Shown here: positions 1 through 64,000 of the stretch, one piece after another
How the letters are laid out: each line of letters opens with the position of its first letter
Numbering within the stretch: position 1 is the first letter of the stretch
Assembly (NCBI GenBank): GCA_023515725.1
Contig: JALDTO010000162.1
Coordinates: 224,476 to 288,475, forward strand
DNA length: 64,000 nucleotides
Origin: Amoeboaphelidium protococcarum X5
Lineage: Eukaryota > Fungi > Aphelidiomycota
Reading direction: 5' to 3'
Notes under the pieces: generated by a model
The model's input: only the letters and a program-made list of their open reading frames with translations
What the model was told of the DNA's origin: nothing
Databases searched by the model: none
Made by a program: the position numbers and the translations under genes

Positions 1-219
1 TAAAAAGTTTCAGAACCAAAGCGTTCAGTTAGAATGAATACGCGTCTCAGAAACGGTTTTGGTAAAACGCTTCTCCTTTCACTGCTGCAGCGACTGACTA
101 ACTGACCCTTCTTCCGCGTACCGTGCTGCTTTTGTTTCAATTGCACTACTGTTGTGCTCCTTTAAACTACCCTAAAGTCGTGTATTTCAGGAATTAATTT
201 TTAAAAGTACATCAAGTCA

Positions 220-2081
220 ATGTTTAGTGGATTTAGTATTTACAGAAATAAAGTCAAAAGTGGAGGTTAATCTGGGCTATCTCAGCAGCCGTCTTTTGAT
301 ACCTTGTCGCCCAGTCAAGGATAGCTTTTACAGCTTGGACTGGAGTCTTTTGACAGTGTATTTAATGTAAGTTAACATCTCTTACCGTATTCCCATTAGA
401 TTAAATGTCATTGCAAAAGGTGATGTAGAATGTCTTGGGAAAGTATTCATAAGATGTGGCATAGTCTGTACTGGCCTACTTGGCGACTGAAGACGCAGAG
501 TCAACGGACGTTCACACGGCGATTGTTTCAAGCGACGCTCTGCTCATTCGGGACATTGTGAGCCGCTTGGATCAACTGCAGTTCAAGTCTATTCCCCTGG
601 ATGAAAGTAATTGTGGGAATATGAAGAGTGTATTGAAAAGTCTTGGATAATAATTGATATCTGTCAATGCTAATATTTCATCCATTGACGATTTGTTATA
701 GCATTAGGTGTCTTGCGAGTAGAAGTTGGTTATCATCTTGAGTAATGTTGAGTCAATGTAGACCGTGGTGTTGGAGCGCGTTATTTACATTATACACAAG
801 CTGAAGTAATCTTTTGGGCTGAATTTGATTATTGGCTGTGATTTGACTTTATCGTTTACCACTCTGGTATCTCACTCAGTTTTTAGTCTTATACAGGTGG
901 AGACTTTTAGTTTGTCGTCCAAAGGTGAACTTGTTGACGAGATTATGCAAGAATTATGGTCATGTACTTGTGATCCTTAACGTGGTCTTGATGGACTTGT
1001 CAATTTGTCTCATGATTCTCTAAAGTTTATCGTGGACACATCCAGATAGAGTCTTCTTCCAGTTGAAAAGCTTCATAAATTGTTGCAGTATACTTTAATG
1101 TCTCAGAGTTGTAGTGGTTGTAATTTGACTCTATTTGACACCTCTGAAATGGATCAAAAATCTATCGCATAGAATTTGCCTCTTGATAGAATTAGAATGT
1201 CTGTATAGTTTCGAGAAATGATTAGTTAAATGGTCAGCGATAGATCTACTATCACTCTGGCAGATTCTTTGCTACATGACGATGATTAGCTAAAGGAATT
1301 TCTTTCAAATTAAATGAGCTAGTTTCGACCTGTAAGAACCAATTTCTGTGCAACTGTACTGTTGCTCTTCTAGTTGCGCTCTCTCTTTGAAGAGAATGCA
1401 GCAATACAATAGTGCCCTGTATAATTTGCTGATTTTCTAGTGGAAGCTGTGTCCCCTGGATACATTTAAAGCAGTACATTCAATTAGTTGGTATCATTAG
1501 TTAAATATCTCACTGGCGAAAAGCTGATCAAGTTTTGTCATGCTGTCGTGTGTTTATCGGATAGAATTGCTGGATTCGATAACAATCTGTGTGAATAAGC
1601 AAATGCTTTACTATAGTGTAATGTTGATTAAATGACAAATTAGTCCTAATAGTTTATATCAACAGTGTAGCTCTTATGGAAGTAGTCAATCATATAAATA
1701 AGGTAGAACTGGTTGTATCATTTGTCCGTCTTTGATAATGTGCAACTTCTATAATAAACATTCAATCCACAGTATAGAAAACATTTACACGTGGCAATGC
1801 TCCATCCAAGAGGGTACTTGTATCCAGAAGGCGACAGAGTTGGTGTAGAAGACTGGTACGCGGCATACAAAATCTACCTGGAAAGTGGTAAACTTATCAA
1901 CTTACATGACTGGTACGTATCTTTTGCAACAATGGTGGGCAACAATGACTCTGTGGAAACATGCAATGTCAACAAGCATCTCTATGCTAGATTTCTAAGA
2001 CTTGTATTGGAATTCAATTACTTGGGATTCATCAAAAAGACTAATCGCAAAATTGACCACGTTCAAAAGATGATTTGGTGA
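220..2081 (+). CDS. ORC3: Origin recognition complex subunit 3 (~602 aa; intron 367-419)
   Basis: C-terminal winged-helix signature YKIYLESGKLINLHDWY...ARFLRLVLEFNYLGFIKKTNRKIDHVQKMIW. ATG 220 and a GTAAGT...AAAG intron join the frames; open to TGA when TAR=Gln. Confidence 0.85.
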
Positions 2082-2149
2082 ATAATATTGTGATAACGAT
2101 CAATGCACCTAAATACATTCTTTTTTATGATTATCACCAATTATCTTTG

Positions 2150-3841
2150 TCAGTAAGCGGCAGACTTGTGTTTGGGAACAAAAACAAAATCCTCATTGGC
2201 TTTGCCCAAAATCATCTCTGTCAATTTGATCCAATCTGCTGCATGATCTGATGCCATTAGAGTCTCCAACTCATTTCTACCACAAAATCGAGGTGGCTTC
2301 TCATTCATCTTCTGAGGTAGAACTTCCATCAGTCCAACCGGAATGTACCTGCAATGGAAACTCTGAAACTCCAACATGAATCTTCTGGTCTTGTTAACCC
2401 CCTGCGTGTCAGAGCCATAATGCGTCAGACCGTACTCTGCAAACTTTTTCATCATATCAAAGCGTTCACTCGCAGAGATATCCCATATGCGCTTCTCCTT
2501 AATCTCTGTGAATATCCATGGCTTTACCAGAGCACCACGTCCAATCATTACTCCATCGGCATTCGTGGTATCCAGACGATGCTAATACTCTTCATACGAT
2601 AGGACGTCTCCATTGCCAAAGAATTGTAGTCCATGATCCGCTTTAGCCGCGCGCGCAACCTGATCAATGTAATCCCAGTCGGCCAATCTGGAGTATCTCT
2701 ACTATCTACTACGCCCGTGCATCGTACAAAGAGAGTAGCCCAATTTGGAGTACATGTCCATATACTTGTGTGCCGTATTCTTATCCGAGTAAATGCCAGT
2801 TCTAAATTTCGCAGTCACAGGGACAGTGGACACTGCGGAAATACAGGTCAGAGACTTGAACATCTTGTTGGGACGAGAGAACATACCAGACCCCTGCTAC
2901 TTTTGGAATACTAAATCTATCGGACATCCCTAGTTGATATCTATGAAATCCACTTCCAGCTCCTTGCATATCACCTCCACACTTCTTGCCAGAACATCAG
3001 CGTGACCACCGCAGATCTGAATACCGTACAAGTCTTCGGACGCGTGTCTCTTTAACAGCGCCCACTCAGATGGTGATCCTTTGAGCAGTTGATCAGACAT
3101 GGCCATCTCTGAGCACGTGATATCCACACCAAAGTCCTTACATAGACGCCTAAATGGAAGATTACCCACTGTGGTCAATGGCGCGAGATAAGTCTTGCCA
3201 GCGAAATCAATCTTCTTACCACCGTGCTAAGCTTCCAAATCTACTGCACCAACATATTCCAAAATCTACTCCTTTGTGCCATCTTTATCGTGCATAAACT
3301 TTGGCAATTGATCATAGCGATCAAACTTGTACTAACGCTAGCGCAATTTAGATAGCAGATCGCGTTCTACCACGTTCGCAGTCTTAGATTACTCCAGCAC
3401 TTCTTCATCGACTTCCTTATTAAATTACTTTTTGGTCTATGGATCTGTGTGCTGCTTGTGAAATCGGCATTTTATCCCAAATTTGCATTAGCCAAAAGTC
3501 TCATAGTTGGGACACACATCGCCAATATCTTCTCCTCTACTGCGGAGATACTCATCCAGATCGTGACCTCCTTTACAATTTTACCCTTCGCAATGCAGAT
3601 TAAAAGCCATTCTATTACATAGATCATACTCCTTGCTATCATTGTACTCAAATTATCTCTTCTTATTCTGACCGCGTTTCTTATCAGCTGGTGGCTACTC
3701 TATGCCTTGATCATTGATTGTGGTAGTATCTTCCGGTAGAGCAACAGTAGTAATCTTTGGCAATACAAATTCTGGCCTAATGGGCGCTGTATCCAACTGC
3801 GGTCGCTGCGGATCTACTTTAATATTCAAATCCAAAGTCAT
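2150..3841 (-). CDS. DUS3: tRNA-dihydrouridine(47) synthase with N-terminal CCCH-like zinc fingers (563 aa)
   Basis: [41 protein letters not shown] and C-terminal FVPKHKS motifs; a single frame from ATG 3841 to TGA 2150 reading through TAR. Confidence 0.95.
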
Positions 3842-5149
3842 ATCTAATCTATTGATTTATGATAGTATTCATTCAAAGGGATAAGATTGCGAAAAAGGTT
3901 CAAATCTGGTAAAGTTGCCTACTCCGTGCGCTGTCAGATTCTAATTAGAATTTCCGAGGCGGATATTCTAAAGTCTAGCCTGCTCTCTCGCAACACCAAA
4001 ACTCATTTTGCGCTATTGCTGACTGATTTAGATGATTCAGTATGGTCGATATAGTATGTCCAATTAGTTTTCTAATATGCTGAAGTTGGCGACTCGCTGT
4101 GCTGTTACATTCTACTCTTTAGGATCGCTCAGTAAACTCCAGGTGAGGCGGCACCGAACCAGTGACTATTAAGCAGCATGGGGTAAGGTTAGAACACCAT
4201 AAAGCTGCCATTACTCAAAACTTAAACTATTCTGATAGTGAAGCACCTGTCTACTCTCCGATCTCAGCCTGGAATGTACAGTTTGCGGTTTTATCACAAC
4301 TCTGTCAAGTGGCATACTTCACACACCCGCATAAGCTCACTGTTATAACTCAATAATTTGTATAAAACAAGTATATCATCGGATGCGCTACAAGCTGGTA
4401 CCAATAAAATTGGTCATTACTTGAGTGGTGACATTGTTACCGTCAGTTGAACTCCATATAACACCATGTGTGGCTACTTTTGCACAATAAATCAACTAAC
4501 GTGCCGCCATAAAACACTCTCAACACTTCAGACCTTGATGGATCTATGGAGTAGACTATACAGATTCTATGAAGTCTTACTTCAAGTGCTAAATCGCCAG
4601 CCTCGAAGGTGAGATACTTTAGCCAGATTTTATGGCTAAAGTGTCTGACGTTATGAGCAGTGATGTTGAAACATACATACTTGGAGTAGAGGTATATTTT
4701 TGAATGCTCTTTAGAATTGTACTATTGAAAGTGGTCAAAGACTAACTGGTGACACTTTGAGAGCGGCGAGAAGTCCAGTTTTTACTACGCGCAGCCACTC
4801 ATTGCGCCACTGCGAGCGTCTTAGTGTCAAACTGCTCACTCACAACGGCAAAACTCATGCTAAGCATTTGCCGACTGCTTTAGTAAATTCAGAATGGTCA
4901 AAAGTGTATATCCAAGTAGATTCCAACTGTGCTCAAGTTATCTACTCGATGTGCTGTTCCATTCTAATTGATAGAATTGCTCGGTTAATCATAAACAAGG
5001 CCGCGCGAGCCAGTGTCTAGCTATTAGAATGCGCGCAGACAACATCAATACTCATGCTGCGCATTCGCTGGTTGCTGTGGGCGATTCATATACAAAAAAT
5101 ACGCTTATAATTAGAAAGTCTTATATGTAATAAGTAAAAGTACATTTGA

Positions 5150-6148
5150 TCACCACGCTGGTCCGCTATCAGCTTTAGCCATGTCTCCCCAACCGGCTTT
5201 CTCTTTTAAATCTGCAGGCTTAATGTCCTCTTGCATTGCTGATGAGTCTTTATGATTGCCATTGTCATTGTCATTGCTAATATTTCCATTGTTCAGAGCA
5301 GCAGGTGGAGATCTGGCACGATCATCATTCATATCACGACTGGAACGTCTTTCATCTCCCGGACGGTCGCCATAACTTGGTCTTCTATCATAACGGCCAC
5401 CGTTCTCTCTTGCAGGAGGAGGAGGATCTCTTCTGCCGTAAGATGATGAAGATGGTGGAGGCCCTTCCTGAAATCTTCTAGGCGGTCTGTCATCGTATCG
5501 TCTTGGAGGCGGCGGATAGTCTCTTCCACCACTACCACCATAGTCGCCCCCTCTGCCGCCTGGTGCACCATAACCTCCGCCCATTCTATCATCGTAGCCA
5601 CCAGGATAATAGTCGCCTCCTCTGCTTCCACCTCTAGGGCCTCCATAACCACCACCACCACGGCCAGCACCGGGTGAGCGAGATCTTTCGCGACCATAAC
5701 CACCACCTCCACTATAAGGCATAGGGCGATCATCATATCTATGCGGCGGCGGTCCTTATGGGTATCCTCTATCATAAGCACCAGCAGGCGGAGGCATTCT
5801 TCCACCACGACCACCGCCATCTCCAGACGGGGGTTCACGACAATCTCTGGCAAAGTGATTAGTTCTACCACAATTAAAACAGCCTCGATCCGAACGGTAA
5901 GCAGGATCTCCCATTGGTCTCCTTTCTCCTCTTGCAAAGTCAACCAGAATACCAGTACCAAGTACGGTAGACGAACCATTCAGCGCATCCAAAGCCTTCT
6001 TTGCATCCTCCTCGCTCTCATAGTTCACAAAGCCATAACCTTTACCGGGGATAACATCACAGCGCGACATTGGTCCAAACTTTTCAAACTGCTCTCTCAA
6101 CTACTCGCTGGTCACCTCTCTGCCCATTCTCGCCACGAATAAGCTCAT
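5150..6148 (-). CDS. SR-family RNA-binding protein: RRM + CCHC zinc knuckle + RGG/RS-rich tail (SRSF7/9G8-like, 332 aa)
   Basis: MSLFVARM (RNP2), KGYGFVNY (RNP1), CFNCGRTNHFARDC knuckle, RSRSP and RGG repeats. ORFs 5756-6100 and 5150-5722 are one frame joined by TAA=Gln. Confidence 0.9.
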
Positions 6149-6900
6149 AATTATAGTTATTTTTAATACGACTTAATTTACTGCGTGAGATCTACTAAAC
6201 TAAATTAGTTGTTAGCGTAAAAATAATAAAACTTTTCACAGATGGACTCAGACAGCGTTGGCATAAAAAGGGAAAAACTAATCGACCAGAAGAACTCTCT
6301 TATCGCTGAAGTGAAATGTAAAAAAAAATTCTTCAAATCTATTTGCCATGGAAAGCTGAAAAATTGCATTATAATTGCTATTACTGTAGGAAGAGTTACA
6401 GCATTCAATATGACAAGAGGCCGCGACAATAGCGAATAATAATGAAGCGAAGAGTAAAGCCTTACTACAACAAGCGTGCTTCATTAATGGAAACACGGTT
6501 CCAATATTAAAACAATATCGTTTTGTTAAGACTTCTAAGCACACACCTCACAAATTTAACTTTAACAAATTTCCTTTAAACTGTGGATAATACGAAAGAA
6601 CTGAAAATCACATTATTACACACTTCTTTTTCCAGAAAAGTATCCAGCTCTCAAAGCAATACACCAGTTAAACTCGGAATGATTAACATTAAGTACCAGT
6701 AACAAAAGCGGCGCCGAGAAGGAAATCAATCAGAACGATCAGCGAGCGACAGCAGAGATTAAAGCGTGCGTGAGTCACACGAACAGTTTAAACGCCCCTA
6801 AACAGCACAACAAAGAGGAACGATCGCGCGCGCTTCTTCTTCTCCAGATTTCGAGGTGGCGGCGCTGCTCTAGTCAGGAGAACGAACGAACGAACGGCGA

Positions 6901-8649
<1,749 letters not shown>

Positions 8650-8852
8650 ACAATCTGCGTCAAGCAGAAAAATTTAATTATATTTGGGATTAGTTCAATT
8701 TGCTTTTTCATGTCTTAAGTTTTATGGCTTTGTAGTATTAGCTTATCGATAAACTCTTTCAAATAATGAGTCTTAACGTGATGCCTTTTTAATGTTACTT
8801 ATGATGACTTATGGACCTTTTTCGATCATTGGGTATCTGAGATGGGATGTCA

Positions 8853-9647
8853 TCACAGTGAGGACCAAGGAAAAAGTAGTAAAGGAAACCGAATACAGGT
8901 GAACCAGGTATGTATTAACTTCAATTGATCAATATAGCAATAGATTTCAGTGGTCACGACAGAAAAGTAAAGATTGACTGACGCGTAATAAATTTCAGAG
9001 TCGATCACCGTTGGAACCTTACTGGTCACTTTTCCATTGGCAAATTCCAAGCAGATTTTCAGGCTTTGCATCCCGGAGAATGTCAAAGTCATCCGGGTTC
9101 TCTCTTCAGTCACAGAGTGCCAGACTCGGGAGCACAAGCGGACACCACCCTCAAAGCTTACCTCCTTCATAGAGCCGGCGAACGAGGAGAAGGGACTGCT
9201 AGTTTAAAACTCAGGAGCAAGAGGCAGAGGCAAGAACCTTCTCTCCAAAACAGAATTCTGAAGCATCAGTATACGCATCAGAATCAGAAAACGGAGTATT
9301 GGCAAGCTGGTAAGCAGAAAAGCAGGACATTCTTATGGCACTGCGCTAGCCCAAGACTATTGGTCCTTTGCAGTGCATGCTCTCAGTATGCCGTTTAACT
9401 CCATCGCTGAATCGAAGACAGCCTGATACCGTGGAGGGGTGGACGCGAATGCAAAGCTACTAGGGCCACGGCAACATCTTAATATTCGACGTAATTCTTG
9501 GACAGGCAGTTAATATTCCAATTAATGATGTCCGTGGAAATAGAGCCTTCTGGAACGCCCAACAGGCAGCAGCAGAGTAGCACACTCTAGCCACAGCGGC
9601 GGCGCCAAACATATTAGTAGTATCGATAGTAGTTGTAGATTAAGCAT
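8853..9647 (-). CDS. Hypothetical orphan protein, possible signal peptide (~264 aa)
   Basis: ORFs 9522-9770 and 8853-9170 share a frame with no TGA between them; hydrophobic start MLNLQLLSILLICLAPPLWLECA; no recognisable domain. Confidence 0.45.
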
Positions 9648-10558
9648 CAAATGCTTCACTAAAATCACACAAATCTCCAGCAATATACATTTTACTTTCG
9701 TAAATGTGTAGAGCCAGAAGAATAAGAGTAAGTGTGGGGTAATATTTGCACCTTGAGCATATTTCTTCATATTGTAGTTATAATAATACGTTTTGCATGT
9801 TTACAACAAGTACAATCACCATTTCACATGGACACAGCCCATCAACAACCGCAATTGAACTATCATCTTATGTTTCTAGGATGCCCAACTTTTCAATTAA
9901 AAACGCAGATTGCTCGCAGCACCACCACCAGCGGCATATGTGTACAAAGTTAGCATGGAATATGAGAGAGGAAAAGAACTAAGCCAATCGCCAACGCGTT
10001 TAAGAGCCGTTCGCCTTTTGTTGAAACGAGAAGAGGCGTTTCACCTACACGCGATCTCATGCTTTATTGTTTAAAAACCGTTTATTTTCAAGGACGGTAA
10101 TATGATTAAACACATGTGAGTGTACCAAATTTTAATCACACTTGAGTTACAGAGTAAAAGTAGAATTGTTACTTGTAATACACACATACACAGTGAGAAC
10201 TCATAGAAGGCATCTTGAAACAAGATCACATTAACCAAATGCAGGCATGTGACAATCATTAGGTAGAATTTACCAGGATTCAAGGATTATAGCAGCTGTG
10301 ATAATGGCATATCATCCTATAAGCACTCCTTGTTGTATCAAATTGTGTATATTCAACAAAAAGCTCTAATATGACGCGTTAACATTCAGCTTCACTACAG
10401 TGCAATCGAAAATAACAGGCACATCTAGTAAGTAACAGAAGAACCAGACGACGCGCTCAAATGTTTCAATTCTTTCTTTCTTTCCTTTCAAATTCACATT
10501 GAAGTTTTCACTCAATCCTGTTTTGAAACCATTATAATTAGTAAAGTCAGCAAAAATT

Positions 10559-11419
10559 ATGAGTTATGGAGCAGGTAGTTAGAAGAATAGTATGAGTGGC
10601 AGCTAGTAGAGTACGGCTCATTCTGTGATATTTGATGGTAATACTTCTCCACAGTCTCAATAGTAACAGTAGTACTACTCGCAAGGATAGTAGTAAGCTG
10701 GATATGGCAGTGATTAATTACAATTTTATAATAGTGGAATGTCGATGATGAATTAATAATAAGGATAGTAGTATAGCACATAGGGCAATTTCTCCATGGG
10801 TGGTGGAGTAAATGGCAATATTAGCGGTGTAATGGGTGGAGGTGGTGGTATAGATTCGAAAGATCGTCTATTTGTTGGACATCCGTTCGGCACTGGTGCG
10901 TATGCTGATGAAAGTCCTCTGTTGGAGGAACTCGGTATAAACTTCTCACATATATGGAGCAAGTCTGTTAGTGTCCTCAATATATTTCGGTCACCAGATA
11001 GACATATTATGGATGATACGGATCTTGCCGGTCCCATTGTCTTTTGTATTTTATTCGGATCGTTCCTTCTGCTGAGTGGTAAAGTACACTTTGGTTACGT
11101 GTATGGACTCGCCGTGGTCGGATGTGTGTCCATGTGGATGATCTTGAATCTGATGAGTGAGAATGGCATAGATGGGTACAAGACCAGCTCTGTGCTTGGC
11201 TACTGCTTGCTGCCAATGGTCATCCTGTCCAGTGTGTCTATACTCTTGAAGGTGGTTGGTCAAGTTGGTCTCATATTCGCCGTGCTCAGTATTGCATGGT
11301 GCACGTATAGCGCGTCTACTATGTTTGTCACTGTGCTGGGTATGAAGGATCAGAGATTGCTCGTAGGCTATCCTGTTGGACTGTTCTACACTGCATTTGC
11401 CATGCTCACTATATTTTGA
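10559..11419 (+). CDS. YIP1: Yip1-family ER-Golgi membrane protein (YIPF5-like, 286 aa)
   Basis: ESPLLEELGINF, DTDLAGP, SVLGYCLLPMV motifs and a hydrophobic C-terminus; Gln-rich N-terminus encoded largely by TAA/TAG. Confidence 0.95.
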
Positions 11420-11726
11420 TACATCATGTTTTTAAAACTTAAAGTCAAATATAAAAGATGGCCCTATAAAAACATTGATTCCTTATTACTCTTATCGTCA
11501 ATAATTACTAAAATTTGACCCAGATTAAAACTGCTATTATTAAAATTGATATTGATTAAAAGCTCGGCGATAAAGCTACCCTTGAATGGATGTTAAATCA
11601 TAGTGAAATGGTTAGCAGATACCATATATAGATACGTGTGTAGGTAGCATTCTTCCGATGTAGATGTTAAAATATAGATTGTAGGTACGTTCAACTTATC
11701 ATGCTTTGCCAGAATAGCCAGCTGAC

Positions 11727-13586
11727 TCAGCATAGTAAGTTTTTCACACTCAGCTTCTCCGTGCTGTCAGTGTTGTTGTTGTTGTTGTTGTTATTATTGG
11801 GACTTTCCTAACAGGATGATCCTCTCTTGCGCTAAGGCACCAAAGTCAGAGCATCAACAGTTCTCCCAGCACCAGACTGATGTGCCAAATCATCCGCCAT
11901 AACACTAACACTATCATCAGGCTTTACAGTTCTCTACTGACTGATGTCCTCTTTCAGCGGGATACTAGCATCATGAGTCTGATGGACAAAATCAGCACCG
12001 CCATTGCCATGTTCCCCAGCGCTCGCAGATGCGCGGCCATCCATCCCGCTATGCTATTGCATCGCCACATTCGGTCCTGGGGTACCATCACTATGAGCGG
12101 TGGAAGCAAAGTTGTTGGAGGAGGACGAAGAGGACGGCATAGAACTGAAGTTCATAGCATCTGAACTCATCCAAGAATGTGAAGCCAAAGTGGAATTGCT
12201 GACATAACTCTGAGATGGAATAGTGCTCTCAGTGATCGTATTACTAGGGATATTGGATACAGTGTTTGTAGTAGCAGTCGTTGTAGTCTTGGCCCCATTT
12301 GTAGCTGAGCCAGTCATATTAACCACACCGCCACCATCAACACCATTTGGGCGACCATCACTATTACCGCTGCTATTGATTTTATCCCCGCCGTTTCCAA
12401 TCCCACCATTCTCATTCAACTGCTCGCGCTCCTTCTTCTTCAACTTGGCATAGATAAGACCACATGCATTGCACAGAGTTCTCGGACCCAGCGGACCTTT
12501 GCGCCACTCTGGGGTCTCCGTCGCATGACAAGACTGACATTTTAACGGCTCCCCATCCGTACCAACTGAAGTGACTGTGCGTGAACGCTTACTACTGCTG
12601 GTCTTAATCTTCTTAATCTAGCTCAGTGGCCCAGACTTCAACTCGGAATCGCTGTTATTATTACTATTACTTCCCAGACTGCGCTATGACTGAGATGTCG
12701 GGAACAGCTGCTAAGAGTGATCACCATCAGAGGACTTTAGACTACTGAACTATACTAGATCACGTCCTTCAAACATGTTCACTATATTCTTTGCAGTGTA
12801 GTACAAGTCATTCAACGTCTGCACAGTAGGCACCTCCGACTGAGACAGAGCAGTCACATTATCGCACATGGACATGAGGATTCTGTATCTCTATATGTCC
12901 CAATACGACGGCTGGTTCACAGAGTCTGGCGGAGACACGGCCGGTTGCGGTAAAGACAATGAGCGCTATGCAATCTAGTACGAAAATGGAGCCTGCGATA
13001 CATGAATTCCATCACCATACCCGCCTCCACCACCTACACCACCAGGTGACATGGCGTGACGCAAGGAGTGCCCATCCATACCACCGCCACCGCCACCGCC
13101 ACTAACCCTTGCCACCTGTTAGAAATAACTGTCAACAACCACGGGAGGAGACAGGCGCGTATGACTAAGATCATTAGTCACGGCGGTCACACTCATTCCA
13201 GATGGAGTCGCAACGGATCTACTATTGTACGCATCAGAATGCCCAACGGGATGACAATTTGCATAATCAGTAAACACCGGCTAGCTTTCATACTAAGAGG
13301 GTGTCATCATATGCTACTGCAACATCATCTGTTACTACTACTGCTACTACTCCTACTAATGCTGCTACTGCTGCATCAAAGGTTGAAGCGAGTAAGGCTG
13401 TTACTGCTACGGGAACTGCTACTAATCGTCAGATCTTCTATGAAGAGCAGAAGATGAAGACGAGGATATAACACTATTCTGGTATTACATCCCAGGCCCA
13501 GATCTAGAAATACCATCCATTGTAGACGGAATTTATTGATGTTATTGTTGTTATTATTATTGGTGATAATTATAACCAAAATCCAT
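11727..13586 (-). CDS. GATA zinc-finger transcription factor (619 aa)
   Basis: CQSCHATETPEWRKGPLGPRTLCNACGLIYAKL (CX2CX18CX2C) at ~12450-12540; Q/N/G-rich low-complexity flanks; one frame from ATG 13586 to TGA 11727. Confidence 0.92.
11771..11798 (+). repeat. (TGT/TAT)n trinucleotide tract encoding poly-Asn in the GATA factor
   Basis: tgttgttgttgttgttgttgttattatt read directly. Confidence 0.8.
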
Positions 13587-14584
13587 CACTTCTATACTTT
13601 CTAATCTCAGATTAAATAACACTTAGCAAAAACGATATTTTATTGTCAAGTCTTTGTAGATGCAGTATCTATGTATTATATGTAGTCTACACTTACTTAC
13701 TGTACATACAGGGGGGATGATTGAATAATATGCACACAAAGAAATCTTACTAATAGAATCACACAACTCAGTAGTCACACACACAGTAATTGTAGATATT
13801 TAAGAGCAGATTCAAGATTTAACTGAGATGTTGATGATGATCGCGCAATGACTGGGAATGAGTGAAAATAAGTGCCTCAATAAGGGGAATTTCTATCGGC
13901 GATAGCTGTGATTCAAAAGCGAGTCAAGGGGTATCGACACTGTGTGTGAAAAGTGATCAAATTGTAATGACATTTCGCGCGGAGATTTTGATGCGCGGTC
14001 GGAATATTTGAAATAGGCCCCAGGGGTGGCCGATCGATTTTATAATGATTCACTTGTCTACACTCTGTATGTATGTTCTAGGCGTCCTCAAAAAGGGTGT
14101 ATATAGTAGCTTATCAGAAAGCGGCGTCGTGAATTATTTCTGAAATCAAGATGACGTATTTCAATTCAGACATTTTCATTTTTCTTCATCAAGGTTTTTA
14201 AAAGCATGACGATTCTTTCCGTTGGCTGACGTACGGCTGTAAACCAGAATTTTTTAGGAAAATCGGCAAAGAGAAAAATCATCACTTTCATTTATTCGTG
14301 TCGATCGTTTCAGCCCCAAACAGCGCGATGCCTCGGTCGATTGTCGCTGTCGTTTCACTATTGTTGTTAGTTGTTTCGCCGTCTTTCTAGCCGTGATTGT
14401 ATCCTTCCTTTCTTGTGTGCGTGTGCTCAAACAATCTCGCATAGGTCAACAACAATTGAGCGAGCATACTCGGCTATTCATCTCAAGATATTATTCCTCA
14501 TCATCCTGCTTTTGTATTATTGTATCTGTCTTGTATTGTATAACTTGCAACATTTTTTGAGGTATACAAGACTGATAAGTGAAG

Positions 14585-17500
14585 ATGCTAACATTGCCTA
14601 GCAAGTGTGAGATCACTGCTCTCTGGGAGACAGTGGAGTAGTTCAAGTACTTTGTACTGTAAAAGAGTAGAGGTGCAGAGAATATTTTATGGAAAAGCGT
14701 TGTGGATACTATACAGAATGTATTTGATACTAAACAACTACCATACAGGATATTGTTGAAGCACAATATGAATGCACCGATAAATGGAGAACATGCTCAG
14801 TTAGTGGCTGTTGCCAATGAGAGGAACGAGATTGAACGGGACTGGGAAAATGTTTGTAAGATTTTGAATGAAGTTATTGCACTGGATGATCCTGATGAAA
14901 TTGTCAACTACTGTATAATCAAAGTCTAATCTCTAGTGGCAGCCTCCAACCGACCTGTGGATGAGACTAGTAGTGATGAAAAGTTTCGTAATGCCAGTCG
15001 CTCCTTCAGGACCATCTTCAACCTGGCAGAGAATGAGCGTCTGGTCAACTTTTATCCGTGTGCGTGTCAGAAATTCCAAAATTAAGGCTGGCTGTACGTT
15101 GGTGAGAACTATGTGGGCTTCTACGCGTACGTTGTTGGTGCAGAGACTAAGGTGTTCATAGAGATGAAGGATATAGTGGAGGTGAAGAAGGAGCGGACTA
15201 AAGGAGGTCTCTTGGATGATGGCCTGCGAGTAATCACCCAAGATAAGAAGAGTCATTTATTTTTCAATATGATATTCAATAGAGATGATGCGTTCAGGTT
15301 GATTGAGCAGTTGGCTAGTTCTGCTGCTCAGGCTATTCTCAAGCACACCACTACTTCTGATTCCCCTGGTGGATAGATTGTTACTGATGGCACAAAGTCT
15401 CGAGGTCCGAGTGGATTGTAGAGTGTCGATGCCATAAAGTCTTCGGTTACTTCTGGCAATAAAAAGAAAGGCACCTTATCATCATCATTCCAACAGGCCA
15501 CTTAGGAAACTCTAAGAAATAATTTAGAGTCGGAGAATAGAAATCGAAATTTTTAATAATTATTTAGTCTACCTACGCAATCTACTCTTTTGGATGAAAG
15601 CAAAGCTGTGTTTTGGATGATGGACAATGTGGAGTTTGGTCGATATTATGGCAGATTGTACCTGGGTGATTGTCACATGTGCTTTATGAATGATGATGGT
15701 GTCTTATGGGCTATCATGCCTTATTTCGGTATTAGAAAGTTGGAACGAGTAAATACTGCCAACTAGATGCATGCTATTGTGGCCACAACTCTTCATGGTC
15801 AGCGTTGGAGTTTCCAAATCGGTGCGGATTCTTTGGTGTGTGATAGGATCTGCGACAGATTGAGAGATTGTCTGAGGAGCCATATGTAGAATGCAAAGAG
15901 TATTAAAGATTTTATTCGCAACTCCACTATAGAAAGATTATTGGACGGTTAGACTAGTATCGAACATGGCGGCTTTGGATTAAAGTATGGATTCATTGGT
16001 GATTAGAAGAAGAATAAAGAAAAGACCAAGATGAAGTATTGGATGCAGTATTTTCAAGAGAATGGACGTAATGTGGCAATGGTGTACACGCCAAAGATGA
16101 TGAGACTCATACGTATTGGTCTACCAAGTGTTTTTAGAGGTGAATTGTGGGAGTTGTGCGCAGGCGCATTCTGGGATAGATTTCAACACTAGGGAGAAGT
16201 TTAGCGCTTACTTGATGAGTTCAAAGACACCAAAAGTATGTCCATGGAGGAGATTGAGAAGGATTTGAACAGATCACTGCCCGAGTATCCAGCGTATTAA
16301 TCTGAAGTTGGTATTAATTCTCTGCGCCGGGTGCTTCAAGCTTACTCATTTAGGAATCCAGAGTTGGGATATTGTCAGGCGATGAATATTGTCACTTCAG
16401 TCTTGCTGATCTATATGAGTGAGGAGCAGGCTTTCTGGACACTGGCTGCTATGTGCGAGAAGCTGTTGCCTGGCTATTATAGCACCACTATGTACGGGGC
16501 TATGAATGATTAGCAAGTTTTTGAATCGCTCATATAGAAAACTATGCCTGTTGTTACTGATCATTTTAAACAGCTCGATATTCAGTTGTCTGTCGCGTCT
16601 CTCCCGTGGTTCCTCACACTGTTTATAAACTCGATGAACATGTCACATGCTTTGAGGGTGATGGATTGGTTTTTTGTTGAAGGACCGAAAGTCTTATTTC
16701 AGATCGCTTTGGCTATCATAAAAATTAATGGCGATTCTCTGCTGGCAGCAACTGATGATGGTGAAATTATGAACATATTCAAGTCCTATTTCTCCACTTT
16801 GGATAATCCTGTGGAGAATGTTGTCACGGTAACTGGCAAGTAGTTGAGTAAGTTTAACCAGCTGATTGTCATTGCTGGTAGAGAATTTTCTTCCGTCACC
16901 ACAGACTGTATTGAAGATATGAGAAAGAGTCACCAGCTTAAAGTCGTGCACGGTATTGAGTCTTTTGCAAAGCGTAGTGCAATTAGATATGTGTCTGAGC
17001 GAAGTAAACTGCCTAAAGATCAATTGAGTCTTTTGTATGATAAATTCTACTCTGTCTAGTATTATGCTTAGAGACGTGCTATGGAGTAGAAAGGATCTAT
17101 TGAGCCTTCGAAGATGAATTTCATAACGTTCAAATAATTAATGTCTGAGGTGGCTCTGTGGGCGAAAGACCAAGCGCCGCTTAGTCCCATGATGGATTCA
17201 TCTAGTTCTTAAGATGGTAATATCAAGTTTGGTGGTATGGATAAGAGGGAGGATGATGAGGATAAACGCGGCAAGGATTTTTGGAATCGACTATGGACTC
17301 GTTTTGATCAGAAGAGTAAAGGACACTTGAAGTTTGAAGATGTGGCTATTGGACTCTCAAAAATAGTATGTACTGATCTCCTTGGGCGTATAGAGTGGAT
17401 TTTTAATTTATACGATTCTAATTCTGATGGGAGACTTGAGAATGATGATATTATATAACTGTCTGAAGGTCTTTTATATCTACTGCGCAACGATAGTGAC

Positions 17501-18466
17501 GGGGATGTTGCTTTGACATCAATGTCTACATTTCTCACTAGATGCTATGAATTTTGCGATATCATCACAGATTCTGAGTCTTAATCGGGTAGTGCTATAA
17601 GCTCTCCAGTGCATGATAACTTTATCACTATGAACAGAAGTAGTAGTAGTGGATAGATGTTGGATACGGTGGTGGGTAATCAAGTCCGAAATAAATAGTT
17701 AAGTGTCGGTGCTCTTCGTGCTGTAATTCTGGCTGATGCGTTCCTCGAGCATTACTTTGATAAGACGATGCCTGAGCACTTTATATCTCTGCTTGCAAAG
17801 CCTAGTGTTTATCATACGCAGGAAGTACATACTTCACACAGGAAAGAGATTATTGATTAGCTTTGGAATAATACTAGAACTACTATGAAGGGCATATTCG
17901 CTAGGCGTAAGAAGACTGTCACTCAGCCGCAATATGAAGGCGCCATGGATTAGAATGGCGATGCTCAAAGTGCTTCCGAAATGTCATCCTCTGGAAGAAT
18001 TGAGACTGCCAGCGATACTTCATCGTAATATGCGTCGACAAATCAGCAGTAGCAGCATTAGACGTAACCTCTCATCAGTCCTCTCAAGGACGTAAGAATT
18101 AATCCGATATCACCAGATTCTGAATGCACTCCGGAGATTCTCCTTGAGGTGGATTAATTATTGTAAGGTTTGAATTTCTCTACCGATAATGACAAGACAT
18201 CCGCGTCAATGGGATCAACTGACGCTAATAGTGGTAGTACTAATTAATCCAACTTTGTTAATGGCAAATCGCTTTTGGATGATATGGACAATGATGCCCT
18301 GCTCATACCAGATATGAATGCAATGCCACCGAATGTCGGGCGGAAATCTGGTGACAATTAAGGAGATGATTTTGATTTGAAAGACTTTGATTCAGCCAAC
18401 TCGAATCTTGTGCCTCTCGATGAGGATATTGAGAAGTTTCTGCGTGAGCTGGATGCTAAAAGTTGA
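14585..18466 (+). CDS. Rab GTPase-activating protein with GRAM, TBC and EF-hand domains (TBC1D8/TBC1D9/Gyp2-like, 1293 aa)
   Basis: GRAM ([28 protein letters not shown]), TBC fingers IEKDLNRS and GYCQAMN, EF-hand [12 protein letters not shown]; continuous frame to TGA 18466. Confidence 0.92.
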
Positions 18467-18606
18467 TTTTGTTAATATGATATCAGCATAAAAATATACT
18501 TATTTGATGTATCATACTTTATTCTTCTTTAGGATTTTTGGCTATCTCTTCAAAATACTATCTCAATAGTGTACGAATTCTCAGCAAAGTACAAATGCTC
18601 ACTCAC

Positions 18607-20988
18607 TCACTCATCCTCGTCGAGACTGTAATCGCCGTACTCAAACATACCGATGCGATCCATTCTGGCCTCACGTTACAGAAACAGCAACTCTTTAACT
18701 TTGTCGTCTTCACTATCCTTACCAGCGGCAATCTTTGGGTCCACCTACGCCCAACCACCTGATACCAATTCCGCGTTGACAGAGTCCAAAATACTCTGAT
18801 GGTTCGCATAATACAAAGTCACGTAATCCTCACCGGCCAGCTGGTACTCAACAGTCGCCTGAAATTACTTGGAATCGACAATGGCACTTTCCAGATAAGC
18901 TTTAGCATCAGGACCATAATCCGAATTGATTGGAGGTGCTTTCACGAAAGCCAATCTCAAATCTTTCTCCTTTGGGCCCTCAGACAGAAACTTGGCCGCA
19001 ATTCTACCAGCATCAATTACTCGCACCACCTCAACGTTGATACTGTACGGCTTAAACTCCTGCTTCTACTAAACTTGCGACAACTTACCGCTATCTGCTG
19101 ACGGCTAGCTGACTGACCAGATGCCAAGTTTACAATTTTTGGCGCTAGACTCAGCTTCGTACAGCTACTGGGCAAACTTCAACTTATCTGCATACCATAC
19201 AGAAGCGAATCCCTTTTCCACCAACTTTATTGCCAAATTATTTTTATCGCCAGACATCAATTACAAATTACCGATAAAGTTTCCACCCTTGTCAATATTG
19301 TCCACCTCGATAAGTACGTCGTGCTGCAAAATCAGACGGCTCACATACGCGGTGGCTTCATCAGCAAATGGCTCTGACTTGTCTTATGGAGTACGGCCAG
19401 ACCGTGGAACTTTGACACCGGCCAACAGAAAAGACAGTTTACATTACTGCTTAGGCAAATACAATCTCAACCTGCCGGCATTAGAAACATACTCAACCAC
19501 AGCCTGAATTTATCCAGCACGTTGGAATGCATTCAAAAAAGACTTGGCCTTGGTTGCAGACTCAGAGGCATCATTGATTCTGATTATCGGCACCTATTTA
19601 TCGCTCCATACACCCTTCTTACCAGATTTGGCTTTATCTTCAGCAATAAGCAATTAATCATAATGGTGAGATCGATCATTGTCATCCTTCTTGTGTCTCA
19701 TAACGTACCCAAAGCCTTTTGTAATTAAAGCCTCAGCAATGTTCAATGGGCCCATGGTGACAGTGGCACAAGTCTTGTCATCATAATCCTGCCCACCCTC
19801 CTTCTCATACTCAACACTAACATGTACTTTCTATCCGATGAGTTTGGAGCGCATATACTCTCTAGCCTCCAGATTGTAGAAAGATTCCTTCTCATCCTTG
19901 GCTCGTGGTGGACGGAAACTGGATAATGAAATTTTACGCTCTTGAGACAAATCAGACGGATTACCAATAGTCAGAGTATCAGCATTTATAATTCTGGTGA
20001 CTATTCCATCAAACTGCTTCTTGCCAGTTCCAATTGAGGATTGCGATTGCTTCTACTATGACTGCAGAGAAGATTGGTACGCAACAGGAGACTGATTCCA
20101 GATACGCAACTACTTAGATTGTGCCTCTTACTATGCACTCTTATACTTGTCTGCATCAGCACTCAGACTAGACAACTGCCAATCCACAATCTTGGCGAAT
20201 CCATTAGCAAGCAGGAGCTCAGCAATGTTACCAGCAGGATGAATTACAGTTCCATAAAAGTTCTGTCCGACCGCACCTTCAAAAACAACATTCACCGATC
20301 TCTGCAACAGTCTACTCTCCACAAAGAACTTGGCTTCCTCAGCGTGTGGCTCCACCAGATCTTCCTATCCAGGCACGTCCTTTCTATAGATCGGACACTG
20401 AATAGCAGATAGAGCGAAATTGAACATTTGATAGTCGGAAGTTAGAACCTTGAAGTTGCCTGCATCATTGACCCGTTCAATAATAACGGGAACTTCCTAC
20501 TTACCATACTTCTTTACGAGTTGCAACGCGTCAATCTGTGGACTGTAATTAATGCTGACCACGGAGCGGCTATCATCAGCAGACTTGGTCCATATTCCTA
20601 CTCCCTTCTCCTAGGCCTCAGCTTCATATTGGCTCAATAATTGCACTTACTCATTAGCATCTTTAGTTCTCAGCTATGTGCACCCATTCTACACAGACAG
20701 TTCAGCCACATTCTGACCATTGAAGACAAGGGTAACATTCTCACGGCCAGACATGGTCTTATACTCAACTTTGAACTCAACCAGCTTGCCTACCAGCATC
20801 TTACGTAGAAATTCTCTACTCTCAAAAGCATAATACTCATCACCCTGATCATCTCTCCTACCAAGACGCGGCGACTGAACATAGGCCAAGTTGAGAACAC
20901 GTTCCATTGGAGGTTTACCAGCGACTGGATTATTTCTCACAACAATAGTGTCTCCAGACAGCACGCACTTGACAATACCTTTCTACAT
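18607..20988 (-). CDS. SND1: Staphylococcal nuclease domain protein SND1/Tudor-SN, apparently lacking the Tudor insert (793 aa)
   Basis: KGIVKCVLSGDTIVV, AFESREFLRKMLVGK, FVESRLLQR, DDRSHHYD, terminal GMFEYGD; repeated SN domains. Confidence 0.93.
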
Positions 20989-21552
20989 ATTGACTACACC
21001 GGAAATATGGTTTTCTTTAGATTAAATGTTAACTTTAGTTGATGAGTAAATTTGAAATGAAAATTGAATAAGTTGGAATGACTAAAAGAGAAAGATGGTT
21101 GATCTCCGCGTCTCTTTCTCACGTTCTAAAACGGAAAACTTTAGATGCGCAACGTTATTAAACGCGCTTTTAACTGAAGCGATACTTCGTTCTGAATCTG
21201 AATAGCAATTCTTATTGTCATAAATCAGTTTCACGCATACCTTTAGTTGGTATTAAATAGGCGAAACTAAATGCATTGTAACAAATCCTATTGTAAGTTA
21301 TCATCATAGAACAGAACCGCGAACATGATCTGAGCAAAACAGAATCCAGAAGAGAGCGAGCGATTAAGCGAAACAGTCGCTCACAGGTCGGCCGCTGACA
21401 CGCGTAAGAGACTGGCAATCATCAGAATTAGAACGAGCGCGTTTCGTAACCATTTCTCTCTTGTTACTCCAGTTGCGTATTTACTGTATCATCATTCAGT
21501 AAACCTTATTCATATACTCTGAAAACTAACATCTCTAATGCCAAGTTAGAAT

Positions 21553-22029
21553 ATGTCAAAGTCAATTGTCGCTGTCTGTGTGCTGAGAGGCGATGGTCCT
21601 GTCAAGGGAACTGTAACATTTAAACAAGACTCAGAGTCCACTCCTCTGCGTATTACTGGGGAGATTACTGGCTTGGCTTCTGGTCTGCATGGATTTCATG
21701 TGCACGAATTTGGTGATAATACTAATGGATGTACTTCCACCGGTGGTCACTTTAACCCATTTAACAAGAACCATGGTGCACCTGAAGATGAAGATCGTCA
21801 CGTAGGAGATTTTGGTAATGTGGTTGCCGGAGCTGATGGTGTTGCCAAGATTGATATTACTGACAAGGTGGCCTCTCTGTTTGGTTCCCATTCTATTCTG
21901 GGAAGAAGTTTGGTTGTGCATGCAGACTCTGATGATTTGGGTAAAGGTTTGAACTAGGCTAGTAAGTAGAATGGAAATGCAGGTGCTCGTCAGGCCTGTG
22001 GTGTTATAGGTTTAACCAAGTAACAGTGA
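21553..22029 (+). CDS. SOD1: Cu/Zn superoxide dismutase (158 aa)
   Basis: [44 protein letters not shown], and [13 protein letters not shown], which is reached only by reading through two TAG codons. Confidence 0.98.
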
Positions 22030-22161
22030 GCGCGTTTTGTTATGAAATGGCGCACTATGCTAAGATTAATATCATGTTATGCAAAAATATATTCTTTACT
22101 TTATTTAAAAGTTAAATCGCCATTCTTCTTCGTTTACAATTACCAACAGCAATTATACAAG

Positions 22162-23437
22162 TCAATCCAGATTCAAGTGAGGAGGTGGGTGTGATTTAAT
22201 GAATTCCATAATCGCGTCGTATTGCTCAAACTTGGTCGGATCTTGCCAAAACTTTGACCATTGAGGAAGTTCCACGGGATCTTACGGTCGACTTTCCAAG
22301 CACAGTCTTCGCAACCGATCTTAGGTGTAGGGTGATATGGGACGTTAGTTCATCTATCCAGTGGAGTGGATGTTCAGCTAGATTTTATACGCAGACAGGA
22401 GAGAATTGCGGTAGTGTGTTGTAGCAAAAAAGTTGAGGCTATCGAACGCGTAAGATTGGATTCCAATTAGAGACTCTTCTTAGCTATGGGCATTATCATC
22501 ACCACCGCTGTCAGATATTTCCTTATTGTGCATGAACTAGTTCAAGTGATGACAGTTGATTATATGAATGATGCAACAGTACTTTCGGTTGGAAGAGACA
22601 TGATACACATTATCATCAGATGCCACGCGTATTTAATCTGTGCGAGACTCTCTTCTTCCACGCGCAATCCTGATATCTGCAAATTCAACAGCATTATCAT
22701 TGTAATATGAACCAAGTTGAGGTGATTTCGCGTGAATAAACAGTTTAGAGGAATGTTGGTCAGATATATTATCCAGTTCAGTCTTTACTTTCCACTACAT
22801 ACACATGATTGTTACATAGATGATGTGTCACTAAGTCGTTATGTAAATTTACCTTGTTACAACTCTTGTCGAAACGATAGTGATACGAGTCTGCAGTTTT
22901 GATCTCTAGAGCCACTATGTAATACTAGAATTAATCCATATTAGTCATGGATATGCTGATAGAAGGGAATATCTTTCTCCCAGTCACTGTGAACATCATC
23001 TCACATTAGAGTTGGTTCAACGTTCTCCACACAGGCGCGTCATTTAACATTGCCAGCGGATGATTGTGTTCAAGACAGTCCACCAATAGATTGTCACCAA
23101 TTTTGTTGTAGTCATCAATTTCTTGATTCGATTATGTCAATATTTCAGAATGATCATCATTGTATTCACCAGTTAATACCAAAGGATTGATCGTTGTAAC
23201 AGGCTCAACAAGATTCTCGTATTGAAGTCCATCAGTGATTTCATAACCATCAATAACATAATGTTGTAACAGATCGCAATTCTCTCCCCACTGACTTAAG
23301 TGGACACCATTGAGCTGTTCATTATGATCACTTTGCCCATGCAGATTAAAGTCATCATCATTTTAAAATAACGCGTAATCGGCATCAAGAATCTGGTCCA
23401 TATCAACAAATCTCAACCACCAGTGTACATCAGACAT
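22162..23437 (-). CDS. Divergent T-box transcription factor (405 aa; intron 22795-22852)
   Basis: VWRTLNQLQCEMMFTVTGRKIFP, ADSYHYRF..W, LFIHAKSP..G, FDSLNFFATTHYRN, YKIQLN follow the T-box motif order (LW..F....EMIITK.GRRMFP / HPDSP / FIAVTAYQN / LKI..NPF). Absent from the ORF track. Confidence 0.85.
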
Positions 23438-23644
23438 TCTTAAATGAATGATACCCCCTTTTAAAGAAGATTTTAATGTCCAAATGCTTAGTTGAAAATA
23501 CTAATGATAAATTATGACCCACATAGTCATATAAAAAGTATACGTGTTAGTGCATGTTTCAAAGTGACGGCTAAATTGATTACAAACTGAATTGCATATT
23601 ACCTGTTCAAACGTCATTACCATGTCACAAATTTCAGTAACACG

Positions 23645-24678
23645 TCACTGAGACTTCAATTTCTACTCCAAAATCTTCTCCAGCTTCACAATATCTTCAG
23701 AAAACTTTCTAATACCTTCAGCCAACTTCTCAGTGGCACAGGCGTCTTCATTCAACAACCATCTGAACGTCTTCTCATCCAGATTCAACTTGGTCATTTC
23801 AGCACCCTTTGAGTCTTGGGCATTCAAATATCTAGGCACATTGTCAGTAGATTTCTGCAACTCTGACAAAAGAGCTGGACTAATAGTCAAGAAGTCACAG
23901 CCAGCCAACTACAAAATTTCACCATTGTTTCTGAAAGAAGCGCCCATCACAATAGTCTTGTAGTTGAACTTTTTATAGTAGGCATAAATCTACTTAACAC
24001 TCAGCACACCGGGATCTTCCTCCGATTTATACTCCTTACCCGTCTGCTTCTTGTGCCAGTCCAAGATACGACCAACAAATGGTGAGATCAGAGTGACTGC
24101 AGCTTCTGCACACGCAACAGCTTGTGGAAAAGAGAACAGCAGCGTCAGATTACAGTGAATCCCGTGCTTCGACTCCAGTTCCTTGGCAGCCTGAATACCT
24201 TCCCAGGTGGAGGCAATCTTGATTAAAACGCGTTCCTTGTCAATACCAGCCTCTTTGTACAGTTAAATTACACGCAACGCGCGATTGATCGTCGCCTCCT
24301 TGTCGAAACTCAGGCGAGCATCAACTTCAGTAGACACTCTACCAGCAATAATCTTCAGAATCTCAACTCCAAAGTTCACCAGCAATTTATCGACAGCCAG
24401 ATCCAGAGTTTCCTCCTCATTCTTGCTATTCTGCTTAGCGTAAGATACAGCGGCTTCAATCAATTTGGTATACTACGCCTTCTGAGATGCGGCCAAAATC
24501 AATGATGGATTAGTAGTTGCATCTTACGGTTTAAATTGCGCAATCGCTACATCATTAAAAGCGAATAACAATTAAGAAATCAATATTAAACTTTGTGATT
24601 AGACTTACTCTCAAAATCACCGGTATCAGCTACAATTGTAGTGTACTGCTTCAACTGTTCCAAAGCGTTCTGTGTCAT
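23645..24678 (-). CDS. TAL1: Transaldolase (323 aa; intron 24547-24608)
   Basis: [10 protein letters not shown][TAA=Q][51 protein letters not shown]. Confidence 0.98.
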
Positions 24679-24857
24679 ATTCACAATCGTCCGAGTGGGT
24701 TTTAGCGTGCGATATAATAAGTGCGAAAGAATCAAGAGACGGAAGACGCGACAAATAAAACGTGATAAAAGCTGCTTTTATATAAATATGGATTTGTAAG
24801 CAGACATAACAAATTGAAACAACAAGTAACAACTGTAACAGTCATCAATGGAATGGA

Positions 24858-25587
24858 TCAAGCTGACTCGATCTTGCGCAGTGAATCAAAAGCCATGGTG
24901 TAGAAAGTTCTTACTTCATTCCATTCCATTGCAGTGATGTTGTTTATCTACACGCAGTATACTAAATCGGATGAGAGTCATGCACGCGTTTCAACATTCC
25001 TAATGAAATATTAATCATACCTTTACAACATGAGGATTCAGAGAAGTGAGACCGCGTCGTAATTTCTAAGAGCGAACATCCTTCAGTTCTAACACGAGGG
25101 AGCGAACAACATGGGATTCGTCAATGTCATCTTGCGCCCATTCAAGAAAAAACTTGCTAATCTCAACGTAGTGAGATGGTAGCTGCGTAAATTACTCTAA
25201 CTTTCGCTCATCTTTCAACGCGTTTGTGAGCCAATCTACAAAATAAGAAAGGTAAAAAATTATACCTCTAGATGGCTGTGTATAATACAAATTACCGCTA
25301 TTGAACCATTGAGGAGTAATAACTTTGCATAATCCAGCCTTCTTAAGATGCATAGCCAACCATAATGGCACATCAACGTGTTTCAAAGGCATGAATGGTC
25401 CATACGATCCCTACATATTGAATTACGTTCCATCCTATTCTAAAGTTTAATTTGACAGGAAAATTACAGATATAAATTCCAATTTAGAAAGCTTGATTGA
25501 CGGTGATATTTTAATGAGCTCCTACTACGCCATAAACTCCATCTATTCTGGAGTGAAGCGTTATTGACTCAGGTATTGTGTTGCCAT
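24858..25587 (-). CDS. PSF2: GINS complex subunit Psf2 (179 aa; introns 25411-25467, 25236-25295, 24948-25020)
   Basis: FTPEQMEFMA, GSYGPFMP...VPLWLA, DVRSQKLRRGL, NNITAMEWNEVR; three GT-AG introns restore one frame. Confidence 0.92.
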
Positions 25588-25788
25588 ATCTTTTGCGCAC
25601 TCTAACTGAGTTGAAGTTTTACTGAGAGTAACGATGATCAGACGAATTAACAAAGTTTCGAGCTGAGTTGAAACAGAAGTAAAGTAAAGAGAGTTAGACC
25701 GTCTTCACCGTATACCTGGGAAAAAATGAGACAACAGTCCAATAAAATAAAGTGCCTAAAAATAAATACATATATAATTCAAATAACG

Positions 25789-27819
25789 TCATTCAGGACT
25801 TTTTAAAATCATCTTGCTTAAACTGACAACATCCTTCAAGGTTGCAACTTGCTCTTCATAATCACTGATTTGCTTCAACAGTTTCTCATTCTGCTCAGAG
25901 AGATTCCTCAACTGATCACTCTGAGACTATTGATCGACAATCAACTTTCTATAATTGCCCATAATTTAATCTTTCTCGGCTTCTTTGATCTTAAGTACAC
26001 TCTCTAGATATTTAATTTGTTCCTAATCTGAGAGATGGACACCATTGAGATCATTTTGCTCAATAGAGGCACGATTAATCAATAGGTTGAGTCTATCATT
26101 TTCTTGCAGCAGACGTGCCACGTCAGACTTGAAGTTGGCGGACTCCATTGAAGCTTTCTCAAGATCCACTCGCACTTGATTCGTTTATGATTTAAGATAC
26201 TAAATTTCCTGCTCTTTACCAGCAAGCAGCGCCTCTCTACTCACTAATCTGTTCTGAGCATCAGCCAAATCTGAAGATACGCGTTAAAGTTCAGATTCGA
26301 GTTACTATGAATTTGTTTATAACGCTACCAGTTGATCTTATACCTTTTGCAAATCCAACCTGTAATTCTCAATCAACTCAGTTTTCTAGTCCAATTGATC
26401 CAACAGCTAATCCCTCATCTTGTCAAACTCAAGTAGATCCAATCGAGCATCTGCCGGATGAGCCCCGCCAGGCATATTGCTCTGCTGTTGTATCTACTAT
26501 TGCAAAGTAGCTATTTCTCTTTGTTTCTATGCCAGTTGACTATTCAGACTATCAATAGCGTTTTGAAGATTATGCTAATTACTCACCAATGACTCTTTGA
26601 ACAACTCTGTTTGAGTTGTCTTGGTTTGCAAATATCTCCGTGATACAGAGATATTCTGATCATTGACTACTGACGTGGACTTGCTAAACTAGGCATCCTG
26701 CTGCAATTTCTACACCTCCTTTCCAAGATTAGCACTTTCAGACTTCAACTTTCCTAATAGAATACTCTTTTATCCCAACTCTTAATCTTTACGCTTCAAT
26801 AAATCGTTCAAAATCTTTACTTCAGACTCCAACTTATACTTGATAGCATTCTCCTTATCATGATTCCTTAAATCGCATTCTATCCGACTCTGCAATGGTT
26901 TCCTCGACTACTTGACAGTACGCTACAGAGTCACGTTGGCCAGTTGAGCAAACAATTGCTGATTTTCATCCAAAAGTCTAACCAGTTCCTAATGATCAAT
27001 TTAACCGTTTGCATCTTCCTTCATCAGAGCATAAATCTTGTCATTAGACTCGGAAAGCTACTGCAAATACATTTATACATCAGCACCGAGAGGTATCTTC
27101 ACCGGCTTACTCTTCTACTCTAAATCTTTAACTAAACTATCTAGTTTAGATATATCGGCAATCAAATCCTAGTTTTTACCGCGAAATGCTTTGATATCCG
27201 TTTGAAGCTTCATGTTCTTCAATTTTAAATCTCGCAGTTCTTGCCCTTATTACTTCTTATCAGCCTCGGATGTCTCCTTCACATTAGTGAACAAATCTTC
27301 ATAATGCTACACAATACTTTCAAGCAGGTATTAATGTCTCAAATTCAACGTTACACTCTACTCTTTCAGCTGTTCTTTTAATGACTCATTTACCTCCTCC
27401 AACTTTTAGCATTATCCTCGCACTCTTTTTAATTCCTTCTCAGCGATTATCTCTGTAATTTAAGGATCATTTTAGAATAACTGACGTGACTCTGAATTAC
27501 CATCGTCACCGCTATCAAATACTATAAAATCTTCCTCTGCCAGTCTCCTATCTTCCTAAATAAGCTCCATGTGAGGCACACCTTCTGATATTACTTCATT
27601 CAACTGGCGTTTGAGATTCTCATTCTACTTCTCCACAAACTTGAGACGCCCTTCTCGTTAAACTCTCAGCGACTGTTCATTCTCTAATTGCTTTTACACT
27701 GAACGGAAACTATTCTATAATTGGATATAATCTTTTCGCAGATTGATAATCTCATCTAAATGTTTTTTATTTTTCGCCTTGGATATTATTTAATCAATCT
27801 AGTCGCCGTACTGCGCCAT
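25789..27819 (-). CDS. Long coiled-coil protein of unknown function (676 aa)
   Basis: 2031-nt frame from ATG to TGA with TAR=Gln; E/K/Q/L-rich heptad-like composition. Absent from the ORF track because of dense TAR codons. Confidence 0.8.
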
Positions 27820-28022
27820 ATCAATAGACTTGATGGATACGTTGAGTGGACAATTATCTCTAGTCACTTCTTCGACTTGGTTTGAAACAAAAAGAACGGC
27901 AGCGCTTCAAGTTGAAACAAAGTCAAAATCGGCGATCCGAACACAACAAAGTACTTGATGAATAAACTCAATATCGAGTAAAACGATAAATGTATTTCAC
28001 CAACTCAACTTTCGCATAATAC

Positions 28023-30989
28023 TCAATTATCATGAGGTTGATAATGTAGAGTGTCGTGGGAAGCCATCGGGGTCATTGATGGAGTGTGCAGCTCATCGTC
28101 ACTGAGAGCAGAAGTGTAACCAGAAACCTGAGGGTCGACGCCAGTATAAATGTCACGCGTCAGGACGTTTCTTCGCATATTCACCAGATCGGATTCATTC
28201 AGGAACATTTAGTGTTATCTATCAACAGCGGCATTAGTACCAGATTAAGAAGAAATGCGGTCCAAGCCTAAGCCTTATTCTTCAGCTCGACTATCAGTTG
28301 GAGATGCATGATCGCGGAATGAAACACGCTTGGAAGAGCCTTTAGACGACTTGCCACCGTATCCGCTCTTCAAACGCCTCTTGTTTTCATTGATGGCATT
28401 TTGCAGAGGATTTTAAGCGTTAAAGTCTCCATTAATCTAAACATGTGCTTCATGGTATTCACTCTGGTCATCATCCTCAATTTCTAAATCATTGAGAGAC
28501 TAGAATCGCCTAGATCTTGTGTCTTATTGCTATTACTGAAATTGGGTGAAGATTTAATCCACCGGAGTAATTTTACTCTCACGACGTACTCGAATCTCGC
28601 TACCACCGACTCTGTACTCTGCTCCAATAGGCAGACTGATAGTGGATGGGATGTTATCCTCATCTCGCATTTCCGGCACAGTAACGAAATACTTCTTCTT
28701 CTACATCTTCTTACGCATCCGCTGCTTCTTCTTTCTCTTGCGCTACTCTTCCGTAGTCTCAAACATTTCCATCAACCACTCTCCTGATAAATTAATTGCG
28801 TGCTTCGCCTCGGGTAAAAATGCCTTCATGTTCAAGTAAGCATGAGATAAGCCTGCATAGATTTTGACGGTCACATGCTGAGTAGAGTCGCGATTAATAT
28901 CTCCATACTCATTCTCTTCCTCGTCGTCATCATAATCATCTGAATCAGAAGAAGCTTCTGCAGCAAATCGTGCATTAATTTCAGCCAGCCGTTGAGCAAC
29001 GGCAGCGCGAGAGCTTGACGGCTGAGATGGCAAGTCCACGTCGTAGTCAAGATCAGAGTCATCAGATCCGGTGAGTATAGACCAAGTCTATTAAAACCAA
29101 CTTTTTCGCGGCTTTACGTCCTACAAACGACTGGCACTATCAACTGAGCCAATATCATCTAGAGAAAAGAAGGATGGGGATCTAATATGAGCATTAGGCA
29201 CCATATTAGGACTATTTCCATGAGTGACATCGCTCTCTGCATCACTGAAGTGGCCAGACGCGAAATTCTGCTCCATCCTCTCCTAAATGGCATTTCTCAC
29301 TCTGGTGGCAAATATGACAGTATCATCAACAAATGGATCGCACTCACCACACATCATCCACATCCTGGGAAATTCTGCCAGAATATCATCAGGACAATTG
29401 ACCGGAGATAGGAAAATGTCAGTAGCCGGATTCGCTTTGGTCTAAGTGCCCAAATACAGCAATGCCATGGCTCTAGACAACTCTGGAGTAATTATACGAT
29501 CATTAAAGTACGACATTCTAGACGTCACTGACAAATAAGGAACATCAATACCAGTAAAACTTTCAATCCTCACAGTTTAAGTATCCTGACCTGACAATGA
29601 ATTCCGCTTTTACGCATGAGAAGTTACTCCGTTAAGTACAGAGTTGTCATCTTGAGACTTTCCAACTGATCCATTTAGGACTTGAGAACCGCCAGTAGAT
29701 ATGCTTGGTTCATTCTGAGGAGCAATCCAGGAAGCCATATCAAAATTGAGACATCCATAGGCAATGAACAATCCAACCGGCATCCAGAGATTATCATTCT
29801 AATTCGAAATTTCACCGTTCAGTATACTATTGCTAGATGAGGTGAATTAAAGTCCAAGTGGAATCTTGCGCACCTACTTCTTTTCCCGCAGTGCCAAAAT
29901 AACTTTGATCGTGACACCAATAGCAAAATTACCACCTGCTGAATCGCCGGCAATAGAAATTCTCAATCTTCTAAAATAAGGCAATTACTGCTGCTTACTA
30001 TTATCCAACGGACGGCTTTAATTGTTGTACAAAGACGATTACAAAGATGCCGTGTTAACACCTATAATGTGACCATTTGTCTAACACAACTACTTGAAAA
30101 TCTCAAAACACTCCTCCAGCGCATACGGATAAGGAAACTCTGGTGCTTTACCATAATCAACTGATAAAATGGCCACTTTCTTGCCCAACTATTTGGCCCA
30201 ATCTCTAATAACCTCCTCGTGGTTCTCAGGCGCCATGCAGACAAATCCACCGCCAGGCAAGTGCAAAACCAGATTGTGTACATACTACAGCTCTTCCTCA
30301 CTACCACTATAATATAGCTTTACTCTAGTGGACTCATTCCAATTAGGAAATTGCGTCTTCAAATCCTGTGATAGTCTATCAATTCTCATTTCCTTGACCA
30401 CACCTATGCTTTATCTAAAGGGGAAAGTCAAAGTCCACAAAATAGGACTTGTGACTTTGTTCCATGATATTCTCATCAAATCAATAGTGCACTAACCGCG
30501 AATACTCTTCACCTTCTAATCGGCGCCTTCAGCATCGAACAGATAATACGCGGTAAAGATTAAGCCCATAAAGTGACGCAGAAAATGAGGACGAATCCTC
30601 TCAGCAGTCCAAAAGCCGGCATCCAGAGCAGTCAGAATCCAGGTAGCGCGATAGAAGTTGCTGCTATAATGTCTTGCGTAAACTTCTGGAGCATTCAAAC
30701 CGCAGAGAAGAAAGAACTTTGAGGCAACGTGACGAGCCAGCAAAGTGATCACCACAACCTGCCATGTCTAGTACTAACCGAAATACTTTTACAGCGGTTG
30801 AAACATTCGAGGAACATTATTCTCATTACGCTTGATAAATTGCCACCTACATTTATAAATAAAGTATTAAACAATGGGCAATATAGTTTATTAGAAAATG
30901 AATATAACTTACGAGGCAAAGATGACAAATAGCACTTCTAATCTTTTCCATGTCGACGATGGCCGTCCAACCAAGTGATCAAGCCCCAT
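28023..30989 (-). CDS. Hormone-sensitive-lipase-like alpha/beta hydrolase (966 aa; intron 30847-30912)
   Basis: Oxyanion HLPGGGF, nucleophile GDSAGGN, acid CGECDPFVDD, His in YAGLSHAYL; fungal-type N-terminus DHLVGRPS. Confidence 0.9.
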
Positions 30990-31566
30990 TTTTAAGTAAA
31001 TTGATAGATACAATATGATGATAGAATTTTATCAAATCTTTCGCAGAATTAATGCTAAATTGATAGTCTAGACTATAATGGAATCTGGGGGAGGGAAGGT
31101 TAATGCCGACAATGTTGTTTTGTTGATTTGAAGATGATGCTGATGATAAAGGAACACCGTGTGAAAATTTCAACTTTGCGCGTGATATTGAAAGCGTGCT
31201 TTAGAATCGTGCTTAAAAATAGCTTTAAACCTCTCATCATCATCACTCTATAACCTTCTGCGTATATTTCCTTGATGAGCTCCAGATCCTTTTGAAAATT
31301 AATTATTGATCATTGTGTGAAGTAATTTTCTTTGAATTAATTTTTGGTGCACTTTCATTTCTGTTGGTTCGAACACATCAGTTTGATCTTTGACTGACCA
31401 TTCTATCTTCTTTTTCAGAGCAGCAAAGGGTGGCGAAACTATTTTTCAACCTTAGCGGGAACGATCAATTTGCTTCATTTTCTCGCTCTAACCGTATTAT
31501 AGCTAGATTCGTCATTACTAATTCGCTTTTAGTAGTGAAATTTTTATTATTAAAAGAATAATAAGT

Positions 31567-33598
31567 ATGGGTACTAGAAAGAAGGAAAAGAATAGATTGG
31601 AGGCTGAGAAGGGATCCGGCAAGTAGCGAATTATAAAGCCGTTGAAGGGTGAGAATTTCTATCGTGATGCCAAGAAGGTGAAGCAGGTGAACATGCTGAA
31701 GAGTGGAAAGCCTATTAGAGATTCTAGTGGTAAGATTACGAAGCCCGCTGCTTTCTAAGGCACGCTACCAAGTGGTACTGTCAGCAGAATCTAGCCAGAT
31801 AGAAGATGGTTCGGTAATACGCGTACTATTGGCCAGGCGCAGTTGGATGAGTTTAGGCAGGCAATAAATAATAAAATGCACAATCCCAATGAGATTATCC
31901 TGAATCGCGCCAAACTTCCAATGTCTCTCTTGGTGGACTCGGTGAAGACGGCCAAGATGAATATTCTGGAGACTGATCCATTCAGTAAGACTTTTGGTGC
32001 TAAATCTCAGCGAAAGAGGCCAAAGTTGAGCATTCAATCGCTGGAAGAGATGGCAATGAAGGTGGATGAGCAGGTTGAGAATTACGATGTTACTGCTGAT
32101 AAAGATTTGGTGTCTAATAAGGAGATCCTTGCGGAGGCTGGTAACGATGCTGCGAAGGAGTGGTATGAGAAAGCTGGTTAATCGAAGCGTATCTGGAATG
32201 AGCTGTATAAAGTTATTGACTCTTCTGATGTTATTATTCAAGTTCTTGATGCCAGAGATCCTTTGGGAACTCGATGTAAAAGTGCAGAGAATTTCATTAA
32301 GAAGGAGTGTCCACATAAACACGTTATTCTCGTGTTGAACAAGTGTGATTTAGTCCCAGTCCAAGTTACGGTAAGATTTATATATTTGAGGGGGATTGAT
32401 ATACTTGTATATGGCGCCTAATATGGAATATATACGCGCTACATCACTGCTATAGACCAATCCATAATTAGTCATGACATTCGGCTTTATATCCAGTGTT
32501 GTTTGTCAGTTACAATTGTGGAAAATTAAATTTGAATTCACTCTGCATCTGCGTCAATCTTGTTATAAGATTTTGTAGGTGTCTGTGAGTTCTATCTAGT
32601 TATCGACATGAGAGTAGTTGCCGATTGTGCATTGAGTTTGTGTCTATGAGCTCATTAGCCTCTATATCGGTCAACTTGGTATTTTGATAGCATATCCCTA
32701 TTACTTACTGGTCTAGTTCAGTGATACTGCTCTGATATTCCATATTTGGCCTCAGTATAGATATCAATTCCCTCACCTTATAAAATGATACTAATCTTGT
32801 TATGTGTAGTCAAAATGGGTCAAGATTCTGTCTAGGGAGTATCCTACTCTGGCTTTCCACGCGTCAATTAATCATTCATTCGGTAAAGGCTCTTTAATCA
32901 ATCTCTTGCGTTAGTTTGCCAAACTTCATCAGGATAGAAAGTAGATCAGTGTTGGTCTGATCGGATACCCTAATGTGGGTAAGAGCTCAATTATCAATAC
33001 TCTTAAATCCAAGAAGATGTGTAATGTTGCGCCTGTGCCTGGAGAGACCAAGGTTTGGTAGTACATTACATTAATGAGAAGAATATATCTTATCGATTGC
33101 CCGGGTGTTGTACAACCCAACTCTGATGACGATGAGACCAGTATCGTACTAAAAGGTGTAGTCAGAATTGAGAATATCATTAATCCAGAGAATCATATAG
33201 AGAGAGTGCTTCAACGCGTCCGCAAAGAGCACATTGTGAAGACTTATGGAATAGAGTCATGGGTGGATAGCATGGACTTTCTATCTTAATTGGCACACAA
33301 GACTGGTAAATTGAACAGAGGTGCAGAACCCGACGTCCATGTTGTCAGCAAGATGATACTGACTGATTGGATCCGTGGCAAGATTCCATTCTTTGTCCCA
33401 CCACCTTAGTCTTCCTCAGATGATGCATCGGAAAATGGCGATGATAATGCCGTCTCCTTTGAAGTCGTTGATCGGGATGATCAAAGTGCAGTCAGTATCA
33501 CCCCCTCTGTGGAAGCAGATTCTCAGCCACAAGTGTTTGTATCAGCTTCAGTCGAGAACGAAGAGTCCGAAGCACAACTCATTACCGCCGATAAATGA
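31567..33598 (+). CDS. NOG2: Nucleolar GTPase Nog2/GNL2 (530 aa; long intron 32371-32809)
   Basis: [51 protein letters not shown][TAG=Q]YITL, DCPG. Confidence 0.97.
32459..32697 (+). ncRNA. snR191: Intronic box H/ACA snoRNA, snR191/U19(SNORA74)-like, guiding LSU rRNA helix-69 pseudouridines
   Basis: Hairpin 1 pocket AGTCA (32470-74)/GTTAC (32509-13); H box AAATTA (32523-28) 14 nt downstream; extra central hairpin; last hairpin pocket GAGAGT (32610-15)/TGGT (32677-80) then an ATA box (32692-94). Pockets are complementary to H69 GAGUAACUAUGACUCUC. Yeast NOG2 intron hosts snR191. Confidence 0.88.
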
Positions 33599-33833
33599 TT
33601 CTTTAATCAATTGATTTTCCCATCTCAACTCTTCTAATTGTCGGTGTTCTCCTTACGCTCGGCTTATGAAAGTTTGGTTCAGCAACTCCTCTTTGTGGAA
33701 GTTTCGCGCCAACTAACGATCGCCCGATCATTCTCGCGGCTTCGTCGTTTCTCGCTGGACAATTACAGTTATTACCACAACTTGGATTAAAGTTAAAGAC
33801 TAATCGAATAATTATAATAATAATAGATTTAAT

Positions 33834-35207
33834 ATGGATGAAGAGTATGATGTCGTAGTTCTGGGTACTGGTCTGACTGAGTGTATACTCAGCGGTCTCT
33901 TGAGTATCGAGAAGAAGAAAGTTTTGCACATGGACAGGAACAACTATTACGGCGCAGAGTGTGCCTCGCTGAACCTGTCCTAGATGTACTAGTAGTTTAA
34001 GGCTGATGAGTTTAGCTAGATGCAAAGTAAAGTGCCTTCTTTATTTGGTCGTGAGAGAGATTTCAATCTGGATCTGGTGCCAAAGTTTATTATGGCAAAC
34101 AGCGATCTGGTCACCATTCTGACTCGTACTGATGTCACCCGTTACTTGGAGTTTAAGTAGATTGCCGGTTCGTATGTCTATCGCAGTGGTAAGATTTACA
34201 AGGTACCTGCTACTGCTATGGAGGCTGCATCTTCTGGTCTGATGGGATTCTTTGAGAAGGGCCGCTGCAAGTCATTCTTCACCTATTTGTAGAATTACAA
34301 GTATGATGATAAGAGCACCTGGCAGGGAATGGATCTGAACACTGTCACCATGAGAGAGGTGTTCAAGTATTTTGGGTTGGAGAGCGGAACTCAGGACTAT
34401 GTTGGACATGCTCTGGCTCTGTACTTGGATGACAATTACCTGGATCTTCCTGCCAAGGAGACTCATGAGCGTATTAAGCTGTACGTCCAATCTTTGTCTA
34501 GATATGGAAAGTCGCCATACATCTATCCAATGTATGGATTGGGTGAACTGCCTCAAGGTTTCGCACGTCTGGCTGCCATCTACGGGGGTACTTATATGCT
34601 GGATAAGAAAGTTGACGAGATTGTGTATGAGAGCGGTAAGGTGGTGGGTGTTCGCTCTGGCGATGAAGTTGCCAAATGTAAAGCTGTGATTTGTGATCCT
34701 TCCTATGCTCTAACCAAGTGCCAGAAGACTGGGCGTATCATTCGTGTAATCTGTCTGTTGGACCATCCTATTCCTAATACTGGTGATGTTGATTCGGTCT
34801 AGATTATCGTGCCATAAGGTTAGGTGCCTGGACGTAAGAGTGACATGTACATTGCCTGTGTCAGTGCTGAGCACTGTGTCGCCGGCAAAGGCTGGTGGGT
34901 GGCTATTGCCAGTTGCAGCGTGGAGTCTTCTAATCCTGAGGCTGAAATTCAAGTTGCCTTAAACTTGCTCGGTCCGATCAAGGAGAGATTTGTCTCTATT
35001 GTTGATTAATATGAACCGCTTGAGTCTGGTGTGAATGATAATTTGTTCATCACCAAATCCTATGATGCTACCAGCCACTTTGAGACTGTTGTTCATGATC
35101 TGAAGAATGTCTACTAGCGTTACAGCGGCCAGCCTCTAAGTCTGGATCAGAATGTGCGTCAGAGTGTAGAAGAAGAGCAGAAAGCAATGTCTTCAAACTA
35201 ATAATGA
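33834..35207 (+). CDS. GDI1: Rab GDP-dissociation inhibitor (457 aa)
   Basis: [74 protein letters not shown]; SVQIIVPQGQ uses TAG/TAA/TAG. Confidence 0.98.
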
Positions 35208-35441
35208 TTTAAGTTTCGTGTGAAGGTAATACAGTTCGTTAATATGAATATATTCGAGCATTAAAATTTTTCGGATGTTAATTACTGACTGTCGGCCAAT
35301 TTTGAATACCGTTATAAGAAAATTCTGGTTATGTTAATACTCACTATACAATCTATATCACACTAGAAAATCACTAGATATAAAGTAGCGCGTTAGAACT
35401 AAAATAAAAAGTTATGCATATCAAACCTAAAACATTTAAAA

Positions 35442-35975
35442 TCATATTTCATTCTGCTAGCCAGAAATGTCACCCTTGATCAATGCACAACCAATCTAGT
35501 TCAAAAGATCTGACCAGTTTGAATCGAGCCGCACCTAGCAAATCATTCCATCTCCAACAGCATCTCTTGGCTTTGGTAGACCGACAGAGAGATTCTACTT
35601 GACGGGAGTGAGGGCTTTCTTGACATCAGTGGCAAAGCTCACCTTGTAGCATTTATTACGAAACTCAACGTAAACATTGTCAATTTGAGATCTCTCTTGC
35701 AGAATAGTGCCAACAATAGTCGTGCCATCACAAGTGAGCAGTTTACTCGCGTATTTATTATCGGCGGACGGCACACTAACCGTGCGCATTTCATCGACAC
35801 AAAGATTCTCAGACTCAGTGATCAAACTTTGCTGCGAACTCGTGGCAGGTTTCCTACCAGGAGAGTTTGATGGCGATGATCTACTGTCCGGGCGTGGAGC
35901 TTGAGGCGGAAAGGGAGGAGCGGCGCGCGATAACGCAACAATGAGCAGAGAGGCAATAATAATAATTTTCAACAT
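35442..35975 (-). CDS. Small putative secreted protein (177 aa), unknown family
   Basis: Signal-peptide-like MLKIIIIASLLIVALSRAAP; reads through TAG 35595 to TGA 35442; has a tandem paralog upstream. Confidence 0.8.
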
Positions 35976-36327
35976 GTTTGTATTTAAAGGACTCTAGTTT
36001 ATTAAGTCACTATTTAATATATGAATAGATTTTTATAATATTCAAAGAGAAAGAAGAAGAAGAGCAGTTGTAGAATCCAAACAATTCGTGTTCTGGTCCA
36101 TAAGTAACATCTGACTTGATCAGCAGTCGACCATGGTTCGCCGCCTGATAACACGAGTGATCTTATGTTACACCGCATTACCTTTGTGATCACGGTAGTC
36201 AGTCTATTCCGAAAGATCAAATCATTGCACATCGTAATAAGATTTACCGGCTAAAGAAGACTCGTCCAAAACACTATAATCTGATTATAGTCAATTTTTA
36301 TTTTTATTTAAAGCTCATTATTGTACT

Positions 36328-36947
36328 TCATAAATCATCAGGTCTAAGATAAGTGTCAACTTCATTATTGGCAAATGCACAACCGACCTTGTTCATGAAA
36401 TTAGTTCATTTGTCATCAAAGCGCACCTCAATTACCTTTTCATCTGTGGTATGTGTCGAAGCTAAGGAGTTGTTTTAATCCGTGGCTTTACTTAAAGCAC
36501 TTTGTATCCTCTCAAGCTCTTCAGGCATTATAGTCATTCGATCGTACCTAGTAAGAGTGAACGGCTCGGACGCGTTGGCAGACAAGCCCACTTTGTATGC
36601 CATGTTATCATACTCTGCGTAAACATTAGTCACCTCAGATATCTCCTGCCATATAGTGCCAACAACGGTTGTGCCATTACACGCAAGCGGTTTGTGGGCA
36701 TACTTATTCGGATAGTGCACCAGATTGCCTTCCTGAACGACTGAAACACCGTCAATGCGGAGAGTTTGTAGCAGCGAAAACTCGGGACAATAATTGCAGT
36801 GGTGAGCTCGGTACCTATACCACTAGAATGTCCCAAAACAGTAGGATTTTCACCGGCAGGCTGATACTATGGCTGGATTAAAGGAGCAGCGCGAGACACA
36901 GCAGTGATAATGGTTGAAACAAGTAGAGATTAAACTATGACTTTCAT
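36328..36947 (-). pseudogene. Disrupted paralog of the 35442-35975 secreted protein
   Basis: Shares SRAAP, NKYA.K.L.C.GTT.VGTI.QE, NVY.E...YKV and VR.D...N..GCA. The N-terminus and core are in different frames (shift ~36770-36850), and in-frame TGA 36406-36408 aligns to a Trp of the paralog. Confidence 0.75.
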
Positions 36948-37387
36948 TCTTCTATTTATCTATATATTACGAAATTGACTATGAATAAATTGACTATATC
37001 TTGTATAATATATCTAAAAGGGGAAAAGAGGATCTAATGTTGATAGACATACAACTACTGTAGATCATACTTTACTTATGCAACTGTAATATGGCGCGCG
37101 TAACTCCAAATTCATGTATCTTAGTGAAGACATACTGCAGCGTATAAAATTGGATTAAAATTTTGAGATTTCAAGTTATTAATGAGCAATACTAAAGTGT
37201 AATAATCTACTCATATCCCGGCTCAAATTCAATGACTAGAAACCAGAATGTGAAGTTCTAGCGGGAGTGAACTGAACCTGCAGCTTCATAGCTGGCTATC
37301 TTATATTTCATGATATACATTGAGTCGCTAATTATTCAGTAAGTAATGAATATGCAACTGGAGCAAAAAATACAGCTCAGATACAGT

Positions 37388-37392
37388 AAAAA
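37388..37392 (-). terminator. RNA polymerase III oligo-T terminator of tRNA-Leu
   Basis: TTTTT on the minus strand 5 nt after the discriminator base. Confidence 0.65.
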
Positions 37393-37397
37393 TAAGT

Positions 37398-37478
37398 TGC
37401 ATCCTGTGAGACTCGAACTCACGCCCCTTGCGGGATTCGAGCTTAAGTCGAACTGAATGGCCACTATCAGAAGAATGC
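37398..37478 (-). tRNA. tRNA-Leu, anticodon UAA
   Basis: Acceptor GCATTCT/AGGATGC+A, D-loop AGTGG, anticodon stem TTCGA/TCGAA with loop CTTAAGC, long variable arm TCCCGCAAGGGG, T arm GTGAG-TTCGAGT-CTCAC. Confidence 0.9.
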
Positions 37479-37631
37479 TACCGAAATTCCATGAAAATTT
37501 CCGCTCATACTTTATAAGTAGTACATTAGAATTTTCCGTACTTACCATGAAAGACTGCGACATAAAGCTAAACTAATTAAAGCCCTATGTTGAAGATATA
37601 AAGGCACGGTTAAAGAAAATTCAAACTATAT

Positions 37632-38346
37632 TCACATCTTTCTCAACATCAAATACACGTTATTTCCAACGTCAAACTCTGAAAACTTCCTAGCGTTGCT
37701 ACTTTCCAAAGACAGTAGAAGACCTCCAAATGACACATAAACCTATCTACACACGATGAACAATGTTTGAATATTCATAATGTGAAATCATATACTTGGC
37801 ATGATGGATTATAGAACACGTATAGATGTATGCAAAGTGTGACCGAACAGATTATTAAAATGCTATCTGTAAGGTGTCTATATGCACAATGATGGATATA
37901 GCGAGTCATTAAAGCACTGCATGCATGGAAAAGCGCGCAATGGAGTCAACCTCGCGTCAATGATAGCCATAATGGTACCATAGAATAAAAAATCTTATAC
38001 GAAATCCTAAAGATCCATCATGCCAGAGTATAATAATAAAAACTTACGTTAGATTATTATGAGTGTCAAATTTGTACACCTTTCCATACATGACATACTC
38101 GTAGGCGTCGGCAGCATTCTAATCCAAATCGCTAGTGACAACTACAGATATCTTCTGGCCCTTCTCTAGCTAGAGCAATTCGCTGTTGAAATCAAGCATA
38201 ATCGAGTCTCCACTAGCAGCACCGCCAGCAATAGGAGCGACGTGTCCAGCCACTCGGCCTTCCAATCGACTCACTCTGTCAAACTTCTTTCCATCCTTGT
38301 CGATAGAAGAAATACTGAACGTGTCCTAATACAACACCTTTCTCAT
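37632..38346 (-). CDS. RPB8: RNA polymerase I/II/III shared subunit RPABC3 (137 aa; 301-nt intron 37747-38047)
   Basis: DKDGKKFDRVSRL, ADAYEYVMYGKVYKF, VYVSFGGLLLSL, VYLMLRK. Confidence 0.95.
37824..37985 (-). ncRNA. Candidate structured intronic RNA (possible H/ACA-type snoRNA) in the RPB8 intron
   Basis: Oversized intron closed by an inverted repeat; two internal hairpins (GCGAG/CTCGC; TGCA..ACAGAT/ATCTGT..TGCA) followed by ACA+3 nt. No canonical H box found. Confidence 0.4.
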
Positions 38347-38661
38347 GACAGTTGAGTTGATGATGAACTAGACTAAAGGCAATAAGTAATCCACAGCGAA
38401 AACGATGAAAAAAGTGCAGAGAGATAATCAAAGCACCGATCTGCTAAGGTTACGTTCTCTTGATTTGCTCGCTAGCTCATCACACCCTTTCGCTTACCTT
38501 TGATATGAATGATCTCCCGTTTCGAGTCGTCGTGTCGCGTCTTAATCGTTCGTTCTCACTTTCTTTGGTTCCGCGGTTCCTTCATCTGAATACATTAGAA
38601 GTTGAACTTAATTCTTTTCTTTTCCCCTTTATTTATACTCTTTGGAACAGGATTTAAAGCA

Positions 38662-41600
38662 ATGTCTCAGAAATTGCAAAAGTAGCAGGTTTAATAACAG
38701 TAAAGTCCGGACTTGGAATAGTGCCAAGTTATTGCATCTCTGGTTCAGCAAATTCTTGGTGGTCAAGATATATTGGTGGCAGACTTGTTGAAAGCTTTAT
38801 AAGAATTTGCATCCTAACATTCATCTACAGAATAAAAGAATGTAGAAGTTTATGTTTTGATATGCTCCGTAATGGAATTGGCATTTAGTCCAGATTTATC
38901 TGACTTTGTGCAAGACTACCGGGATTTGATGTTGGACGAAGTTGGGAAACTGCTTAGTCTAAAGGAGATGTGTGATACTCTCAAGAGCGGATCCAAGGGT
39001 GCCCACTTCAACCAAGATTTACGTCAGATCCAATTAAGGATTACGATGGCTAGAATTGTTGCCTTGATGTATATGAATTTGCCGAATGATTTTGATTTAA
39101 TTCTTAATACCGTGATAGATTTGAATTATAGTGACTATGTGTTCCCCCTGATGTTTAGTTGTATTCCTGCTCAAGTTGACCTGATATTATCGCTGGTATA
39201 GTAGAAGCAATAGGCGAATAATTAATATGCTAATGGTGTTGGTAGAGATTATGACGATGGCCAAGTTTAAGAGTTGGTGAGCAAGATTTATCAGTTTGTA
39301 GACGGTGATCTTTCTGGTCCAAGTAAAAGCGCCATCCTCCTTTATATCTCCTCAGCTGTAAAGACAATGGCGGATAAGGTTGCTTAGAGTTCTGGGCCTC
39401 GTTTGAATGTCGAGCAATTACTTATCAGTGCCGTCTAATCTGGTGCGTTATAGTTTATTTGTGATCAAGTTATTCCATTTAAATCGGACGCTGTGTTTGA
39501 TTTCGAGGACAAGTCGCATGGTTAATAGAGGAGGTAGATGTATGAATTGCTGTATGCCTAAAATCATTGGTCAAATCATCTTATTTATGCCCAGCTCACT
39601 TTAGCAATGAATGGCTTGATTAACAAGTTTCCTGAAGTGGTGAGGCTCATTAAATCTTTAGATGAAGGCTTTAACTAACAGTAGAATAGTCCGCAGAAAT
39701 TAGGTAAAGGTAGATCCCGTTTGTTTGGTAGCCTTGTCTAGACTAATCATATTTCTAGCACTAGCACAGTCAAGGACTCGTAGTAAATAAGTGATAAATC
39801 CGCTCCGCTTCAGAAGCAATATTTGGTTTAGCTGCTCGAATTATTGTGTGATTTATTTGCCGCATATCCTCAGAATGCCACTCAGCTGCTTGGTCATAGA
39901 AAGAGAGCCATTCTTCGCTAATTGTATGACGATAAAAGTTTTCATATCCAGTCGAGATGTTTGTACTATAAAATGCTTGGACTGGCGGCATTAGATTCTG
40001 ATTGTGCCTCGCAAGTTTATGATTTTTTATGCAGTTACTCCGTTTCTTCAACTCTTAGTTGGAGTTATCTCAATTCAGCTTTGGATCATTACATTAATGA
40101 GATGCACAATCTCAAGACTGATTATAATTAAGAACTTATTCTGAGTGATGATATCGAACTATTGAAAGCCATGTTGTTCTGCTTCGAGTCTGTGGTATCT
40201 TCAAGTGTTAGTGCAAAGTATGCACTGTATGATAATGGCTAGACTTTGAAGCGTCTGTTTGATCTACTAGTGTGCCATTTACCAACTGAATTAAAGGCTG
40301 CGCATTTGGATGCAATTGCTGCTTTCACTACTGTTTTACATTCCGCAGATGCTGGTGAGCATTCTGTGGTATAGCATGGCGGATAAAACGATATGTAATT
40401 GGTGTAGAATTTCAATTTGAATATTTGGCAGTTGTTAGAGTAGTCGAACTTTTTGCCGGCTGATTACAATGGCGGCTATGTGCACGACTTTGAGCAGGTT
40501 GAAGTTCGTGAAGGTTGGTATTATGAAAGCGTTGCATTTTGCCGTCTTTTGTCTCATCTTCTCTAGCCTATGAGTCGATTCTCAAGTGCGAAGTATTATG
40601 ATTTTGCTTATGAAGGATAGAGATGTATTGATATAATGTTGCATGATTAGTTGGTGTATAGCCCTTAGCATGTAGGCAGATCTATACTGGACAAGTATCT
40701 GTAATTCGTCATGGAGCGCATAGTTTGCAGACTAGATTTGATTCCTTTCAATGATACTGAACAGAGATGGAAACTATATGACTTTTGCTTTAGATCTGTG
40801 GAATCCGTCTTGTACAGCATCGATATCAATCTGATACAAAATAAGAGTTTCTTGTAAACACTGAGAAATAGTCAGGATTAGTTTAGATCTTTCGCGTCTC
40901 ATCCGTCTATAAAGTGTTTGCTAATGCTGTGCTCTAATGAAAAAGTGATAAATTCATTATTCCACGTATGTATGGAGGGTTGCGAGCGCTTAGATTCTAG
41001 TGAACATGGCGCTAATTATAGTAGCTCCGTCACTAGGTGTCTTAGAATTGTGTTACAGTTGCTTTGTATGTAGAACGCACTGACTGATCTATTGCCGGAA
41101 CTATTGCGTATAAATGGTTACTAACCGCTGGAGTTTCGCAGTGTTATGGATACGTTATCTAGAAATGGCCCGGTGGTATGTCAATTGGCCAATTATGTCG
41201 CGTCTTAGTCCTACCCTGAGGTGGCGTATGTTTCGATGCGCATACTAAAGCTACTGTCTCGATCGAACTTATTTGCTCAGTAAGCTTCTCATTAGATATC
41301 TGGTTCTGGTGGTCTACTGTTCTGCGTGCTTAAAGACTCGCCGCTGCTTGAACGTATTATCGCAGGTTATCAGCTGAGATTTATCAGCGAGAATATTAAC
41401 GGTACTTCTGTGTCCTTAGTCAAAGACGATTTTAATGGGAACATATAGTGGCATAACATAAACAAAGTATTTAGTTTGAAGTTTGTCGCCGACTTGTTTG
41501 AAAGAAAATAAAGTTCTCTTGGCTTGTTACTTCTTGGTTTGCATCAGAGACTGGATTTATGGTAGAGTGATGATGATTCCAATGTTATTGAATTCGCCAA

Positions 41601-43251
41601 TGCTCCTGGTTGTAAAGCTCTATTGGAACTATTTGAGGAAAATTATCAAGTTCTTGGTCATCTTAAAGGTTAAAGCTTGGATGATTTACCTGTTTGCAGT
41701 TTACCACCTCAGTTGCGCCATGCTGAAAGCTTTACCTATTTGTTGAGTATCATAAAGTCTCTAATGTCGCTTCCTAATCTTGGCCGTGCCTTTGTGCGTT
41801 ACCTCAAATATTCAGTTGGCTTCTTTATCCAATGCTTTGATGTAATCAGCAGTCCAATTGTTGGCCATGTTAAAGAATTGTAATCTCCAGCTAAGATGCT
41901 TATACTAGAATAAATGCGCTAGAAATTGCTTCTGCTCTCCATCTTGGCTTTGCATTTGAACTATGCCAAACTGGATAATGATAATTCATATTGCTCTCAC
42001 TTTGCATCCAACCTTCTGGCCAACTGTTGTTCAATGTTTAGTGAATTGCTCAAGCAGTCGTGTAGTCCGGACATTTTAGTGCCTTTGACTTAACCGCAAG
42101 TCTCTGAATTATAGGTGGATTAATCTATCATTTAAGATTATTCGTCCATTGATGCTAATGGTTGCCTTATTTATGACATTATGCAGTTGAAGACTGTGTT
42201 CAATCTTCAAATGAATGCTTCCAAGTAGGATGGGCAATTGATGTAGACACAACAAGAATAACTTTTGCATCATATGGAAGAGTTGAATTAGGTATCTTTG
42301 ATTATTTATGTAAGATCATAGATTATTCTATTAACCAGTAACATCCTGTAATTACTGTCTCCTTAAATGCTTTAATTGACCGCGCCACAGGATGTCGTAC
42401 AAAGTTTTGTGGATTTGATGCACATACACTCATTGCATTAGGATGATTACACTCGCCTTGCTGAAAGTTACTTGGTGCTATCTCAGATCCCGTCAGCTGG
42501 TTAAAGTAATCTGACGGCCCTCGTTAAAGACATTCGTCTGCTCATTAGTTTCAAAGATCGCGGTATTGCTTACAGAGGTAATTTGTACTTGAGTCTTCTA
42601 AGTCTTATTTCTGGTGAGCACACATAGCCAGATATGGCTCAGCATTTGAAGAGCTTATTGAGAACTGTTGCATAACCATAATCATTGGATATGTTGTTTA
42701 GAGACTGCTCATCATCTGAAGATTAATCATGGTCTGCCATAGCATTGTCTTTGATTGCCCACATTCTCTGTGCGTGTTCTCGTATAAGTTCCGTTCTGAT
42801 TGCTCGCACCGTGTTGGACCAGATGAATAAGCAGAATATCATCAATCAGTAGCTGTCTCATCTGTTGAACGAGGATGATGGTAAAATATGTTAGAGTCTA
42901 CGTAGTGGAGATGTATAATGCTCGATGGTTGTCTATATCAGCAGAATGTCTTTGCTCCAAGCTGTGGCTCTCTTTGAAGAAGGATGTATTATGCTGGATG
43001 ACTCTGGCATCTTTTCCGTGTTGCAAAAGCTGCAATTTCCTCAATTGTTACTGCAATCGTCCAACTTTCCTAATGTTGGTGTAAATAAAAGAGATAAAGG
43101 TGATCAATCCGTTCGAGTTGCCGCGTCCTATCTAGTTGATTTAGCCAGTATGGTTGGGAGTAAACTTTGCAAAAGCGTCGCTGTCCAGAAAAAGTACTCG
43201 GCATTCATGACCAAGTACGCTGGATTCATATCTGATGACCCTGAATAATGA
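38662..43251 (+). CDS. NUP192: Nucleoporin Nup192/Nup205-like (1529 aa)
   Basis: LSWSYLNSALDHY, LFDLLVCHLPTELKAAHLDAIAAF, IWQLLE, DFEQVEVREGWYYESVAFCRLL resemble conserved Nup205 blocks; frame consistent from ATG to TGA. Confidence 0.8.
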
Positions 43252-43777
43252 GATGAAGTTAGGTTCTTATGGCTTGTTCTTTTATTCATTCATTTATATA
43301 TAGTTTTTGTGTACAAGTGGAAACGCGCGATATAACAATAATGGGCAGTTAACTGGAGGCAAGATCAAGCAAGGCCCCTTAATAGTGATAGTGATAAATT
43401 GATGAACGGGAAATCTTCGGTAATGCTCGCTTATTCGGAAAGGGACGAGCGCGCGCGTTCTGAAACAATTATTGTTCCGCGGGGAGTTGTTTCAGCGACC
43501 AGAAAGAACTCTTCTTCTCTTCAACAAAAGCTGTGGCAATTCTATCTCTGTACCAACTACTGCATAGTATAGTAGTAGCACTGAGTGCCTGGAGTATTGG
43601 CTTATTGTCCCCTCATATAAACACATTCTACTGTACATTTGCATATAATATCAAATTGCTCATTGTTGTTTTGAATCTCATCATCAACGATACAACAAAG
43701 TGTATACATACATACATACATACAGTAGTTAACTGCAGACATATTCTCTCACCCATAGATAAATACAAATACATAAA

Positions 43778-45125
43778 ATGGAAGGATTCACTGATAATGA
43801 AATTGAATAATTGGAAGCAGAGTTGAATAACACTTAGTCTGGTACTTAATAAGGACATGGCTCAGATGTAGATGATATTTTAAGTGAAGGTGACGATGAC
43901 TCTGTGCACTACGATATTCATGGGAATATTATTATCAAAGGTGGAGGGGACCGCTCTCAGGCTGGACACTCTTCATATGGAATTCAAGGTAAGCTGTCTA
44001 TTCACATACATTTATGATTCCATTGTATTATATAAATTAATGTGTGTAGATGCTTAACAGACAAAAGAGCACAGTGGTCAACCTCATCCTGTAGTTGATC
44101 GTTTCTCTCAGATACACACTGATGATGGGAGTATAAGTCATAATGCAGATTATCAGTCCTCTGCTTCCTTTGGTGTAGCATCTGCAGACTAATTGTAATA
44201 TAGCGGTTAATTTGATCCTGTGTAGTATGGGTAAATGATGTAGATGCAGTAATATTACGCTGAATAACAGGCAATGATGGTGGCTCAATCAATGATGTTG
44301 TAGCAGTAGTAATAGTAGAATAGAAACCTCTGTCGCAAGTGGCCTCAATGTCCGTATGGAGAGTCATGCAGATACTTTCATCCTGTTCCTCTATCTCCTA
44401 ATGCATCTCAGCACTTTAATATGATGTCTCCACTTACCTTGTCATAACTATAGCTGGTTCCACCTTAGGCTTTGTTATAATAATAACAGCAGTCCTTGTA
44501 ATCGCCCGTATCTTAGACTATCCCAGGCGATTAACCTCTATTTGGAGGTAATGCTGCAGGTCCAGAGTTGCAATAATAGCAGGCACCATCTCCTCAGCAG
44601 ATTTATGGAATGTCTCCTGGACTCTAATAGTTTCCACCTGTATCATTTGGAATGTATCCTCCTTTCAATGTACCACCTACTGCGTATCCTCCTATGCGTC
44701 CATTTGCCAAGTAGAGGCAGTATTAGAATAATTCATACAGAACTCAACTCTGCCGAAACTATCCTGATTGTCCATATGGTGATAATTGTCGTTACATCCA
44801 TCCCACCGTTCCTCTCACCATTCCATCTGCTGAAGAGTAGTAGTTGCTACAATAACAATAATAATAATAATAGTAATAAGATTAATAAGGTCCATCTGGT
44901 CCCCTCAAGGATCTCCCTCTGGAGCAATAATCGGAAGAAGTCAAGAGTAAAGTCGATGGCGGTAATGTGATAAAGTAGGAATAAGATGAGCCGGTTCAAT
45001 CAAAGTCCAAACAGTAATAGTAGCAAGGTGGAAGTGCAGCCTCTTAGAACTCGCCTTAGAATCAAGGCTCAAGTGATAAAGATAAGTAATCCAAGACGTC
45101 GTCGAAGAAGAAATCTAATAGGTGA
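43778..45125 (+). CDS. Two-CCCH zinc-finger, Gln/Pro-rich RNA-binding protein (428 aa; intron 43989-44049)
   Basis: CRKWPQCPYGESCRYFHP and CRNYPDCPYGDNCRYIHP (CX5CX5CX3H, Nab2-like spacing). Confidence 0.85.
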
Positions 45126-45301
45126 CAAGATCCGTGACCATCTGAAATGATTCATTAAGCTAATATACTCGTATATTTTATATTGCTACACATTTTAATT
45201 TTGTCATTGCGACTTCATGTTCATGGTGTTCAGACAAAGCACCTAGTCTCAATGTGCCAAGAGTAAACTCTTTTGAAGCGTATAACTCACTTATAACATA
45301 C

Positions 45302-47443
45302 TCATTCCAAATGCTTGAGATCTATGGCAATCAGAGTTTACAATCTTTGATCAGATAAAACCTTGTCCACCAACTGCAAAATGCGAATCTAAACGCCATC
45401 TGACCCTACGGATGTCTATTCCTTCTCTTTGATATAAACGCGACTCGGTTTAGAGTTTATATATACAGCATGTGCAAGGCTATTCAAAGCTTTGAACGCA
45501 CTCTGGCTCATATCTGCTAATTACTCAAGCTCTTGCTTAACCAGATTATCTTTTATCGTCGGGAAAAGAGACTGAGATAACTTTTCAATCCATTCAGACA
45601 CTGCATCGGTCCTTCTACTCACCAAAGCCATAAAAATGTCAACACGATCATCTGCCATGTCGCAAACTTTTTCAATCATCTAATGTCCCGAAACATATAT
45701 CTCTCTAGACTGATCATTTAAAGCCTGCGAGATTACAGCGAATATTTCTGATATCTGATTAGCACGATACTTTGCCACTGAACATGTATCATATAGCGGT
45801 TGATCTTACCAATTGGAGAAAACTATAGACTGCAGACAATCATACGCTTTCTACCTGCATTCAAGTCCATCATCTATTATGTGCTTAAAAGGTCCCATCT
45901 CAACAACACGTACCAGTGATTCGTCCACCATAGTCTATGACTTAAGCTGATGAAGTAACTTGGCATAAATTTCTCCACTTAAGCGCTGTGCCTGAGCATA
46001 TCTCAAAACTGAATCCAACGTGGACACAAGTTTCTTCTTCTCTTCAAGATCACCCTGATTCACATCATGAGAGAGTAAAGTATCCACTTTTAGCTGAAAG
46101 TCTTGATCTATGTTACTTTTAATATTCCGCTGGGATTAATAATGCTGTAACTGCGCATAAAGTTAACTAGCAGTACTAGCGACCATCGTATTTCTATCAC
46201 TGACGCGAGACTATAGATTTTGCAACGATTTATCAGTCACCAGAGAATCTATTACCAGTGACGATTTGCATAGAGCATCAATTAATTAGAGAGCAGTAAT
46301 TCTGACTAAATGGGACTGGTCATCATAGTCAGTATCATAATCTTCAAAGTCTTCATCATCAGTTAGATCCTCATCGTAATCACCTGCCTCCATCATATCA
46401 TCATCATTATCAATCACTCTATTAGGATCAAAAGTGACGAAATAATCAGCTATACCATACAGCTGTTAGTATTGATGAGACTCGGATACCAATTTCTATT
46501 AAACCATTACAACTAAAACTTTAATAATCATTGAGCACAGTTCGACGTATCCTTCAACTTCAGCATCTTCAGCCACTGCTTTGTATTAATCAAGAGAAGT
46601 TGTGCAATACATAAATACTCTAGATACCATCTCACCTTCAAATTCAATATCACAACTCATCAACGAACATAAAGACTTTACCAAGGCAACTTTTACACCA
46701 ACACTACTTTAATGCATCTTGTTATCATCAGATTCACCAAGTGCAGACAGAATATAGTTGACAATATCACGACAATCATGAACGCTGAGGTAGACTGCAG
46801 AAGAAGACAGAATCTATAAAAGCTTCTTACAGACTAGAGAGTTTTAACTGGTAGATAACAACTTCATAGATATGACCTTTATCTGGGGCATAAGATCATA
46901 GATCAACTAGCCGTAATTACTAATTAACTCCAAAAGTAATGAAAGTCCTTCTGCCTTAAAAATACTATTCTAGTCAGTAATTTTAGTCGCATCACCACCT
47001 TCTAAAACTTGGAGTAATTACTCAACCACAGGTCTCACTACGGCTCTAGCGTCAGGAGATCTCTTACTAATCTTGCCAGCAAATACCAACTTTAACGTCA
47101 GAATTGCAACATCTTGCTAGTTCTACTACTACAAAGATTAATCTGCTGATACGTTTTCAGAGGATAAAAATGAGCATAAAGTCTCTGTAATCTACGAAAA
47201 CTTTGAGGGATTTATCTGCAAGATTTAGGATATACATTTGATGGCAGCAGATTAGACTTCAGCATTCTGATCACTCAGTAACTTCAAGACACAGCGGACA
47301 ACTTCTTATGTACATATACTCATAGCCTCTTAATAATCACCACCAGACGTGGGCACCAAATTTGTTAAATCATTCAACGCCATAAACTTGAAATCTGCAT
47401 CATGAGATTCCAACTTTTACATCAACTAATGTCCCGACAACAT
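45302..47443 (-). CDS. CAND1: CAND1/TIP120-like cullin-binding HEAT-repeat protein, shortened (713 aa)
   Basis: N-terminal DADFKFMALNDL and DQNAEVQSAAIKC, acidic loop after FDPN, C-terminal VRVVEMGPFKHIIDDGLECR. Confidence 0.88.
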
Positions 47444-47963
47444 TTTCTATTAAGACTAATATATTGCTACTCTTCAATAAGAGTTTTAATATATACTCAA
47501 ATGTGGTATAATAAAATGTCAGATATTACACACAAACTCGTAGGTGACCAGATAGATAGAAAAAGAAGGAAAGAGATAAAAACTCGAACGAAACGAAACG
47601 CGTTTAGTATCACGCATGTTTCTTTCTCCACCTTTATCCTGCCGGTAAAAGACAGCGCCGAGAGAAAGCGTTTAAAGATAGGAATGCTGTTCTGTAAGAG
47701 AGAAAGAGAGAGAGAAGATTAAAAGCACAAGGACAAGAAACGCGATATGAAACGTCACCACCAAGGATATTGAGTTTCATTGATGTAATAGTGTCGCGTC
47801 TATAAAGTGCAGATGAATAATGTGTTGTTTCGGCTTTATATACTGCAGAAATAAGACAAGGGAACTGGTGTTTAAACAAAATTTAAAGTACTTGTACTTT
47901 ATAGCTTACAGCCTACCCGATTCTATACGGATCGTATTTTTAAACTCTTCTTGTCAATTCAAC

Positions 47964-49868
47964 TCAATTGGAACCACTACTATTCCAAAACTTTAAGCGC
48001 TACAAAGCCAGTGCGATTGATCGACGCCAAGAGCTCTTCTTATCCAATGTCATATACCTAGGATGGTGAGCTTTGTAGGAGGAGAGTATGGCCTCTTATT
48101 TAGCAGAAATATCGCTGTGCTTACGTAGCAATGCAAAAAGACGGTACCACCGATTTTGGAGGCAAGTTTCCAACAGAGGCATTGGGTCGACTAATTGATA
48201 ATCTTGTTTGAATAACTTCTACAGTTTGACGAAATCAACCGCGCCACCCTCCTTTCTACTGCGCGCAATCTCCAGCAGGACAATGTCATCAATAGGTAAT
48301 AGCTTGCTCTGCAATTGGTCAACTTGGGCCTACAATTCGTTCAACTTTAGAGAATCTCTACCAAGATCAGCGAGCCTATTCTGATAGTCTCTGTGTCTGG
48401 CTTGATCATTGCGGCATTATTAAATGAACTAATGCTGCCTCAAAAACTCATCTTTCAATAGATCCACTTAAGGATAGCCACTGAACTTCTCCAGTACCAT
48501 CTCTGCAAAAAGATCAGTCCTTGCGTGTGTTGATGACATGCTTAAGACAAACCTCAGCATCTCCTTCACCATACGTGGGAGTAATACTTGCTTTTGCAGC
48601 GCAAAGTTACTATTTTGCGCCTCTATCAGTAAGCTTCTCATCCCCTGGATCAAGTCCGTATTAATGCCAAAAGATGCTGCAAATATAACTTTATAGATTG
48701 GGTGATAAACCTTATTTCTATCCATAAACTACGCGACAGACAGCGGACCACTATGAGATTGTTACTTGATACTGCTAGATGATAAATGTTACATCAGACA
48801 CTTATTCACATCTTCCAGTTGAAAGTACATAGATACACGCCCAATAGCCTTGAATACATTTTCCCCACCATATTTAAAGTAGTGAGCCTTAGCGAGCACG
48901 GCCAGATATCCCCAAGGTTGAAATCTATGATCATTAGCCATCACACCGTCCTCAGTCAAACTTGACACAGAGTTGTCATGTCCTGAAGACCCAGAGTACA
49001 GCTATTACTAAAACAATTCATTTAGCTGCGTCCCACCGGCCATGTCAAGAGCTTGACGCGTCACTTCATCTATGAACTTCACTTGATTACTTTGACGCTG
49101 TGCCATTAACTTGAAGCCATCTGCAAACAACTGTACCAGCTTCTTTAAACTATTCTCATCCACTGGCGCAGAACCTTGTTACATTCTGGCCCCAAAGAGT
49201 CCGAACCCAAAAGCAATGACATGGGCAGACACGGAATCATACTTACCGCGGCACTGTAGCAGACTCCACACAAGCAACTGGCGCAGATTCTCATCTTCAA
49301 ACTCTAACAGACGCGACACCAACTCGGCCTGCTGCATATAAACCAGTGTCAGCATTTTGGATGATACCACTCCCTCAGGTTCAGGTTGGTCAACGTCAGT
49401 CAGCTCTTTCGCGGTGAAGAAGGGAAACTAACGCTGCAGTGTCATATACCTGCAGACAGCAGAATCAGCGTTGCATATGCGAATTATATCGGTGATCGAA
49501 TCCTTGGCAGCCCAGATATTTAAATACCCCTGCTCATAATTCTAAGGCTAAAAAGGCTTCTACGGTGAACGGTCAGAAGTATCCTTACGTTAAGGGCGTG
49601 ACATGTTGATATCATAAATCTCTTTCAATTAATTTAACGCTTCAGGTGGTAGCAACTCCACATAAGAATCTCTTAACTGCGACGCAGGATTCCACTCGCT
49701 GCCTTGTGATAGATCCTCCAGAGCCTTCAAATCATTTAGTTAAGCAGCGCGCGATATAGCAAATTAATACGGATATCCATAGTAAAGGTTGGATAAGAAG
49801 TCACCCGCAACACTACGGTATTGGGACACAGCGATGCCAATCAAAAATAAAGTCTTTGAGAGCTACAT
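47964..49868 (-). CDS. Putative secreted protein, family 1, copy A (634 aa)
   Basis: Signal-like MQLSKTLFLIGIAVSQ; shares YPYQFA, ICN...CRY, ELVSRLL, LLQCRGKYDSVSAHVIAFG, QALDMAGG, FQPWGY, TCL.NRWYRL and SWRRSIA with copies C and/or F. Confidence 0.88.
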
Positions 49869-49963
49869 ACCTTTGCTCAATTATAAATACCTTTAAATCC
49901 GGTAAGTGAGAGGAACTGGACAGATGACAAAGTGTACACTCGGTAGATCTGACTTTCCTAAAT

Positions 49964-50000
49964 TGTGGCGTAAAGTGGCTAAAACAGATCCTGCGCCACA
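49964..50000. promoter_or_regulatory. Inverted motif TGTGGCG-N23-CGCCACA in the divergent spacer of pair A/B
   Basis: Half-sites 49964-70 and 49994-50000; recurs in the other two spacers. Confidence 0.7.
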
Positions 50001-50105
50001 TTGATGTGATCATAACCCATCGGCTGTTTAACTTTGACGATCTTGGAATCTATTTATAGTGCATATAAATCAATAGTTGTACTTTGGTGTAAAGCTTATA
50101 ACGGT

Positions 50106-52091
50106 ATGATCATGTTAAAGAGATCTGTTATCCAACTCTTGGCATTGGGGATCATGGTCTCTGCCATGTTGCCTTAAAACGCGTAGTAAACTGGCTACCA
50201 TGATGTTGGCGTTGGTACGGAAGATCTCGCAGATGGTTTATCACCTAGTGTCCTTCAAGTTCTACGCCCTTCATTGTAGGAGAGGTGTCGTTCTTACAAT
50301 GGGTTAGATAGACTTGCTCGCTACTATGCATCCAGGGGGGATCTCGAATGGTTTGCCTCGTCTTTGGCTCCGTCTTCCAAGTTTGCTTGGTACTATGCTG
50401 ATGCGTTTGGTATGCTGGATCAGAAGTTGAAGTAGAAGTTGCGCGATGAAGGTTAGTTATCACTCCGCCTTGAAGACAGTGGTGTCATGGATGTCGCTGA
50501 ATCTGTTGCATATGCGAAACATGTGCTTGGTGACCCATCAAAGTCTTTGGATGGAGCTGATATCTTCAGAATTATCTTCGCTCAAGATATAGAGTAAATT
50601 GTAGCTCTATTAGTTTATATTGTCGCTGAGCAGCCTGAGCTCTTTCCTTTATTTTATGAATCTATGAGTCTGCATAATTAGAATCGAGCTCTTCATCAAG
50701 AGCGTAAACTTATTAACGAAGTGAAATTGGATGATCGATTGTTATCTGGACTGGTGGCTGCTACGGTACTCTTGACTAATGAATGTCATGTTGCAATAGA
50801 AAGATGGCTATTTGTAGTGCTGCAGCTGGGGAATAAAGCGATGGAGTTTGCGCGTGTGTGTCAGCGGCAGATGTACAAAGAATCCAGTGATCTGAAGGCC
50901 ATCTGCATGACAGCCTTCCGGTCATTATAAATGCAATCTATATAGTAATTTCGTACTATGTAATCGCAGCTAAGTGCTATGAAACCCCGAGTGTATGCAA
51001 TTGCTTCACAGTTTAGGTATTTTACCGAGTAGAGGGACATAGAGGCTTCGGTAAGATCGGTTATGACAATAGCATCACAGTTTGATGCCAAGCATGAAAT
51101 ATAAATCAAGAAATATCTGATCCAGTGGATGCATGAAGGCTTCAGAAACTCTTACTACGACCACAATGATTCTGATACTTATTTGGAAGCTGATATGAAG
51201 TCTTTGGAGATGGTTTACACCATTTTTGTCGAACGTCTGAATGCACTGCACGTAGGATAAGCCCCTTGGTCTCTGCAAAGACATTTGTCTAAAGAGACGT
51301 TCTTAGAGCACATGCCGTACTACTCGGTGTTGATACTGGCATTGTAACACTAGTATGCTTAAGATCCCGCCCCACCGCTGTCACTTACTTACTAGCGTGG
51401 TCTGAACCATAGTTTTTGGCGAAAGTTGATGGCATTCTTCTCTGCTTATTGGAATGCGGTGACGACTAATAATGTGAAGGCTTTCTCTGAATTGTCTTTA
51501 ATCACAAAGTTAGTTCCCATAAGTGACGACAGCAGTTCTCTAGGTCCTCTAGAATTGACGAGTCTGGATACTGTTCATGGTGAATACGTCAGTCCTCATA
51601 AATATCCCAATCTTGCGCGAAAGCCTAGCATTATGCGACTTTTAAAGGATTTTGCTGATTCTAAAGGACAACGTGTTACTGTGGAGACTCTGATGGGCAT
51701 TATGTTGTTTTGCATATAGAATGACATGAAGGATCAGATAACGGTTATTAAGCCGTTGGTGGAGTCCAGAATTGGTTAGTCTTTGGATTCTGTGTTTATG
51801 TCACCGCCTGCAGAGAATATTGAGCCGCCATACGTAAAAACTGCCCGCCCTTGGTGGAAGTCGATTGGATCATTGAAGTCTGGTTCGCCGGTCGCCAGTA
51901 GTGAACGCGTCGATCCCGGTCCATTTAATCATATGAAGGCTTATGATTCTCTGAGCAAATTCTATGAGAGTTATAAGACAGCGAACGAATAGAAGCAAGA
52001 TACTGAAGTGGAATCTGCGGTATGATTATGGCGATTGCGCCACGCTGATAAATATGACTAGATCGAAGTAATCAAAGGACGGCTCTCTTGA
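50106..52091 (+). CDS. Putative secreted protein, family 2, copy B (661 aa)
   Basis: Signal-like MIMLKRSVIQLLALGIMVSA; shares ERC, SKFAWYY...G, EQPELFP, LDDRLLSGLV...LTNEC, FFSAYWNA and LMGIMLFCI with copies D and E. Confidence 0.88.
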
Positions 52092-52377
52092 CGCCTAATA
52101 CAATAAGTAATCGTTAATCTGATGTCATTCCTCTCTCTTGTATTAGTTTAAGGGACAAAGCAGCTTAATCAAATGGCAGTGCTCTATTGTTTTACGCAAC
52201 TGTACATCGCAGACAAGTTCAGATGTAGAACTAACTCTTTCAAGATTTCAAAAAAGAAGTCTGCCACAAATCGACATACCAAACTTAAATACGAACTAAA
52301 AGTAGAAAATAATTCTCAGTGTATTGTATCGTTTAAGTAAATATATCCCACCCTCAGCACTAATCTCCGGCGCCAGA

Positions 52378-54315
52378 TCAATTGTAGAAAGTTTTCCAAT
52401 GTCTCAATCTCTGTAGCGCCACAGCAATAGAACGTCTCCAAGACTTTTATTTGTGAAGAGCCATATACCAAGGATGATGGTTGCTATAATTTGACAACTC
52501 AAATTCACTCTTCGCATCTAAATCACTATAGCGACGCAAAAATGAGTACAAACGATACCAACGGTTCTCTAAGCAAGTTTTTAGCAAAGGCAAAGGATTC
52601 TGCAGAGGATATCCCAAGTCGATCAACAGCTTATGCAGCAGAGGAAAGTCAAACGAGACTGCATTCTAGTGATGCGAGACGCGTCTCATTTCGTAAGTCA
52701 CGACGTCATCTAGACTGACCTTCTTGTTATTAAGCAATTTGATCACAAAATTTACGTCTCTCAGCCTTTCAGTGACATCTTTAATTCTCATTATCTGCGC
52801 AAAATATTGCTACTCAACAGGCAGCAGACCAACACATTTCTTAATATGCTCCCTCTCCTGATTGTACTCGGCTAAGAGATCTTGCGCCTGTTCCCCAATA
52901 CTAAAATTAATCAAACCAGAAATCTCTTCAGCATAGTCTTGACAATTTCTGTCAGGTGTTATATATAAGGAAAAAGACAAAAGCATTCTGACTACCCTCT
53001 GTGTTATGACGAAACTACTGACTCCAGCATTGATCGTCTAGGCATAATCGAGAAGTTAAGTCACGCCTTCTTACAATCGCTCAATTTTTGCTAACGATCT
53101 AGCAAATAACAATCTACTATTAAGATCTGCATCTTTATCAGGAGTCTGGCGCACATCTCTATTAGGCTTCTAGGCATCTGGACGTCTTTGTGCACTATTC
53201 TTCACGAGACATTAGTTGACATCCTGGAGACTTAAGAATTTCCAAATACGCGCAACCATCGCTCTAAATTAAGACTCCTCCAATAGGTATTGAGCTGATA
53301 CTAGCACAGAAAGATAATTCCATGGCTAAAATGGCCCCACAGATACTTCATCGCCACTGTCTTGCAACTTCACAACTGCAAAACTATCATCACTCTACTT
53401 CTTATGGCGAACATCGGACTTCAGTGTAAAGACCTCTTCGTGTAATTAATCGTCGATCTAAATTCCCCCAGCCATGGTCAGTGCTTGGCTAATCAAAGTA
53501 TTCTAAAAGGTGTAGGCATCGCTCTCACTTCTGGGCAGTAACTTGAATCCCTTGGCGAGCAAAGACACCAGACTCTCCAACTGTTCAAGTGTCGGCCTTC
53601 TCTCTAGCTCGTATTGATAGAGACCAAAAGCAATTACATGCGCGTTAATCTCATCAAACTCGCCTCTACATTTCAGTAGAGCCCATACGAACAGATCTTG
53701 CAGCCGATGGTCTTTCACACGCGTTAATTAAGACACTAGCTCCACCTGCTACTAGTAAACTGGTGGCAGTAATTTCGCATTCAACAGCGCGCCTTCACTC
53801 GGCTCCACATTAAAGGTGCGATACTCACCCATCACGCTCAACTCAAATAAAGGAAACTCATTATTGAGTACCATGTATCTGCACACCTCAGGATAAGAAT
53901 TGCATTTATCGACCATTAACTCGCCCGTAGTAGCCTCATACCAAATCTATAGATAAACGTCTTCATAGTTATCTGGAAACTTGGGCCTGACCAAATGCCT
54001 TCCCGCAGAGGAATCATAACTTCCACTGGCAGGATCTTAATCAGCAGTGGATCTAAGCAAAGCTAGCACGCGATCTTTAGCAGCCCCGGAGAAGAAATTG
54101 TCACCAACAAATCGGAATTTCAGCGTTGGATCCCATTCGTAATTGTTGTAAAGATTATCAAGAGCTATCAGATCATTATCCGCACCGGCGCGAGATACCG
54201 CGAATTCGTAGGGATAAGCACGGTAAACGTCCAACAGAAGTGCGTCATGATTGGACACTGCCTCTGCAGGTATCGATGTGATAGCTAACAAGGTAGCGAA
54301 AAGGCAAACTTTCAT
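52378..54315 (-). CDS. Putative secreted protein, family 1, copy C (645 aa)
   Basis: Signal MKVCLFATLLAITSIPAEA; YPYEFA, CNSYPEVCRYMVLNNEFP, FVWALLKCRGEFDEINAHVIAFG, TCLENRWYRL, SWRRSIAVALQRL. Confidence 0.9.
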
Positions 54316-54405
54316 ATCCGATTTCTGATATTTCAACTAGACAGCAATGAGCGAGTGAATGGTCGATTACCAGACCCAACTTTCGTGGCACGTCAATGCA
54401 TTAAA

Positions 54406-54438
54406 TGTGGCGCATTTGATTAGGGTTCCTGCGCCACA
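54406..54438. promoter_or_regulatory. Inverted motif TGTGGCG-N19-CGCCACA in the divergent spacer of pair C/D
   Basis: Half-sites 54406-12 and 54432-38. Confidence 0.7.
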
Positions 54439-54514
54439 CTTTGATAGCGACTCCATCTTTTTGTTCACCTATCCAATTGTATCCATAAAGTGGGATTTAA
54501 AAATTGAAATTGGT

Positions 54515-56479
54515 ATGTATTTCTTATATTTATTATTGCTATCATCTGCCTTGGTGATACATAGTGCTGTTATTGAAAGACAGTAAAGTGTGCGTGTAAA
54601 GTTACCATCTCTCAATCCCGAAACTGCGGAAGATCGGCAAAGCGGATCCGTTGATCAGCGCTGTTCACGGTTTCAGTCAGTTGGCCTATGGTAGCAGATT
54701 AAGTCTTTGGGCGCAGTTGGTTATTAATAATGGTCTGAGAATGATTTTCCTCTTCTTCAGAAAGCCTCTAAGCTGGCATGGCATTATGGAATATACTATG
54801 GTATTGCTGTTGAAGAGTTTAACATCGCTATTGCTGAGGACCCGTTAAGATTATCCCTGCATATTATAGGAGGTGGCAACGAAGAGTCGCGTGAATCACT
54901 GCAATACGCAAAGAGTCTATTGAATGCTCAGACTCCTTTAAATCAAGCTGATGTCAGTAAGGTATTCTTAAAGGGCGACAGGACATTGATAGCCGCCACG
55001 CTGATAGTTCTTGTTCACGAATAACCCAGCCTATTGCCCAAGTTCCAGGAGCGTCTGTTGGAAAAATGGCCTATTGAGAGTTCGGACCTTGAATTAACAT
55101 CATCTGGTTTAGACGAACGTTTATTTACTGGACTAGTTACGTCATCGTTGGCTATTACTGACGAATGCGATAATTAGCTCGGCCCGAATCTTTTGACTGA
55201 CTTGGTGGGGATTACCTAGCAATTTGATATATACTATCTCTGTCATCGCAAACTATCATTTAACGACGAAGCTTAACGTCTAGAATTGTGTTACAGTCTT
55301 TTCAATGGCATCGTCAATTAATAGTTGGCAGATGCAGCGATGGAAGAAGATAAAGCTTTGCTGATGGCTTTCCAGTTGGGTAAATAATTGCGTTTTGTAA
55401 CTTCTGATACAGAAATGACTCAATTTTATGAAAGAATTCATAGTCAGTTGGTTAAGCACCTTCGTTCAAAGGATGCTTCATCTAGAGTCTCCATATCGAT
55501 CTTGCAGGGCTTTGTAGAATCGTTTAGTAGCCGGTTTGATTTGAAATTCATAAAAGAAGATTAAAAATCCATGAGTATTATGTTGTACTTTCCGGTGGAC
55601 ATTGGCACTCTGTCAAGTATCTTGAAGCCTGAGTTTTACAGAGGAAATCTTTACTTTGATGTGCTATGGATCAGCGTCTGTCGGCGCGAAGTATAGTCTC
55701 CACCAGAGGATTAAGAACAGTTTATTGGACAGGTAAAGAGCCAGTTTTGGACTATATTCGCGAATTACTTGGCTGCTTACTGGAGTGCAGTGCAATCTGG
55801 CGACATGGAATCTCTGAAAATACTTTAAGCGCTCACACTGGTGATGCCGCTAACGAACGCAAATGTTCCCTACAATTGGTATTCAGAATATATGAGTCGT
55901 CTCCCCGCCTCCACGTAGGCGATTCCGCCGAAAAATGATAAAGCTGCCTAAACAGCCTTTAGGCTACACCAAATTGAGCGTGCCAAGAATACTTTGGATT
56001 CGGACGATACTAAAGGTGATCAAAAACAGCATGAGTTTAGCATTGAAGGATTGATTTTGGTATTGGCTCATCCACAAGTTTACAGAATTAGCTCTGAAAG
56101 TTTAATGGGCGCTTTAACGTTTTGCATTGAATTCGGTCTAGAATCTGCTACAGAACAGATTACGTCTAAACTTTTAAAATAACTCAATTGGCCAGACTAT
56201 GTTTTCCGTGAAGAATCCCAGCCCACCTCTGCTCTTGATTTACATCGCATGGTTGTACCCGAGACTGCCACTGCTCGATTCAATAGAAAATTTCTGAACG
56301 TATTCCGACCTGCGTCAAGGGTGATATCCGATGATTAAGTTGAAAGTAGAGAGGCTAGGCGTTCATAAATTCATCAGTTGATGAAATAGGCTTATGAGGC
56401 AAAGGGGCGTGACTTGAAACTGTACGTTCGCGCTGCTCGGATTGTTCACTTTAGAGGGCCCGTTGCGTTTGAGTTTTGA
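54515..56479 (+). CDS. Putative secreted protein, family 2, copy D (654 aa)
   Basis: Signal MYFLYLLLLSSALVIHSA; QRC, SKLAWHYGIYYG, EQPSLLP, LDERLFTGLV...ITDEC, LAAYWSA, LMGALTFCIE, RRSQIHQLMK. Confidence 0.88.
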
Positions 56480-56736
56480 TTGATTCCCATATTAGAAAAG
56501 CCGTAGCTGATTATCTCCATAGTTTATCTGGCAACTACAATACATAAAATATAGTAATAATTATTCATTTGGCGAGTTTTTATTTATTACTAAAAATCGG
56601 TTTACTTACTATTGCTATACGATATCATCGCGACGCGAATTACTTAAGGAAGCGCTTTCTTGTGAAAAAAACTTATTTGAAACAATCGCCGTACTTTGTT
56701 AGGAAGTCTTATTTAATATTTACTTTTATAATAGAA

Positions 56737-58032
56737 ATGTCCTGGATATAAGCTATTGCTGAGTTTAATAATTCACAAGGCCTATAAAATGAGTCTGCCG
56801 CTGAAGACTGGCAACATTTATAGCCGCTGTAGAGCCACACTCAGTTCAGTCGAAATGTCGATCCAAATATACAGAAAGCCGTACAAAAAGCTGTGCACTC
56901 CCTAGTCATTGAGTAGAAAAATGCATCCACGCTGAGCAATGAAGATTTGGATCAGATCAGCGAAATGCTTAAAGAGGTGGCTGTTGATGGAGATTACATT
57001 AACTATCACAATTTCAAGCTTATTGGTCAGTCGCTGCCAAAGTTTTAATCATACTTCACACCATCAGTGTTTGTGCGCTTTAGAATGAATGAGAATGGCC
57101 ACATCAGTTCCGGTCAGCTGTACAATTTTATAGTTAGAAGAGCCTCGCTGTGTCAGGAGAGAGTCTGTATCAGTATGTATGATCAAGATGGTGATGGCAT
57201 GCTTACTCTGGATGAATTCGAGCAGTACCTGGCGGATCTGATTCCAACATTTCCGTAATTATAATAGATGGATCAAGATTTCAAGCCATTCTACTTGTGC
57301 AGTGCTGTCCGTAAATTTTACTTCAACTTGCACTATAGTCGGCCTACTGTTGGTAGGTAGCAAGATTAGCGCAACTGCATAAAGATTACTGATATCTTAC
57401 TAAGTCCCATACTGAGCGAGTTCTTTGAGTTGTAACAACCTGAAGTTGATGGTAAACTGCTGAGTACTAATTGGTTCTCTTTATAAAGTGCATTGAAGGT
57501 CTACAGCTGGTTTGTTGAACTCGATCAGGATCATAATGGTATGCTGTCGCGATCGGAACTGTATTAATTTGCAAAGGGGAGATACACCAGTGAGTTTATA
57601 GACCGAATATTACAAGAGTATCTGTCTTTTAATGGCGAACTTGATTACAAGTCGTATCTCGATTTTGTGTTGGCTGCTAATGATGTTCACACTAAAGAGT
57701 CTATGCGCTATATGTTCACACTGCTGGACATTCGACAATAAGGATTTCTGGACTGGTTCACGCTGCACTTCTTTATGAAGGCACAGGTGGCCAAGATATC
57801 TCAGATGCCTTAGAACAGGTCTTTTGTACAATCGTTTAACATGAATGATATGATTACAGAGCTGTTTGATATGGCCAAGGCACCATTGCGCAGTAGTGGT
57901 ACTTAATAATCCTCTACTGGAATTATTGGGTAAATACGAATGAATGATCTGATAAATTGTGGTGTCGGAGGTACAGTGATCAGTCTCCTTATCGACACGT
58001 AAGCCTTGTTACAGAACCAATTCAAAGATTGA
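56737..58032 (+). CDS. PPP2R3C: PP2A regulatory subunit B'' gamma-like EF-hand protein (PPP2R3C/FASS type, 431 aa)
   Basis: YDQDGDGML, LIPTFP[TAA=Q]L, FYLCSAVRKFYF, NWFS..SALKVY..FVELDQDHNGMLS, LDYKSYLDFVLA. Confidence 0.88.
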
Positions 58033-58333
58033 TTATTTACAGATAATGTTGATACTACTGAATAATATGTCTTTTCGTATATATATATATATTATGCTTA
58101 ACAATCGATATCTAGACCGTAAAGTTTCACATTATTGAATTCCCTTCGGAGATGATTAAAATCTTCTTCAGATGCAAGTGCAGTATGGACAATATTAAGG
58201 TATAGTCGATAAGATTGATTGAACTTCGAAATGCAGAGAGCGACGCGTCTCTTCTCTCTTTCTCCGTTTATTCATTCATTCACTCACTCTTTTACGTACA
58301 TAGTGAAAGGCTCTCTGTATTATACTGTAAGCA

Positions 58334-60319
58334 ATGTCTAGTAAGCCAAAGTTGAAATTAAAATTTAAATCCTCTCTTCCACAGACTGTCAGTGCAGGAG
58401 AAGCATCGCCACTCGTGTAATTACCAAAGCCGTCATAAGATTTGGTAAAGTCGCAGAGTGACCCTCATGGTAATAGTTCAGGGAGCTTATCTACGCAACA
58501 GTAATAGTAATAACAGAGCCTACCCAAAATATCATTTAAATTTCCGTAATCATAGTAATCTTAGATCAAGAAGGAATTATAACAAGACGCTGATAATGCC
58601 GGTTCATCTCTCACATTATAGACAGTAAACATGGCTGCGTTCCCAACGGTGGAATAGTCTCCTCTTAAATAGTAGTAGTCGTAGAGTTAAATACCGGAAT
58701 AGATTAATAGTCCCACGCCTAGTTAGACATCTCTTAAACTAAAGTTTAAACCGAAAGTATCGCTTAATGAAGGTGGGGGTGGTGAGAATAGAGTTAGAAT
58801 TCAAGACTAACAGCAGCATCAGCCTGGACTGAGCAGATCTTAATCTATAGTTTCCATTGCCAGTCGGAAGTCATCAATTGCATCTGTTCATAAGAAATAG
58901 AAAGTGAAGCCACCTAGAATTCCAGATTCTGATGAAGATGAGACTCTTAATCCGGTGGAGGAGCACTTGATATTCAGATTACCCCGATATGAAGCTGGGG
59001 ATGTTAGAAATCTACCCGCTGGTTCTTATGCCCAGAAAATAGTTGAAGCCACCAATAAGATCAAGCAGATGATAAAGACGCGTTCTGTAGATATCAAGAC
59101 GTGCCTCAAGATTGAATTTAAGGATTAGCGTAGAGTTTTGCTTACATACAATCATTAAGCTGAAGAAGGCGGCGATAATGATAATGCCCAAGATACGGTG
59201 TAAATGTGCGGCAAACTCGTCGACTTGCCCTGTATTATTGAGGCTCAGCGTTCCTTTGACAGGCGGTAGTTCCACAAGATTTCCGATATATGTTAGATGA
59301 TTCAGGTGGAGAAATTGGACTTTGGCCGAGTTGGTGTGTCGCAAGGATCAATTGAGAACTATCTTAATCAGTATTTTGCGTAGTCCACTCAGGGCGCATT
59401 CTAGTCATCTCTAAATGAAGATTACATTTCCAACTCTGGAATTACACCTCCACTTAAGCATTGTAGAGTGAGGCGATTCAGAAGGCGGGTGAACAGGCGA
59501 ACGGTGGAGAGTATCGAGCGTGAAGTGGCCAGGCTGTTGAAGGAGGACGCCCAATCGCTTGAAGTTGTCGGATCTTTTATTGACGCCAGAGAGGTGGAGG
59601 AGCGTCTGATGCGAGATGCTGACAACGATAATGATGAGTAAACTCAGGGTGATGGTGAGACTGAGGGTGCTGGAGTTACTGCAGAAGTTAATGAAGATGG
59701 CGAGGCCGTTGTCGACGAAGACGATGATGAAGATGACCAGATTACCGTTAGTGAACACCCAGGAACTAACAAAGATGGTAAAACGGAACAGACTTCAGAC
59801 GATGATGATGATGAGGAAGAAGAAGAAGATGATTATGGAGTTGATGGTAAAGTTGCGAATGGTCAGTTGGGTGATGGAGCGAAAGGCGATGGCGCGGGCT
59901 CAGATGCTTAGAAAGATGACGATTAGATTGCTGAAGGTGAAGAAGTAGATGACGCGTTGGATATAGAGAATGAGCCAGATCCTGAATTGAGATCCCTGTT
60001 GTAACAGAATAAGCTGTTGAATGAAGAAATGGCTGATCTCAATTAAAAACTGGATTAAAAGACGGCGTAGAAATAGGCTGCTGGTAATCCTATTATCATC
60101 AAGAGATTTGATGACATTATTAATCGATTAAAGGACGAGGTTGAGAAGAAGAAATAGAGTCTCGCTGCAGTTTAACGGTCAATAGTTGAGAAGAGGTACA
60201 GTATTGCCGACGATGAAGATGACATGGACGATGCATTGGATTTGAATGAGGAAGATGAAAGTATTGCTGGTGAAGTTTAAGAAGTTGGTGCTACTCAGCA
60301 ACAGTTAACTTTAGATTGA
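58334..60319 (+). CDS. TAF7: TFIID subunit 7 (661 aa)
   Basis: VEEHLIFRLP, GKLVDLPCIIEAQRS, FHKISDICQM, GITPPLKHCRVRRFRRR, acidic region and C-terminal coiled coil with NPIIIKRF. Confidence 0.92.
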
Positions 60320-60525
60320 TTTTCAATCATTATCGTGTCAATATAATCTTAACAGTCCGCGAGATATATAATTTATCATAGAGCAAACTTCGATGCAAAA
60401 AATGCCCTGACTTTATTCAATTGGGAAAGCTCATATTGGTATAGTAACTGCTCTAAGTATATAAAATAGACTTTATTTTCTTCAGTTCTACATACCAATG
60501 ACTTGGACTGATATAATTCATTAGC

Positions 60526-62361
60526 TCACTTTGATAAATTGTACGGATCAAATACTGATCCTCTGGCACGCACAGTCTACGCAGCTTTGAAGAAGTGATC
60601 AGCAATCTTTTGGTGCTCATTTTACTGCGACAACTTCATCAACTAATGAATCTGAGCCCGTCTCTTGTTCGGACCATCATTTACTCCCTCTGGATAAACC
60701 CAATTCTAGGGCAAAAATACGTTATTTAAGCCCCTGAGCCACCATTCGCCAGTGGATTCAGCCTCAGTGTAACCAGACAAGTCCGGTAAATTAGTAGGCT
60801 AGGCTTCTTCTCCCTACTCTTCTTCAGCTCCTGACTGCTATAACTTTTAAACTGCGGACTCGATGACTTTAGTTAAATCCTTCAGGTCGTGCTCAATAGA
60901 AAAAGTCAACGCGCCCAACAGAGCATCCAGACTTAATTGTTAGCCATCCAAGGCCAACTTCAATAGCTTCACAATGCTCCACTTATAGTCAGAATTTCCA
61001 ACAGTATCCTACTCTAGCGCTTTAACTACATTCATCTCGTCTTTTACCGGAATCAAATCAGGAAGTGCACTCAGTATGTTAAAAGTCGCTTAATCATCGG
61101 ATTGAATAGCTGTCCAGTAAGCAGACAGAAATTCAGCAAATTGTTGAACTACACCTGATTCAAGCTCGTATTAAGCAGCAGGCGTTAATAAGTCGCTATC
61201 CAGTCCCTAAGCATGGTATGCAAACCAGAGTACGCCAAAGTATGTTTTGACACTAATTTGACTTGCTCTACTCTAAAATTTCCACTACTGTTAACTATTG
61301 AGAGCTTAACTCAGATAATCCAATGAAGCAAGATCATCTTTAACATACTGTGGCTCAAAGGACTTTTCAAAAGACCGCACAAATCCTTCCAGTACCATGT
61401 CGAAGGCCTACTCCTAAACAGCTCTAACATTATGGTCGCGATGAGGATGTCCAACCACTATTGATAAGGCATTTTACACATTATCCGAATCACCCATGTA
61501 CCTTATCTACGCACCAAAGGCCTCCCTGGCAGCACGAAGATCATTCTAAGACATTGAGCCGGAATGCTTAAAGACTAAACGTGTGAAATAGCCAAACAAA
61601 TCAGCACAGATAGATGATTCTGAAGGCCCAGTACGACCAAGTAGATTGTATCGATTGCATACGCGCATTATTTCAAGTGACTGAAGGCCAGGCAGCAGAA
61701 GCGGCATCAAATCTCTACCAAGCTGCATCTCACATTCTTCAACCAACACTATAGACACAGCGGCCAAGCCCACCAACAGTTATTCATCTAAATTATTTCT
61801 TAGACCCGCTTAAGATGGCAGACGGTTCTACTAACTCATCTGCCGTAAACGCTCTTTATAAGCAGGCAATAGACTTGGCTGTCGCGCAACGATATAAATG
61901 ATCAATCCAGCCAGCTCTGACGCGACACTGCGAAAGAACACCCGGCCAACATCAACCTCATCTATGGGAACCTTATAACTATCAAAAAGCGTGGACTTTT
62001 CTAAATCATTCAAAACACTACCAGTGAAATACAGCCCAGCGTTTGGATTTTAAGATAGATGATCTTTCAAATTATGGGACAAAACTCCATAATAATCGGA
62101 ATAGAATAAGACCAGTTTAGATCTTTGACCAAGCTTTTTAGACAGAATATCGCGATTCTTGTTGGCAGCAAAATACTTGACCAAAGGCTCTATACCAGAA
62201 TCTCGAAATATAGCACAACGATTTTCACTAATAATTGTAGATTGATCTACGCCAAGCTTTGCATCAATCAAGTTGGGTGGGCTTAGTTCATTGTGAGATC
62301 GAGGGACAGATGAGACGCGTGTAACCAAAATAGCTGACAGTGCAAGTAGCACAAACTTCAT
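60526..62361 (-). CDS. Putative secreted protein, family 2, copy E (611 aa)
   Basis: Signal MKFVLLALSAILVTRVSS; NRC, SKLVLFYSDYYG, RQPSLLP, LDEQLLVGL...VEEC, FLSAYWTA, LLGALTFSIE, RRAQIHQLMK. Confidence 0.88.
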
Positions 62362-62485
62362 TGCGAATTCAGTTCTTAAGCAAGACGTATCCTTATAATC
62401 GCTTACACCAACAAAGTAAGTGGATCCTTAAAGAGAGTCTGAACAAGGAGTTGCACTAATAACTTGCCGCCTTTGTCGTTGTAAA

Positions 62486-62518
62486 TGTGGCGTTGACCGA
62501 GTTCTAGTCTGCGCCACA
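62486..62518. promoter_or_regulatory. Inverted motif TGTGGCG-N19-CGCCACA in the divergent spacer of pair E/F
   Basis: Half-sites 62486-92 and 62512-18. Confidence 0.7.
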
Positions 62519-62638
62519 ATTCGCCCAGATTAGCCATTACTATGATGTTCTCATATCTGGGTTGATCAATCTTATCCCTTGAAAAATTTTCTATTATTGG
62601 CGTATTTCTGTTCTGAATCTTGTAGTTTATTTCTTAAG

Positions 62639-64000
62639 ATGTAGTGGAATTCTATTGTGATTACAGTAGTTTTGGTGGCGTGTTAGGTGGTACAATCAAC
62701 GGCTACATCTGACGCTTTCTTACCAAGCCTTTACAATGGTTATCCGTATGAGTTTGCAATTATCAATGCAGCGAGATAGGAAGACACCAATGCACTCCAA
62801 GCTCTATATGCTGGCTATGAGTGGGAACCTAAGGACAAGTTTTAGGGTGTCAATGTCGATTATTTTACTCCTCAGGTTCGTCAGCTCTTGTCGTCTGGTG
62901 CATCTAATGTCCGCTACAGTCCTTTGGGCACAACGCGTTAATACTTGCCTGCTGACTATTAGAAGGTGTATCTGCAGCTTTATGGTGAAAGTCAAACAGT
63001 CGCTTCCATGATCTCCATCTGTAATAGTAACGCTGCGGCCTGCAGATACATGGTGTTAAATCGTGAGTTTCCCGTATTCCAGCAGAAGCTTCTCGGTCTG
63101 ACAGAGGACGAGCAATCTCGAATGACAACCCTGTTCGAGACTACTAATGAGTTAAATGACAGGTCGTTTAGACCGATTTATCAGATGCAGATTGAGTTGG
63201 TGTCGCGCTTGCTTGATTTTAATGATTCGGAGTTGCGCGATCTGTTTGTTTGGGCTCTGTTGAACTGTCGTGGTAGATATGACTCTGTAACTGCTCATGT
63301 TATTGCCCTTGGCCTTGGGTACTTTGAGGCAAAGAATCCGTACAATGAAGAGAAGTATAGAAGACTAATTGGATTGCTGGCATCTGGGTACAGGTACTTG
63401 GCCGACGCGTAGTAGGATCCTATTCAGTTTCAATACAGTTTGACCAAGTAAGCCATTGATATGGCTGGAGGTGCAAAAGTGAATCGCGCCATTAGAGAGG
63501 AGACTTATAGAAAGGTTTCACATCGTAAAGGCTTTCAGTTGAGTCTTTAGGACAATGGAGACTGGATTTCACCTCCCAAGTTTTAGCCATGGGGATACCT
63601 GGCCGTATTAGTGACTGCTGAATATGAGATGTAGGATGCTGAGATGTGGCTTTTGCTGTTTGGCCGTATCTCAAAGTTCTTGTGCACTTCTGAAGCTAAC
63701 GATTGTCTCTTTTAATAGCACTTGGTGGAATCCTCTCGCGGTCGTGATTCTGTGTCATCTGTTGCTAATTACCTTAATGGCTGGTACAACAAATATTCAA
63801 GCATGAGGCTGGCGCTGGCTCTTTCTTTGGCTAGATCTCCTAGGCTGTATGATTATGTTGGTTTGGTAATCAATCACGGTCTACATATTAAGGCAGGACT
63901 AGAAAGCTCTAGTATAATGCAAAGAATAGCCAAGATCTTGCTGAGGTTCAGCTTGTCCATTGCTTTAGATTAGTCTTCCAATGCAATTTCCACTAGAATT
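62639..64000 (+). CDS. Putative secreted protein, family 1, copy F (runs off the window end)
   Basis: Signal MQWNSIVITVVLVACQVVQS; YNGYPYEFA, ICNSNAAACRYMVLNREFP, ELVSRLL, FVWALLNCRGRYDSVTAHVIALG, QAIDMAGG, FQPWGY. Confidence 0.9.

Follow-up and report, generated by a model that had tools for sequence, protein, structure and literature searches.

A gapped palindrome conserved at the centre of three putative divergent promoters in the aphelid Amoeboaphelidium protococcarum

A gapped palindrome, TGTGGCG-N19/23-CGCCACA, lies at the centre of the three short spacers that separate head-to-head gene pairs in the 64,000-nucleotide stretch of Amoeboaphelidium protococcarum DNA analysed here (the window). 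It is a selected cis-element, with purifying selection on its arms only. We consider it probable (roughly 0.7) that one sequence-specific factor is recruited to both inverted arms of the element, switches both members of a pair on or off jointly and coordinates all three pairs; each arm would likely be bound by a single molecule of a C2H2 zinc-finger protein. What we infer from the DNA is the function as a promoter, the co-regulation and the type of factor. Aphelids are the sister lineage of fungi, and A. protococcarum parasitises algae. We know of no cis-regulatory element described from an aphelid, although no literature search was aimed at that question.

The genome uses TAA and TAG as sense codons (table 6). 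Under this code the genes flanking the spacers are long intronless open reading frames (ORFs) with signal-peptide-like N-termini, and start codons were assigned from these N-termini together with NCBI models. Three gene pairs, each consisting of a family 1 and a family 2 member, stand head-to-head across 196–277 bp between start codons, with module 3 in the opposite orientation to modules 1 and 2:

47964–49868, minus strand: family 1 gene of module 1 (P0003), 634 aa, N-terminus hydrophobic
49869–50105: spacer 1, 237 bp ATG to ATG, from table 6 ORFs; NCBI gene calls at the orthologous locus L010 agree
50106–52025, plus strand: family 2 gene of module 1, 639 aa
52378–54318, minus strand: family 1 gene of module 2, about 646 aa
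54319–54514: spacer 2, 196 bp, from table 6 ORFs and gene calls on L010 and L088
54515–56479, plus strand: family 2 gene of module 2, 654 aa
60526–62361, minus strand: family 2 gene of module 3, 611 aa
62362–62638: spacer 3, 277 bp, from table 6 ORFs and gene calls on L088
62639–64000, plus strand: family 1 gene of module 3, continuing past the window end; relatives have 633 aa

The flanking genes are orphan genes for predicted secreted proteins. The genome contains exactly six family 1 copies, and a set of 1.84 billion representative proteins includes three family 1 clusters. No further member of either family was found in the genome, and no distant relatives were detected beyond these three clusters in the same protein set or in JGI metagenome contigs. 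Eight stop-free pieces of the flanking proteins contained no Pfam domain, an ESM Atlas search of the proteins gave no usable match, and AlphaFold with a 3-sequence alignment reached a mean pLDDT of 44. Paralogues share 33–36% protein identity in family 1 and 21–26% in family 2.

Across the whole window the palindrome has three exact matches, against none in 100 dinucleotide-preserving shuffles (linkers given from 7-mer to 7-mer):

49964–50000: module 1 element, with a weak arm at 49964–49970 (extended TGTGGCGTAA), a 23-nt linker and a strong arm at 49991–50000 (CTGCGCCACA)
54406–54438: module 2 element, with arms matching at 9/10 and 10/10 positions and a linker of 19 nt here but 20 nt in each of the three remaining versions
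62486–62518: module 3 element, with a 19-nt linker and the strong arm toward family 1, not family 2

The original prediction had located the palindrome in these spacers, and its positions proved exact. It had also set the element near the spacer midpoints; with TAA and TAG read as sense, the palindrome centres fall 2–6 bp from the ATG-to-ATG midpoints (5, 5.5 and 2 bp in modules 1, 2 and 3), and the element lies 76–124 nt upstream of either start codon. AAWTGTGGCG followed by CTGCGCCACA was found in 3/3 spacers, each time on the plus strand. Allowing up to two mismatches added just two palindrome matches in the window, compared with about 1.2 expected. Each arm is a 10–12 bp site in an inverted pair, with the consensus AA-n-TGTGGCGCAG when read toward the centre. 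The 7-mer core TGTGGCG is exact in each of the window's six arms; in each spacer, one arm matches the full consensus and the other is weaker, being degenerate outside that core. Across spacer versions the linker measures 19, 20, 22 or 23 nt and its sequence is free to vary, and the arm centres are 26–30 bp apart, giving no fixed helical phase.

The spacers had been described as otherwise unalignable, and we observed that every k-mer of at least 7 nt common to the three paralogous spacers comes from the palindrome. Paralogue identities of 21–36% imply that neutral spacer DNA has been randomised and neutral sites are saturated; the element has outlived duplications old enough to produce such protein divergence. 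We compared alignment columns among 11 spacer versions, representing two strains and two subgenomes. Only 1/42 arm columns varied, compared with 245/768 of the other spacer columns (32%; Fisher p = 3e-6, with the copies related and the test counting columns, not independent events), and linker variation was 26%, close to that of the flanks. The one variable arm position is in module 1, where C154 and the strain MP228 contig have A instead of T. Three-way identity of spacer 1 is just 51%, and the element is the conserved block there. The element is kept on a second, homeologous contig (86–91% identical) and in the second strain. Among DNA reads, one sample contained both haplotype-like versions at comparable depth, whereas another contained diverged versions.

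Across all 23.6 Mb of the assembly, paired sites in intergenic DNA are confined to the three modules and their copies on the second contig. The relaxed pattern GTGGCG-N12-30-CGCCAC has 13 genomic occurrences, against 7 of the control; six correspond to the three modules on the two homeologous contigs, and the other seven lie inside long open frames. Because family 1 has exactly six copies and three clusters, the element is present in every known pair. Lone 7-mers had been reported at about 42383 and 52418, and both are present in the window (the second at about 52417), together with others at 7215 and 12063.

Genome-wide, the lone 10-mer half-site occurs at background frequency relative to a reversed control once a repeat family is removed. 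Site context was examined for 50 lone sites and for 20 control sites that form part of the control set. Lone sites fell outside open frames in 9/39 cases versus a background of 10.6% (binomial p = 0.018, in which homeologous copies are not independent), and versus 2/20 for the control 10-mer (Fisher p = 0.20). The few intergenic lone sites stand upstream of unrelated, mostly non-secreted genes. Neither palindromes nor lone 10-mers nor site context gave, genome-wide, convincing enrichment pointing to a wider regulon. Of the original prediction that the element forms a bidirectional promoter defining a regulon, one part holds, in that a selected element sits centrally in three shared, putative divergent promoters. 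The wider regulon is unsupported, since the paired site is module-confined, the families have no other members and lone half-sites are at background. The candidate regulator would most likely control these genes only.

The half-site had been likened loosely to E2F or Runx sites; this likeness is weaker than that to the Met31/Met32 core (PMC3737730) and the Crz1 site (PMC6942403), a likeness to yeast zinc-finger motifs that concerns the site sequence only. Met31 and Met32 of Saccharomyces cerevisiae are C2H2 zinc-finger proteins with the consensus AAACTGTGGC and a 10-bp core model, CTGTGGCGCT; for Met32, which binds as a monomer and prefers an A-rich 5' side, TGTGGCG is the universal-PBM core (PMC3737730). 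The aphelid arms share the TGTGGCG core and the A-rich 5' flank, the GC that comes next in the strong arm agrees with the 10-bp core model, and monomer binding agrees with the variable aphelid spacing. However, directly 5' of the core the aphelid arms have T, A or G rather than C, and no aphelid arm matches the full consensus AAACTGTGGC. The aphelid sites also differ in being arranged as inverted pairs, and in lying in putative divergent promoters whose genes encode orphan secreted proteins rather than functions of sulphur metabolism.

Crz1 is likewise a C2H2 protein, and its sites, the calcineurin-dependent response element, read GNGGC(G/T)CA for ScCrz1 and GGAGGC(G/A)C(T/A)G for CaCrz1 (PMC6942403). 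Read as TGTGGCGCAG, the strong arm agrees with the ScCrz1 consensus at 8/8 positions, does so in 11/11 versions, and fits the CaCrz1 motif over its seven 3'-most bases. Both module 2 arms match ScCrz1, whereas the weak arms of modules 1 and 3 (GTGGCGTA and GTGGCGTT) are off consensus. The E2F site TTTSGCGC was rejected: the strong arm TGTGGCGC is one position away from TTTGGCGC, and the GCGC core is missing from the weak arm in modules 1 and 3. A six-frame genome search gave no match to the E2F_TDP domain, a result that does not by itself prove absence. At least 30 C2H2 fingers above the Pfam cut-off are encoded in the genome.

The inverted, central arrangement in all spacers and the conservation of both arms would also be expected of a true symmetric site, at which an obligate dimer touches both arms at once. 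We regard this as unlikely, because gaps of 19, 20, 22 and 23 nt move the arms to different helical faces, one arm is always degenerate beyond the 7-mer core, and monomer binding is what has been published for factors recognising this core (PMC3737730). Spacing without fixed helical phase fits independent monomers, and two C2H2 zinc-finger monomers are favoured over a rigid dimer as the probable occupants of the element. Ancestrally, the element was probably a perfect 10-bp palindrome, one arm of which later decayed independently in different modules.

Action of the inverted repeat as a structure, whether as a cruciform in DNA or as a hairpin in RNA transcribed from upstream or antisense, is quite improbable. 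The sites do fold as 7–12 bp hairpins with z-scores of −1.7 to −5.5 against shuffles, but any inverted repeat folds well trivially; what is conserved is the arm sequence itself, with no compensatory change for the sole T to A substitution, while the loop is unconstrained and the element sits at least 76 nt upstream of both ATGs. A known RNA family was rejected as the identity of the element, there being no Rfam match at E values up to 1. We give still less credence to a purely historical origin, by which the similarity would be a duplication leftover, the product of gene conversion between spacers, or a relic left by a mobile element or a recombination site. The modules are indeed duplicates of one ancestor, one of them inverted, and young mobile elements are present in the genome. 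However, 21–36% protein identity implies saturation of neutral sites, and conversion would have homogenised the linker and flanks also, whereas the arms alone match. Outside long open frames there are no copies elsewhere in the genome, and these arms have been retained across the two subgenomes and the two strains.

Palindromic elements shared in divergent promoters are already well known, and the element does not represent a new class of mechanism. The GAL1-GAL10 upstream activating sequence is a central element of a divergent pair, where Gal4, a Zn2Cys6 dimer, recognises CGG-N11-CCG with a fixed 11-bp gap. A single central dyad-symmetric element between divergent genes, putatively co-regulated in the aphelid, is common to both systems; the aphelid half-site differs in having no CGG triplet, and its gap is long and variable. 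In Fusarium oxysporum, the effector pairs Avr2-SIX5 and SIX8-PSL1 are divergent and have a common promoter (PMC10942635). The aphelid modules resemble these in that two unrelated families of predicted secreted proteins repeatedly stand head-to-head with a putatively shared promoter. They differ in belonging to another kingdom-level lineage and in having a visible, defined and conserved palindrome, and the aphelid proteins are unrelated and about 610–650 aa long.

The proposed targets are very few, six genes per subgenome; the site is sharply delimited, and the candidate C2H2 factors make a short list. Should these paired orphan proteins, predicted to be secreted, serve algal infection, the element would be the sign of shared control over them, in an organism relevant to algal cultivation ponds and to ideas about the origin of fungi. 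A more speculative extension, which we hold to be doubtful, casts the element and its candidate factor as a switch reserved for a secreted system that has two components, is specific to aphelids and is expressed at one step of algal infection, with TGTGGCG an old C2H2 binding mode re-used. If so, a C2H2 specificity common to yeast Met31/32 or Crz1 would have been re-used for parasitism genes.

A coding role for the spacer 2 element was rejected, since a 1-nt linker indel among versions shifts the frame. One NCBI gene model (671 aa, L011) has its start upstream of the element. Module 1 carries two further features around its strong arm and linker:

49975–49979, plus strand: a third GTGGC, in the linker, 10–11 nt past the left arm and retained in 3/3 versions of spacer 1
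50001–50023, plus strand: an extra conserved block adjoining the strong arm, in module 1 only, with 2 changes across the block

Under the standard genetic code, the ORFs flanking the palindromes are short and broken. Alignments between paralogues cross in-frame TAA and TAG and never TGA, and with table 6, in which TAA and TAG are sense codons, the region turns into a series of long intronless ORFs. UAR has already been reported to be read as glutamine in Amoeboaphelidium protococcarum (PMC5304391). Across the whole window, TGA is the sole terminator of long ORFs (e.g., 49700-49800 and 62730-62790), and genes that seem broken up or rich in introns when read with the standard code become continuous. 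The ORFs include three head-to-head pairs of family 1 and family 2 genes, modules 1-3, the third inverted relative to the others.

Table 6 ORFs of the region (window coordinates, strand, product)
47964-49868, minus, family 1, module 1
50106-52025, plus, family 2, module 1
52378-54318, minus, family 1, module 2
54515-56479, plus, family 2, module 2
56737-58032, plus, EF-hand protein
58334-60319, plus, TAF7
60526-62361, minus, family 2, module 3
from 62639, plus, family 1, module 3

All six family genes encode a hydrophobic, signal-peptide-like N-terminal stretch, and KAI3653049.1, an A. protococcarum hypothetical protein, is the orthologue of one of them. The family proteins matched no Pfam family (searched as stop-free pieces) and no relative in the ESM Atlas or JGI metagenome contigs; structure prediction gave an all-helical model of low confidence. 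Judged from sequence, the products are probably secreted orphan proteins of ~610-650 aa.

TGTGGCG-N10-30-CGCCACA matches the window three times, at 49964-50000, 54406-54438 and 62486-62518, where the original prediction had placed paired sites, while none of 100 dinucleotide-preserving shuffles of the window contained a match. The 7-mer occurs ten times, as six arms and four lone copies, and allowing up to two mismatches adds just two hits, against ~1.2 expected. The ATG-to-ATG spacers of modules 1, 2 and 3 measure 237, 196 and 277 bp, with palindrome centres offset by 5, 5.5 and 2 bp from their midpoints, in keeping with the predicted central position; the nearest start codon is 76-124 nt from the arms. 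NCBI gene calls at orthologous loci use the same starts, except for a 671-aa model of the module 3 family 2 orthologue in strain MP228 (L011:3885-5900, JALECJ010000005.1), which starts upstream of the palindrome. In the sister copy (L088:7892-9727, 611 aa), the signal-peptide methionine is the start; the longer model probably extends too far, an artefact of stop codon scarcity when only TGA terminates.

Paralogue protein identity is only 33-36% in family 1 and 21-26% in family 2, and neutral DNA between paralogues is therefore randomised. The spacers proved as unalignable beyond the element as had been claimed, and every k-mer of 7 or more that they have in common comes from it. We compared 11 spacer versions of the three modules, drawn from the window, contig C154 (a diverged copy of the region) and two contigs of the MP228 assembly GCA_023515745.1.

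Variable columns among the 11 spacer versions
Arms (2 x 7 nt): 1/42, 2%
Linker: 16/62, 26%
Flanks: 229/706, 32%

The arms differ from all other columns (245/768 variable; Fisher p = 3e-6), the unit being columns, which are not independent events because the copies are related. Module 1 is the clearest case: three-way spacer identity is only 51%, and a near-intact block runs from the left arm to ~23 nt beyond the right arm. Gaps between arms are 19, 20, 22 or 23 nt among versions. The palindrome is real and under selection.

Read towards the centre, the arm consensus is AA-n-TGTGGCGCAG. Every spacer combines a complete 10-mer arm with a second arm that has the 7-mer core and up to two bases more. 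In modules 1 and 2 the complete arm is on the family 2 side, and in module 3 on the family 1 side, so the asymmetry does not follow gene identity. Most simply, the ancestor carried a perfect palindrome and, after duplication, one arm decayed independently. A third GTGGC lies within the longer linker of module 1 and is kept in all three versions.

The palindromic sites do fold as hairpins, as expected of any inverted repeat. That the repeat works as such a structure is an alternative that fits poorly with the lack of compensatory changes, the single arm change being uncompensated, and with a loop free to vary; an Rfam search of the sites gave no match. Binding of a C2H2-type factor at each arm is the more probable reading. 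The C2H2 zinc-finger proteins Met31 and Met32 bind a TGTGGC core and have a 10-bp core model of CTGTGGCGCT; for Met32, which binds as a monomer with an A-rich 5' preference, universal protein-binding microarrays gave the core TGTGGCG (PMC3737730), an exact match to that of the element. The strong arm is close to all these sites and to those of ScCrz1, GNGGC(G/T)CA, and CaCrz1, GGAGGC(G/A)C(T/A)G (PMC6942403), a likeness of sequence and not evidence of orthology. At least 30 C2H2 fingers exceed the Pfam cut-off in the genome. The E2F resemblance noted earlier is a poorer fit than the Met31/Met32 and Crz1 sites; a genome search found no E2F_TDP domain, a miss that is not proof of absence. The arm centres are 26-30 bp apart, placing the arms on changing helical faces, which argues for two monomers binding independently rather than one rigid dimer.

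The 23.6 Mb assembly contains five exact palindromes: the three window sites and two on C154. The relaxed GTGGCG-N12-30-CGCCAC has 13 copies versus 7 for the reversed control; six are the three modules on the window contig and on C154, and the other seven all lie within long open frames. Family 1 genes number exactly six in the genome, and a search of 1.84 billion representative proteins gave three clusters, all of this family; every known pair therefore has the element. Outside open frames, the paired element is confined to these modules genome-wide. Family 2 is more diverged than family 1; a search with the module 3 N-terminal exon returned only the module 3 gene, the C154 counterpart and a weak C154 match at the place of module 1.

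The wider regulon suggested earlier is not supported. The 10-mer CTGCGCCACA has 56 genome copies versus 39 for the reversed control; six belong to the modules and ~11 lie within a multi-copy open frame, which accounts for the lone-site excess, leaving 39, the control count. Lone copies outside open frames of at least 150 aa number 9/39 versus a 10.6% background (binomial p = 0.018) and 2/20 control copies examined (Fisher p = 0.20), counts that include homeologous copies and are not independent. The genes downstream of these nine are unrelated, and a signal-peptide-like start is present in just one of them. We see no sign of a regulon beyond the three pairs; it is limited to them. Of the proposed bidirectional control site, a selected element common to three pairs stands, and its regulatory function is one we infer. 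The palindrome is best read as a control element that three ancient head-to-head gene pairs have in common. For the gene arrangement, the closest parallel comes from Fusarium oxysporum, where divergently transcribed effector pairs have common promoters (PMC10942635).

C154 and the window are collinear, with 86-91% identity (window 36601-64000 versus G000:C154:60001-87593, L006-L009). The two versions have similar depth in the source DNA sample and represent either diverged haplotypes or diverged subgenomes. The A. protococcarum genome has been reported as duplicated (PMC10608142). With the orthologue KAI3653049.1 and the reported UAR code, this suggests that the window belongs to a strain of that species complex. 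The MP228 copies (L010/L011, L088) are closer to C154 (95-97% identity) than to the window (84-91%). Between subgenomes, the module 1 spacer and N-terminal coding ends (window 49700-50200 versus C154:73150-73730) share ~51-64% identity and modules 2 and 3 84-90%, suggesting that the module 1 pair is evolving faster.

Two lone intergenic strong arms, L027 (G000:C154:642634) and L061 (G000:C264:2237470), have the wider string ACTGCGCCACATTTCC in common and are possibly homeologous; L061 is flanked by divergent open frames. The multi-copy frame of ~729 aa occurs at L012 (G000:C13:151465-154474) and at least ten further loci (L016, L022, L024, L026, L036, L038, L043, L044, L056, L059), with ~99% identity among three copies compared. 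Its C-terminal piece matches Pfam PF07282 (Cas12f1-like TNB domain, E = 5e-12) and contains the RuvC-like motif HRDVNAARNI. On these features, the frame resembles a TnpB/Fanzor-like nuclease element, here in the genome of an aphelid.
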